Positions 1 to 43,402 of a DNA stretch of 43,402 nucleotides are shown here, in pieces (position 1 is the first letter of the stretch; every line of letters starts with the position of its first letter). The stretch lies in assembly GCA_902489225.1 (NCBI GenBank), contig CABTZA010000001.1, positions 1 through 43,402 of the forward strand, given 5' to 3'. Both the position numbers and the translations under genes were made by a program. The DNA comes from an uncultured Collinsella sp. (GTDB lineage: Bacteria > Actinomycetota > Coriobacteriia > Coriobacteriales > Coriobacteriaceae). Below the pieces are notes generated by a model. The model saw only the letters and a list, made by a program, of their open reading frames with translations, did no database searches and was not told the DNA's origin.

Positions 1-101
1 GCCGTCGCGAGGAAGCGGCTCAGGGCGATATACGCCGTGATGCGCGACCGGGTGCCCTACCGGGAGTAGCCCCGACGGTTGACAAAACTATAGGAACACC
101 C
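1..101 (+). mobile_element. 3' end of an IS110-family insertion sequence (transposase C-terminus 1-69, right end about 70-101); truncated by the window edge
   Basis: Frame 1 reads AVARKRLRAIYAVMRDRVPYRE* (stop 67-69), resembling the IS110 C-terminal 'A.ARKL...IYA.LRD..PY' pattern. It is followed by TTGACAAAACTATAGGAACACCC, similar to actinobacterial IS110 right ends. Only 22 residues are visible. Confidence 0.75.
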
Positions 102-135
102 AATGACTGGGTCGGAAAATTTCTTAAAAAAGTTC

Positions 136-163
136 TTGCCCTGAGCTGATTCGTCCGTATAAT
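136..163 (+). promoter_or_regulatory. Housekeeping-sigma promoter for the tRNA-Asn pair
   Basis: TTGCCC (136-141), 16-nt spacer, TATAAT (158-163), AT-rich upstream tract; 30 nt before the first tRNA. Confidence 0.8.
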
Positions 164-193
164 AAACTTCGTTGCTTGAGAGCACGCACCTAT

Positions 194-268
194 TCCTCGG
201 TAGCTCAATGGTAGAGCACGCGGCTGTTAACCGCGCTGTTGTAGGTTCGAGTCCTACCCGGGGAGCCA
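194..268 (+). tRNA. tRNA-Asn (GTT), CCA encoded
   Basis: Cloverleaf: acceptor TCCTCGG/CCGGGGA, anticodon arm CGCGG-CTGTTAA-CCGCG, T arm GTAGG-TTCGAGT-CCTAC, 3' GCCA. Confidence 0.98.
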
Positions 269-301
269 GAATTTTCCAGCCCTTTCCGTTGGGCTTTAAA
301 T

Positions 302-376
302 TCCTCGGTAGCTCAATGGTAGAGCACGCGGCTGTTAACCGCGCTGTTGTAGGTTCGAGTCCTACCCGGGGAGCCA
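302..376 (+). tRNA. tRNA-Asn (GTT), second identical copy
   Basis: Sequence identical to 194-268, separated by a 33-nt spacer. Confidence 0.98.
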
Positions 377-382
377 GGTTGT

Positions 383-412
383 AAAACCCGTCGCTTATGC
401 GGCGGGTTTTTT
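383..412 (+). terminator. Rho-independent terminator after the tRNA pair
   Basis: AAAACCCGTCGC-TTAT-GCGGCGGG-TTTTTT hairpin plus U tract. Confidence 0.85.
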
Positions 413-571
413 CATGCCGCGATCGCCGTTCGCGAACGTTACCATATCAACATTTCGTGTCGAGGATGTAATCCCGAGGCCCGCCACCTCAACATGCCGC
501 GGTCGTTGTAGAATATTGCAATGATTGCTCCCACGACATGGTGCCGCGAGCACCAAGAAAAGGAGATTCTT

Positions 572-928
572 GTGTCTGAGACCATTAACGGCAGCCTGAG
601 CGTCTCGAACGACGTTATTGCCGATATTGCCGGTTATGCCGCGATGACGTGCTATGGCGTTGTCGGTATGGCTGAGCAGCTCCAGGGCGCCGAGAGCGTG
701 CGCCTGCTTGCCGGTCAGCGCCTCCGCAAGGGCGTGCTTGTCTCCGCCGACGAGAACGGCCTTACGGTCGATCTTCACGTCGTGCTCGAGAACGGCGTCA
801 ACATGAAGTCCGTCTGCCACAATCTTTCGAGCTCCGTTGCCTTCACCCTGCAGGAGATCGCCCAGATCGATCCCGCCAGCCTTAAGATCGGCATCCATAT
901 CGACGCGCTCAAGAGCCGTCTGAACTAG
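572..928 (+). CDS. Asp23/Gls24 family protein (YloU-like)
   Basis: GTG start after AAGGAG. 'GSLSVSNDVIADIAGYAAMTCYGVVGM' motif. Directly upstream of a DAK2 gene, as in yloU-yloV. Confidence 0.9.
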   Translation: MSETINGSLSVSNDVIADIAGYAAMTCYGVVGMAEQLQGAESVRLLAGQRLRKGVLVSADENGLTVDLHVVLENGVNMKSVCHNLSSSVAFTLQEIAQIDPASLKIGIHIDALKSRLN

Positions 929-955
929 CATCCGAAAACGGAGATTCAAATACCC

Positions 956-2617
956 ATGATTGCAAAGACCATTCGCACCTGTTTTCCGATCGCTGCGGCT
1001 GCCGTTTCCGACAAGGCCGAGGAGATCAACAAGCTCAACGTCTTCCCCGTACCCGATGGTGATACCGGCACCAACATGTCGCTCACGCTCGCCTCGGTGA
1101 CCAAGGAGCTCTCTGCCCTTCCCGCCGATGCCGATATGGAGGCCATCGCCGGTGCCATCACCCACGGCTCTCTCATGGGCGCTCGCGGTAACTCCGGCGT
1201 TATTACCTCGCAGATTCTTCGCGGCGTGGCCGAGGGCCTTGTCTCTGCCGACGAGCCTATTACGTCCGCCAACATTGCCTTCGCCTTCCGTCGTGCCGTC
1301 AAGGTCGCCTTCCAGGCTGTCCGCAAGCCCATCGAGGGCACGATCCTCACGGTCCTGCGCGATGTCTCGACCAAGGCCGATGAGTGCGAGAAGAAGAAGT
1401 TCTCGGCCGAGGATGCGCTCGATGCTATCGTCGTCGAGGCGTACCAGTCCGTCGCCCGCACGCCCGACTTGCTGCCCGTCCTCAAAGAGAACGGCGTGGT
1501 CGACTCAGGCGCCTTCGGCTTTGCCATCTTCCTGGAGAACTTTGTTGCCGCCGCGCTTGGTCGCAGCACCGTTGTCGAGGATTTCTCCGCTACGTTTGAC
1601 TCCGCCGGCTCTGCCCGCGATGCCGCTCTTGGCCGCGTTGAGATCGAGGCTAACGACGACTGGGAGGGCTCGGAGTTCCGCTACTGCAACGAGTTTCTCT
1701 TTAAGGCCGACGCCCCGTTTGACGAGGACGAATGCCTTAAGTTCCTAGGCTCCATGGGCGACTGTGAGCTGCTCGTGGGCGCCTATCCCGACTACAAGAT
1801 CCATGTGCACTCCAATACCCCCAACCTGGTGCTCGAGCACATGCTGCAGCTCGGTCAGATCTATGAGGTCTTTATCCACAACATGGAGATGGAGGCCCAC
1901 GACCGTACCGCTAAGATCCACGAGGATCAGGAAAAGGCCGCCGAGCCCGCCAAGGCGCTGGGCTTTGTCGCCGTTGCCGCCGGTTCCGGCGAGGCCGACA
2001 TCCTCAAGTCCCTTGGCGTCGACGTGGTCGTCTCCGGTGGCCAGACTATGAATCCCTCGACCGCCGACCTGCTGGGCGCGGTGGACCAGGTCAACGCGAC
2101 CTCGGTCATCATCTTGCCCAACAACGGCAACATCCGCATGGCCGCTGAGGCTGCTGCCTCAGCCTGCACCGACAAGAAGGTCGCCGTCGTTCCCACCAAG
2201 ACCGTCCCGCAGGCCTTCTCCGCGCTGTTCGCAGTCCTGCCCGATTCCGAGCTCGAGGATGCCGTCGCCGCCATGGTCGACGCCATCAGCGAGGTCCGCG
2301 ATGGCGAGGTCACCCGCGCCGTGCGCGACTCTAGTGCCTCTGACGGCTCGCCGATTCACTCCGGTGACGTCATGGGTATCATCGCCGGCTCCATCGACGT
2401 GGTCGGCTCCGACGTGAAGCAGGTCACGCTCGACTGCATCAACCGCATGCAGGAGGAAGAGGAGGGCGACGCGCTGACGATTCTGGCCGGCGAGGAGCTG
2501 TCCGATGAGGCCTTCCAGGAGATCGTCGACGCCATCGAGGAAGCTCAGCCCGACTTGGAGATTGACGCCCATCGTGGCGAGCAGCCGCTCTATCCCGTGA
2601 TCTTCTCGATCGAGTAG
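956..2617 (+). CDS. fakA: DAK2-domain protein, fatty acid kinase catalytic subunit (FakA/YloV-like)
   Basis: 'INKLNVFPVPDGDTGTNM', 'GARGNSGVITSQ', 'GVVDSGA', 'GGQTMNPST' motifs. Confidence 0.9.
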   Translation: MIAKTIRTCFPIAAAAVSDKAEEINKLNVFPVPDGDTGTNMSLTLASVTKELSALPADADMEAIAGAITHGSLMGARGNSGVITSQILRGVAEGLVSADEPITSANIAFAFRRAVKVAFQAVRKPIEGTILTVLRDVSTKADECEKKKFSAEDALDAIVVEAYQSVARTPDLLPVLKENGVVDSGAFGFAIFLENFVAAALGRSTVVEDFSATFDSAGSARDAALGRVEIEANDDWEGSEFRYCNEFLFKADAPFDEDECLKFLGSMGDCELLVGAYPDYKIHVHSNTPNLVLEHMLQLGQIYEVFIHNMEMEAHDRTAKIHEDQEKAAEPAKALGFVAVAAGSGEADILKSLGVDVVVSGGQTMNPSTADLLGAVDQVNATSVIILPNNGNIRMAAEAAASACTDKKVAVVPTKTVPQAFSALFAVLPDSELEDAVAAMVDAISEVRDGEVTRAVRDSSASDGSPIHSGDVMGIIAGSIDVVGSDVKQVTLDCINRMQEEEEGDALTILAGEELSDEAFQEIVDAIEEAQPDLEIDAHRGEQPLYPVIFSIE

Positions 2618-2627
2618 GCATCTGCCC

Positions 2628-4805
2628 ATGTCCGAGCTCTGCTCCGTGCCGCGCGTCTCGGAGCGCTTTGCCCAGAGCAATGCGCTCGACGAGGATATCG
2701 CGCGACTCAAATATGTTTCGGGTAAACGTGAGGAGGCCCTTCGCCGTCTGGGAATTAGGACGGTGGGGGACCTCCTTCTCCATATCCCTCATCGATACCT
2801 CGACTTTACCCGTTCGTGGTCCATCGAGATGGCGCCCATCGGTACCGTGTGCACCATCATCGCCACGGTCGACCGCATCGTCCAAAAGCAGCCGCGTCCG
2901 CGCATGCAGGTGACCGAGGTATCGCTGGTGGACGAGACGGGCGTGTTGCAGGTCGCCTTTTTCCGCCAGCCCTGGATTGCCCAGCAGCTTAAACAGGGCG
3001 ACCGCCTGGCCGTGATGGGCAAGGTCGAGTTTGACTACGGTTTTAAGCAGATGGCCTCGCCGCACTTTGAAAAGCTCGATGACGGGCGTGCTGCGGGCAC
3101 CATCCTGCCGGTCCATTACGTGAGCGATGGCGTGAGCCAGGCGTGGATGCGCCGCATCGTAAGCGGCGCGCTCGAGGTCGTCGGCAATCCGTTCGATCCG
3201 ATTCCCGCGCCGCTGCGCGCAAAGCGGAAGCTCATGAGCAATGCCCGCGCGTTGCGTTCGATCCACTTTCCATCGAGTATGGCAGAGCGCGATATCGCGC
3301 GCGCACGGCTTGCCTACGAGGAGTGCCTCTACCTGCAGCTGGCGCTGCGCCTGCGCAACGTCGGCGGCCTGGTCGATGTGGTTCCCTATGCCCACACCGC
3401 GGGCGAGCACCTGGCCGCGCTTAAGCAAGCCCTGCCGTTTTCGCTGAGCGACGAGCAGGAGACCGCGTTCCAAGATATCCTGCGCGATATGTGCGATGGT
3501 GGGCGCGTGATGAACCGCCTGCTGCTGGGCGATGTCGGTACCGGTAAGACCGCCGTTGCCGCCTGCGCTCTGGCTGTGGCTGCCGATAGCGGTACGCAGG
3601 CCTGCGTTATGGCGCCCACGGGCGTGTTGGCGCGCCAATATGCCGATAAGACCGGCCCTCTGCTCTCGCAGGCGGGCATATCCTGGGCGCTTCTGACGGG
3701 TGCCACGCCGGCCTCAGAGCGCGAGCAGATCCATGCCCAGCTTGAATCGGGCGAGCTCGACGTCCTCTTTGGAACCCACGCGGTGCTTTCGGATAACGTT
3801 GCGTTCAATCATCTGTCGCTTGTCGTCATCGACGAGCAGCACCGGTTTGGCGTTGGCCAACGCAACGCCCTACGCGCGAAGGGCCCCGGTGCGGACCTGC
3901 TCGTTATGACGGCGACACCGATCCCGCGTACGCTGGCGCTTTCGGTCTACGGCGATCTGGACACGAGTATCATCCGCCATCGGCCCGTCCCTGGCGCTGG
4001 CGTGACGACACGCGTGCTCACCGAGTCGAGCCGCGACCTCGCCTATGGCGCCATCCGCGAGGCGCAGGAAAAGGGTCAGCAGGCCTACGTGATTTGCCCG
4101 CTCGTGGAGCCGAGTGACTCGGCCGATGAGCTTGAAGACGTGCCCGGTATCGCCCGCGACGACGAGGGCCGCGTGACCGTGCCTGTGCCGCTGCACGATA
4201 CGGCGACCGAGCTCGATCGCCTGCGTCTGGCGTTGCCGGGTCTTGCCATCGAGCGCCTTCACGGCCGTATGCCAGCGGGGGAGAAGGATCGCGTGATCGA
4301 CGCCTTCAAGCGTGGCGAGATTGACGTGCTCGTCTCGACTACGGTGGTCGAGGTGGGCGTCGACGTGCCCAACGCCACCGTCATGGTCATCGAGAACGGT
4401 GAGCGGTTTGGCTTGGCGGCGCTGCATCAGCTACGCGGTCGCGTGGGCCGCGGCAGCGTGTCGGGCACGTGCCTGGTCATGACGCACTCCAAGGGCAATG
4501 GCGGCGCCTCGGCGGCACAAGACCGTCTCCAGTCGCTCGAAAAGACCTCGGATGGTTTTACGCTTGCCCAGATGGACCTGCGTCTGCGTCACGAGGGCGA
4601 AATCCTGGGGTACCGTCAGCACGGTGGCGTGACCTTGCGCTTTGTGGACCTGGATGCCGATGAGGACCTTATCGAATGGGCCCATTTGGACGCGGTCGAG
4701 CTCTTGCGGTATGCTTGCAACCTTGACTCTGTGGCGACGCGTCCCTTGCGCGAGGCGGTCGCCATGCGTTATCGACATATCTTTAAGGAGGTCAGCGGAG
4801 GATGA
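2628..4805 (+). CDS. recG: ATP-dependent DNA helicase RecG
   Basis: 'MNRLLLGDVGTGKT', 'IDEQHRFGV', 'MTATPIPRTL', 'LHQLRGRVGRG'. Confidence 0.97.
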   Translation: MSELCSVPRVSERFAQSNALDEDIARLKYVSGKREEALRRLGIRTVGDLLLHIPHRYLDFTRSWSIEMAPIGTVCTIIATVDRIVQKQPRPRMQVTEVSLVDETGVLQVAFFRQPWIAQQLKQGDRLAVMGKVEFDYGFKQMASPHFEKLDDGRAAGTILPVHYVSDGVSQAWMRRIVSGALEVVGNPFDPIPAPLRAKRKLMSNARALRSIHFPSSMAERDIARARLAYEECLYLQLALRLRNVGGLVDVVPYAHTAGEHLAALKQALPFSLSDEQETAFQDILRDMCDGGRVMNRLLLGDVGTGKTAVAACALAVAADSGTQACVMAPTGVLARQYADKTGPLLSQAGISWALLTGATPASEREQIHAQLESGELDVLFGTHAVLSDNVAFNHLSLVVIDEQHRFGVGQRNALRAKGPGADLLVMTATPIPRTLALSVYGDLDTSIIRHRPVPGAGVTTRVLTESSRDLAYGAIREAQEKGQQAYVICPLVEPSDSADELEDVPGIARDDEGRVTVPVPLHDTATELDRLRLALPGLAIERLHGRMPAGEKDRVIDAFKRGEIDVLVSTTVVEVGVDVPNATVMVIENGERFGLAALHQLRGRVGRGSVSGTCLVMTHSKGNGGASAAQDRLQSLEKTSDGFTLAQMDLRLRHEGEILGYRQHGGVTLRFVDLDADEDLIEWAHLDAVELLRYACNLDSVATRPLREAVAMRYRHIFKEVSGG

Positions 4806-5458
4806 GAATCATCGGCGGCGAATGGCGCGGTCGTAAGATCGAGGAGCCCCGTGGTCGCGATGTCACCCGCCCCACGACTGATCGCGTGCGCGAGGCGTGC
4901 GCATCTATGGTCATGTCGGCATTCGATTTCGATTTGGACGAGGTTCGTGTGCTGGACGCCTTTGGCGGCTCCGGTGCCTTAGGGTTAGAGATGCTCTCTC
5001 GTGGGGCCCGCTCGCTCACGACGTTTGAGATCGATCGCAACGCCGCGCGGCTCATTACCAAGAATATCGAGTCGCTCTGCCGTGACCGTGCGCGTTGGCG
5101 TGTGGTCACGGGCGACATGCTGGCAAGTGCCTCGCGCGGTCGTGTACCGGGCGGCCCCTTTGATTTGGTCCTGCTCGACCCGCCCTATGCTTTTGGTGCC
5201 GAGCCGGTCGAGGAAATGCTGCAGAACCTGGCTCAGCAGGGTCTGCTTGCGCCTGGCGCTTATGCCCTGTTTGAGCATGCCTCCGCCGATGCGGGCGCGC
5301 ATCCGGCAGGCTTTGAGACTGTACGTGAGAAGCGCTACGGCATTACCTCGGTCGACCTGCTTCGTTGGGTCGGCGATGACGACGGTGAGGACGATAGTGC
5401 CGTCACCGATGCCGATAACAACGATGCCACGACGTTTCAGGAGGACGCCCATGAATGA
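4802..5458 (+). CDS. rsmD: 16S rRNA (guanine966-N2)-methyltransferase RsmD, with acidic C-terminal tail
   Basis: 'MRIIGGEWRGR', 'RPTTDRVREA', 'LDAFGGSGALGLE', 'DPPY'; ATGA overlap with recG. Confidence 0.95.
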   Translation: MRIIGGEWRGRKIEEPRGRDVTRPTTDRVREACASMVMSAFDFDLDEVRVLDAFGGSGALGLEMLSRGARSLTTFEIDRNAARLITKNIESLCRDRARWRVVTGDMLASASRGRVPGGPFDLVLLDPPYAFGAEPVEEMLQNLAQQGLLAPGAYALFEHASADAGAHPAGFETVREKRYGITSVDLLRWVGDDDGEDDSAVTDADNNDATTFQEDAHE

Positions 5459-5948
5459 CACCATCAACCGCGTGATCGTCCCGGGCACCTTTGATCCCAT
5501 CACGTTTGGCCATATCGACGTGATTCGCCGCGCCCGCCGCATCTTTCCCAGCGTGATCGTGGCCGTTGCCGAGTCGCAGGGCAAAAACGGCGTCGGCACC
5601 ACGTTTATGCTCGACGAGCGCGTGGCGCTGGCCCGTGAGGCGCTCGGTGATATTGACGGCGTCGAGGTGCTGCCCTTCACCGGCCTCTTGGTCGATTTTG
5701 CCCGCGAACAGGGAGCAGGGGCCGTGGTCAAGGGCCTGCGTGCCATGACCGACTTTGAGTACGAGCTGCAGCAGGCCGACCTCAACTACCGCCTGGACAA
5801 CGAGCTGGAGTCCATCTTTGTCATGAGTGCGCCGCAGTACGGCTATATCTCGAGCTCGGTGGTTCGCCAGATTGCATCGCTCGGTAGCGACGTCTCTAAT
5901 TTTGTTCCGCCCAATGTGGTCAAGGCGCTCAAACATCGCTTTTCGTGA
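5451..5948 (+). CDS. coaD: Pantetheine-phosphate adenylyltransferase
   Basis: 'PGTFDPITFGHIDVI', 'KGLRAMTDFEYELQ', 'ISSSVVRQIA'. Start at ATG 5451 after GGAGG, not at the 5001 ORF start. Confidence 0.96.
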   Translation: MNDTINRVIVPGTFDPITFGHIDVIRRARRIFPSVIVAVAESQGKNGVGTTFMLDERVALAREALGDIDGVEVLPFTGLLVDFAREQGAGAVVKGLRAMTDFEYELQQADLNYRLDNELESIFVMSAPQYGYISSSVVRQIASLGSDVSNFVPPNVVKALKHRFS

Positions 5949-6016
5949 CGTTTTTTAATGCCTGGTGGCATGTGGTAAACTAACACGATGATATGTTACC
6001 TATGAAAGGAGACCGG

Positions 6017-6514
6017 ATGCCGGGCGAGAATTTTCCTGGCGACAGGATCGTGAGTCTTGTCGACGAGCTCGAGGGGCTCATCGAAGAGGCTAAGACGCCG
6101 TTCGGCAAGAACGCCCAGATGAAGGTTATCGACGCCGACGTCTTCTTTAACATCCTCGACGAGATCCGCATGAGCTATCCCGAGGAATGGCAGAAGTCCC
6201 GCCGTATCCTCAAGGAGCGCGAGGAGCTTATGGCTTCCGCCGCCGCTCAGGCCGATTCCATCATTGCCGATGCTCAGCAGCAGGCCCTCACCATTGCCGG
6301 TGAGCAGGAGATTGTCCGCTTAGCGCAGCAGCAGGCCGACGACATTCGCGACCGTGCCCAGCAGTATGAGCGCGAGACGCGCTATGCCGCCGAAGATTAC
6401 GCCGAGCAGGTCTTTACGCACCTCGAGGAGAACCTCAAGAGCCTGACCGGCACCGTCACCCGTTGCCGTCAGCAGCTCAACGAGGGTGCCGCCCAGCAGA
6501 ATGGTCAGTGGTAA
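6017..6514 (+). CDS. Coiled-coil DivIVA-like protein (SepIVA/Rv2927c-like; often labelled ATPase subunit-like)
   Basis: Heptad-rich A/E/Q/R sequence. Lies between coaD and DUF177-rpmF, the usual position of this family. AAGGAG precedes ATG 6017. Confidence 0.7.
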   Translation: MPGENFPGDRIVSLVDELEGLIEEAKTPFGKNAQMKVIDADVFFNILDEIRMSYPEEWQKSRRILKEREELMASAAAQADSIIADAQQQALTIAGEQEIVRLAQQQADDIRDRAQQYERETRYAAEDYAEQVFTHLEENLKSLTGTVTRCRQQLNEGAAQQNGQW

Positions 6515-7068
6515 TGGCTGAGTTCCCGAGCGTTACCGTCGATCTTTCCGAGCAGCTTGAGTTTCCCGGAGACTCGTATCCGCTGACCGGTAAGGTCGAT
6601 GTCGCCACCTATACGGTGGGCGAGAAGGAGTACCAGCTGCAGGACGGAATTGACTACGACGTGGTCTTTACCAATGCCGGCACCGGTGTCCTGCTTACGG
6701 GTATGGTCCGCGCGCACGCGACCGGTGAGTGCGACCGTTGCCTTGAGCCCGCTTCGTTTGATATTGCCGGTGAGATTGAGGAATTCTATCTCTTTAACGA
6801 GCCCGAGGACCCCGAGGCTTACGAGGACGGCTACGAGTTACTGGGCGAGGATCGCATCGTCGATCTGGGTGAGCCCATCAACGACGCGGTCGTCATGGAC
6901 ACGCCGTTCGTTGTCCTGTGCAAGCCCGATTGTCGCGGCCTGTGCCCCACATGCGGCATCAATCTCAACGTCGAGCAATGCGATTGCGCCGCTCAAGCAG
7001 AGGCCGAATGGGCCGCTGCCACGGAAAATCCATTTGCAGCATTGAAGAATCTCAAGCTTGACGAGTAA
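6514..7068 (+). CDS. yceD: YceD/DUF177 family protein
   Basis: 'CDRCL' and 'LCKPDCRGLCPTCGINLN...CDC...NPFAALKNL'; upstream of rpmF; TAATG overlap. Confidence 0.92.
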   Translation: MAEFPSVTVDLSEQLEFPGDSYPLTGKVDVATYTVGEKEYQLQDGIDYDVVFTNAGTGVLLTGMVRAHATGECDRCLEPASFDIAGEIEEFYLFNEPEDPEAYEDGYELLGEDRIVDLGEPINDAVVMDTPFVVLCKPDCRGLCPTCGINLNVEQCDCAAQAEAEWAAATENPFAALKNLKLDE

Positions 7069-7132
7069 AACTGTGGTAGTATCGCTACTTGCGCGTAATT
7101 GCCACACTGGATAGTTCATAAGGAAGGTCACT

Positions 7133-7312
7133 ATGCCCGTACCTAAACAAAAGCAGGGTCGTATCCGCACTCACACCCGCCGTTCCGCCAACATGAAGAT
7201 CTCGGCTGCGGCTCAGTCCACGTGCCCCCGTTGCGGCGCTGTCAAGCTCCCGCACCACGTGTGCCCCAGCTGCGGTTTCTACAAGGACCGCGAGGTTATC
7301 GTTACCGAGTAA
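7133..7312 (+). CDS. rpmF: 50S ribosomal protein L32 (Zn-ribbon form), 59 aa; absent from the supplied ORF track
   Basis: Hand translation: MPVPKQKQGRIRTHTRRSANMKISAAAQSTCPRCGAVKLPHHVCPSCGFYKDREVIVTE*. Confidence 0.97.
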   Translation: MPVPKQKQGRIRTHTRRSANMKISAAAQSTCPRCGAVKLPHHVCPSCGFYKDREVIVTE

Positions 7313-7352
7313 CTGTATACTCTGGATGCGATGCCGTTCCAACTGGAACCAC

Positions 7353-7382
7353 AATGGCCGGCTCAATGAGTCGGCCATTTTT
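7353..7382 (+). terminator. Terminator after rpmF
   Basis: AATGGCCGGCTC-AAT-GAGTCGGCCATT followed by further T residues. Confidence 0.75.
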
Positions 7383-7399
7383 GTATAAGGAGCATGTAT

Positions 7400-8419
7400 A
7401 TGAGTAACGTTCGCGTTTGTGTAGACGTTGTGGGCGGAGACGAGAAACCTCAGGTTGTTCTCGATGGTATCGAGGCTGCGCTTGCCGCCGATCCCGATAT
7501 CGAGGTCTTGGCGGCTGGCCCGGCCGAAATCGTCAATCCCTTTGCAGCTTCCCATGCACGTGTTGAGGCCCTTGAGGCACCTGACGTTATCGCCATGGAT
7601 GACGATCCCATTCGCGCCGTGATGACCAAGCGTAAGTCGTCGATCGTGCTTTCTTGCCGCGCCATTAAGAAGGGCAACGCGGATGCGTTCTTCTCCGCCG
7701 GCTCGACCGGTGCCATGACCGCCGCTGCCACCGCCTACGTGACGCCGTTTAGGTATCAGGCCGAAGGCAAGAAGCAGCCGGTGCGCCCCTGTCTGACCAA
7801 TGCGCTGCCCAATCGCGCCGGCGGTCTGACGGTGCTGTGCGACATGGGTGCCAACCCCGATGTCGAGGTTGACGATATGGTGCGTTTTGCCCAGATGGGC
7901 AGCGCCTATGCCCGCGTCGTCCTGGGCATCGAGCATCCTCGCGTGGGCCTGCTTGCCAACGGCACCGAGGACGAGAAGGGTTCTAACTTTACCAAGGCCT
8001 GTTTCCCTGCTATGAAGGCCGCCGTTCCCGGCTTTGTTGGTAACTGCGAGGGCACCGACCTCACCTCAGGCAACTTCGATGTCGTCGTTGCCGATGGTAT
8101 GTCGGGCAATATTGCGCTCAAGGCCACCGAGGGCGCTGCCAAGTTTTTGCTGCAGGAGCTCAAGGGTGTCTTTATGTCTTCGCTCGGCACCAAGATTGCC
8201 GCGCTGCTCATCAAAAAGCAGATGCGCGAGATTAAAGCCAAACTTTCGGGCGACGCCAAGGGCGGCGCGATTCTTTTGGGCCTGCGCGGCGTGGTCCTGA
8301 TCGGCCATGGTGCCACCTCGGTCGAGGCTGTCAAAAACGGTACGCTCGCGGCGGCCGAAGCCGTGCGCGCCGGGCTGGTCGAGAATGTCGCCAACTCTAT
8401 GGACGGTATCGTTTTATAA
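7400..8419 (+). CDS. plsX: Phosphate acyltransferase PlsX
   Basis: 'VDVVGGDEKP', 'SAGSTGA', 'DMGAN', 'DVVVADGMSGNIALKATEG', 'GGAILLGLRGVVLIGHG'. Start 7400 or 7394. Confidence 0.95.
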   Translation: MSNVRVCVDVVGGDEKPQVVLDGIEAALAADPDIEVLAAGPAEIVNPFAASHARVEALEAPDVIAMDDDPIRAVMTKRKSSIVLSCRAIKKGNADAFFSAGSTGAMTAAATAYVTPFRYQAEGKKQPVRPCLTNALPNRAGGLTVLCDMGANPDVEVDDMVRFAQMGSAYARVVLGIEHPRVGLLANGTEDEKGSNFTKACFPAMKAAVPGFVGNCEGTDLTSGNFDVVVADGMSGNIALKATEGAAKFLLQELKGVFMSSLGTKIAALLIKKQMREIKAKLSGDAKGGAILLGLRGVVLIGHGATSVEAVKNGTLAAAEAVRAGLVENVANSMDGIVL

Positions 8420-8543
8420 GAGCGAGTTAGAGCGCTGTTATGTGCTTCGCGGTGCACGTCGTGGGGTAGAATCAGAACCGTGTCTTGGTACCGCCCGGGC
8501 GGTACCATTCTTTTGGTATTCATGCACTATGAGAGGAAGCGCT

Positions 8544-8786
8544 ATGGACCGCTCCGAAATCTTCGACAAGATCGCCGAGGTCGCTGCTGACGTTCTGGGC
8601 GTCGATGTTGCCGAAATTAGCGAGGAGACCACCTTTGACGACCTCGATGCCAACTCGCTCGAGCGCCTGCAGCTGGTTACGGCTATCGAGGACGAGTTCA
8701 ACCTCGAGATCGATGACGAGACCCTGCTCTCGCTCAACTCTGTCGCCGACGCCGTCGACGCTATCGAAGCTGCCAAGGAGGCTTAA
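8544..8786 (+). CDS. acpP: Acyl carrier protein
   Basis: 80 aa, very acidic. 'FDDLDANSLERLQLVTAIEDEF' carries the phosphopantetheine Ser in a variant NSL motif. Lies between plsX and rnc. Confidence 0.9.
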   Translation: MDRSEIFDKIAEVAADVLGVDVAEISEETTFDDLDANSLERLQLVTAIEDEFNLEIDDETLLSLNSVADAVDAIEAAKEA

Positions 8787-8789
8787 GTC

Positions 8790-9515
8790 TTGGCTTTATC
8801 CGACCGACTTACGCGCGCCCAGGAAATCCTGGGCCACGAGTTCAACAATAAGGTGCTGCTGCGCGCGGCGCTTACGCATCCCTCGGCAGTCGAGGGCCAG
8901 CCGGTTTCTGCCAGCTATGAGCGCCTTGAGTTCTTGGGCGATTCCATTTTGGGCGCTGTGGTCGCACGCTCCCTGTTTGAGTCCTATCCGGAGTTTGACG
9001 AGGGCAAGCTCACGCGCTTGAAGGTGTCGCTTGTCTCGGGCGCTACGCTGTCCGAGGTTTCTCACGAGCTGGGCATCGACGACATCATCATCTTTGGTGC
9101 CTCCGAGACCGGTACCGGTGCGCGCGGCCTGCATTCGGCCCTCGAGAACGTCTATGAGTCGCTCGTGGGCGCGCTGTACCTGGATGCCGGCTGGGACGTT
9201 GCGGCGGAGTTCATTCACCGTACGCTTAAGCCGCATTTGGCTTCCGAGCGTGCCGAGCATCCTGCGAACCCCAAGTCGTTTTTGCAGGAGTGCGTGCAAG
9301 CCGACGGTCACGAACCTCCGGCGTACAAGCTCGTTGGCTCCGAGGGCCCGGCGCATGCGCCCACCTTTACCGCTGTGGTTTTGATCGATGGTATTCGCCA
9401 GGGTCGCGGCTCCGGCTCCTCAAAGAAGGAAGCCGAGGGAGCTGCCGCGCTCGAAGCGCTCGACCGCATGGGTTACACCACCAACGGCGTGATTCTGAAC
9501 AAGAAGCACGTGTAA
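8790..9515 (+). CDS. rnc: Ribonuclease III
   Basis: 'ALTHPS', 'YERLEFLGDSILG', dsRBD 'GPAHAPTF...GSGSSKKEAE'; TTG start after GGAGG. Confidence 0.97.
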   Translation: MALSDRLTRAQEILGHEFNNKVLLRAALTHPSAVEGQPVSASYERLEFLGDSILGAVVARSLFESYPEFDEGKLTRLKVSLVSGATLSEVSHELGIDDIIIFGASETGTGARGLHSALENVYESLVGALYLDAGWDVAAEFIHRTLKPHLASERAEHPANPKSFLQECVQADGHEPPAYKLVGSEGPAHAPTFTAVVLIDGIRQGRGSGSSKKEAEGAAALEALDRMGYTTNGVILNKKHV

Positions 9516-9525
9516 GCGAGGAACC

Positions 9526-12500
9526 GTGTATCTCAAGTCCCTCACGCTCAAAGGGTTCAAGTCGTTTGCCGACCGCGCCCATATGACGTTTGAGCCGGGC
9601 CTGACCGTCATCGTCGGTCCAAACGGCTCGGGAAAATCGAACATCTCTGACTCGATTCTGTGGGTCCTGGGCGAGCAGAGCGCCAAGCAGCTGCGCGGCC
9701 AGGCCATGGAGGATGTCATCTTCTCGGGCTCGTCGGCGCGCAAGCCGGTGGGTGTCGCCGAGGTCACGCTGGTGCTCGATAACTCGGACCATATGTTGCC
9801 CGTCGACTTTGACGAGGTCGCCATCACCCGTCGCATGTATCGCTCGGGCGAAAGCGAGTACCTCATCAACTCGAGTCCGTGCCGCCTGATGGACATTCAG
9901 GACATCCTGCACGATTCGGGCCTGGGCAAGGATACGCATTCCATCATCAGCCAGGGCAAGCTCGACGCCATTTTGCAGAGCCGCCCCGAGGAGCGTCGCG
10001 CCCTCATCGAGGAGGCCGCCGGCATTTCCAAGCACAAGCGCCGCAAGGAGCGTGCGCTCAAAAAGATTAAGTCGATGGACGAGCACCTGACGCGTGCCCG
10101 CGACATCAATAAGGAAATCGCCCGTCAGCTGCGACCGCTGGAGCGTCAGGTCGATCGCGCGCGCAAGTACAAAGAGCTGTCCTCGCGCGCGAACGAGCTT
10201 ACGCAGATGCTGGCTGTCGATGAGCTTCGTTCGCTGCAGTCGCAGTGGAACGACCTGGAGAGCCGCTCCAAGGAAGGTGCTGCCGAGCTGGAGCTTGCGC
10301 AGTACCGCATGAGCGAAAAGGAGCGCGAGCTCGAGAAGCTCCAGGTTATGCTTGAGGAAAAGGGCCTGTTTGTGGGCGACCTGGGCGAGCAACGCCGTCA
10401 TATGCAAGATGTGGTCGGCCGCATTAACTCCGACATGCGCCTGCTCGAGGAAAAGGGCCACAACATGGTGTCGCGCCTGTCTGACATGCGCGGTCAGATT
10501 TCGAGCTCCGAGCATCAGCGTCGTCGCGTGGTCGAGGAGCTCGAGGACGCGCGTGCGCAGCTTGAGGAAGTGACCGGTGCGCATATGCAGGCCCAGGAGG
10601 ACGTTGACGCCGCTGGTCCTGCCGCCGCTGAGCTCCACGAGCGGCGCGTGGCGCTCGACAATCAGATTTCGCAGCTTACGCGTGAGCAGCGCGATGTGCA
10701 GCGTGTGGCTGATAACGCCGCGCTTGAGCTCGCCAAGGTGAAGGATTCCTTGAGCAATGCCGAGGTCGAGGACAACATGTATGCCTCGCGCCTGGAGCAG
10801 ATTGACGAGCAGCTCGAGGAGGTCACGGCCTCGCTCGAGAGCCGTCGCAACCGCGCCGAGGAGCTTGAGGGCGCTCTTGAGGAAGCGCGCCAGGCTCAGG
10901 TTGATGCGCGTGAGGCCACCGAGACGGCACGCGCGGCCCTGAAGGACCTGCGTGCCCGCGAGAGCGAGGCACGCAACAAGTTATCCGAGGTGCGCTCGGA
11001 GCTTGCCAGCCAAAAGAAACTCGATGCCCGCATGGCCGACAGCTCGCCGCTCGTGAGCCGTCTGATGGGTGCGCTGGGCGATGATGTCTCGGGTCGTTTG
11101 GGCGACGTGCTCGAGGCTCCTCGTGAGCTCGAAGGCCTGGTCGAGCAGCTGCTTGCCGGCGATATCGATGCTCTTTTGTTTGATGACGCCGCCACGCTTG
11201 AGCGTGCCGGTCGTGCGGCTCTGGACCAAAATAAGGCCTCGGGCGAGGCACTGCTGGTGGCGCGCGGCGTGAGCGGCTCTACCGCCGCTGTGGGCGCCTC
11301 CGGTACCCGTCTGGTTGATCGTCTGTCCGTGCGCGCAGGCTACGGACCCGTCGTCGAGGCGCTGCTCGGCGGCTATTACGTCGTGGACGATCTTTCTGCC
11401 GCGCTTTCGGCGCCGGTCGTTGACGGCGTGACTTACGTGACCCCCGATGGCGCCCGCGTCGCCTGCGGCGGCCTGGTGCGTGTGGGCCTCGATGCCGGCG
11501 AGGCGTCGGGTGCTCTGGAGCGTAAGCGTCGCATTCGCGAGCTGGAGGGGCTTGAGCCCGATTTGGCCGCTGTGTTTGAGCATGTGTCGGATCGGGTCGT
11601 CGAGGCCAACGCGGCCGTTGAGGAAGCGCGTGCCGCTGAGGACGATGCCGCCGGCGAGATCGCCCGTCTTGAGGGCGAGCGCCGCTCGCTGCTCTCCGAG
11701 ATCGGCCGCTTGGAGCAAAGCGCCAACAATGCCGAGGTCGAGCGCGTGCGCATCTCCAAGCGTCGCGAGCAGGCCTCCGAAGCCGTTCGCGCTGCGCGCC
11801 CGCGGGTTGATGAGCTCACCCGTTCGCGTGACGAGGCCCGCGCGCAGGCAAGCGATCTGAGCTTGCAGATTGCCGAGGCCAACGACGAACTCGACCGCGT
11901 TCGCCGTGACGATTCCGAGGCCGCCGGCAAGCTCGCCGACGCCAAGGTTCGCCTAGCCCAGACGAGCGAGCGCCTGCGTTCGCTGAAGGGTCGCGTGCCC
12001 GACCTGGAGCATCGTCTTGAGGGCATCGACCGTCGTATCCGCGGAACACGCCAGGCCTCGCGCTCACTCGAGCTGCTGCGTCTGCGCGTCGACCCCATGC
12101 ACGAGCGCTATTCGGCCCTGCTGGAGCGCGCATCGGATTGGGCAGCGCGCTTGCGTGACCAGGCCTCTCTGGAGGAGGCGGACTCCGCTTCGCTCAAGAA
12201 GACCATCGAGGATGCCAAGGCGGAGGTTGCCCGCGCTAAGGAGCGGGTCGATACCGCCTCCGCCACGCAAAACGAGTTCAAGGTCGCGCGTGGTAAGCTC
12301 GAGGTGCAGGTAGAGGCCGCCATTAAGGCCATTACCGCCGATGGCACCACGGTGCTCGAGGAAGCGCTCATGCTTCCGGCTCCCACCGACCGCGACGCCG
12401 CCGAGCGCGAGCTCAACCAGCTTGTGCGCCAGATCAACAACCTTGGTCCCGTTAACCAAGTTGCCATGGAGGAGTACGAGCAGCTCAAGCGCCGCGCCGA

Positions 12501-13062
12501 CTACATCGAGGAGCAGCTGGCCGATCTGGAGAGCGCGCGCAAGGCGCTCACCAAGATCACGGTGGCCATCGACCGCAAGATGCGCAAGGCGTTCCTGGTG
12601 ACGTTTGAGAAGGTCGACGCGAACTTCCGCGAGATCTTCGCTATGCTCTTCCCGGGCGGCCAGGCTCATCTGGAGATGACCGATCCCGAGCATCCTGCCG
12701 AGACGGGTATCGAGGTCGTGGCGCAGCCGCGCGGCAAGCGCATCACCAAGATGATGCTCATGTCGGGCGGCGAGAAGAGTCTGACGGCGCTCGCCCTGCT
12801 CTTTGCCGTGTATCGCACGCGCACGGTGCCGTTCTATGTGCTGGACGAGGTCGAGGCGGCGCTCGATGACGCCAACCTGTCCAAGCTCATCGGCGCGCTC
12901 GATGTGTTGCGTTCCGATACGCAGCTCTTGGTTATCTCGCATCAGCGCCGTACTATGGAGGACGCTGACGTCCTCTATGGCGTCTCGATGCAAGCCGACG
13001 GCGTCAGTCGCGTCGTCTCGCAAAAACTCGATCGCGAAACCGGAAAGGTCGTGAATGCATAA
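9526..13062 (+). CDS. smc: Chromosome segregation protein SMC
   Basis: 'GFKSFAD', Walker A 'GPNGSGKSN', long coiled coils and hinge, 'MSGGEKSLTALALLF', 'LDEVEAALD'. Confidence 0.98.
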   Translation: MYLKSLTLKGFKSFADRAHMTFEPGLTVIVGPNGSGKSNISDSILWVLGEQSAKQLRGQAMEDVIFSGSSARKPVGVAEVTLVLDNSDHMLPVDFDEVAITRRMYRSGESEYLINSSPCRLMDIQDILHDSGLGKDTHSIISQGKLDAILQSRPEERRALIEEAAGISKHKRRKERALKKIKSMDEHLTRARDINKEIARQLRPLERQVDRARKYKELSSRANELTQMLAVDELRSLQSQWNDLESRSKEGAAELELAQYRMSEKERELEKLQVMLEEKGLFVGDLGEQRRHMQDVVGRINSDMRLLEEKGHNMVSRLSDMRGQISSSEHQRRRVVEELEDARAQLEEVTGAHMQAQEDVDAAGPAAAELHERRVALDNQISQLTREQRDVQRVADNAALELAKVKDSLSNAEVEDNMYASRLEQIDEQLEEVTASLESRRNRAEELEGALEEARQAQVDAREATETARAALKDLRARESEARNKLSEVRSELASQKKLDARMADSSPLVSRLMGALGDDVSGRLGDVLEAPRELEGLVEQLLAGDIDALLFDDAATLERAGRAALDQNKASGEALLVARGVSGSTAAVGASGTRLVDRLSVRAGYGPVVEALLGGYYVVDDLSAALSAPVVDGVTYVTPDGARVACGGLVRVGLDAGEASGALERKRRIRELEGLEPDLAAVFEHVSDRVVEANAAVEEARAAEDDAAGEIARLEGERRSLLSEIGRLEQSANNAEVERVRISKRREQASEAVRAARPRVDELTRSRDEARAQASDLSLQIAEANDELDRVRRDDSEAAGKLADAKVRLAQTSERLRSLKGRVPDLEHRLEGIDRRIRGTRQASRSLELLRLRVDPMHERYSALLERASDWAARLRDQASLEEADSASLKKTIEDAKAEVARAKERVDTASATQNEFKVARGKLEVQVEAAIKAITADGTTVLEEALMLPAPTDRDAAERELNQLVRQINNLGPVNQVAMEEYEQLKRRADYIEEQLADLESARKALTKITVAIDRKMRKAFLVTFEKVDANFREIFAMLFPGGQAHLEMTDPEHPAETGIEVVAQPRGKRITKMMLMSGGEKSLTALALLFAVYRTRTVPFYVLDEVEAALDDANLSKLIGALDVLRSDTQLLVISHQRRTMEDADVLYGVSMQADGVSRVVSQKLDRETGKVVNA

Positions 13063-13979
13063 TGGGATTCTTCGATGCTCTCTCGCGCGGACTTGAGCGC
13101 AGCCGCGAGGCCCTCAACGAGGTCTTCTACTTTGGCGGCGAGGTCGACGAGGATTTTTGGGAGGACCTGGAGGACACCCTCGTCATGGGTGACATGGGCG
13201 CCGAGGTCGCTATCAAGGTCTCCGATGACCTGCGCGATGCCGCGGCCAAGAAGAACCTCAAGACCGCTCCGCAGCTTCGCCGTGCCCTGGCCGAGCAGCT
13301 TGAGCAGCACTTTGTGCCCATCGAGCGAGATCCGTTTTCCGATACGCCGAGCTGCGTGCTGTTTGTGGGCATTAACGGTGCCGGCAAGACCACGACGGTC
13401 GGTAAGATCGCGAGCGCCATGGCTGCCCGCGGCAAGAACGTGGTGATCGGTTCGGCCGACACCTTCCGCGCCGCCGCCATCGAGCAGCTCGATGTGTGGG
13501 GGCAGCGTGCCGGCGTACCGGTTATCAAGCGTGACCGCGGCTCCGATCCGGCGAGCGTGTGCTATGACGTGCTCGACGAGGCCGATAAGCGCGGCAGTGA
13601 CCTGGTGCTCATCGATACCGCCGGCCGTCTGCACACGAGCCCTGAGCTCATGCGCGAGCTCGCCAAGGTGGTCAATGTGACCCGTAAGCGCGCCGCCAAT
13701 ATGGCCGCCGGTCCCATGCCGGTTTCGGTCGTGCTTGTGATTGACGCCGCGACGGGCCAAAACGGTCTGAACCAGGCGCTCGAGTTTAACGAGGCGCTGG
13801 GCCTGGACGGTATTATCATGACTAAGCTCGACGGCACGGCTAAGGGCGGTATCGCCATGGCCGTGGCCGAGAAACTCAAGCTCCCGATCCTGCGCGTGGG
13901 CGTGGGCGAGCAGGTCGATGACCTGCAGGAGTTCAATGCCAAAGATTTCTGCCGCGCCCTGGTGGGCGAGTCCAATTAA
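13062..13979 (+). CDS. ftsY: Signal recognition particle receptor FtsY (short form without A domain)
   Basis: 'GINGAGKTTTVGK', 'DTFRAAA', 'DTAGR', 'TKLDGTAKGG'. Confidence 0.97.
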   Translation: MGFFDALSRGLERSREALNEVFYFGGEVDEDFWEDLEDTLVMGDMGAEVAIKVSDDLRDAAAKKNLKTAPQLRRALAEQLEQHFVPIERDPFSDTPSCVLFVGINGAGKTTTVGKIASAMAARGKNVVIGSADTFRAAAIEQLDVWGQRAGVPVIKRDRGSDPASVCYDVLDEADKRGSDLVLIDTAGRLHTSPELMRELAKVVNVTRKRAANMAAGPMPVSVVLVIDAATGQNGLNQALEFNEALGLDGIIMTKLDGTAKGGIAMAVAEKLKLPILRVGVGEQVDDLQEFNAKDFCRALVGESN

Positions 13980-13989
13980 GGAGTGACTA

Positions 13990-15465
13990 GTGTTTGATTC
14001 CCTGAGCGATCGCCTCAACGACACATTTGACCGCCTGCGCGGCAAGGGTAAGCTGACCGAGGCCGATATCACCTCTGCCATGCGCGACATTCGCATGGCG
14101 TTGCTCGAGGCCGACGTCAACTTTAAGGTCGTCAAGGAGTTTGTCGCCAAGACCAAGGAGCGCTGCATGACCGCCGAGGTCATGGAGTCGCTGTCACCGG
14201 CGCAAAACGTCGTCAAGATCGTGCTCGACGAGCTCACCGAGATGCTCGGTTCCACCGAGAGCAAGCTCGTCTTTAGCAACCGCATCCCCAATGTCATCAT
14301 GCTCGTGGGCCTGCAGGGCTCCGGTAAGACTACGGCAGCCGTAAAGCTGGCTTATCTGCTCAAGAAGCAGGGTCGCTCACCGCTACTCGCCGCGTGCGAC
14401 GTCTATCGTCCTGCCGCTGCCGACCAGCTGGCCACGCTTGGCGGAGAGATCGGCGTGCCGGTCTTCCGCGGTGACGGCGAGCACCCGGTCGATATCGCCA
14501 AGGGCGCCATCCAGGAGGCCGTCGACCACCTGCGCGACGTGGTCATCGTCGATACCGCCGGTCGTCTGCAGATCGACGAGCAGATGATGCAGGAGGCCGT
14601 GGACATCAAGAAGGCCGTCAAGCCCGATCAGGTGCTGATGGTCGTCGATGCCATGACCGGCCAGGATATTGTCAACGTCGTCTCGACCTTCGCCGAGCGC
14701 ACCGACTTTGACGGCGTGATCATCTCCAAGCTCGACGGCGATGCCCGTGGCGGCGGCGCGCTTTCCGTGCGCCAGGTGACCGGCAAGCCCATCAAGTTCG
14801 TGAGCATGGGCGAGAAGCCCGATTCGCTGGAGCCGTTCTATCCCGATCGTATGGCCAAGCGCATTCTTGGCATGGGCGACGTTGTCGGCATTATCGAGAA
14901 GGCCCAGGAGGCGGCCGACGCCGAGCAGCTCGAGGCTGCCGAGCGAATGCTGCGCGAGGGCTTCACCATGAACGACATGCTCGACCAGATGAAGGCCGTC
15001 AAGAAGATGGGCGGCATGAAGGGCATCCTGGGCATGCTCCCCGGCGGCCAGCGTGCGCTCAACCAGATGGGTGGCAACCTGGACGAGGGCATCTTCGATA
15101 AGAACGAGGCCATTATCATGTCGATGACCAAGGAGGAGCGTCTGCGTCCCTCCATCATTAATGGCCAGCGCCGTGCCCGCATTGCCAAGGGCGCCGGCGT
15201 GACCCCCACCGAGGTCAATAGCCTTATGAAGCAGTGGGGCGAGATGAACAAGATGATGGGCCGCATGCGCACGATGGCCAATCAGGCACAGGCCGGCGGC
15301 AAGAAGGGCAAAAAGGGTAAGAAGGGCAAAAAGATGCGCATGCCCAATATTCCCGGCCTAGATGCCATGGGTCTGGGCGGTATGGGTGGCCTGGGAACGG
15401 GCGGCCCCAAGTCCGATATGGACCTGCTGCGCCAGATGGAAGCGCAGATGCGCAACAAGAAGTAA
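13990..15465 (+). CDS. ffh: Signal recognition particle protein Ffh
   Basis: 'ALLEADV', 'GLQGSGKTT', 'DTAGRLQID', 'KLDGDARGG', Met-rich M domain. Confidence 0.98.
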   Translation: MFDSLSDRLNDTFDRLRGKGKLTEADITSAMRDIRMALLEADVNFKVVKEFVAKTKERCMTAEVMESLSPAQNVVKIVLDELTEMLGSTESKLVFSNRIPNVIMLVGLQGSGKTTAAVKLAYLLKKQGRSPLLAACDVYRPAAADQLATLGGEIGVPVFRGDGEHPVDIAKGAIQEAVDHLRDVVIVDTAGRLQIDEQMMQEAVDIKKAVKPDQVLMVVDAMTGQDIVNVVSTFAERTDFDGVIISKLDGDARGGGALSVRQVTGKPIKFVSMGEKPDSLEPFYPDRMAKRILGMGDVVGIIEKAQEAADAEQLEAAERMLREGFTMNDMLDQMKAVKKMGGMKGILGMLPGGQRALNQMGGNLDEGIFDKNEAIIMSMTKEERLRPSIINGQRRARIAKGAGVTPTEVNSLMKQWGEMNKMMGRMRTMANQAQAGGKKGKKGKKGKKMRMPNIPGLDAMGLGGMGGLGTGGPKSDMDLLRQMEAQMRNKK

Positions 15466-15487
15466 CGACTAGTTGAGTCGTGTATGA

Positions 15488-15523
15488 CGAAGGCCGCCTG
15501 GATGGTATTCCAGGCGGCCTTCG
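15488..15523. terminator. Strong hairpin between convergent ffh and DUF134 genes (probable terminator)
   Basis: CGAAGGCCGCCTGGA-tggtat-TCCAGGCGGCCTTCG, perfect 15-bp stem; no clean poly-U. Confidence 0.7.
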
Positions 15524-15596
15524 CCGTTTGTTCGCCGTTTGTTCGCCGTTTGTTCGCCGTTTGTTCGCCGTTTGTTCGCTGGTTGTTCGCTGGTTG
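15520..15596. repeat. 11-bp tandem repeat: 5 x TTCGCCGTTTG followed by 2 x TTCGCTGGTTG
   Basis: Units start at 15520, 15531, 15542, 15553, 15564 (exact) and 15575, 15586 (variant); no spacers. Confidence 0.97.
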
Positions 15597-15636
15597 TCGC
15601 ACGCGTGGAAGCGCGTTCTCGACGAGGTGCTTGCCG

Positions 15637-16401
15637 CTAGTGACAGCCGCAGCCTTCGTGCCCGTCATGGTCGTGGTGACCGTGGCAGCCGCAGGACTCG
15701 CCATGCTCGTGGATGTGCTCGTGATCATGTCCATGGCAGTCGCAGGTGGCCTCGCCGTTCTGTGCGAGCGTGCCGGCGATAAGTGCCTCGACGCAAGTGT
15801 CGCAGTTGCCCTGGGCACCTGCGTATACCGTGATGCCGGCTTGTGCAAGCGCGTTGATAGCGCCACCGCCGATACCGCCGCAGATGAGCGCGTCCACGCC
15901 GCCGTTGGCGAGCAGACCCGCTAGGGCGCCGTGACCGGTGCCGCCGGTGCCCACGACCTGCTCGTTGAGCACCTTGCCGTCCTCAATGTCGTAGATCTTG
16001 AACTGCTCGCTGCGGCCAAAGTGCATAAAGATGTTGCCGTTGTCGTACGTGGTTGCCACCCTCATGGTGTCGACCTCCTTTGCTGGCCATGCGGCCGTTG
16101 TCGTGGTGATGGGGGAGTACGCGATGTTTCCGCCTTCGATGACGATCGCCCGTCCATTGACCAGCGCGTTTGCCACCTTGCGATGCGCGCGGCTGCAGAT
16201 TGCCGCCACCGTGGCGCGGGCAATACCCATGCACTGGGCGACTTCCTCCTGATTGAGGCCTTCCAGGTCGCATAGGCGCAGGACCTCGAGCTCGTCGACT
16301 GTCATATCGATAGCGTCTCCGCTCGCCAGGCCATCGGGGGTAAAACCGCGATATTCGGGGATGATCCCAACACGGCGCAATTTTTCGCGTCTTCCTGCCA
16401 T
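15637..16401 (-). CDS. DUF134 HTH domain fused to a NifB/NifX (FeMo-cofactor-binding family) domain with a His/Cys-rich tail
   Basis: 'TVDELEVLRLCDLEGLNQEEVAQCMGIARATV...KVANALVNGRAIVIEGG' (DUF134). 'IFMHFGRSEQFKIYDIEDG...GVDALICGGIGGGA' (NifB/NifX). Tail 'CDCHGHDHEHIHEHGESCGCHGHHDHDGHEGCGCH'. GGAG RBS before ATG 16401. Confidence 0.88.
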   Translation of the reverse strand: MAGRREKLRRVGIIPEYRGFTPDGLASGDAIDMTVDELEVLRLCDLEGLNQEEVAQCMGIARATVAAICSRAHRKVANALVNGRAIVIEGGNIAYSPITTTTAAWPAKEVDTMRVATTYDNGNIFMHFGRSEQFKIYDIEDGKVLNEQVVGTGGTGHGALAGLLANGGVDALICGGIGGGAINALAQAGITVYAGAQGNCDTCVEALIAGTLAQNGEATCDCHGHDHEHIHEHGESCGCHGHHDHDGHEGCGCH

Positions 16402-16414
16402 ACACTCTCCAAAT

Positions 16415-16481
16415 CTGACATATGTCAGTAATAGGATAGCGCGCATGCGGAAGCGTACAAGCTATTTTTGGCATATGTCAG
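16415..16481 (-). promoter_or_regulatory. Promoter of the DUF134 gene flanked by two palindromic operator-like sites
   Basis: CTGACATATGTCAG (16415-16428, perfect palindrome) and TTGGCATATGTCAG (16468-16481). Between them on the minus strand: TTGTAC (16460-16455), 16 nt, TATCCT (16438-16433). Confidence 0.75.
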
Positions 16482-16618
16482 AAAAAGGCAAAGGTGTTCC
16501 GCTTGCGAATGCAGAGCCGTGCTACCGTGCATTGCGTGTGCCTACCCTAGTGTCCAATCCGACACTGCGCGCCTGGGCTACAATAAAAATCGCTTATAGG
16601 CGACTGACAGGAGGGTCA

Positions 16619-17467
16619 ATGAGCAAAGCTGATCAACAGTTTGTATCCATGTGCCGCGACATTCTGGACCATGGCACCACCACCGAGGGCCAAAAGGTCC
16701 GTCCGGTGTGGGAGGACGGCACCCCTGCCTATACCATTAAAAACTTTGGCGTTACGGCGCGCTACGACCTGCGCGAGGAGTTCCCTGCGCTCACCCTGCG
16801 CCGCACGGCGCTTAAGTCTGCGATGGACGAGATTTTGTGGATCTATCAAAAGAAGTCCAATAACGTCCATGACCTCAACAGCCATATTTGGGATGAGTGG
16901 GCCGACGAGACCGGCTCCATCGGCAAGGCCTACGGGTACCAGATTGGCCAGAAGAGCCATTATGCCGAGGGCGATTTCGACCAGATGGACCGAGTGCTGT
17001 ACGATCTTAAGCACACACCGTACAGTCGCCGCATCATGACCAACACGTATGTGTTTAGCGACCTGTCCGAGATGCACCTGTATCCGTGCGCGTACAGCGT
17101 GACCTATAACGTCACGCAGCGCCCGCAGGACGACAAGCCGACGCTCAACATGATTCTCAACCAGCGCAGCCAGGACATTTTGGCCGCGAACAACTGGAAT
17201 GTGTGTCAGTACGCCATCTTGCTGATGATGGTTGCGCAGTCGATCGATATGATTCCCGGCGAGCTGCTGCATGTGATCGCCGACGCCCATATCTACGACC
17301 GTCATGTCGATATTGTCCGCGAACTTATCGAGCGTCCGCAGTTTGCGGCGCCTAAGGTAACGCTTAACCCCGACGTGCACGATTTCTATGCGTTTACGAC
17401 CGACGACCTGATTGTGGAGGGCTATGAGCACGGCCCGCAGGTCAAGAACATTCCCATTGCGGTGTAG
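16619..17467 (+). CDS. thyA: Thymidylate synthase
   Basis: 'IWDEWAD...IGKAYGYQ', 'SRRIM', catalytic 'LYPCAY', 'QRSQD', 'DAHIYDRH'. Start ATG 16619 after AGGAGG. Confidence 0.96.
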   Translation: MSKADQQFVSMCRDILDHGTTTEGQKVRPVWEDGTPAYTIKNFGVTARYDLREEFPALTLRRTALKSAMDEILWIYQKKSNNVHDLNSHIWDEWADETGSIGKAYGYQIGQKSHYAEGDFDQMDRVLYDLKHTPYSRRIMTNTYVFSDLSEMHLYPCAYSVTYNVTQRPQDDKPTLNMILNQRSQDILAANNWNVCQYAILLMMVAQSIDMIPGELLHVIADAHIYDRHVDIVRELIERPQFAAPKVTLNPDVHDFYAFTTDDLIVEGYEHGPQVKNIPIAV

Positions 17468-17476
17468 GTGGTGCTC

Positions 17477-17995
17477 ATGACGTGTAAGCTATCTGCTATC
17501 GTCGCCGTGTGTGAGGATTGGGGCATTGGGTGCGAGGGCGACATGGTGGTGTCCAATCGCGCCGACATGCGCCATTTTGTGGCGTGCACCAAAGGTTGCC
17601 CGGTTATTATGGGGCGCAAGACCCTGTTGAGTTTTCCCGGTGGGCGTCCGCTCAAGAATCGTCGCAATATCGTGCTCACGCGTGACGAGGATTTTGCGCC
17701 CCAGGGCGTCGACGTGGTCCATAGCATCGACGAGGCGCTCGCCGCGGTTGCCGATGAGCCCGTTGCCTGGGTGATTGGTGGCGGCGATGTCTATCGGCAG
17801 TTTTTGCCGTATTGCGTCGAGGCCGAGGTCACGCACAACCATTGCACTCATGCCGTGGACACGTACTTTCCCGATTTGGACGCCGATCCCGCATGGGAGA
17901 TTGCGTGGCGTGGCGGTGTTGCCACGATTGCCTCGGGCGAGGGCGACGAGGGTGTCGATTATGAGTTCGTGACGTATCGTCGCGTTGAGGCGTAA
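17477..17995 (+). CDS. folA: Dihydrofolate reductase
   Basis: 'WGIG', 'DMRHF', 'VIMGRKT', 'RPLKNRRNIVLTR', 'VIGGG', 'DTYFP'; follows thyA. Alternative start 17468. Confidence 0.95.
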   Translation: MTCKLSAIVAVCEDWGIGCEGDMVVSNRADMRHFVACTKGCPVIMGRKTLLSFPGGRPLKNRRNIVLTRDEDFAPQGVDVVHSIDEALAAVADEPVAWVIGGGDVYRQFLPYCVEAEVTHNHCTHAVDTYFPDLDADPAWEIAWRGGVATIASGEGDEGVDYEFVTYRRVEA

Positions 17996-18104
17996 ATCGC
18001 CTGGCGTGAACGGTATTATCGGATTGATTGAATGTATGGGGCGGCGCTTAGCGTCGCCTCGTTTGGTATAGATGTGCTGTAAAGAAGGGTGCGGGCAGGC
18101 TGCT

Positions 18105-19019
18105 ATGACTGATGCCGTTGAGGTTCTGCGAATTGATTCGCTCGAGGACGAGCGGCTCGATGCCTACGTGCGACTGACCGAGCGTGAGCTGCGCTGCGTG
18201 CTAGAGCCGCAAAAGGGCATCTTTATCGCCGAGAGTGCCAAGGTTATTGAGCGCGCGGTGCGTGCCGGATACGAGCCGGTGAGCTTTCTTTTGGGCGAAC
18301 GCTGGCTCGACCAGATGATGCCGCTGTTTGAGCGCCTAGTCGTGCGCGAGGGCGCGGGTCCTGTTCCTGTGTTCGTCGCCTCCATGGAGCTCATGGAGCA
18401 GTTGACGGGCTTTAACGTGACGCGCGGTGCGCTTGCGGCGTTTCGTCGCTCGCGTCAGATTCCGGTTGATGAGTTCTTGGGTGGCGTCGTCGAGGCGGCG
18501 GGGGAGCGTCCGGTGCGCGTGTGCGTGCTCGAGGGTATTGTCGACCACACCAATGTTGGCGCGATTTTCCGCTCTGCTGCCGCATTGAACGTTGACGGTA
18601 TTTTGGTCAGCCCGACGTGCTGCGACCCGCTGTACCGTCGCTCGGCCCGCGTGAGCATGGGCACCGTGTTTCAGGTGCCGTGGACGCGCATTGGCAGCGA
18701 GGCTCGTGTGTGGCCGCATGATGGTCTGAGCGCGTTGCACGATGCCGGTTTTTCGTGTGCCGCTATGGCGTTGACGGACGATTCTGTTTCGCTTGATGAT
18801 CCTGTGCTGCAGAAGATTGATCGCTTGGCGATTTTTATGGGCACCGAGGGTGCCGGCTTGGGCGCCAAGACCATTGCCGGCTGTGACCACGCGGTGCGTA
18901 TTCCGATGGCGCACGGGGTCGATTCGCTCAACGTGGCCGCGGCGAGCGCCGTCGCCTTTTGGCAGCTATGCCCGCACGTGAGCAATGAGTATCACTACCA
19001 GCCGGGTTTGTATCACTAG
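18105..19019 (+). CDS. TrmH/SpoU family RNA methyltransferase
   Basis: 'LEGIVDHTNVGAIFRSAAAL', 'GTEGAGL', 'IPMAHGVDSLNVAAA' SPOUT motifs. Start uncertain (18072 or 18105). Confidence 0.92.
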   Translation: MTDAVEVLRIDSLEDERLDAYVRLTERELRCVLEPQKGIFIAESAKVIERAVRAGYEPVSFLLGERWLDQMMPLFERLVVREGAGPVPVFVASMELMEQLTGFNVTRGALAAFRRSRQIPVDEFLGGVVEAAGERPVRVCVLEGIVDHTNVGAIFRSAAALNVDGILVSPTCCDPLYRRSARVSMGTVFQVPWTRIGSEARVWPHDGLSALHDAGFSCAAMALTDDSVSLDDPVLQKIDRLAIFMGTEGAGLGAKTIAGCDHAVRIPMAHGVDSLNVAAASAVAFWQLCPHVSNEYHYQPGLYH

Positions 19020-19144
19020 GCAGTTATTCCGCACCGTGCTCTAATTCGGGGTGTTTCGGTCGCCGCCAGTCGGTGCTAAGCTGGTTTTGGCTTTGGTTTT
19101 AAATTGCTGTTTTGCTGATTGACGTATGCGTGTGGGGAGGGCGT

Positions 19145-20494
19145 GTGGCTAAGAAATCTACGGCTATCGATGTAACGCAAGGAGTCATTTGGCAGCAATT
19201 GCTGTCGCTGTGCGTTCCCATCTTTTTTAGTTCGTTTTTTCAGCAGGCCTACACGCTTATCGGTACCTATATCGTCGGTCAGTTTGGCGGCAAGCTCGCG
19301 CTAGGTGGCATTCAAGCTACGATGGTGCTCACCGAGCTCTGCATTGGCTTTTGCGTTGGCGTCGGCGCCGGCTGCGCGGTCATTACCGGTCAGTATTTTG
19401 GTCAGCACGATGATGAGCGACTGAGCCGTTCGGTCCATACGGCCATGACGCTCGCGCTGGTGGGCGGTATCGTTTTCTCGATTCTTGGCATAGTGTTCGT
19501 TGAGCCCATGCTGGTACTTATGAACACTCCGCATGAACTTTTGGCCGAGGGCGTGGCCTATGCTCGTTGCTATTTTGCCGCCATGGTTGCGGCGCTGCTG
19601 CTCAATATGGGAACGGCACTGCTACGCGCCGTGGGCGACACGCGCGGGCCTGCTGTGATCATCGCTTCCGGCTGCCTTGTTAATGCGGTGCTGGATGTCA
19701 TCTTTGTTGCCGTGCTTCATATGGAGGCGCTGGGCTGCGGCATCGCGGTGGCGCTGACCATTTGCTCCAACGCCACGATGATCGTGATTCGCATGATGCA
19801 CGCACCGGGTGCGTGGCGGCTTTCGCTGTCCAAACTCGGCATTGATCCTGGCATTTGTAAGAGCATGATCTCGTGTGGTCTGCCGCTTGGCTTTCAGTCT
19901 GCTGCGTATTCGATTTCCAACGTTTTGATTCAGGTGTCGGTCAACTCGTTTGGTGCCGATGTCACCACGGCGTGGGGTCTTTCGGGCCGCTTAGATGGCA
20001 TTATCTGGATGGTGACCGAGGCGCTCGGCGTATCGATCACTACGTTCTCGGCGCAGAACTTTGGCGCGCGCAACTACGAGCGCATGCGCAAGGGTTACCA
20101 TACGTCGCTTGTGCTTTCGTTTATGCTCATTGGTGGCCTGTCTGCCGTGCTCCTGGTGTTCTCGGGCCCGCTGTCGCGTTTGTTTGTCGACGATGCTTCG
20201 ATTTCGGCGTACACCACGACGATTCTTCATTTCATCGCGCCGTTCTACGCGATCTTCTCTATTATCGAAAACGCGTCGGGCTCCATTCGCGGTGCCGGCG
20301 TGAGTCTGCAGCCTATGATGCTCACCATCTTTGGCACCGTTGTCTTGAGGGTGATCTGGGTGTTTGCGATCATGCCCTTCGATCCGTCGCTCGAGCATCT
20401 ACTGCTGGTCTACCCCGTAACCTGGCTCATCACGGCCACGATGTTTACCATCTACCACCACAGCGGCAACTGGCTCGGCCGCGCCACCGCCTAG
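19145..20494 (+). CDS. MATE family efflux transporter
   Basis: About 12 hydrophobic segments; 'LLRAVGDTRGP', 'AQNFGARNYER', 'IRGAG'. GTG start after GGAGG. Confidence 0.92.
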   Translation: MAKKSTAIDVTQGVIWQQLLSLCVPIFFSSFFQQAYTLIGTYIVGQFGGKLALGGIQATMVLTELCIGFCVGVGAGCAVITGQYFGQHDDERLSRSVHTAMTLALVGGIVFSILGIVFVEPMLVLMNTPHELLAEGVAYARCYFAAMVAALLLNMGTALLRAVGDTRGPAVIIASGCLVNAVLDVIFVAVLHMEALGCGIAVALTICSNATMIVIRMMHAPGAWRLSLSKLGIDPGICKSMISCGLPLGFQSAAYSISNVLIQVSVNSFGADVTTAWGLSGRLDGIIWMVTEALGVSITTFSAQNFGARNYERMRKGYHTSLVLSFMLIGGLSAVLLVFSGPLSRLFVDDASISAYTTTILHFIAPFYAIFSIIENASGSIRGAGVSLQPMMLTIFGTVVLRVIWVFAIMPFDPSLEHLLLVYPVTWLITATMFTIYHHSGNWLGRATA

Positions 20495-20520
20495 CCATTC
20501 GGGACGTCCCCAATGGCTAG
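20491..20520. repeat. REP-like palindrome (GGGGAC family, type A); possible bidirectional terminator
   Basis: CTAGCCATTCGGGACGTCCCCAATGGCTAG, near-perfect inverted repeat overlapping the stop codons of both convergent genes. Confidence 0.7.
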
Positions 20521-21002
20521 TATTCGATGCCTTGGCGGGCTAGGAGTCCTTCGTCGAAGTAGTGTTTGATGGGGCGCATTTCGGTGACAAGCTAGGCGAG
20601 GTTCGCGAGGGGCAGCAGGCCCCGGCCGGTGAGCACGAGCTCCGTGGTGGCGGGCTTTATCGCGATCAGCGCTTCGACATCCTCGCGCGTCACGAAGCCG
20701 CGGCGCATGGCCTCGCCGAGTTCATCCAAAATCAGAACGTCGACCTGTGATATCTGCTCGCATGCGAGCTCCATGATCTGCGCGGCGCAAGCCTCGGGTG
20801 TGTCGCGGGCGGCTTGTACGATGCGTAGCCCTAAACGAGGTGCTGCATCATGTTCGGCGCAGTGCAGCTTCTTGGCAAACTGAAGCATGAGCACGTTAAG
20901 TCAATAGCCCGTGGCACGCAGCGCGGGCCCCAGCGCAGCCGTCGTCTTGCCCTTGCCGTCGCCCGCATAGATTTGAACCTTGCCGACTTCCAGTGATGCC
21001 AT
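20517..21002 (-). pseudogene. cobO: cob(I)yrinic acid a,c-diamide adenosyltransferase (CobO/BtuR/CobA type) pseudogene with two in-frame stops
   Basis: One frame reads MASLEVGKVQIYAGDGKGKTTAALGPALRATGY*LNVLMLQF...VLILDELG...ELVLTGRG...LA*LVTEMRPIKHYFDEGLLARQGIEY*. Internal TGA at 20903-20901 and TAG at 20594-20592. Confidence 0.9.
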
Positions 21003-21027
21003 CTCTGTCTTTTCGTGCCCGGCGTCG

Positions 21028-21052
21028 GTTTATCGCCGTCCGGGTTGGGTAT
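21028..21052 (+). promoter_or_regulatory. SigB/SigF-type promoter upstream of ftsH
   Basis: GTTTAT (21028-21033), 13 nt, GGGTAT (21047-21052); equivalently GTTT-N15-GGGTAT. Confidence 0.7.
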
Positions 21053-21079
21053 TCTAGAAAGCATTATTAACCCCAGTAG

Positions 21080-22987
21080 ATGGAGTTTAAGCAGATGGAG
21101 ATGGATGACAACAAGCGTAGACGGAATATGATCCTCTACGTGCTCATCGCCTTCGTCGTCTACCTCGTGCTCTCGACCGTTCTGTTCCCCAACATCGGTC
21201 ACACGCAGCAGATTACGAAGACCGATTACTCGACGTTTGTCAAAGCGCTCGATAAGAAGAGTGTCGACAAGGTCGAGTACAACACGGACGATTACTCGAT
21301 TTATTACACCAAGAAGGGCGAGGACGAGAACATCGCCTATAAGACGACCGGTGTGCCGAACGATGCGGGCTTTACCGATCGCGTGCTTGAGTCTGGCGCT
21401 TCGCTGGAGTCGGTCGTTCCCGATAAAAACTCGGGTTTGATGACCTACTACCTGCTTACGCTCATCCTTCCCATGGCGATTTTCTTCCTGATCGGCTGGT
21501 GGCTCAACCGCCGCATGAAGAAGGCCATGGGTGATGACGGTCCTTCGATGAACTTTGGCGGCGGTGGCTTTGGCGGCGGTGGACTGGGCAAGTCCGGCGC
21601 GCGCGTGATCGCCTCCAAGGACGTGGGCGTGACCTTTAAGGATGTCGCCGGCCAGGAAGAGGCCAAGGAGTCCCTCAAGGAGGTCGTCGACTTTCTGGAG
21701 AAGCCCCAGCGCTACGAGGAGATTGGCGCCAAGCTGCCGCGCGGTGCTCTCCTTGTTGGCCCTCCGGGTACCGGTAAGACCCTGCTAGCCAAGGCTGTTG
21801 CCGGCGAGGCTGGTGTTCCGTTCTTTAGCATTTCGGGTTCTGAGTTCGTCGAGATGTTCGTCGGCCGTGGCGCCGCCAAGGTGCGCGACCTGTTTAAGCA
21901 GGCCAAGGAAAAGGCCCCGTGCATTGTGTTTATCGACGAGATCGATACCATCGGCAAAAAGCGTGACGGCGGCGGCTTTAGCGGCAACGACGAGCGCGAG
22001 CAGACGCTCAACCAGCTGCTGACCGAGATGGACGGCTTCGATAACCACAAGGGTATTGTCGTTCTCGCTGCTACCAACCGCCCTGACAGCCTTGACCCGG
22101 CCCTGTTGCGCCCCGGTCGTTTTGACCGCCGTATCCCCGTTGAGCTGCCCGACCTGACTGGCCGCAAGAACATTCTTGAGCTGCATGCCAAGAGCGTGAA
22201 GACGCAGCCGCCGATCGACCTGACCGCGATTGCCCGCGCCACGCCCGGTGCCTCGGGCGCCGACCTGGCCAATATCATCAACGAGGGCGCCCTGCGTGCC
22301 GTCCGTGAGGGCCGCAAGCGCGCTACGCAGGACGATTTTGAGGAGTCGGTGGAGGTCGTCATCGCCGGCCAGCAGCGTAAGTCCACGGTACTGTCCGACC
22401 ACGAGAAGCAGGTTGTTTCTTACCACGAGATCGGCCATGCCATCGTTGCCGCCCGCCAGAAGGGCTCTGCACCGGTCACGAAGATCACCATCGTGCCGCG
22501 CACGAGCGGTGCTCTGGGCTACACCATGCAGGTCGAGGAGGATGAGCGCTTCCTGACCACGCGCCAGGAGGTCCTGGACAAGCTCGCCGTCTATTGCGGT
22601 GGCCGTGCAGCCGAGGAGCTCATCTTTGGTGAGATGACGACCGGCGCCGCCAACGATATCGAGCAGGCCACCAAGCTCGCCCGTAACATGGTGACGCGCT
22701 TTGGTATGTCCGATGAGTTTGGCATGATGGCACTCGGTACCGTTCAGAATGCGTACCTTAACCAGGACACGTCGCTCACCTGCGCCCCCGGTACGGCCGA
22801 GCGCGTGGACGCGATTGTCGCCAAGCTGATCGAGGATGCGCACGACCGCGCCCTGCAGATCCTGAAGGAGAACAAGTTCAAGCTCCACGAGCTGGCTCGT
22901 TATCTGTACAAGAAGGAGACGATCACGGGCGAGGAGTTCATGAATCTCCTCACGCGCGAGAATCCGCTGATGTCAAAGCAGCAGTAA
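21080..22987 (+). CDS. ftsH: ATP-dependent zinc metalloprotease FtsH
   Basis: Two TM segments, 'TFKDVAG', 'GPPGTGKT', 'FIDEID', '[20 protein letters not shown]', HEXXH 'HEIGH'. Start could be 21080, 21095 or 21101. Confidence 0.97.
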
Positions 22988-23008
22988 TACTGGTTGCGCA
23001 GTATCAAT

Positions 23009-23045
23009 CGCCCCATTTGAGTGCCTATCTCAAATGGGGCGTTTT
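23009..23045 (+). terminator. Terminator after ftsH
   Basis: CGCCCCATTTGAG-tgcctat-CTCAAATGGGGCG-TTTT. Confidence 0.85.
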
Positions 23046-23062
23046 GCGTGGGAGGGATATGT

Positions 23063-23518
23063 ATGAAGATCGTGGTGAGTGCCTGTTTGATGGGCGAGAG
23101 CTGCAAGTATAACGGGCTCGACAACTATCATCGCGCGTTGGTCGAGGCCTGCGAGCGTACAGGGACCGAGGTCCTCTTGGTGTGCCCCGAGGTCTTTGGC
23201 GGCCTGCCCACGCCGCGTAAGCCGTCCGAGATTGTGAACGGCGAGGTTCGTACCTGTGAGGGCGTGTCCGTTGACCGGGAATTCCGCCTAGGAGCCCAAC
23301 GAGCACTCGCGATGTGCGAGCAGGCGGGCGGTCCGGAAGAGGTCGCCGCGTGCATCTTACAGGACCGTAGTCCCTCGTGTGGCGCAGGCCGCATCTACGA
23401 CGGAACATTCAGTGGCACCCTTACAGCGGGCAACGGCGTTTTCGTCGACCTGCTCCTGCGCAATGGGTACCGTGTGATCCCGGCGAGTGAATTCGATCCC
23501 AGCATACTGGAGCAATAA
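23063..23518 (+). CDS. DUF523 / 2-thiouracil desulfurase (TudS-like) family protein
   Basis: 'VSACLMGESCKYNG', 'VCPEVFGGLPTPR', 'RSPSCG', 'GNGVF'. ATG 23063 after GGAGG. Confidence 0.9.
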   Translation: MKIVVSACLMGESCKYNGLDNYHRALVEACERTGTEVLLVCPEVFGGLPTPRKPSEIVNGEVRTCEGVSVDREFRLGAQRALAMCEQAGGPEEVAACILQDRSPSCGAGRIYDGTFSGTLTAGNGVFVDLLLRNGYRVIPASEFDPSILEQ

Positions 23519-23560
23519 AAAACCACCACAAGGGTGCTGTCCCCTTGTGGTGGTTTTGGT
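23517..23560. terminator. Bidirectional terminator formed by a REP-like repeat (GGGGAC family, type B)
   Basis: AAAACCACCACAAGGG-tgctgtc-CCCTTGTGGTGGTTTT between convergent genes. Its reverse complement closely matches 31155-31199. Confidence 0.85.
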
Positions 23561-23566
23561 CTTGGC

Positions 23567-24649
23567 CTAGAGGCCGTGGCCGTAGGCGTTGGCGGCCTTG
23601 ATGGCGGCGGCGAACTTTTCGTCGGTGAAGGGCTCAGGGTTGCCCTGCTTCCACTCGTTGGTGGCGTGCGCGTATTCGCACAGGGCAGGGATATCGGCCT
23701 CGGAAAGCCCGACCTGCTCAAGCGTCACGGGCAGGCCCATCTGCTTGTTAAAGGCGGCGTAGCGCTCAAGGTTCTCGGTATCGCCCGTATAGGCAAACAG
23801 GACGAGCACGCCCAAGCTCACGACCTCCCCGTGCAGATAGGTTCCCTCGCGCGGAATGCTGCACGTCGCATTGTAGAATGCGTGCGCCACGCTCGAGTTG
23901 TAGTAGTAATCGTTTTGGTTGGTCAGGTTCGAGACATAGCCCGTGTTGACCACGATGTCGAGCGCGATCTGCTTGACGGCTTCGCTCGACAGGTCCTGGT
24001 GCACGTCCTCAAGCCCCTGGACGCCATAGGTAAACAGCGGCTCGGAGCAGGTGTGGGCGAGTGCCAGGCCAAGACCGGCGGTGTGCTCCAAATTACCGGC
24101 GCTCGTGGCGTATTCGACCTCAGGCTGCTTAGACAGGGCATCGCCCACGCCGGCCCAGAAGTATTCCGCCGGAGCTTCGGCGATGATCTTGGGGTTGATG
24201 AAGATGTGCGCCGGTCGGTTGGGGTACGAATAGCCCTCGAGCGAGCCATCGTCATTGTAGACAACGGCAATGGCGGTCGCGGCCGAGCAGTTGGAGCAAA
24301 TCGTCGGTACGGTAAAGACGATCTTCTTGAGCTCGATGGCCGCCGTCTTGACGGTGTCGAGTGCCTTGCCGCCGCCACAGGCGATAAGCACGTCTGCCTG
24401 CTGGCAAGCGGGGGAGTTCACGACCTTGGCAATATTGGCGCGCGTGCTGTTGGTGCCGTAGACGCGCGTCTCCAGAATCTCGACATCGGTACCTTCAAGT
24501 GCCGCCTCGATGCCCGGCAGCGCTGCAGCCAGTGCACGTTTGCCGCCAATGATGGCAACCTTGGTCGCTCTGTACTCGGCCAGTGCGGCGGGCAGCTCGG
24601 TAAAGCACTCCTCGCCAACGGTATAATCACTCATTCCAATCGTGCGCAT
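23567..24649 (-). CDS. Iron-containing alcohol dehydrogenase family protein (glycerol dehydrogenase-like)
   Basis: 'GGGKALDTVK', 'VPTICSNCSA', 'AGVGDALSK', 'AHAFYN', 'LHGEVVSLG'. Confidence 0.9.
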   Translation of the reverse strand: MRTIGMSDYTVGEECFTELPAALAEYRATKVAIIGGKRALAAALPGIEAALEGTDVEILETRVYGTNSTRANIAKVVNSPACQQADVLIACGGGKALDTVKTAAIELKKIVFTVPTICSNCSAATAIAVVYNDDGSLEGYSYPNRPAHIFINPKIIAEAPAEYFWAGVGDALSKQPEVEYATSAGNLEHTAGLGLALAHTCSEPLFTYGVQGLEDVHQDLSSEAVKQIALDIVVNTGYVSNLTNQNDYYYNSSVAHAFYNATCSIPREGTYLHGEVVSLGVLVLFAYTGDTENLERYAAFNKQMGLPVTLEQVGLSEADIPALCEYAHATNEWKQGNPEPFTDEKFAAAIKAANAYGHGL

Positions 24650-24789
24650 GGCAACCTTCTTTCTTTCGATAAAGTGCTTTCAGGTATTTTGCTCCTAGAG
24701 AAGGGCTATAATAGCGAGAAATTTCGAACGTATAAAACCAGTGTTGAGGGTTTTTCGCCGGCGCGGAACGTGCTAGCATACTCCACATA

Positions 24790-25092
24790 AGCGTTGATGG
24801 GGACGAGTAGTCGGCCGTCCGCATGCTACAGAGAGTGGGGAGCGCTGAGAACCCGTGCATGCGACCGATGAAAATCACCCCGGAGCTGCGGTCCCAACGG
24901 ACGTGCCGCGCAGGTTCGTCTTAGTAGACATCGCCGAGATGGTCGTCGATACAGGCCAGCCGAGTAACGGATGCGAGCGCGCGAATACGCGGGCGAGGGC
25001 ATCTAAGCTGGGTGGTTAAGCGAAGAGCTTTTGCGGGCGTGCAGCCCGTTTTGTGGCGCTTCGTCCCAGCTTGCAGGGACGGGCGCTTTTTT
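24790..25092 (+). promoter_or_regulatory. Isoleucine T-box riboswitch (transcription attenuation type)
   Basis: Stem I with AGTA, AGAGA and GCTGAGA motifs. Specifier GAAAATC with Ile codon ATC at 24874-24876. T-box AAGCTGGG-TGGT-TAAGCG (25005-25022), pairing with CGCTT/CCCAGCTT. Terminator GCGCTTCGTCCC...GGGACGGGCGC-TTTTTT (25056-25092). Confidence 0.93.
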
Positions 25093-25135
25093 GGTGCCCA
25101 TCGGGCGTGCGCGCCCACGACATGAAAGGGGTACC

Positions 25136-27940
25136 GTGGCAAACGAGTACAAGCAGACGATGAATCTGCCCAAGACCGGTTTTCCCATGCGTGCCGGTCT
25201 TTCCAAGTCTGAGCCCAAGCGACTCAAGGACTGGCAGGACAACAAGGTCTACGAGCAGGTTCTGAAGAAGAACGAGGGTCACAAGAAGTTCGTGCTGCAC
25301 GACGGTCCTCCGTACGCCAACGGTCCGATCCACATCGGCCATGCCATGAACAAGATCTCCAAGGACATGATCAACCGTTACTGGATGATGCAGGGCTGCG
25401 AAGTTCCCTATGTCCCCGGTTGGGACTGCCACGGTCAGCCGATCGAGCACAAGGTCGAGGAAAAGCTCGGCACCGAGAAGTTCAACCAGACCTCCACGGC
25501 CAAGATCCGCGAGCTTTGCAACGAGTTCGCTGTCGAGAACATCGAGCTCCAGAAGGCGGGCTTCCGTCGCTTGGGCGTGCTTGGCGACTGGGACAACCCG
25601 TATCTGACGCTCTATCACCAGCACGACGCCGCCGACATCGAGGTCTTCAAGGCCATGTTCGATAAGGGCATGATCTATCGCGGTCACAAGCCGGTTCACT
25701 GGTGCAAGCACTGCCACACCGCGCTGGCCGAGGCCGAGATCGAGTACTCCGACGAGACGAGCCCGTCCATTTTCGTGCGCTTCGAGATGACTTCCAAGCC
25801 CGCCGGCCTCGAGAACTTCGACGGCCCGGTCGACTTTATCATCTGGACGACCACGCCGTGGACCATCCCCTCTGACCAGGCCGTTTCCCTTAAGCCCGGC
25901 GCCGCCTATGTCGCCGTTGAGCACGATGGCCGTGCCGAGGTCATGCTCGAGGACCTGGCTCCCAAGTGCTGCGAGGAGTTTGGCTGGGAGTACACCCCGG
26001 TCATGGTCGACGGCGAGCCCTATGTGGTTCCCGCCGAGACGTTCCACCACATCCACTACAAGCAGCCGATCTTTGACGGTGTTGAGGGTGTGGCGCTCCT
26101 GGCCGACTACGTCGGTGTCGATGACGGTACCGGTATCGTCCACAACTCGCCCGGCCACGGCGTGGACGACTACTTCGCCTGCCTCAAGGAAGGCATCACC
26201 GACATCTGCATGCCGGTTGATGACGACGGCAAGTTCTACACCGGCGAGGAGTTTGGCACCGGTGGTCCCTTCAGCGGTATGGATACCGATGAGGCCAACC
26301 CGCAAATCATCGAGTTCCTGCGCGAGCGCGGCACCCTGGTTCTCGAGAAGAAGATCACGCACAGCTATCCGCACTGCTGGCGCTGCAAGCACCCGGTGCT
26401 CTTCCGTGCCACCGACCAGTGGTTTGTCTCGATGGACAAGACCGGTTTGCGCGAGCAGGCTGCCAAAGAGGTCCGTGAGAACGTCAAGTGGTATCCGGCC
26501 CACGCGGCCAACCGCATCGGCGCCATGGTCGAGCAGCGTCCCGACTGGTGCATCAGCCGTCAGCGCAACTGGGGCGTGCCTATCCCCAGCTACACCTGCG
26601 CCGACTGCGGCGAGAAGGTCATGAACGACGCTACGCTCGACGCCGTCATCAAGCTCTTCCACGAGAAAGGCTCTGACGCCTGGTTCACCGACGCTCCCGA
26701 GAGCTACCTGGGCGAGGCCTGCGTCTGCCCCAAGTGCGGTGGCCATCACCTCAAGGCCGATAAGGACATCCTCGACGTGTGGTGGGACTCCGGCGTCTCC
26801 TGGAAGGCCGTCTGCGAGTATCGCCCCGAGCTGGAGTACCCGGCGGATGTGTACCTCGAGGGCTCCGACCAGCACCGCGGTTGGTTCCAGAGCTCGCTGC
26901 TCACCTCGGTGGGTGCCAACGGCCACGCTCCGTACAAGGCAGTCGTCTCGCAGGGCTTCACGCTCGCCGGCCAGGGCCGCAAGATGTCCAAGTCGCTCGG
27001 CAACGTCATCGACCCCAACAAGGTCTGTGACGAGATGGGCGCCGACATCATCCGCCTGTGGGTCGCCTCGGTCGACACCAGCTCTGACGTTTCCATCGAC
27101 CACGAGATTCTCGCCCGTACGTCCGATGCCTACCGTCGTTTCCGCAACACGTTGCGCTTCCTGCTCTCCGAGCTCGAGGGCCAGTTTGAGCCCGAGACCG
27201 ACGGTGTCGCCTTTGCCGACCTGCTGCCGCTCGACAAGCTCATGGTTGCCCGTCTGACCCAGGTCCAGGCCGAGGTCGACGACGCCTACGCCAGCTACGA
27301 GTTCCCGCGCGCCTACCGTGCACTCTATGACTTCGTGGTTACCGAGCTCTCCAACGTGTACCTCGACGCCCTGAAGGACCGTCTGTACTGCGAGAAGCCC
27401 GGCTCGCTCGAGCGCCGCAGCGCCCAGACCGTGCTTGCCGAGCTCTTCTCGATGCTCATGCGCGACCTGCAGCCGATCCTGTCCTACACGGTCGACGAGG
27501 CCATGGCCTATGCGCCCGCCGGCTGCGTCGATCACCAGAAGTACGCCGCGCTGCTCGATTGGTACAAGTCGCCCATTACTGTCGACGAGGCCAATGAGTT
27601 TGAGGGCGTGCTCGAGGCTTCGCTCGAGCTTCGTAGCGCCGTGACCAAGGCCCTTGAGGATGCCCGCTCCGCCGGCACCTTCACTAAGAGCCAGCAGGTC
27701 CGCGTCAAGGCGGTCGTTCCCGCCGAGATGTACGCGCTACTGACCGGCGACAAGGCCGTCGACCTGGCCGAGTTCTACATCGTCTCTGATGTTGAGCTGA
27801 CCCAGGGCGAGGAGCTTTCCGTTGCCATCGAGGCTGCCGAGGGCGAGTGCTGCGACCGTTGCTGGAACTACCGCACCACCGTCGGCGAGTACAACGGCCA
27901 CGCACATATCTGCAAGCGCTGCGCGGAGGCGCTGAACTAG
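25136..27940 (+). CDS. ileS: Isoleucine--tRNA ligase (type 1)
   Basis: 'LHDGPPYANGPIHIGH', 'GWDCHG', 'WCISRQR', 'EGSDQHRGWF', 'KMSKS', C-terminal Zn finger 'CDRCW...CKRC'. GTG start 25136. Confidence 0.98.
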   Translation: MANEYKQTMNLPKTGFPMRAGLSKSEPKRLKDWQDNKVYEQVLKKNEGHKKFVLHDGPPYANGPIHIGHAMNKISKDMINRYWMMQGCEVPYVPGWDCHGQPIEHKVEEKLGTEKFNQTSTAKIRELCNEFAVENIELQKAGFRRLGVLGDWDNPYLTLYHQHDAADIEVFKAMFDKGMIYRGHKPVHWCKHCHTALAEAEIEYSDETSPSIFVRFEMTSKPAGLENFDGPVDFIIWTTTPWTIPSDQAVSLKPGAAYVAVEHDGRAEVMLEDLAPKCCEEFGWEYTPVMVDGEPYVVPAETFHHIHYKQPIFDGVEGVALLADYVGVDDGTGIVHNSPGHGVDDYFACLKEGITDICMPVDDDGKFYTGEEFGTGGPFSGMDTDEANPQIIEFLRERGTLVLEKKITHSYPHCWRCKHPVLFRATDQWFVSMDKTGLREQAAKEVRENVKWYPAHAANRIGAMVEQRPDWCISRQRNWGVPIPSYTCADCGEKVMNDATLDAVIKLFHEKGSDAWFTDAPESYLGEACVCPKCGGHHLKADKDILDVWWDSGVSWKAVCEYRPELEYPADVYLEGSDQHRGWFQSSLLTSVGANGHAPYKAVVSQGFTLAGQGRKMSKSLGNVIDPNKVCDEMGADIIRLWVASVDTSSDVSIDHEILARTSDAYRRFRNTLRFLLSELEGQFEPETDGVAFADLLPLDKLMVARLTQVQAEVDDAYASYEFPRAYRALYDFVVTELSNVYLDALKDRLYCEKPGSLERRSAQTVLAELFSMLMRDLQPILSYTVDEAMAYAPAGCVDHQKYAALLDWYKSPITVDEANEFEGVLEASLELRSAVTKALEDARSAGTFTKSQQVRVKAVVPAEMYALLTGDKAVDLAEFYIVSDVELTQGEELSVAIEAAEGECCDRCWNYRTTVGEYNGHAHICKRCAEALN

Positions 27941-27993
27941 TCGTTGGGGACGTTCTTAAATGACTAGTCAAACAAGAACGTCTCCATTGACTA
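27938..27993. repeat. Inverted doublet of a 29-bp REP-like unit (GGGGAC family, type A)
   Basis: TAGTCGTTGGGGACGTTCTTAAATGACTA, followed (sharing TA) by the reverse complement of TAGTCAATGGAGACGTTCTTGTTTGACTA. Confidence 0.8.
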
Positions 27994-28007
27994 CCTGTGT
28001 CACATTC

Positions 28008-28046
28008 AAGCGGCATTCTGTTTTTCGGAATGCCGCTTTCCTTTTT
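28008..28046 (+). terminator. Terminator after ileS
   Basis: AAGCGGCATTCTG-ttttt-CGGAATGCCGCTT followed by a T-rich tail. Confidence 0.75.
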
Positions 28047-28158
28047 AGCTGGTTATTTCGCTTGCGTTGGTGGATATGTCGTGCGTTCTTCGTATGGCAA
28101 TATAAGATAGTTCTTTGCATTAAACGTAATTCGATGATCTTGAGGGTAGGGGATTGAT

Positions 28159-28758
28159 TTGGGTCGTGCTGGGGATATGACGCCGCCTTTGCGTTGGCGG
28201 TTGGGGGTTGCTGGTGGGGTAGCGCTCGTTGTGTTGCTTGTTGACCAGCTGACCAAGCTTGCGGTTCGTGCCGTGGGCGACGCTTTGCATGTGACTGTTA
28301 TCCCCGGTGTGATCGATTTTGTGTTTGTTCGCAATATCGGAGCCGCCTTTAGCATGGGCGAGGGTCATGGCGTCGCTTTCGCTGTGTTGGCGCTTGCGGT
28401 CATTGTCGCCATTGCCGTGTACTTGCTCCGTGCATCCCAGCTCGCCCATCTTGAGGTCGTGGGCATGGCGATGGTTGCGGGCGGCGCCATTGGCAACGCA
28501 ATCGACCGTCTGACTTTTGGCTTTGTGACCGATTTTATTGCCACCACCTTCATCGACTTTCCCGTCTTTAACGTGGCCGATATCGGCATCACCGTAGGCG
28601 TCGTGCTTGCCCTCATCGGCTACATGTTCTTGAGCCCTGCGGCCCGCGAAGTCGATGCGACTGCCGAGCTCAATGCCCGTGATGAGGCACGCGCCAAGCG
28701 CAAAGCCAAGCAGCGTGGGGAGCGTGCCCGCAAGATTCGCGAAAGGAATGAGCGTTAA
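28159..28758 (+). CDS. lspA: Lipoprotein signal peptidase II
   Basis: 'DQLTK', 'RNIGAAFS', 'GGAIGNAIDR', 'VTDFI', 'FPVFNVADI'; basic C-terminal tail. Start 28159 (TTG) or 28177 (ATG). Confidence 0.95.
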   Translation: MGRAGDMTPPLRWRLGVAGGVALVVLLVDQLTKLAVRAVGDALHVTVIPGVIDFVFVRNIGAAFSMGEGHGVAFAVLALAVIVAIAVYLLRASQLAHLEVVGMAMVAGGAIGNAIDRLTFGFVTDFIATTFIDFPVFNVADIGITVGVVLALIGYMFLSPAAREVDATAELNARDEARAKRKAKQRGERARKIRERNER

Positions 28759-29771
28759 TGGCCGACATCCATATTCTCGTTGCCGACGATTGCGCTGGTC
28801 AGCGTCTTGACGCCTATCTGGGCTCCAATGACGGCTGCCCTACGCGCTCTGCCTGCGCGCATCTGATTGAGGGCGGTGCCGTATGTGTCAATGGCGAGAC
28901 CTGTCTGTCTAAAAAGTACGCCGTGAGAGCCGGCGACCGTATTTCGGTCGATTTGCCTGAGCCGCACGATCCCACCGATGTGATTCCCGAGGCCATCCCG
29001 CTCGACATTCGCTATGAGGACGACTATCTCATTGTGCTCTCCAAGCAGCGTGGCCTGGTGTGCCATCCTGCGCATGGTCATGAGAGCGGTACGCTCGCGA
29101 ATGCCCTGGTCTATCACTGCGGTATCGACCATCTGGGCACCGTGCAGGGCGAGGATCGCCCCGGTATCGTGCATCGTTTGGATCGCGATACCTCGGGTCT
29201 CATGCTTGCGGCAAAGGACGACGACACCCAGCGCGCGCTCCAAAATCTTATCCGTACGCGCACACTCGACCGCCGCTATATCACGCTTGTCCACGGGCAC
29301 ATCGCCATGGACGAGGGAACCATTAACACCGGTATTGCCCGATCGACGCGCGACCGTGTCAAGATGGCGGTTTCTGACGATCCTTTCGCGCGCCAGGCCA
29401 TTACGACCTTTAAGGTCCTCGAGCGCTTTGATTCCACGCGTTTTGACGACGGCTATACGCTCGTTGAGTGCCACCTGTTTACGGGCCGCACACATCAGAT
29501 TCGCGTGCATATGCGCCATATCAACCACGCCTGCGTGGGCGATCCGCTCTACGGCAAGTGCGATGCGCGTGCCGATCAGGGCCTGACCAGGCAGTTCCTG
29601 CATTCTTGGCGCGTTGCGTTCGATCATCCCGTAACAGGGAAGCGCATTGAGTGCCGTGACGAGTTGCCGTGGGATCTCGCTGCGGTTCTCGACGATCTGG
29701 CTCCGCGCTCGCTCGGTCGCACGGCCGTTGGAGATGAAATCGTTCCGCAGCTCGGTCTTCTCGAAGCCTAG
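28758..29771 (+). CDS. RluA/RluD family pseudouridine synthase
   Basis: S4 domain 'QRLDAYL', 'RPGIVHRLDRDTSG', 'TGRTHQIRVH', 'GDPLYG'. Confidence 0.95.
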   Translation: MADIHILVADDCAGQRLDAYLGSNDGCPTRSACAHLIEGGAVCVNGETCLSKKYAVRAGDRISVDLPEPHDPTDVIPEAIPLDIRYEDDYLIVLSKQRGLVCHPAHGHESGTLANALVYHCGIDHLGTVQGEDRPGIVHRLDRDTSGLMLAAKDDDTQRALQNLIRTRTLDRRYITLVHGHIAMDEGTINTGIARSTRDRVKMAVSDDPFARQAITTFKVLERFDSTRFDDGYTLVECHLFTGRTHQIRVHMRHINHACVGDPLYGKCDARADQGLTRQFLHSWRVAFDHPVTGKRIECRDELPWDLAAVLDDLAPRSLGRTAVGDEIVPQLGLLEA

Positions 29772-29853
29772 CCAGTATTAGGTGGTTTCTTGAACTCGGT
29801 AAGCCTGCGGTAAGATATACGATTGTTTACGTTACACGTTGCTGGGAGCCTGC

Positions 29854-31149
29854 ATGCTCGCCTTTTTACAAACCAACACACCCATCGTGATCTTCAACCA
29901 GATTGTCGTCACGCTGCTCACGGTCTGCTTTCTGTACCAGGTGGTCTTCTTTGTCATTGGCGCTCTTCGTGGCGAGGTCGCGCCTCCCAAGGCCAAAAAA
30001 CTCCATCGCTATGCCTTTTTTATCGCGGCGCATAACGAGGAAGCCGTAATTGCCAATCTCGTACGCTCCATCAAGGACCAGGACTATCCGTCCGAGCTTA
30101 TCGAGGTCTTTGTCGTTGCCGACGCCTGCACCGACAACACCGCTCAGCTCGCACGCGAGGCCGGTGCCATTGTTTACGAGCGCAATGACCTGGCCCGAAA
30201 GGGCAAGAGCTGGGTCATGGACTTTGGTTTCGATCGCATTCTCAACGAGTATCCCGACACGTTTGAGGGCTACTTTATCTTCGATGCCGACAACGTTATC
30301 TCCCGCGATTACGTGTCCAAGATGAACGATGCCTTTGACCAGGGCTTCCATGTGGTCACGAGCTATCGCAATTCCAAGAACTTCGGCAGCTCGTGGATCT
30401 CGGCTGCTAATGCCACGTGGTATCTACGCGAGGCGCGCTTCCTCAACAACGCGCGCAATATCTGTAAGACGTCCTGCGCTGTTTCGGGTTCGGGTTACCT
30501 TATCTCGTCAAGCGTTATCGAGGGCATGCACGGTTGGCAGTTCCACACGCTGACCGAGGACATTCAGTTCACTACGTTCTGCGCTATTCACGGTATTCGC
30601 ATTGGCTATGCGCCGGCGGAGTTCTTTGACGAGCAACCCGTGACGTTCAAGGCATCCTGGAAGCAGCGTATGCGCTGGACCAAGGGCTTTTACCAGGTGT
30701 TCTTTACCTACGGTAAGCATCTGGTCAAGTCGATGCTCCGCTATCATCGCTTTGCCGCCTACGACATGTTCATGACGATCGCCCCGGGTATGCTGCTATC
30801 GCTGATCTCGATGCTCGCTAATGCGACGTTCTTGATTGTGGGTGGCCTTTCGCATGGTTTCTTGGCTACCGAAGTCGAGATGCAGGCGTGCGCCGCTTCG
30901 CTCATTATGACCTTCGCCATGATGTATCAGACGTTCTTTATCCTGGCGCTGCTCACGACTATCTTTGAGTACAAGCATATTCACTGCGCGCAAAAGTGGC
31001 GCCTGGTGACTAACCTGTTTACCTTCCCGATCTTTATGTTCAGCTATATCCCCATCACGGTGGCCGCGCTGTTCCTGAAGGTCGACTGGGTGCCGACGCA
31101 GCACGCCGTCAACGTTACCCTTGACGAGGTCATGCAAGGCGCCAAATAA
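29854..31149 (+). CDS. Membrane glycosyltransferase family 2 (PgaC/IcaA/cellulose synthase-like motifs)
   Basis: 'AAHNEE', 'DACTD', 'FDADN', 'LTEDI', 'QRMRW' (D,D,D,QxxRW set); TM segments at both ends. Confidence 0.92.
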   Translation: MLAFLQTNTPIVIFNQIVVTLLTVCFLYQVVFFVIGALRGEVAPPKAKKLHRYAFFIAAHNEEAVIANLVRSIKDQDYPSELIEVFVVADACTDNTAQLAREAGAIVYERNDLARKGKSWVMDFGFDRILNEYPDTFEGYFIFDADNVISRDYVSKMNDAFDQGFHVVTSYRNSKNFGSSWISAANATWYLREARFLNNARNICKTSCAVSGSGYLISSSVIEGMHGWQFHTLTEDIQFTTFCAIHGIRIGYAPAEFFDEQPVTFKASWKQRMRWTKGFYQVFFTYGKHLVKSMLRYHRFAAYDMFMTIAPGMLLSLISMLANATFLIVGGLSHGFLATEVEMQACAASLIMTFAMMYQTFFILALLTTIFEYKHIHCAQKWRLVTNLFTFPIFMFSYIPITVAALFLKVDWVPTQHAVNVTLDEVMQGAK

Positions 31150-31154
31150 CCACC

Positions 31155-31199
31155 ACCAAAACCACCGCAAAGGGGACAGGCACCTTTGTGGTGGTTTTT
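31155..31199. repeat. REP-like hairpin (GGGGAC family, type B), probably terminating the GT2 gene
   Basis: ACCAAAACCACCGCAAAGG-ggacaggca-CCTTTGTGGTGGTTTTT, near-identical to the reverse complement of 23517-23560. Confidence 0.85.
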
Positions 31200-31230
31200 G
31201 CTTTTGCGATGCAGCTCGAGGAGGAGTCCG

Positions 31231-31653
31231 ATGGCCTATATCCCGTTTTGGATTTGCATCTTTGCCGGCGTGGCAATTGATGCCCGAGAGCGACGGTTTC
31301 CCAATGGGCTTGCCGGCGCATGTGCCGTGGCGGCGTTGGCGGGCGTTTGGCTCGACCTCGGTTTGAACACAGCGCTTGACCACGCCGGTCTTGCGGTCAT
31401 CGTCTACCTTGCCCTTGTGCTCACTGAGTCGCTCTGGCGGCGCCTTCGCCACGCCCCGGGCATCGGCATGGGGGATGCCAAGGCGCTCTTCGCGCTTTGC
31501 ACGCTCGACCCTATGGGTGGCATCGTGGCATTTGCCGTCGCACTCCTGGCCCTGGCCCTCTCCTGCCTCTTCACAAAATCACGCTCCCTGCCATTGCTCC
31601 CGTTTTTGGTGCCGATTTTTGCCATAATCGAGGTCGTGGGCTGCACTTTGTAA
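31231..31653 (+). CDS. A24 family prepilin peptidase (short CpaA/TadV-like form)
   Basis: Hydrophobic 140 aa. 'IDARERRFPN' and 'GIGMGDAKAL' supply the two aspartates. 'LPLLPFL' near the C-terminus. GAGGAG RBS. Confidence 0.75.
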   Translation: MAYIPFWICIFAGVAIDARERRFPNGLAGACAVAALAGVWLDLGLNTALDHAGLAVIVYLALVLTESLWRRLRHAPGIGMGDAKALFALCTLDPMGGIVAFAVALLALALSCLFTKSRSLPLLPFLVPIFAIIEVVGCTL

Positions 31654-31684
31654 CCGATTGCGCATCCTTCTTAAGGAGCATGCC

Positions 31685-32932
31685 ATGGCAACTAATCAAG
31701 AAACGGCCGTCATTAAGGCGCGCATGGACCGTATTCCCTCGGCGTTGTCGCCCGAACTTGTCGAGCGCATTGCCGCCGATCGTGCTTCGGGCTATGTCAA
31801 CCCGTATCGTTGCAACGACGATCAGGTCATTCGTCGTATTGATCGCGCCGCCGACAAAGGCACGCTTATGCGTCCGGCGTTTATGCGCGATACCGAAAAG
31901 ATACTTCATCTTCCGGCGTACAACCGTTATGCAGGCAAAACGCAGGTCTTTAGCTTCCGTAGCAATGACGATCTGTCACGCCGCGGTTTGCACGTGCAGC
32001 TCGTCTCCCGCATTGCGCGCGATATCGGTCGCGCCCTGGGGCTCAATTGCGATCTGATCGAGGCGATTGGCCTGGGTCACGACTTGGGACACACGCCTTT
32101 CGGCCATGCCGGCGAGCGTTTCCTCAACGATATCTATCATGAGCGTACGGGGCGTTATTTTTTCCATAACGTGCAGTCGGTCCGCGTGCTCGACACACTG
32201 TACGGCCGCAACGTGTCGCTCCAGACGCTCGACGGCGTGCTATGCCATAACGGCGAGTACGAGCAGCGTGTGTTTGAGCTCTCGGACATGAGCTCCTTTG
32301 ACCAGTTTGACCAGACGGTTGAGGATTGCATTGCCACGGGCTATAGCGCAATTGGGCATCTGCGTCCCATGACGCTCGAGGGCTGCGTCGTTCGCATCTC
32401 GGATATTCTTGCCTACGTCGGTCGTGACCGTCAGGATGCGATCGCGGCGGGCCTGCTTTCGCCCGACGTTTTTGATGATGGCCGGGGCGGTGCCTACAAC
32501 AGTTGGATCCTTACGCACGCTTCCATCGATATCGTTGAGCACAGCTATGGTAAGCCGCGCATCGAGATGAGCGAGGACCTGTTTGGGGAAATCCGCCGAG
32601 CCAAGCGCGAGAACTACGAGAAGATCTATAGCAAGGGCGGTATCGAAGGCGATTCCGAGGTGGAGCTGCGCGAGGCCTTCGAAAAGCTCTACGACCGTTG
32701 CCTGCGGGATCTAAATAGTGGTGACGAGTCCTCTTACATCTTTAAGCACCATATTTCGCGCATTGAGCAGCAACTTTCCTACTACGATCGCACCTATGCC
32801 TGGCAGGACGACAAGGATCAAGCCGTGGTGGATTATATCGCGAGCATGACGGACGGTTATTTCTGCGAACTGACGAGCAAGCTGTTCCCGGGTCTAAAGT
32901 TTCCGCATCGTACCTATATTAACGAACGGTAG
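31685..32932 (+). CDS. dgt: HD-domain dGTP triphosphohydrolase-like protein
   Basis: 'FMRDTEKILH', 'KTQVF', 'GLGHDLGHTPFGHAGE', 'DYIASMTD'. ATG 31685 after AAGGAG. Confidence 0.88.
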   Translation: MATNQETAVIKARMDRIPSALSPELVERIAADRASGYVNPYRCNDDQVIRRIDRAADKGTLMRPAFMRDTEKILHLPAYNRYAGKTQVFSFRSNDDLSRRGLHVQLVSRIARDIGRALGLNCDLIEAIGLGHDLGHTPFGHAGERFLNDIYHERTGRYFFHNVQSVRVLDTLYGRNVSLQTLDGVLCHNGEYEQRVFELSDMSSFDQFDQTVEDCIATGYSAIGHLRPMTLEGCVVRISDILAYVGRDRQDAIAAGLLSPDVFDDGRGGAYNSWILTHASIDIVEHSYGKPRIEMSEDLFGEIRRAKRENYEKIYSKGGIEGDSEVELREAFEKLYDRCLRDLNSGDESSYIFKHHISRIEQQLSYYDRTYAWQDDKDQAVVDYIASMTDGYFCELTSKLFPGLKFPHRTYINER

Positions 32933-32993
32933 TTCGTATCCTTTCGGTATACTGGTTAGTTGAAAACGTTTTTGATTGATGCACGGGATGGCT

Positions 32994-34343
32994 ATGGACG
33001 ACCTTTTTTCTGCCTCGACGCGCGAGCGTTCCTTTAAAAATGCGCCGCTCGCGGTGCGCATGCGACCCAATTCGCTCGACGAGTACGTGGGCCAGCAAAA
33101 GGCCGTCGGTAAGGGCTCATGGTTGCGTGCCGCGATCGAGCACGACGTGCTTTCCAGCGTGATTCTGTACGGGCCGGCCGGTACGGGTAAGACGACGCTG
33201 GCCCACATTATCGCCAACCATACCAAGAGCGAGTTTGTCGAGGTCAGCGCCGTGACGGGTACCGTGAAGGATCTTCGCCGCGTGATTGACGAGGCCAAGA
33301 CGCGCCTGAATACCTACGACCGCCGCACCATCCTGTTTATCGACGAGATTCACCGCTTCTCCAAGTCTCAGCAGGATGCCTTGCTGCATGCGGTTGAGAA
33401 CCGTACCGTCATTATGATTGGCGCCACGACGGAGAATCCGTACTTCGAGGTCAACTCGGCATTGCTCTCGCGCGGTCGCGTGGTGGAGCTTGAGCATCTT
33501 AAAGACGAGGATATCGCCACGCTTATCGAGCGTGCGCTCGAGGCGCCGCAGGGTTTGAACGGCAAGTTCTCGGCCGATGAGGATACGGTTAAGACCATCT
33601 GCACGCTGGCAGCGGGTGACGCTCGCTCGGCGCTCACGACGCTCGAACTTGCGAGCGAGATTGCCGTCACGCGTCCCGATACCGAGGGAACGCCAGCGCC
33701 CGTGGCGGGGGAGCGCTATCCCATCACCGTGGATGACGTGAAGATCGCCAACCCGCGTCGTGGATTTTCGTATGACAAAAACGGCGACATGCACTACGAC
33801 ATCATCAGTGCGTTTATTAAGTCCATGCGCGGTAGCGACCCCGATGCCACAATCTATTGGCTCGCGCGCATGATTGATGCGGGGGAGGATCCTAAGTTTA
33901 TCGCTCGCCGCATTATGATTCAGGCTTCTGAGGATGTTGGCAACGCCGACCCGCAGGCGCTTTTGGTGGCGCATGCCGCGTTTAAGTCTGCCGAGGTCAT
34001 TGGCTATCCCGAGTGCCGCATTAACCTGGCTCAGGCTGCACTCTATGTGTGTTTGGCCCCTAAATCCAACGCGTGTGAGGCTTCGATTGATACGGCGCTG
34101 GCCGATATCCATTCTAGTGGGCTTCGCGAGGTGCCGAGTTATCTGCGCGATCGCCATCGCCCAGGCAGCGACGACTACGGTGTGTATAAATACCCGCACG
34201 ATTATCCCGAAGGCTGGGTCGATCAGCGCTATTTGCCCGAGGGGCTGGAGCGCGGTGCGTTCTGGCAGCCTGCCGGGCGCGGCTGGGAAGAGTGGCGCGT
34301 AGAGCAAAGCGAGCGCGACCGCAGCGGGAATGCACCGAAGTAG
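32994..34343 (+). CDS. rarA: Replication-associated recombination protein A (RarA/MgsA)
   Basis: 'APLAVRMRP', 'GPAGTGKTT', 'FIDEIHRF', 'GATTENP', 'HYDIISAFIKSMRGSD'. Start uncertain (32976-32994). Confidence 0.95.
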   Translation: MDDLFSASTRERSFKNAPLAVRMRPNSLDEYVGQQKAVGKGSWLRAAIEHDVLSSVILYGPAGTGKTTLAHIIANHTKSEFVEVSAVTGTVKDLRRVIDEAKTRLNTYDRRTILFIDEIHRFSKSQQDALLHAVENRTVIMIGATTENPYFEVNSALLSRGRVVELEHLKDEDIATLIERALEAPQGLNGKFSADEDTVKTICTLAAGDARSALTTLELASEIAVTRPDTEGTPAPVAGERYPITVDDVKIANPRRGFSYDKNGDMHYDIISAFIKSMRGSDPDATIYWLARMIDAGEDPKFIARRIMIQASEDVGNADPQALLVAHAAFKSAEVIGYPECRINLAQAALYVCLAPKSNACEASIDTALADIHSSGLREVPSYLRDRHRPGSDDYGVYKYPHDYPEGWVDQRYLPEGLERGAFWQPAGRGWEEWRVEQSERDRSGNAPK

Positions 34344-34443
34344 CTGCTGATAATTTTGTCCCACGTTGCTACTCTTGGCATGTTCGGTCCCCTTTGGGGT
34401 ACCATGAAAAGCGTCTGTATATCGATTCCTTTGGGAGGCTTGT

Positions 34444-35031
34444 ATGAGTCCCATTCAAATCGCCCTGCTGCTGCTCGCCGTTGCCGGCGTGTGGGCCATC
34501 GCTGAGCTCGCGCTTACCCTGCGCAAGACCCGCAATGTTGTCGACTCGCTCGATAAGACCGTGAACGACCTCAACAACACCATCGCCGAGGCTCAGCCTG
34601 TGGTGGCAAAGCTCGATGGCGCTGTCGATGAGCTTACGCCGGCACTTGCCCAGATGGAGCCGCTGCTTAAGTCGAGCAAGACGGCAGTTGATGCCCTTAC
34701 CTCCAATCTCGTAGAGGTCGAAGCCGTGGTTCGCGACATTTCTGAGGTTACGGGCAGCATGGCCGAGGCCAGCAATGCTGTGTCTAGCGTGACCGACTCT
34801 GCCGCCGGTGCTGTGCAGAAGCTCTTCAATAAGGTGAAGGCTCCTGCAGCCGACGCCGATCGCAAGCTCGCCGCTGCCGCTGCGGAGGCCGAGCTGCCTA
34901 CCGAGCGCGTCCTAATTGGCGAGGACGAGGCTGCCGCGGGCGACGATGATGGTCAGAAGTCTGTATCCAAGCCGGCTCAGTATTACACCTATACGCCCGC
35001 CGAGACCTCTGAGGAGTCCTGCGATGAGTAG
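34444..35031 (+). CDS. DUF948 (YoxC/YtxG-like) membrane-anchored coiled-coil protein
   Basis: N-terminal TM helix, then an amphipathic coiled coil 'LRKTRNVVDSLDKTVNDLN...', then an acidic tail. Confidence 0.7.
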   Translation: MSPIQIALLLLAVAGVWAIAELALTLRKTRNVVDSLDKTVNDLNNTIAEAQPVVAKLDGAVDELTPALAQMEPLLKSSKTAVDALTSNLVEVEAVVRDISEVTGSMAEASNAVSSVTDSAAGAVQKLFNKVKAPAADADRKLAAAAAEAELPTERVLIGEDEAAAGDDDGQKSVSKPAQYYTYTPAETSEESCDE

Positions 35032-35401
35032 CGAAGCAACCTGCCCTATCACGCTGACCGTTGCCGGTGACCCGCGTCTCGCTCGCCTTGTGCGCATGAC
35101 GGCAGCCAACGTTGGTGCCCTGTGCTCTATGTCTGTCGATCGCATCGAGGACATCCGCATGGCTGCTGAGGAGGCTTTCATCTTTGGTTGCACCGCGGTC
35201 GACTGCGATGACATCACCATCAAATTCGATGTCGATGAGACCCATGTTGGCATGACTATTACCTTTGGCGACCAGGCTACGGTCGATGAAGACGACCAGG
35301 CTGCGGTGTATGCCGAGCTCATCCTCGCGAGCGTGTGCGACTCCTACGAAAAGACTACGGCGCCCCTGACGCTTTCCCTCGACCTCAAGGCGGATATCTA
35401 A
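35024..35401 (+). CDS. RsbW/SpoIIAB-like anti-sigma factor, degenerate kinase fold
   Basis: 'LTVAGDPRLARLVRMTAANVG...SVDRIEDIRMAAEEA' resembles the RsbW N-terminal half. Immediately upstream of a SigB-like sigma. ATG 35024 after GAGGAG. Confidence 0.75.
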   Translation: MSSEATCPITLTVAGDPRLARLVRMTAANVGALCSMSVDRIEDIRMAAEEAFIFGCTAVDCDDITIKFDVDETHVGMTITFGDQATVDEDDQAAVYAELILASVCDSYEKTTAPLTLSLDLKADI

Positions 35402-35402
35402 T

Positions 35403-36194
35403 ATGACCGAACGTTCCCGGAGCGGCAAGACCGCTTGGGACAAGGAGAAAACCCGCGAGCTGTTTCGTCGTTACAAGGAGACCGGTGATCCGGACGCCCG
35501 TGAGCAGCTCGTCATGTCCCATATGAACCTGGTAAGGTTTCTTGCCAACAAATTTAAGAATCGCGGCGAGCCGCTCGACGACCTCATGCAGGTCGGCTAT
35601 CTGGGCTTGCTCAAGGCTATCGACCGTTTTGACCCCGAGCGCGGACTCGAGTTCACGACGTTTGCGACACCCACTATCCTGGGCGAGATCAAACGCCATT
35701 TTCGCGACAAGGGCTGGAGTGTGCGCGTACCGCGTCGTCTGCAGGAGCTCTCGGCCAAGGTCAACCAGGCTACTGACAAACTTACCAACGAGCTGCAGCG
35801 TTCGCCCAAGGTTGAGGAGATCGCTGAGTATCTAGATGTGACTGTCGATGAGGTCCTCGAGGCTATGGAATCGTCTTCGGCCTATACCTCGGTGCCCATC
35901 GAGGCTCCTGGTGCGTCCGATTCCGACGATGCCCCTTCGATTCTCGACCGTTACGCCGACGACGACAACGAGCTCGACTTTACCGATGACCGCCTAGTGA
36001 TCGAGGAAGCCATCCGTGATTTCTCGCCGCGCGAGCGCGAGGTGATCGAGCTGCGCTTTGTGAAGGGCATGACCCAGATCGAGATCGCCAAGAAGCTGGG
36101 TATTTCTCAGGTGCAGGTTTCGCGTCTGCTGCGCCGCACGCTTAAGAAGATTCAGGACAAGATCGACCCCGACGGAGTGATGATTCGTTCATGA
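35403..36194 (+). CDS. SigB/SigF/SigG family RNA polymerase sigma factor
   Basis: 'DDLMQVGYLGLLKAIDRFDPERG', 'FATPTILGEIKRHFRDKGWSVRVPRRLQE', 'TQIEIAKKLGISQVQVSRLL'. Confidence 0.95.
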   Translation: MTERSRSGKTAWDKEKTRELFRRYKETGDPDAREQLVMSHMNLVRFLANKFKNRGEPLDDLMQVGYLGLLKAIDRFDPERGLEFTTFATPTILGEIKRHFRDKGWSVRVPRRLQELSAKVNQATDKLTNELQRSPKVEEIAEYLDVTVDEVLEAMESSSAYTSVPIEAPGASDSDDAPSILDRYADDDNELDFTDDRLVIEEAIRDFSPREREVIELRFVKGMTQIEIAKKLGISQVQVSRLLRRTLKKIQDKIDPDGVMIRS

Positions 36195-37600
36195 GTGAAC
36201 ACCCCCAACAAACCGATCGCGTGCTGCGCGACACCCGCATTCTGACGCTTCGCATTTGGGCTGTTGTCGGCTGCATTGTCATCGCCGCTGTCATCTTTAA
36301 CCTTATGGGCATCCTGGCGCCGGTTATCGAGTTTCTCGCTGTTGGTTCCATCATTGCCTTTGTGATGTCCCCGATCACCAACTGGCTCGAGCACCATGGC
36401 GTGAATCGCGGCATCGGTTCGCTTATCGCGCTTATTGTTGTTGTTGCCGTGCTCGTCGGTGTCGTTTGCATCTTGTCGCCGATTCTCTTTGGTCAGATCA
36501 TGGAAGTCCTGAGCCGCCTGCCCGAGCAGCTTCGTGTTGCGGGTGGCGATCTCAATGAGATGATCTCGCATGCCAAGACGCTCCATAACACGCCGCTCAA
36601 GGAGTATTTGGACGATAATCTTTCGTCGCTGGTTACCGTGGCATCGAAGTATGTGTCTCAGATTGCTGCCGAGCTTGGCCGCGGTGTGTTCCCGCTCATC
36701 ACCAATACGGCCTCGCAGTTGTTCGTGATCTTCCTTGGTCTGGTGCTTGCCTACTGGATGGCCTGCGACTACCCTCGCATGCATCACGAGATTTGCACCA
36801 TCATCGGTCAGGAGAAGGAGACCTCGTACCGCTTTATTGTCGCCATCCTTTCTCGCTCTGTCGGCGGCTACATGCGCGGTATGGTCGTGACGTCCATCTG
36901 CGGTGGTTTCCTCGCCTTTATCGGCTTCCTGATTATCGGCCATCCGTATGCGGCGCTCATGGCTATCTTCACTGGCATCATGCACTTGGTTCCGGTCGTC
37001 GGTCCCTGGGTGAGCGCGGCAATCGCCACGGTACTCGGCTTTATGTTCAGCCCCATGTTGGCGTTATGGACGCTCATCGTGACGATGGTCGCGCAAAACG
37101 TCACCGACAATGTGATTTCGCCTAAGGTCATGCAGAGCTCAGTGCAGGTGCATCCCATTATGAGCCTTACGGCTCTCGTTATTGGTTCGGCACTCATGGG
37201 GCCCATCGGCATGATTATTGCCATCCCGCTTTGTGCGGCCCTCAAGGGCATCTTCGTGTACTACTTCGAGAATGAGACCGGCCGTCAGCTTGTGGCCTAT
37301 GACGGAGCCGTGTTTAAGGGCACGCCGTACCGCGATGCCGATGACAACCCGGTCGCCGCCTACGACGCGCTCGGCGACGACACCTTCATCTATGAGTCCG
37401 AGCTCATCGGTAACGAGACTGCGCCCGAGGCCCAGGCCATGCCCAAACCCGAGCTCGATAATCCCTGGATGAAGCTCTCGGGCCTTCAGCCCGATGCTAC
37501 GGGCTTTTTCAAGAATCCCTTCGCCAAAGACGACGATTTCAATATGAACGACGACACCAAAACCGGCATCGACGGCTCCATGGACGATGACGACAACTAG
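36191..37600 (+). CDS. AI-2E (PerM) family transporter with acidic C-terminal extension
   Basis: Multi-TM; 'VPVVGP', 'DNVISPKVMQSSVQVHP', 'GPIGMIIAIP'. ATGA overlap with the sigma gene. Confidence 0.92.
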   Translation: MSEHPQQTDRVLRDTRILTLRIWAVVGCIVIAAVIFNLMGILAPVIEFLAVGSIIAFVMSPITNWLEHHGVNRGIGSLIALIVVVAVLVGVVCILSPILFGQIMEVLSRLPEQLRVAGGDLNEMISHAKTLHNTPLKEYLDDNLSSLVTVASKYVSQIAAELGRGVFPLITNTASQLFVIFLGLVLAYWMACDYPRMHHEICTIIGQEKETSYRFIVAILSRSVGGYMRGMVVTSICGGFLAFIGFLIIGHPYAALMAIFTGIMHLVPVVGPWVSAAIATVLGFMFSPMLALWTLIVTMVAQNVTDNVISPKVMQSSVQVHPIMSLTALVIGSALMGPIGMIIAIPLCAALKGIFVYYFENETGRQLVAYDGAVFKGTPYRDADDNPVAAYDALGDDTFIYESELIGNETAPEAQAMPKPELDNPWMKLSGLQPDATGFFKNPFAKDDDFNMNDDTKTGIDGSMDDDDN

Positions 37601-37650
37601 CGGGGTAATTCGGATTAATATTCATACGCGCTAACATGCAATTTCGCTGA

Positions 37651-37680
37651 AGGGCCGGCATTGTGCCGGCCCTCTTTTTT
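37651..37680 (+). terminator. Terminator closing the sigma operon
   Basis: AGGGCCGGCA-ttg-TGCCGGCCCT-CTTTTTT. Confidence 0.85.
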
Positions 37681-37752
37681 GCACAGGCGCGGCGGGATGG
37701 TAATATCGTTACGTTTGAACTGTTTCGATGTGAAACCGAGGAGATTCCCTCT

Positions 37753-40410
37753 ATGAGTGCTGACTACCCGTCAATGACTACGGCCGAGATTCGCTCCAAG
37801 TTCCTCAACTTCTTTGAGGAGCGCGGTCTTAAGCTCTATCCTTCTTCGTCTCTTGTTCCCGACGATCCTTCGCTGCTGCTTGCCAACGCCGGCATGAACC
37901 AGTTTAAGGAGTACTACCAGGGCAAGAAGACCATGAAGGAGATCGGCGCGATTTCCTGCCAGAAGTGCGTCCGCACCAACGACATCGATTGTATCGGCGA
38001 GGACGGCCGTCACCTGTCCTTCTTCGAGATGCTCGGCGACTTCTCTTTTGGCGGCGTCTCCAAGGAGCAGGCTTGCGCCTGGGCCTTTGAGCTCATCACC
38101 AAGGAGTTCAAGCTGCCGCTCGACCGCCTGTACTTCACCGTCTTTACCGAGGACGACGAGACCCACGACGTGTGGCGTTCTCTGGGCGTTGCTGAGGACC
38201 ACATCTCCCGCCTGGGCGAGGACGATAACTTCTGGGCCGCTGGCCCCACCGGTCCCTGCGGTCCGTGCTCAGAGATCTACTTTGACATGGGCGAGGAGGT
38301 CGGCTGCGGCAGCCCCGACTGCAAGCCTGGCTGCGACTGCGACCGCTTCCTGGAGTTCTGGAACCTCGTCTTTACCCAGTACGACCGCCAGGAGGACGGC
38401 TCCTTGCCGGAGCTGCCGCACCGCAACCTCGATACGGGCATGGGCCTGGAGCGCATGGCCGCCATCATGCAGCACAAGACCGCCAACTACGACGGCGATC
38501 TGATGCAGCACCTCATCAAGCTGGGCGAGAAGATTAGCGGCAAGACCTATGACGCCGACGATTACTCTGGCGCCAGCCGCTCCCTGCGTATCATCGCCGA
38601 CCACTCCCGTGCCGTCGACTTTATGATCTCGGACGGCATCCTTCCCGGTAACGAGGGTCGCGAGTACGTCCTTCGCCGCCTGCTCCGTCGTGCCGTGTTC
38701 CACGGTCGCCTGCTGGGCATCGAGGGCGCCTTCCTGACCAAGTTCATCGACGAGGTTAACGCTCAGATGGGCGAGGCTTATCCCGAGCTGCTCAAGAATG
38801 TCGCGCTCGTCAAGGGTATCGTCGCCTCCGAGGAGGAGCGCTTCTCCACGACGCTCGACAACGGCCGCGTCTATCTGGACGAGGCCCTGGCAGCGCTTGC
38901 CGAGGGCGCCGTGCTTCCGGGCGATGTCGCCTTTAAACTGCACGACACCTTTGGTTTCCCCATCGATCTGACCGTCGAGATCGCCGGCACCGCTGGCCAC
39001 GACGTCGATATGGACGGCTTCACTGCCTGCATGGAGGACCAGAAGGCCCGCGCCCGCGCCAATGCCAAGGGCGACGCCTGGGGCAGCTTCAACGACGTGT
39101 GGGTCGAGCTTTCGGACAAGGTCGCAGCGACCGAGTTCGACGGCTATGACAACGATGTGATCGAGGGCGCCAAGGTTGTCGCCATCGTGCGCAACGGCGA
39201 GTCCGTCGAGTCTGCTGCCGCCGGCGAGGATGTCGAGGTTGTGCTCGACCGCACCCCGTTCTATGCCGAGATGGGTGGCCAGCAGGGCGATGCCGGCAAG
39301 CTTTCCGCCGAGGGCGTTGTTCTGACCGTTGCCGACACCAAGAACCACAACGGCCTGTATGCCCACGTCGCGCACGTTGCCGAGGGCACGCTGACTGTCG
39401 GTGCCGCTGTTACCGCCGCGCTCGACGCCGAGCGCCGTGGCTTCCTGCGCCGCAACCACACCGCCACGCACCTGCTCGACGCCGCCCTTAAGCAGGTCCT
39501 GGGCGAGCATGTCTCCCAGGCCGGTTCGCTGGTGACGCCCGAGCACCTGCGCTTTGACTTCACGCACTTCGAGGCCCTGTCCTCCGAGCAGCTCAAGGCT
39601 GTCGAGGACCTGGTCAACCAGCAGATCTTCGCTTCCAAGCCGGTTGTGACCCGTGTCATGGGCATCGACGAGGCTAAGGCTGCCGGCGCTGTCGCTCTGT
39701 TTGGAGAGAAGTACGGCGATGTTGTCCGCGTCGTCTCCGTGGGCGCCGAGGACCAGCCGTTCTCCCGCGAGCTCTGTGGTGGCACTCATGCCGCCAATAC
39801 CGCCGAGATTGGCCTCTTCAAGATCATTTCCGAGTCCTCCACGGGCTCCAATGTCCGCCGTATCGAGGCCGTGACCTCTAAGGGTGCCCTCGACTACATG
39901 GCCGACCGCCTGGCGCTCGTTGACGCCGCCGCCGCTGCGCTCAAGTGCCGCGTCGACGAGGTTCCCGCCCGCGTGGAGAACCTGCAGGCCGAGCTGCGCG
40001 AGACGTCCAACAAGCTCAAGAAGGCGCTCACTGGTGGCTCCTCCGATGCAATCTCCAACGCCATCGAGGGTGCTGTCGAGCTGAATGGCTACAAGCTCGT
40101 TGTTGCTGAGCTTCAGGGTCTCGAGGCCGCTGACCTGCGCAACGTTTGGGATACCGTGCACCAGAAGGTCGCCGGCCCTGTCGCCTGCGTTGTTGCCAGC
40201 GTGACCGAGAAGGGCACCCCGGCCCTGCTCGCCGCCGGCTCCGATGACGCCGTGAAGGCCGGTTTCCACGCCGGCAACGTGATCAAGCAGATCGCGGGCC
40301 TGGTCGATGGTCGCGGTGGCGGCCGTCCCAACATGGCCCAGGCCGGTGGCAAGAACGCTGCCGGTATCGCCGATGCCCTTGCGGCCGCCAAGACCGCGCT
40401 CGGCGCCTAA
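37753..40410 (+). CDS. alaS: Alanine--tRNA ligase
   Basis: 'NAGMNQFK', 'GPCGPCSEIY', 'DTGMGLER', 'TPFYAEMGGQ', editing motifs 'NHTATH' and 'ELCGGTH', 'GGGRPNMAQAGG'. Start 37753 or 37774. Confidence 0.98.
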   Translation: MSADYPSMTTAEIRSKFLNFFEERGLKLYPSSSLVPDDPSLLLANAGMNQFKEYYQGKKTMKEIGAISCQKCVRTNDIDCIGEDGRHLSFFEMLGDFSFGGVSKEQACAWAFELITKEFKLPLDRLYFTVFTEDDETHDVWRSLGVAEDHISRLGEDDNFWAAGPTGPCGPCSEIYFDMGEEVGCGSPDCKPGCDCDRFLEFWNLVFTQYDRQEDGSLPELPHRNLDTGMGLERMAAIMQHKTANYDGDLMQHLIKLGEKISGKTYDADDYSGASRSLRIIADHSRAVDFMISDGILPGNEGREYVLRRLLRRAVFHGRLLGIEGAFLTKFIDEVNAQMGEAYPELLKNVALVKGIVASEEERFSTTLDNGRVYLDEALAALAEGAVLPGDVAFKLHDTFGFPIDLTVEIAGTAGHDVDMDGFTACMEDQKARARANAKGDAWGSFNDVWVELSDKVAATEFDGYDNDVIEGAKVVAIVRNGESVESAAAGEDVEVVLDRTPFYAEMGGQQGDAGKLSAEGVVLTVADTKNHNGLYAHVAHVAEGTLTVGAAVTAALDAERRGFLRRNHTATHLLDAALKQVLGEHVSQAGSLVTPEHLRFDFTHFEALSSEQLKAVEDLVNQQIFASKPVVTRVMGIDEAKAAGAVALFGEKYGDVVRVVSVGAEDQPFSRELCGGTHAANTAEIGLFKIISESSTGSNVRRIEAVTSKGALDYMADRLALVDAAAAALKCRVDEVPARVENLQAELRETSNKLKKALTGGSSDAISNAIEGAVELNGYKLVVAELQGLEAADLRNVWDTVHQKVAGPVACVVASVTEKGTPALLAAGSDDAVKAGFHAGNVIKQIAGLVDGRGGGRPNMAQAGGKNAAGIADALAAAKTALGA

Positions 40411-40427
40411 GAACCTAAGTAGTCGCT

Positions 40428-40856
40428 GTGGTCGCGCTTGCGCTGGACATAGGGGAGACCAGGATTGGCATCGCCGTCTCGAGCCGTGATGGCAAGATGG
40501 CGATGCCTGTCAAGGTGCTTCCGGCTGCCGAGGTCACTGGCATGGCAAAGACGTTTCGCTACCTGGTGGAGGACTATGAGCCCGATATCCTGGTAAGCGG
40601 ACGTCCCTTGACCATGGCCGGTGAGCCCGGCCCCCAGGCCGAGCGCGTCGCCGCCGTGGCCCAAAAGATTGCCGAAGAGCTCGAACTTCCTCTGGAGTTT
40701 GAGGACGAGCGTCTGTCCTCGCAGGAGGCCAAGCGAATCCTGCGAGAGCAGGGACTCAACGAAAAGCAGATGAGGGGCAAGATTGACATGATCGCCGCCA
40801 GCCTGTTCTTGCAGACATGGCTCGATCGTAAAAACGAGGAGGTTCAGCATGCCTAG
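40428..40856 (+). CDS. ruvX: RuvX/YqgF family nuclease
   Basis: 'LALDIGETRIGIAVS', 'EDERLSS', 'IDMIAASLFLQ'; follows alaS. Confidence 0.93.
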   Translation: MVALALDIGETRIGIAVSSRDGKMAMPVKVLPAAEVTGMAKTFRYLVEDYEPDILVSGRPLTMAGEPGPQAERVAAVAQKIAEELELPLEFEDERLSSQEAKRILREQGLNEKQMRGKIDMIAASLFLQTWLDRKNEEVQHA

Positions 40857-42204
40857 CGCTTCCGATCCGCGCCAGCAGAATCGTACGCGGCAGCCCGTGC
40901 CGCGTCCTGCTCAGCCTGGCCAGCGCCCGGCGCAGCCGACGCAGCGTTCGGCTCAGCCTACTCAGCGTGTTGCTCAACAGTCCGCCGTTCGTCCCGCGCA
41001 ACCCGCTGGCGGCGCTCGTTTTAAGCAGCAGGCTCCTGCCCAGCGCACGCAGGGCCAGGCCCGGCAATCACGCCCCCACACACATCATGCTCATGGCTCG
41101 CACGGCGTTGCTCCGGCTACGCGCTCGAGCTATAACACGCACGTCCGCCGTGGTACACAAAAGAAAAGCTCCCCGGTGCCTATGATTATCGGTGGCGTCG
41201 TCGCCGTGCTTGCGCTTGTCGCGATCGTTTTCTTTGTCGTGCCAGCCGTCAAGGGCTTCTTTGGCGGTGAGGATGCGAAAGTCGCTGCTGGCCAGCAAGT
41301 TACTATCACGATTCCCGACGGTGCCTCGGGCGATACTATCGCCTCGATTCTCTCCGAGAACCATATCGTCGAAAATCCCAAGGATTATTATGCGGCGGTG
41401 AAAAAGCTCAACGCCGATATGTCGCTCAAGCCTGGTACTTATTCGTTCACCACACTCATGGATGCGACCAAGGTTGTTCAGCAGCTCATGGAAGGCCCCA
41501 ACGCGGGCTCCAATGCGCTGACTATCCCTGAGGGCCTAACGGTCGATCAAGTCGCCGACCGTGTGGCCCAGGCTTACGACAGTATCTCTAAGGAAGACTT
41601 CCTCAACCAGGCCAAGGCCTCCAACTACGTGGACGACTATAGCTTCCTTAAGGGCGCCGCCAACGACTCGCTCGAGGGCTTCTTGTTCCCCAAGACTTAT
41701 TCGTTGGGTGATTCGCCGACGGCCGATGACGTGGTTCGCGCTATGCTCGATCAGTTTAAGACCGAGTACAAGTCGCTTGACTTTGCGAGCTGCGAAGCCA
41801 AGATCAAGGAGCGCTACGGTGTGGAGATGTCTGACTACGACATCGTCAACTTGGCCTCTATCGTTGAGCGCGAGGGCCTCAACGCCGATCAACGTGCACA
41901 CGTGGCCTCGGTCTTCTACAACCGCCTTGCCGGCAAGCTCGACGGTTTGCGCTATCTCAACAGCGATGCGACCATGATGTATGTCACCGGTGGCGAGGTT
42001 ACCGCCGACGACCTGCAGAGTGATAGTCCGTATAACACCTATAAGCACGAGGGCCTACCGCCCACGCCCATCTGCTCTCCGTCGCTCGAGGCACTCAAGG
42101 CCACGCTTGAGCCGACCGACTCCGATGACCTGTATTTCTACATTACGCAGGACGAGGAGTACTTCTCGCAAACCTATGAAGAGCATCAACAGTCTTGGAA
42201 TTAG
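40849..42204 (+). CDS. mltG: Endolytic transglycosylase MltG with disordered Q/P/R-rich cytoplasmic N-terminus
   Basis: TM helix, 'TIPEG', 'LEGFLFPKTY', 'LASIVERE', 'SPYNTY...GLPPTPICSP'. Confidence 0.94.
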   Translation: MPSASDPRQQNRTRQPVPRPAQPGQRPAQPTQRSAQPTQRVAQQSAVRPAQPAGGARFKQQAPAQRTQGQARQSRPHTHHAHGSHGVAPATRSSYNTHVRRGTQKKSSPVPMIIGGVVAVLALVAIVFFVVPAVKGFFGGEDAKVAAGQQVTITIPDGASGDTIASILSENHIVENPKDYYAAVKKLNADMSLKPGTYSFTTLMDATKVVQQLMEGPNAGSNALTIPEGLTVDQVADRVAQAYDSISKEDFLNQAKASNYVDDYSFLKGAANDSLEGFLFPKTYSLGDSPTADDVVRAMLDQFKTEYKSLDFASCEAKIKERYGVEMSDYDIVNLASIVEREGLNADQRAHVASVFYNRLAGKLDGLRYLNSDATMMYVTGGEVTADDLQSDSPYNTYKHEGLPPTPICSPSLEALKATLEPTDSDDLYFYITQDEEYFSQTYEEHQQSWN

Positions 42205-42205
42205 C

Positions 42206-42703
42206 ATGAGGATTTTTAGCCCCAAACGATACGTTGCCTCGGTCGATCGCATCGACCTTGATACCCTGTGGGCCGACGGCAAACGCGCCATTCTGCTCGA
42301 TCGCGATAACACCCTGGTGCCGCGCGACACCGAGCAGGTTCCCGCCGCGGTTTCCGCTTGGCTCGACGCCGCCCGCGCCAAAGGCTTTAAGCTGTGCATG
42401 GTGTCCAACAACTGGCATCGCGACCAGGTCATGAGCTCTGCACGCGAGCTGGGACTCGAGGCCATCAGCCACGCCATGAAGCCGGCGCCGTTTGCCCTCA
42501 AGGCGGGTCTTAAGCGCCTCGGCGCCACGGCCGACGAGGCGGTGCTGATCGGTGATCAGCTCTACACTGACGTGTGGAGCGGCAATTTCGCCGGCGTCGA
42601 TACCATACTGGTAAAGCCGCAGGCGACGCAGGACCTGTGGTATACGCAGATCTTCCGTATCTTTGAGCGCCGGGCCCTGCGCGACCTTCCCTGCGAGGAA
42701 TAG
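42206..42703 (+). CDS. yqeG: YqeG family HAD subfamily IIIA phosphatase
   Basis: 'LDRDNTLV', 'VSNN', 'AMKP', 'IGDQLYTDV'. Start ATG 42206. Confidence 0.9.
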   Translation: MRIFSPKRYVASVDRIDLDTLWADGKRAILLDRDNTLVPRDTEQVPAAVSAWLDAARAKGFKLCMVSNNWHRDQVMSSARELGLEAISHAMKPAPFALKAGLKRLGATADEAVLIGDQLYTDVWSGNFAGVDTILVKPQATQDLWYTQIFRIFERRALRDLPCEE

Positions 42704-42711
42704 GTTTCGCC

Positions 42712-43245
42712 ATGTCTCAGCACATCAAACACGGCTGCGACCATATCTTCTTTATCGGCTTTTTGGGCGCGGGCAAATCGACGCTCGCGCGCAACGTCGG
42801 CACCATGTTCAAGCGGCGTTTTATCGATACCGACCGCCTGGTCGTCCGCCGTTGCGGCAAGTCGGTAACCGAGATTTTTGAGACCGAGGGCGAGGATCGT
42901 TTTCGCGAGCTCGAGACCTCGGCACTCCGTTCGCTTCAAAGTGAGCGCAGCCTGCTAGTATCGTGCGGGGGTGGCATTGTCGAGACGCCGGTGAATATTG
43001 AGCTGATGCACGAAATGGGTACGTGCGTGTACCTCGAGGGCGACTTCGAGGATTCGATTCGCCAGATTCGTCGGTCCGACACGCGCCCCGATTTCCGCTC
43101 GCCTGAGCATGCCGCGCGCCTGTTTGAGCATCGCCGTCCGTTGTATCGCCAGGCTGCCGACCTTACCCTTGATATTCGCAACAAGTCCTTCGAGGACGTT
43201 TCCTACCTTTGTGCCGAGATGCTTTTGGAGCGTGGACTGCTATGA
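42712..43245 (+). CDS. aroK: Shikimate kinase
   Basis: 'IGFLGAGKST', 'FIDTD', 'EGEDRFRELE', 'SCGGG', 'TRP', 'RRPLY'. Confidence 0.93.
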   Translation: MSQHIKHGCDHIFFIGFLGAGKSTLARNVGTMFKRRFIDTDRLVVRRCGKSVTEIFETEGEDRFRELETSALRSLQSERSLLVSCGGGIVETPVNIELMHEMGTCVYLEGDFEDSIRQIRRSDTRPDFRSPEHAARLFEHRRPLYRQAADLTLDIRNKSFEDVSYLCAEMLLERGLL

Positions 43246-43402
43246 TTCGCCGTCAACTGATCAATTTCCAAAACCGCAGCGTCGATGTCCGCGTCGGATT
43301 GGGCGCGTTCGATGAGCTGTCGCGCATGTTTGCCTCGGCTGTGGGCAAGCCTAAGCGCGCGATGGTGGTTTGGAACTCCGCCACATCCGAGCGTTTTGGT
43401 GA
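43242..43402 (+). CDS. Partial CDS running off the window; probably the N-terminus of 3-dehydroquinate synthase
   Basis: ATGA overlap with aroK. Reads MIRRQLINFQNRSVDVRVGLGAFDELSRMFASAVGKPKRAMVVWNSATSERFG. The product is inferred mainly from aroK-aroB synteny. Confidence 0.55.
   Translation, partial: MIRRQLINFQNRSVDVRVGLGAFDELSRMFASAVGKPKRAMVVWNSATSERFG

Follow-up and report, generated by a model that had tools for sequence, protein, structure and literature searches.

The first 98 nt of the window (the whole 43,402-nt stretch of DNA analysed, which is the start of contig C1 of the source genome G000; 272 contigs, 1.92 Mb) are the right end of a probably RNA-guided IS110-family element, and the contig breaks inside this element. 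The element, referred to here as type A, is very probably a Collinsella insertion sequence (IS) of the IS110 group that inserts site-specifically in a host REP-like repeat by way of a bridge RNA, as judged by comparing the sequences of the element, its relatives and their targets. REP-targeting, RNA-guided IS110 elements would thereby be extended to a Gram-positive gut actinobacterium.

Positions 1..69 (forward strand) carry the 3' end of the IS110-family recombinase gene, comprising the last 22 codons (AVARKRLRAIYAVMRDRVPYRE) plus TAG. The gene is truncated by the contig start, and full copies have the same C-terminus on their 377-aa ORF. The right non-coding end of the IS follows on the same strand at 70..98 (29-30 nt, ending ...ACTATAGGAACA), and homology to relatives stops at 98/99. 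Inside this end lie a -35-like hexamer, TTGACA (79-84, forward strand), and ATAGGAA (90-96, forward strand), with a match to the left-end RNA at its left-donor-guide position. Over positions 61-110 the sequence reads ...GAGTAGCCCCGACGGTTGACAAAACTATAGGAACA/CCCAATGACTGG, with the slash (here and below) between IS end and host flank or at the insertion point; that is, ...GGTTGACAAAACTATAGGAACA up to position 98, then CCCAATGACTGGGTCGG. The same terminus as at position 98 is found on contig C113 and in 99 right-junction instances (loci L034-L143). The original prediction of an IS110 right end at the window start, inserted in a repeat, is thus confirmed, with the boundary at 98/99. Beyond it, positions 99..108 (forward strand) are the remaining arm of the interrupted REP-like repeat (CCCAATGACT), as seen from repeat copies and empty alleles. 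The first base of the arm, at 99..99 on the forward strand, is the putative crossover C, the only nucleotide common to both junctions of the inserted copy, and 99..105 (forward strand) form the right half-target CCCAATG, complementary to the loop segment CGUUGGG with a G:T wobble at 104. The insertion point lies 37 nt upstream of a sigma-70-like promoter, TTGCCC-16-TATAAT (136..163, forward strand), which is left intact and belongs to a pair of tRNA-Asn genes behind it (194-268 and 302-376). These tandem tRNA-Asn(GTT) genes are identical, stand 33 nt apart and are followed by a terminator-like hairpin at 391-405 (window 194-405).

Window positions 1-600 matched 144/149 genomes of the genus, and most of the best rows begin at query 99 or 100. 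Loci from 29 related genomes were aligned, of which 27 contain the downstream anchor and were scored. This IS is absent from the tRNA-Asn site in all 27 anchored loci. In 18 of them the site is empty and reads ...AAGAACGTC/CCCAAYGAYT, upstream of tRNA-Asn; in longer form the same 18 loci read ...TAGTCRTTGGGGACGTTCTTGAATGACTRGTCGTTTAAGAACGTC/CCCAAYGAYT followed by RGGTCGG, with GTC directly before CCCAAYGAYT. The remaining nine have a near-variant arm (5 loci), a different element (3) or an unlike sequence (1). As the alignments of the relatives start at 99/100 and the empty sites hold the repeat, window 99-108 is host DNA. Both the earlier assignment of 99-108 to a repeat arm and the expectation that empty-site alleles would restore the repeat ...GTCCCCAATGACT are therefore borne out, the latter in 18/27 loci. 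The left junction of the window copy was found at the end of contig C19 of the same genome (...GTCGTTTAAGAACGTCC/ATTACAGTCGAAATTG; by consensus flank, ...AAGAACGTCC/ATTACAG), and the flank on C19 matches, at 98% identity over 801 nt, the DNA upstream of L005's empty site. On C113 lies a second copy of this end, with 99% identity over window 1-108. C239 carries a related end that has only its last 24 nt in common with the window end. Further left junctions are found at the ends of C79 and C184, so that G000 has at least three copies. The element accounts for contig breaks in these assemblies.

The three loci with a different element (L008, L013 and L029) carry a multi-copy sequence 1-2 nt from the same repeat point, upstream of tRNA-Asn. 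This sequence terminates in ...GGTGTTCGGATAAAGTCGATAATCAAG, with a perfect subterminal hairpin (CACATTCATCCG...CGGATGAATGTG), and further copies of it are present in L157-L168. It was considered as a second repeat-targeting IS and rejected, as the right flanks of its other copies are unrelated.

The target was defined from pooled loci (L034-L143) with 85 left and 99 right junction instances, giving 57 and 82 unique 30-nt flanks, respectively, and 72 unique flank pairs; 55 of the unique left flanks are N-free. Over the 72 distinct insertion sites the consensus flanks are ...AAGAACGTCC/CCCAAYGACTA. Counted from -1 back, the left flanks (n=57) are C57 C56 T56 G54 C53 A53 A50 G52 A48 A52; GAACGTCC is thus fitted by about 50-57/57 unique left flanks per position, with the A's at -9/-10 at 48 and 52. 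From +1, the right flanks (n=82) are C82 C82 C80 A82 A82 Y(T49/C32) G75 A68 C78 T68 A67, and 69/82 match CCCAAYGACTA with at most one mismatch. The canonical arm AGTCRTTHAAGAACGTCC is found with at most two mismatches in 43/55 N-free left flanks. About 8/55 left flanks lie outside any repeat copy and still carry GGAAYGTCC, such sites keeping GGAAYGTCC/CCYAAC. The target consensus, AAGAACGTC-C-CCAAYG(ACTA), is strict, and the 72 unique flank pairs place other copies of the element in the same repeat at the same point, as had been anticipated.

Inside the window, the 13-mer GTCCCCAATGACT has 16 matches with at most three mismatches, against a shuffle mean of 8.5 (0/100 shuffles reach 16), an enrichment that is weak by itself. 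To that extent the window alone would allow the 10-nt likeness at 99-108 to be chance, with an IS that inserts without sequence preference, a caveat raised in the original prediction. This reading has next to no probability and is refuted by the pooled flanks: right flanks begin with CCCA in 80/82 cases and with exactly CCCAAYG in 75/82, and GAACGTCC is near-uniform on the left.

In the whole of G000 (1.92 Mb) the 13-mer occurs in 25 exact, 26 one-mismatch and 35 two-mismatch copies. The repeat unit is roughly 27 nt long (AGTCRTTTAAGAAC-GTCCCCAAYGACT), occurs as inverted pairs and tandems, and is intergenic in the examples viewed. At window 20493..20518 the repeat family has a compact, palindromic member (AGCCATTCGGGAC/GTCCCCAATGGCT), which is an inexact near-target. 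Unoccupied exact copies of GAACGTCCCCAAYG number 27 in G000, compared with 0.04 expected from composition, and constitute 27 further potential landing sites for the element. One of these 27, an exact 14-nt guide-matching target (GAACGTCCCCAACG), lies at window 27942..27955 (reverse strand), within a REP-like hairpin at 27938-27993.

In REP/REPIN-RAYT systems a genome carries tens of copies of a short palindromic repeat, and a single-copy Y1-transposase-like gene has inverted copies of the repeat on both sides. The Collinsella repeat is likewise accompanied by a single-copy Y1-transposase-like gene, of 263 aa, that is conserved in the genus; in 7/7 loci, 2-3 repeat cores flank it on either side, those of the two sides being oppositely oriented. 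This RAYT-like gene is located at G000 C91:1-444 and L175:1153-1944 (reverse strand), flanked by inverted GTCCCCAATGAG-type repeats. Its product matches PF01797 (Y1_Tnp) with 30.5 bits (cut-off 23). With NF047646 (REP-associated tyrosine transposase) it scores 54.9 bits, below the cut-off of 80, and in this, as in its host in Coriobacteriia, it differs from the known systems. The 263-aa query matched 38/40 other genomes of the genus; 24 rows cover the full length at 93-98% identity, the remainder being paralogues or fragments. Two other Y1_Tnp matches in G000 are on C174 and C23. As the RAYT-like gene sits between inverted repeat copies, the repeat appears REP-like, and repeat and gene together look like a REP/RAYT system. 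Searches of the literature on RAYT/REPIN in Collinsella, Coriobacteriia or Actinobacteria, and on IS110 in Collinsella, found nothing relevant. Collinsella would thus gain a REP/RAYT-like repeat system, and neither this nor a REP-targeting IS110 in Collinsella was found in print.

An alternative is that CCCAAYGACT is part of the element, or that the repeat is debris of IS ends, in which case no independent repeat would be targeted. The C113 copy, which matches 108 window bases at 99% and thus continues past position 98, could be read in this way. However, the empty sites of relatives already contain the full repeat, which refutes this explanation, and the flanks diverge after about 11 nt. In addition, the repeat is unlike the IS beyond a 9-nt loop segment, it flanks the RAYT-like gene as inverted pairs (7/7 loci), and the 27 exact targets in G000 are unoccupied. 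The probability left to it is very small, and a host repeat targeted by the IS is preferred.

Full type A copies are 1411-1413 bp long in 78/81 instances with both flanks, and run from ATTACAGTCGAAATTG to GTTGACAAAACTATAGGAACA. They consist of a 248-nt left non-coding end, the 377-aa ORF and the right end of 29-30 nt; the termini, ATTACAG... and ...GGAACA, are not inverted repeats. The ORF matches PF01548 over the full length of the domain (residues 1-155, E 3.4e-33), PF02371 (5.6e-22) and the NCBIfam model NF033542, 'IS110 family RNA-guided transposase' (199.4 bits, cut-off 140), in agreement with the earlier expectation that the upstream ORF is a DEDD IS110 recombinase. In a phmmer comparison with solved structures, the C-terminal domain alone aligns to IS621 (8wt6, E 8.4e-8). 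The Ser of the element's SSG motif aligns with that of the ESG of IS621, and positions of the D..D..D motif were assigned by eye. By these sequence matches the type A recombinase is classified as a DEDD/Ser enzyme of the IS110 group. IS621 of E. coli, also of the IS110 group, similarly has a DEDD plus Ser recombinase, a long left and a short right end and no terminal inverted repeats; its recombinase is only distantly alike, and its host phylum and target sequence are other. In public records, 485 relatives were confirmed with tblastn, the best 80 of the 485 at 98-100% identity, and named records place the element in Collinsella, including C. aerofaciens. A 99%-identical copy is also present in a metagenome-assembled record labelled Alloprevotella sp. 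(L114, CAVGCW010000028.1).

The 248-nt left end is predicted to fold into two internal loops. On one side of the first loop is GAACGUCCC (element nt 92-100), whose sense is that of target positions 1-9; on its other side is CGUUGGG (nt 116-122), the complement of CCCAACG, target positions 8-14. Together the two segments, which are separated by a conserved GCCC...GGGC hairpin, spell the repeat consensus GAACGTC-CC-CAACG. TG after the guide segments complements the donor CA at window 97-98. In the IS621 bridge RNA, the left target guide is described as having the sense of the top strand, covering left target plus core (Durrant 2024, PMC11208160); the target guides are numbered as positions 1-9 and 8-11(14), and the right guide is followed by two 'handshake' nucleotides, whose partners are donor positions 6-7 (Hiraizumi 2024, PMC11208158). 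The predicted type A RNA resembles it in having two internal loops in a left-end RNA, a 9-nt segment in the sense of positions 1-9 together with a segment complementary to positions 8-14, and, behind the right target guide, two nucleotides with pairing to donor positions 6-7. Unlike in IS621, the right target guide is natively 7 nt.

The match GAACGTCCC at nt 92-100 is the sole one of at least 7 nt between the 1411-bp element and the 26-nt empty-site stretch. Among shuffled left ends, a 9-nt sense match occurs in 127/20000, and both guide matches occur together in 27/20000 for the C variant of the target; the T variant has a 5-nt exact antisense match only. Taken alone, the guide match is moderately significant. 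The second loop, a candidate donor-binding loop, carries AUAGGAA (nt 159-165), matching the right end (window 90-96), and GGUAAUG(UG), equivalent to GGTAATGTG (nt 189-197), the complement of CACATTACC; GGUAAUGUG complements CACATTACC, in which one C connects the right end with the left end. At the left-donor-guide position the match covers donor positions -1 to 5; the guide is shifted in register from its IS621 counterpart, and donor positions 6-8 stay unpaired. A further difference is that, behind the right donor guide, the next two nucleotides match the donor and not the target.

The stems closing both loops pair in 105/105 cells (7 sequences from 4 element types), with 3 compensatory pairs, and pairing falls to 33-67% when the partners are slid. 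From these few, related sequences, stem conservation is supportive of the loop architecture, not decisive. A single molecule folds modestly better than shuffles (z -1.97). The minimum free energy (MFE) fold of a single sequence was dropped as a model, as it pairs the two guide segments with each other, owing to the complementarity of AACG and CGUU. A scan of the whole element and flanks against Rfam 15, with E up to 1, gave no match, which shows only that no matching family stands in Rfam 15. With sequences in the first predicted loop matching both half-targets, the left non-coding end appears to carry guides for the repeat, as suggested in the original prediction, and a bridge RNA programmed against the host GGGGAC repeat is supported by these loop and target matches.

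Loop and target also vary together among sibling elements, of which four types, A included, were sampled for the comparison of loop and protein. The sibling types keep the left-end start ATTACAGT..., and their right-end termini are near-identical (ATAGGAACA, ATAGAGACA or ATAGCGACA). The loop GUCUGCCCC with CGGGGGG is found in types B and D, whose flanks are ..YGCCC/CCCCCC; type B is represented by 5 full copies plus C21 and C239 in G000 (loop GTCTGCCCC with CGGGGGG). Type C has the loop GUCAGCCCC with CGGGACG (GTCAGCCCC with CGGGACG) and flanks ..AGCCCC/CGTCCC, its right flanks beginning with CGTCCC in 14/14 cases. In type C the donor side co-varies as well (right end ATAGAGACA, second loop GATAGAGAT), with ATAGGAA changed to ATAGAGA in right end and second loop alike. 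The recombinase of type D, which is represented by one copy, shares 86% identity with that of C and 52% with that of B. Type D carries the loop and the target of B, and a type B copy has exactly the same left flank. As type D combines a C-like protein with the loop and target of B, target choice seems to follow the RNA loop and not the protein. The four types thus amount to a natural swap experiment that supports loop-encoded specificity without a bench test. One chromosomal site, with an identical 30-nt left flank in L149 (G077) and L150 (G061), carries a type B element in one of these genomes and a type D element in the other. The target of type C is another palindromic repeat, GTAGYYAAAAWAGCCCC/GTCCCAAAWKAGCTAC (L151, L152, L199-L210), with sites in G000 on C239 (~386-430), C59, C63 and C212. 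This suggests two host repeat families, each used by its own re-programmed IS.

RNA guidance is predicted here, and the recombinase or a host factor may instead read the REP hairpin as DNA sequence or structure, the loop complementarity being incidental or auxiliary. Most sites do lie in the hairpin-forming repeat, as seen in the 43/55 left flanks that fit AGTCRTTHAAGAACGTCC with at most two mismatches, and a preprint on ISPpu10 (2026) proposes a combined sequence-and-structure match for REP targeting. However, the roughly 8/55 left flanks outside the repeat keep the guide-covered bases, siblings land in targets that match their own loops, and type D pairs a C-like protein (86%) with the loop and target of B. 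Hairpin reading is accordingly regarded as improbable, and guidance by a bridge RNA is retained as the preferred explanation.

The circle, promoter, bridge RNA and strand exchange that this explanation calls for are proposed by homology with IS621. The element would excise as a circle joined as GGAACA-C-ATTACAG. The circle junction would create a promoter, TTGACA-17-TACAGT, from the hexamer at window 79-84 and TACAGT of the left end with one C between them. A circle-junction promoter is described for IS621 (PMC11208160, section 5), and in both elements the right-end -35 would meet the left-end -10 in the circle. The putative junction promoter would transcribe the left end into the bridge RNA, one loop of which would pair with both strands of the repeat and the other with the element's joined ends, and the recombinase would then exchange strands at the shared C. 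Opposite Y, the G in CGUUGGG could pair with C or wobble with T, which would explain the use of both repeat variants.

The crossover point can be placed by comparing filled and empty sites. The filled site is GTCC/IS/CCCAA (2+3 C) and the empty site is GTCCCCAA (4 C). Four C's are present in every repeat copy counted (45/45 in G000, 47/47 in loci), and a 3-C variant of the repeat was found in 0/59 copies in G000 and 0/47 in fetched loci. With four C's in the repeat and 2+3 at the junctions, the two junctions have exactly one C in common, so that GGAACA-C-ATTACAG is the only sequence possible for the joined ends. A 2-nt CC core and a 3-C target were both rejected as models; no 3-C variant exists among the copies counted. 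Unique left junctions are ..CC/AT in 54/55 cases and right junctions A/CCCA in 80/82, and none of the alternative forms expected of a mismatched 2-nt core is present among the 55 left and 82 right junctions. The single-C overlap is also seen in type C, in two orthologous filled/empty pairs (C239:400 of G000 with L201, and C150 with L203), in which the target has G, and the donor A, at position 9. Across three differently programmed siblings, position 9 is A in the donor and C, C or G in the targets. IS621 differs in having a CT dinucleotide flanking both ends, where type A has one shared C; position 9 of IS621 is the near-invariant T of this CT core, whereas in type A the donor has A at this position, unlike the target (C; G in type C). 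Recombination had been predicted at a C-run core at 99-101: the C run holds, with the crossover at window 99, whereas a core of 2-3 nt does not, since one C is shared.

A search of 397 genomes for a right end joined to a left end through 0-4 nt gave one match, with exactly one C (L184:1440-1640, G102:C37). It consists of a type B element followed by a left-end remnant of ~105 nt that breaks off before TCCCCCC. The junction was rejected as a circle, the type B element being chromosomal and the left-end remnant truncated; it is a rearranged tandem or half-site product. In four sequencing runs searched over L038:447-2057 (all contigs), the circle joint was not found.

Tentatively, the Collinsella clade may exchange strands at the single shared C, with a cleavage geometry shifted relative to IS621 and almost no core constraint, a proposal drawn from the junctions that is somewhat more doubtful than not. 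If true, this would be a natural system whose re-programming has already covered a REP, a poly-C tract and another repeat. A single-C crossover would, if mechanistic, matter for the freedom with which bridge recombinases can be programmed. The number of bases shared by IS end and target varies within these families, for example 4 bp for ISEc11, and in IS492 one copy of an adjacent duplication is part of the IS, according to the account in Siddiquee 2024 (PMC11187229). The single C is thus rated as a variant and not as a new principle. The preprint 10.1101/2025.10.25.684509 is without any mention of core, dinucleotide or REP.

The independence of the Collinsella system, as originally predicted, is a fair claim for the phylum, Actinomycetota. 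As a mode of targeting it is not new: insertion of IS110 elements in REPs, and its RNA basis, are already published for IS621 and ISPpu9/ISPpu10, and are recurrent. A REP-type host repeat is the reported natural target of IS621 (Choi 2003), as it is of type A. ISPpu9 and ISPpu10 of Pseudomonas putida are described as IS110-family elements in REP sequences (PMC12288879; bioRxiv 10.64898/2026.03.19.712850), and like type A they are multi-copy, with every copy at one point of the host REP. By these descriptions they are set apart by their proteobacterial hosts and unrelated repeat sequences. Elements of the IS1111 group with a seekRNA show RNA-guided DEDD transposition to a specific site (Siddiquee 2024), and here too the length of the shared bases is variable between elements. 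In that group, as described, the guide RNA is downstream of the gene and there are subterminal inverted repeats, whereas in type A the long end is upstream (248 vs 30 nt).

A more distant IS110-family element is also present in G000, at C48:~10280-11146 (L002, L185; PF01548, 41 bits). Its left end starts near TTAAGGACTGTTCCAAGCTGCC, and homology to relatives begins at about C48:10280. In C88 and L063 the TTAAGGACTGTTCCAAGCTGCC motif stands directly after the GTCCCCAATGACTA arm, suggesting that the C48 element may also land beside the repeat.

Follow-up and report, generated by a model that had tools for sequence, protein, structure and literature searches.

RsbW and SpoIIAB of Bacillus subtilis are GHKL anti-sigma serine kinases, which are encoded in the operons rsbV-rsbW-sigB and spoIIAA-AB-sigF, respectively. 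The anti-SigF protein of Mycobacterium smegmatis, RsbW1, has no kinase activity; the STAS protein RsfB is phosphorylated by a different protein, RsbW2, and dephosphorylated by a PP2C phosphatase (PMC7693655). A full-text literature search found no paper on sigma/anti-sigma control in Coriobacteriia. The locus described here belongs to a member of this class, a Collinsella whose genome falls in the Collinsella aerofaciens group.

Organization of the locus

The window, i.e., the whole stretch of 43,402 nucleotides that was analyzed, contains a sigma factor gene and its small upstream neighbor within a run of four genes, with the following features.

34397-34405, + strand: candidate -10 element (GGGTAC / TACCAT), picked by eye, about 40 nt 5' of gene 1
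34444-35031, + strand: gene 1, 195 aa, DUF948 (FacZ/YtxG)-like protein, apparently with a membrane helix at the N-terminus and a coiled coil
35024-35401, + strand: gene 2, 125 aa, predicted anti-sigma factor of the UsfX/RsbW1 type, with a GHKL fold devoid of N, G1 and G2 boxes and apparently of an ATP lid
35403-36194, + strand: gene 3, 263 aa, group-3 sigma factor of the SigB/SigF/SigG family
36191-37600, + strand: gene 4, 469 aa, YtvI-like permease of the AI-2E family, whose acidic C-terminal tail is lineage-specific
37651-37680, + strand: intrinsic-terminator-like hairpin and T run that close the four genes

The initial annotation had described four tightly joined genes with a single terminator, and this layout was verified at every coordinate. 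Genes 1 and 2 overlap by 8 nt (GATGAGTAG), a gap of 1 nt separates genes 2 and 3, and genes 3 and 4 overlap in an ATGA. The hairpin itself (37651-37673) has 10 pairs, eight of which are G-C, with the T run next to it. Contigs from the RNA libraries of two studies end at 37585-37589 and restart at 37640 or 37675, a weak hint of termination. At the other end, GGGAGG is found 5 nt 5' of the ATG of gene 1. A scan with the sigma-70 consensus returned no promoter at the candidate -10 site upstream of gene 1; GGGTA(G/A/T) is present at a similar position in related loci of families f1 and f3 of the class, and TGCTACACT is found there in distant families.

The outer genes differ in how readily they are classified. 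Gene 1 had been taken for a DUF948 protein, of which a sub-threshold match remains: it scores 30.4 bits against PF06103, under the Pfam cut-off of 37.2. Among eight homologues, five likewise gave matches under the cut-off (36.4 at best) and three gave none at E <= 0.001. The neighbors of gene 1 in the Atlas carry the DUF948 name, and visual inspection of alignment A6 suggests a membrane helix at the N-terminus with a coiled coil after it. FacZ and DUF948 are treated as the same in PMC10914604. Gene 4 matches the AI-2E family PF01594 with 183.1 bits (cut-off 34.3) over residues 28-355 and profile positions 7-323 of 327, and it falls short of the cut-off of TIGR02872 with 115 bits; its acidic tail comprises about residues 356-469.

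Fold and motifs of the gene 2 protein

The AF2 model of the product of 35024-35401 (pLDDT 89.1, pTM 0.84) has the alpha-beta Bergerat/GHKL fold of the RsbW/SpoIIAB type. Its top Foldseek matches are RsbW (6m36, E 9e-9), UsfX (8ih8 and 8jzt) and SpoIIAB (1l0o), and VIA-align yielded Z values of 17.6 with RsbW (rmsd 1.5, 108 aligned), 16.0 with SpoIIAB and 15.8 with UsfX; with the RsbU/RsbW part of Rv1364c (3ke6), Z was 14.5. Profile A5, which comprises 35 sequences with the window's gene 2 protein first, gave a full-length match to UsfX (8jzt_B, E 1.3e-14, profile positions 1-118 of 130; 8ih8_C, E 3.4e-14), and RsbW and SpoIIAB matched it over the N-terminal ~80 positions only (E 3.4e-21 and about 1e-5, respectively). 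UsfX was not reached with the narrower profile A2, and hhalign found no match between the gene 2 family and the RsbW-type kinase encoded on contig C53 (probability 0.1%; see below). Against curated models, the protein stays under the cut-offs of PF13581 (HATPase_c_2; 17.8 vs. 27.4 bits), the match with which spans model positions 3-77 of 127 only, and of TIGR01924 (19.6 vs. 155 bits).

In HMMER alignments, EEAFIFG stands where RsbW has E-A-C-T-N, and neither DxGxG nor GxG occurs in the gene 2 translation, in agreement with the initial reading of the sequence. This loss is family-wide: the N-box position is Asn in none of the 188 alignable members (Tyr in 94, Phe in 48, Leu in 18 and others in 28), and DxGxG and GxGxG are present in 3 and 1 of 209 members, respectively. 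By comparison, E...N...H, DxGxG and GxGxxxM are all present in 10 of 10 STAS-kinase fusions (see below). Going by the secondary structure of the AF2 model, the gene 2 protein is also some 20 residues short after strand 5, ahead of its last helix, in a stretch that would correspond to the ATP lid of SpoIIAB. UsfX is reportedly nucleotide-binding, and the missing boxes are therefore no proof that the gene 2 protein does not bind ATP. Public annotations call members of the family 'ATP-binding protein', a name that their sequence does not support. An RsbW-like fold without ATP-binding boxes, as had been proposed, is thus borne out by the model, the structural matches and the motif counts in the family. 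Judged by profile and model, the gene 2 protein is a predicted kinase-less relative of RsbW that belongs to the UsfX/RsbW1 class.

The sigma factor and its modelled complex

The gene 3 product has regions 2, 3 and 4 of sigma-70 (PF04542, PF04539 and PF04545, all over their cut-offs), and it scores 290 bits against the SigB/F/G model TIGR02980, the cut-off of which is 234.35. Its identity across Coriobacteriia is 53-84%. At E <= 1e-20 the SigB/F/G model has two genomic matches only, namely gene 3, which is over the cut-off, and a second one that is presumably the primary sigma factor.

Modelling of two copies of the gene 2 protein with the sigma factor gave an ipSAE of 0.68 (0.70, 0.67 and 0.68 in the individual runs), against 0.02 for the best control, a score that may reflect likeness to the solved SpoIIAB-SigF and UsfX-SigF complexes. 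Of 157 solved complexes, 116 attain the mark applied to ipSAE, as do 2 of 215 mismatched pairs. At least 70% of the contacts agree between runs, and the pLDDT of the partner is at least 70. The predicted interface involves residues 21, 24-25, 28-29, 32, 35-42 and 45 of the gene 2 protein, among them Arg24, which is invariant in the family, and residues 124-156 of the sigma factor, in region 3. The model supports binding of the gene 3 sigma factor by the gene 2 protein, in line with the anti-sigma role originally assigned to the latter.

A protein that lacks every catalytic box and scores under both the Pfam and the NCBIfam cut-offs might instead be a decayed remnant of RsbW without anti-sigma function, which would leave the sigma factor to be controlled at transcription only. 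This is very hard to reconcile with the remaining data: the family is single-copy in 158 of 200 genomes, always together with the sigma factor, it has further conserved motifs besides the invariant Arg24 and Glu50, its homology to the proven anti-sigma factor UsfX is full-length, and the models combine a confident fold with a high complex score and clean controls.

Unlinked STAS, kinase and phosphatase genes

The initial annotation had reported that no STAS or PP2C gene accompanies the operon, and had concluded that the module has no anti-anti-sigma factor. For the operon and the window's contig this is correct, as no STAS or SpoIIE/PP2C match was found there. The conclusion fails genome-wide, since a search of the genome revealed two STAS-domain genes, a GAF-SpoIIE phosphatase gene and an intact kinase on two other contigs. 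On contig C53, a GAF-SpoIIE gene (698 aa) is followed by a gene coding for a STAS+HATPase_c_2 fusion (254 aa), the N, G1 and G2 boxes of which are intact, as in an RsbW-type kinase. On contig C31 there is a standalone STAS gene, and its 104-aa product contains the serine motif DSTG. Of 10 distant loci, 9 have the PP2C gene immediately upstream of the STAS-kinase fusion and in the same orientation. In another genome of the class, G150, a STAS gene is followed by a kinase-less small-protein gene and a sigma gene in a second cluster.

In a sample of 200 genomes of the class, the gene 2 family is present in 158, a SigBFG protein over the cut-off in 157, the STAS-kinase fusion in 154 and the STAS family in 174, including all genomes of the sigma-bearing families; the counts come from relatives and do not represent independent evidence. 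The gene 2 family, the sigma factor and the fusion are found in 0/25, 0/2, 0/10 and 0/3 genomes of families f2, f4, f7 and f8, respectively. A standalone STAS gene is present in 46/46 genomes of f1 and 19/19 of f3, and in none of f2, f4, f7 and f8. In an order-level sample, SpoIIE was detected in 11/11 genomes of f1 and 10/11 of f3, as against 0/12 of f2 and 0/11 of f4. The unlinked STAS, kinase and PP2C genes are thus co-distributed with the sigma/anti-sigma pair and absent from the same families. The co-occurrence is not strict, as the fusion query gave no match in two genomes that have the sigma pair, G101 (99% complete) and G069 (100% complete), and SpoIIE was likewise not found in G069; the fusion/PP2C pair is therefore not indispensable. 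In G019, of family f5, the sigma pair is present and the fusion was not found at E <= 1e-10.

Antagonism by a STAS protein might also proceed without a phospho-switch, with activity set by, e.g., redox or abundance, and the GAF-PP2C and STAS-kinase proteins of C53 might form a self-contained module with another output. That the standalone STAS gene is also present in the fusion-less G069 and G101 is consistent with such a scheme. Precedents come from mycobacteria, in which a disulfide bond and not phosphorylation controls RsfA, and from Rv1364c-type fusions, which phosphorylate their own STAS domain (PMC7693655). We nevertheless find this scheme rather unlikely, as the DSTG motif retained by the standalone STAS protein is typical of phosphorylated antagonists, and in f2 and f4 the loss of the sigma pair was accompanied by that of the fusion and PP2C.

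Genes 1 and 4 and their neighborhood

It had also been proposed that the sigma factor is controlled without STAS protein or phosphorylation, the anti-sigma factor being tethered, sequestered or degraded via the DUF948-like protein or the AI-2E permease with its acidic tail. The translational coupling of the four genes, the absence of kinase boxes from the anti-sigma factor and the lack of the fusion in two sigma-bearing genomes are all compatible with this idea, and the four-gene order is conserved: the small protein, sigma and AI-2E genes follow one another in 20/20 distant loci, with a DUF948-like gene upstream of the pair that was detected by phmmer in 16 loci and by eye in the other 4. On the other hand, the gene 1 family is present in 195/200 genomes of the class, including f2 (25/25), f7 (10/10) and all sampled members of f4, which are sigma-less families. 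The order in f2 is rarA-gene1-AI2E-alaS in 3/3 loci, genes 2 and 3 being absent. The AI-2E proteins have 446-510 residues in f1 and f3 vs. 388-420 in the other sigma-bearing families, such that the long tail is confined to f1 and f3. In addition, the genomic STAS, PP2C and intact kinase genes track the distribution of the sigma factor, and the STAS gene of G150 adjoins a paralogous small-protein/sigma pair. Because genes 1 and 4 persist side by side in sigma-less families, they are not dedicated regulators, and control of the sigma factor through either of them without a STAS protein appears improbable.

There is little likelihood that the class-wide nesting of the pair is functional, with the FacZ-like protein and/or the AI-2E permease docking the anti-sigma or sigma factor at the membrane or at the division site. 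If it were, envelope or division status would gate the sigma factor, beside or instead of a STAS switch. The only reason that we can offer why genes 1 and 4 are so tightly linked to the pair throughout the class (20/20 loci) is co-expression.

Proposed mechanism

Taken together, these data make it probable that the pair belongs to a split partner switch akin to RsbW1/RsbW2/RsfB of M. smegmatis, with genes 1 and 4 as co-expressed housekeeping genes rather than regulators of the sigma factor. A dimer of the gene 2 protein would hold the SigB/F/G-type sigma factor via its helices 1 and 2, as the model predicts. The latter would be released by a STAS antagonist in its non-phosphorylated state, and the 104-aa standalone STAS protein of C31 and/or the STAS domain of the 254-aa fusion of C53, both encoded outside the operon, are candidates for this role. 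We infer that the phosphorylation state of the antagonist is set by the kinase half of the fusion, not by the anti-sigma factor, and also by the adjacent GAF-sensor PP2C phosphatase. Genes 1 and 4 would represent a conserved housekeeping neighborhood (rarA-DUF948-AI2E-alaS), inside which the pair sits and is co-expressed. This reading corrects the view that all four genes make up one membrane-linked regulator. An undescribed, phosphorylation-independent system is not supported either, as the gene 2 protein falls into the described UsfX/RsbW1 class and the unlinked partner genes accompany the sigma factor. For an abundant commensal of the human gut, the analysis yields a candidate parts list of a stress/adaptation regulator, i.e., the sigma pair, the standalone STAS protein, the STAS-kinase fusion and the GAF-PP2C phosphatase.

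Comparison with known systems

Like RsbW and SpoIIAB, the gene 2 protein has the GHKL fold, a homologous N-terminal part of ~80 residues and the Arg of helix 1, and its modelled 2:1 complex touches region 3 of the sigma factor. Unlike them, it has Phe in place of the N-box Asn (Tyr in most relatives) and neither DxGxG nor GxGxG, and the Collinsella operon differs from rsbV-rsbW-sigB and spoIIAA-AB-sigF in that it has no STAS gene. The C53 module shares its domains with Rv1364c of M. tuberculosis, namely a sensor (GAF in C53), a SpoIIE-type PP2C, an RsbW-type kinase and STAS, but it is made of two genes, GAF-PP2C and then STAS-kinase, and STAS precedes the kinase. Gene 1 resembles FacZ of S. 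aureus and YtxG of B. subtilis in the N-terminal membrane helix and coiled coil that its alignment suggests, and in its sub-threshold DUF948 matches; it differs from them in its actinobacterial lineage and in a DUF948 score that is under the cut-off in all nine homologues tested, three of which have no match.

The closest relatives of the gene 2 protein are UsfX of M. tuberculosis (Rv3287c) and RsbW1 of M. smegmatis (MSMEG_1803), which have the same fold, similarly lack the N-box Asn and the G boxes, and are encoded directly upstream of a SigF-type sigma factor. Also as in Collinsella, the STAS antagonist(s) (RsfA/RsfB), the RsbW-type kinase (RsbW2) and the PP2C phosphatase of these systems are encoded at unlinked loci (PMC7693655). 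The gene 2 protein is shorter, with 125 residues vs. 138 for RsbW1 (PMC7693655) and 141-145 for the solved UsfX chains. In Collinsella, moreover, a STAS domain precedes the kinase in a fusion protein that is paired with a GAF-PP2C, DUF948-like and AI-2E genes flank the sigma pair, and the host is an anaerobic gut member of the Coriobacteriia, in which the system is known from sequence and models. With these variations, the split partner switch of mycobacteria, in which a kinase-less anti-sigma factor works with a separate kinase, would extend to a second, deep actinobacterial class.

Organization of the Four-Gene Block

Four co-directional genes with short overlaps and a closing hairpin, as described in the initial annotation, are borne out by the following coordinates:

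34444-35031, forward strand: gene 1, open reading frame of 195 aa, DUF948-like
35024-35401, forward strand: gene 2, open reading frame of 125 aa, small RsbW-like protein
35403-36194, forward strand: gene 3, open reading frame of 263 aa, sigma factor
36191-37600, forward strand: gene 4, open reading frame of 469 aa, AI-2E permease
37651-37673, forward strand: terminator-like hairpin followed by a T run, the sole strong one on this strand

Genes 1 and 2 overlap by 8 nt, genes 2 and 3 are separated by 1 nt, and genes 3 and 4 share an ATGA overlap. GGGAGG stands just before the start of gene 1, and the gene 2 ATG at 35024 has GAGGAG 7 nt ahead of it, which counts against an upstream TTG start at 34916 (161 aa); the latter was rejected, as the homologues begin at the ATG. 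Gene 3 encodes a clear SigB/F/G sigma factor (TIGR02980, 290 bits) and gene 4 a clear AI-2E permease (PF01594, 183 bits). The other two proteins have sub-threshold matches, namely to DUF948 for gene 1 (30.4 vs. 37.2 bits, Pfam), and to HATPase_c_2 (17.8 bits, model positions 3-77 of 127) and RsbW (19.6 bits) for gene 2 (Pfam, NCBIfam). No STAS or SpoIIE match was found on the contig of the window. Taken together, the open reading frames, junctions, hairpin, family matches and STAS/SpoIIE-free contig uphold the observation at the level of the sequence.

The flanking frames, named on the basis of their translated sequences and of matches across loci, resemble an HD-domain phosphohydrolase (31658-32932), a rarA/mgsA-type AAA ATPase (32976-34343) and an alanyl-tRNA synthetase (37663-40410).

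A Kinase-Less Relative of RsbW

Close relatives of the gene 2 protein, 120-129 aa long, are numerous in Collinsella and Coriobacteriaceae and carry the name "ATP-binding protein" in some sources; a search with one family alignment (A3) returned 80 loci, every one from Collinsella, at 99-100% identity. The AlphaFold2 model of the gene 2 protein, built with 27 sequences, is confident (pLDDT 89.1, pTM 0.84) and consists of a strand, two helices, two strands, a helix and two strands. RsbW (6m36, E 9e-9), UsfX of M. tuberculosis (8ih8/8jzt) and SpoIIAB (1l0o) occupy the top Foldseek ranks, and VIA-align gave Z scores of 17.6 for RsbW (rmsd 1.5 over 108 residues), 16.0 for SpoIIAB and 15.8 for UsfX, with histidine-kinase ATP domains next at Z of at most 9.

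The initial annotation had described an RsbW-like protein devoid of the N-box Asn and of the DxGxG and GxG boxes, a description that the modeled fold and a census of the family confirm. In HMMER alignments, Phe54 stands opposite the N-box Asn of RsbW in the window protein, and Tyr does so in most relatives. Among 209 family members of 110-160 aa, many of them close kin, the helix-2 motif could be aligned in 188, and none of these has Asn opposite that of RsbW; DxGxG is present in 3 of the 209 and GxGxG in one. Just 11 residues lie between strand 74-80 and helix 92-104 of the model, the stretch where, on what we take to be the SpoIIAB layout, the G1 box, ATP lid and G2 box would be expected. 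All three boxes are present in each of the 10 STAS-kinase fusions examined.

How far the relationship extends depended on the profile. The narrow profile (A2) reached only RsbW in the PDB, over its N-terminal part, and did not reach UsfX. The wide one (A5), made of 35 sequences with distant representatives 22-30% identical to the window protein, aligned with UsfX chains (E 1.3e-14 and 3.4e-14) from position 1 to position 118 of the 130 in the profile, and with RsbW (E 3.4e-21) and SpoIIAB (about 1e-5) over the first ~80 positions only. In this alignment UsfX likewise lacks the Asn in helix 2 and is likewise short in its C-terminal half. An exhaustive search of representatives yielded 554 cluster representatives at E ≤ 0.001, and all 28 weak matches inspected were of the short, box-less type. 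Given the fold, the absent boxes and the UsfX match, the gene 2 protein therefore belongs to a broad class of kinase-less RsbW relatives. UsfX is a characterized example of that class. An hhalign comparison of A2 with the STAS-kinase fusion of the same genome gave no meaningful alignment (probability 0.1%); with just one sequence as template, this null carries no information.

Two copies of the gene 2 protein modeled with the sigma factor scored 0.68 (runs of 0.70, 0.67, and 0.68), where the best of three controls reached 0.02; this is a measure of likeness rather than proof because SpoIIAB-SigF and UsfX-SigF complexes have already been solved. The score mark is attained by 116 of 157 solved complexes and by 2 of 215 mismatched pairs; the runs share at least 70% of contacts, with partner pLDDT of at least 70. 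The predicted interface involves helix 1, helix 2 and the loop leading to it on the gene 2 side, including Arg24, which is invariant in the wide alignment, and mainly residues 124-156 (region 3) of the sigma factor.

Unlinked STAS, Kinase and Phosphatase Genes

The absence of an anti-anti-sigma factor, as originally proposed, holds inside the window, whose contig is STAS-free, but not genome-wide. A search for STAS and SpoIIE domains in the assembly (81.6% complete, 272 contigs) found the following genes on two other contigs:

C31: standalone STAS protein, single domain, 104 aa, with a DSTG serine motif
C53 (locus L005), 1483-3579, reverse strand: GAF-SpoIIE phosphatase, 698 aa
C53 (locus L005), 658-1422, reverse strand: STAS-kinase fusion, 254 aa, directly downstream of the phosphatase gene

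In the fusion, an N-terminal STAS domain (67 bits) is followed by a C-terminal HATPase_c_2 domain (59 bits) whose N, G1 and G2 boxes are intact. The phosphatase and fusion genes recur as a pair throughout the class: of 10 distant loci, nine likewise have the phosphatase gene directly upstream of the fusion gene on the same strand, and in the tenth it is nearby on the opposite strand. The phosphatase of distant families is ~1100 aa long, with HAMP and several GAF domains. The genome also contains a further HATPase_c_2 protein over the cut-off (577-aa frame; C40, 2270-2608, forward strand) and another SpoIIE-like match, a weak one (645-aa frame; C32, 7836-8063, forward strand).

In a main sample of 200 Coriobacteriia genomes, the gene 2 family was found in 158 (single-copy in all except one), a SigB/F/G match over the cut-off in 157, the STAS-kinase fusion in 154, and STAS domains in 174, among them all genomes of the sigma-bearing families, counts that describe a pattern rather than a statistic because relatives are not independent. 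Small protein, sigma factor and fusion are all absent from families f2 (25 genomes), f4 (2), f7 (10), and f8 (3). The standalone STAS, sought with a single protein, occurs in 46/46 genomes of f1 and 19/19 of f3 and in none of f2, f4, f7, and f8; lower counts in distant families (10/34 in f6, for example) probably reflect the limited sensitivity of the 104-aa query. SpoIIE, surveyed in an order-level sample of 91 genomes, follows with 11/11 in f1, 10/11 in f3, 0/12 in f2, and 0/11 in f4. Two genomes, G101 (f1) and G069 (f3), have the sigma pair (genes 2 and 3) and the standalone STAS, yet no fusion was detected with the query used, and G069 also lacks SpoIIE; in G019 (f5) the pair is present and the fusion was not found at E ≤ 1e-10.

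One genome (G150, f23) has an additional paralogous cluster (L164, contig C52, 3099-4927, reverse strand) whose genes follow the classical arrangement of STAS, then kinase-less small protein, then sigma factor, and gene context therefore ties this anti-sigma family to STAS antagonists. It is the sole case seen of a STAS gene adjoining the family.

Genes 1 and 4 Without the Sigma Pair

The four-gene order proved to be conserved. In 20 distant genomes, small protein, sigma factor and AI-2E permease follow one another in 20/20 loci, and phmmer recognized a gene 1 homologue upstream in 16. The other four loci have an upstream frame with a membrane helix and a coiled coil, identified by eye; two of these aligned with the gene 1 family, one of them with a sub-threshold DUF948 match. 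The block is flanked by rarA and alaS throughout the class. The gene 1 family is present in 195/200 genomes, including those of sigma-less families (25/25 in f2, 2/2 in f4, 10/10 in f7, 2/3 in f8), and three f2 loci (L161-L163) all read rarA, gene 1 homologue, AI-2E, alaS, with no gene between the gene 1 homologue and AI-2E. Because genes 1 and 4 persist, adjacent, without it, the sigma pair is a unit of two genes that sits within a conserved block of housekeeping genes, and gene 1 and the AI-2E gene may form a functional pair in themselves. Only the AI-2E proteins of f1/f3 have the long tail and reach 446-510 aa; those of the remaining sigma-bearing families measure 388-420 aa, and those of f2 429-431 aa.

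DUF948 is presented in PMC10914604 as the family of FacZ/YtxG, a membrane protein of S. aureus and B. subtilis that guards the placement of the division site; gene 1 is only a candidate member, since all nine homologues tested fell below the cut-off. Gene 1 proteins of f1/f3 have an extra insert of ~22 residues in the coiled coil (alignment A6), and 4 of 7 sampled end in an acidic tail bearing a Y-F-T-Y motif, which reads YYTY in the window and YVDY in two others. Short forms from distant families (110-160 aa) are without insert and acidic tail.

Promoter Elements and Transcription

A consensus scan found no sigma-70 promoter 5′ of gene 1. GGGTAC/TACCAT at 34397-34405, read by eye, could be a candidate -10 element of SigF/SigB or actinobacterial housekeeping type; the corresponding element in f1/f3 is GGGTA(G/A/T), extending to a GGGTA(G/A/T)AAT-like form, and reads GGGGTACCAT in the window. 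Distant families have a conserved TGCTACACT-like element resembling an extended -10, 30-45 nt ahead of the start codon of gene 1 homologues (L048, L050, L051, L053, L054, L060, where the variant is TGATACACT, and L062-L064). Transcription data were assembled contigs of RNA libraries, which prove neither one transcript nor a transcript end. They span rarA through gene 4; those of two out of four runs, drawn from two studies, break at 37585-37589 and restart at 37640/37675; loose ends at the break in one of these two runs point to strain differences.

Comparison with Mycobacterial SigF Control

An undescribed, phosphorylation-independent and membrane-linked control of the sigma factor, the interpretation first put forward, finds no support in an anti-sigma factor of UsfX class, unlinked STAS, kinase and PP2C genes, and membrane-protein genes that are independent of the sigma factor. 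The best explanation, which we hold to be reasonably probable, is a split partner switch like that of mycobacterial SigF. In such a switch a STAS protein would bind the gene 2 anti-sigma factor, and the putative separate kinase and phosphatase would act on that STAS protein.

According to Oh et al. (2020; PMC7693655), the anti-SigF factor of M. smegmatis is RsbW1; this orthologue of UsfX is encoded beside sigF and does not phosphorylate the STAS antagonist RsfB. In the same account the sole kinase of RsfB is RsbW2, which retains the N, G1 and G2 motifs and shows no binding to SigF, and a PP2C is proposed to dephosphorylate RsfB; Rv1364c, a sensor-PP2C-kinase-STAS fusion, is cited there as phosphorylating its own STAS domain. 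The Collinsella set is a close parallel, with a kinase-less anti-sigma factor encoded next to the sigma factor, a standalone STAS protein, and a STAS-kinase fusion encoded next to a GAF-PP2C phosphatase. It differs from the mycobacterial one in its shorter anti-sigma factor, in having the kinase fused to a STAS domain, in the nesting of the sigma pair between membrane-protein genes, and in its host, a gut Collinsella. A literature search on the topic found nothing relevant, and the value of the set lies in providing a first parts list for this regulator in Coriobacteriia. The kind of system is already known from mycobacteria, and the Collinsella set would add a member to it.
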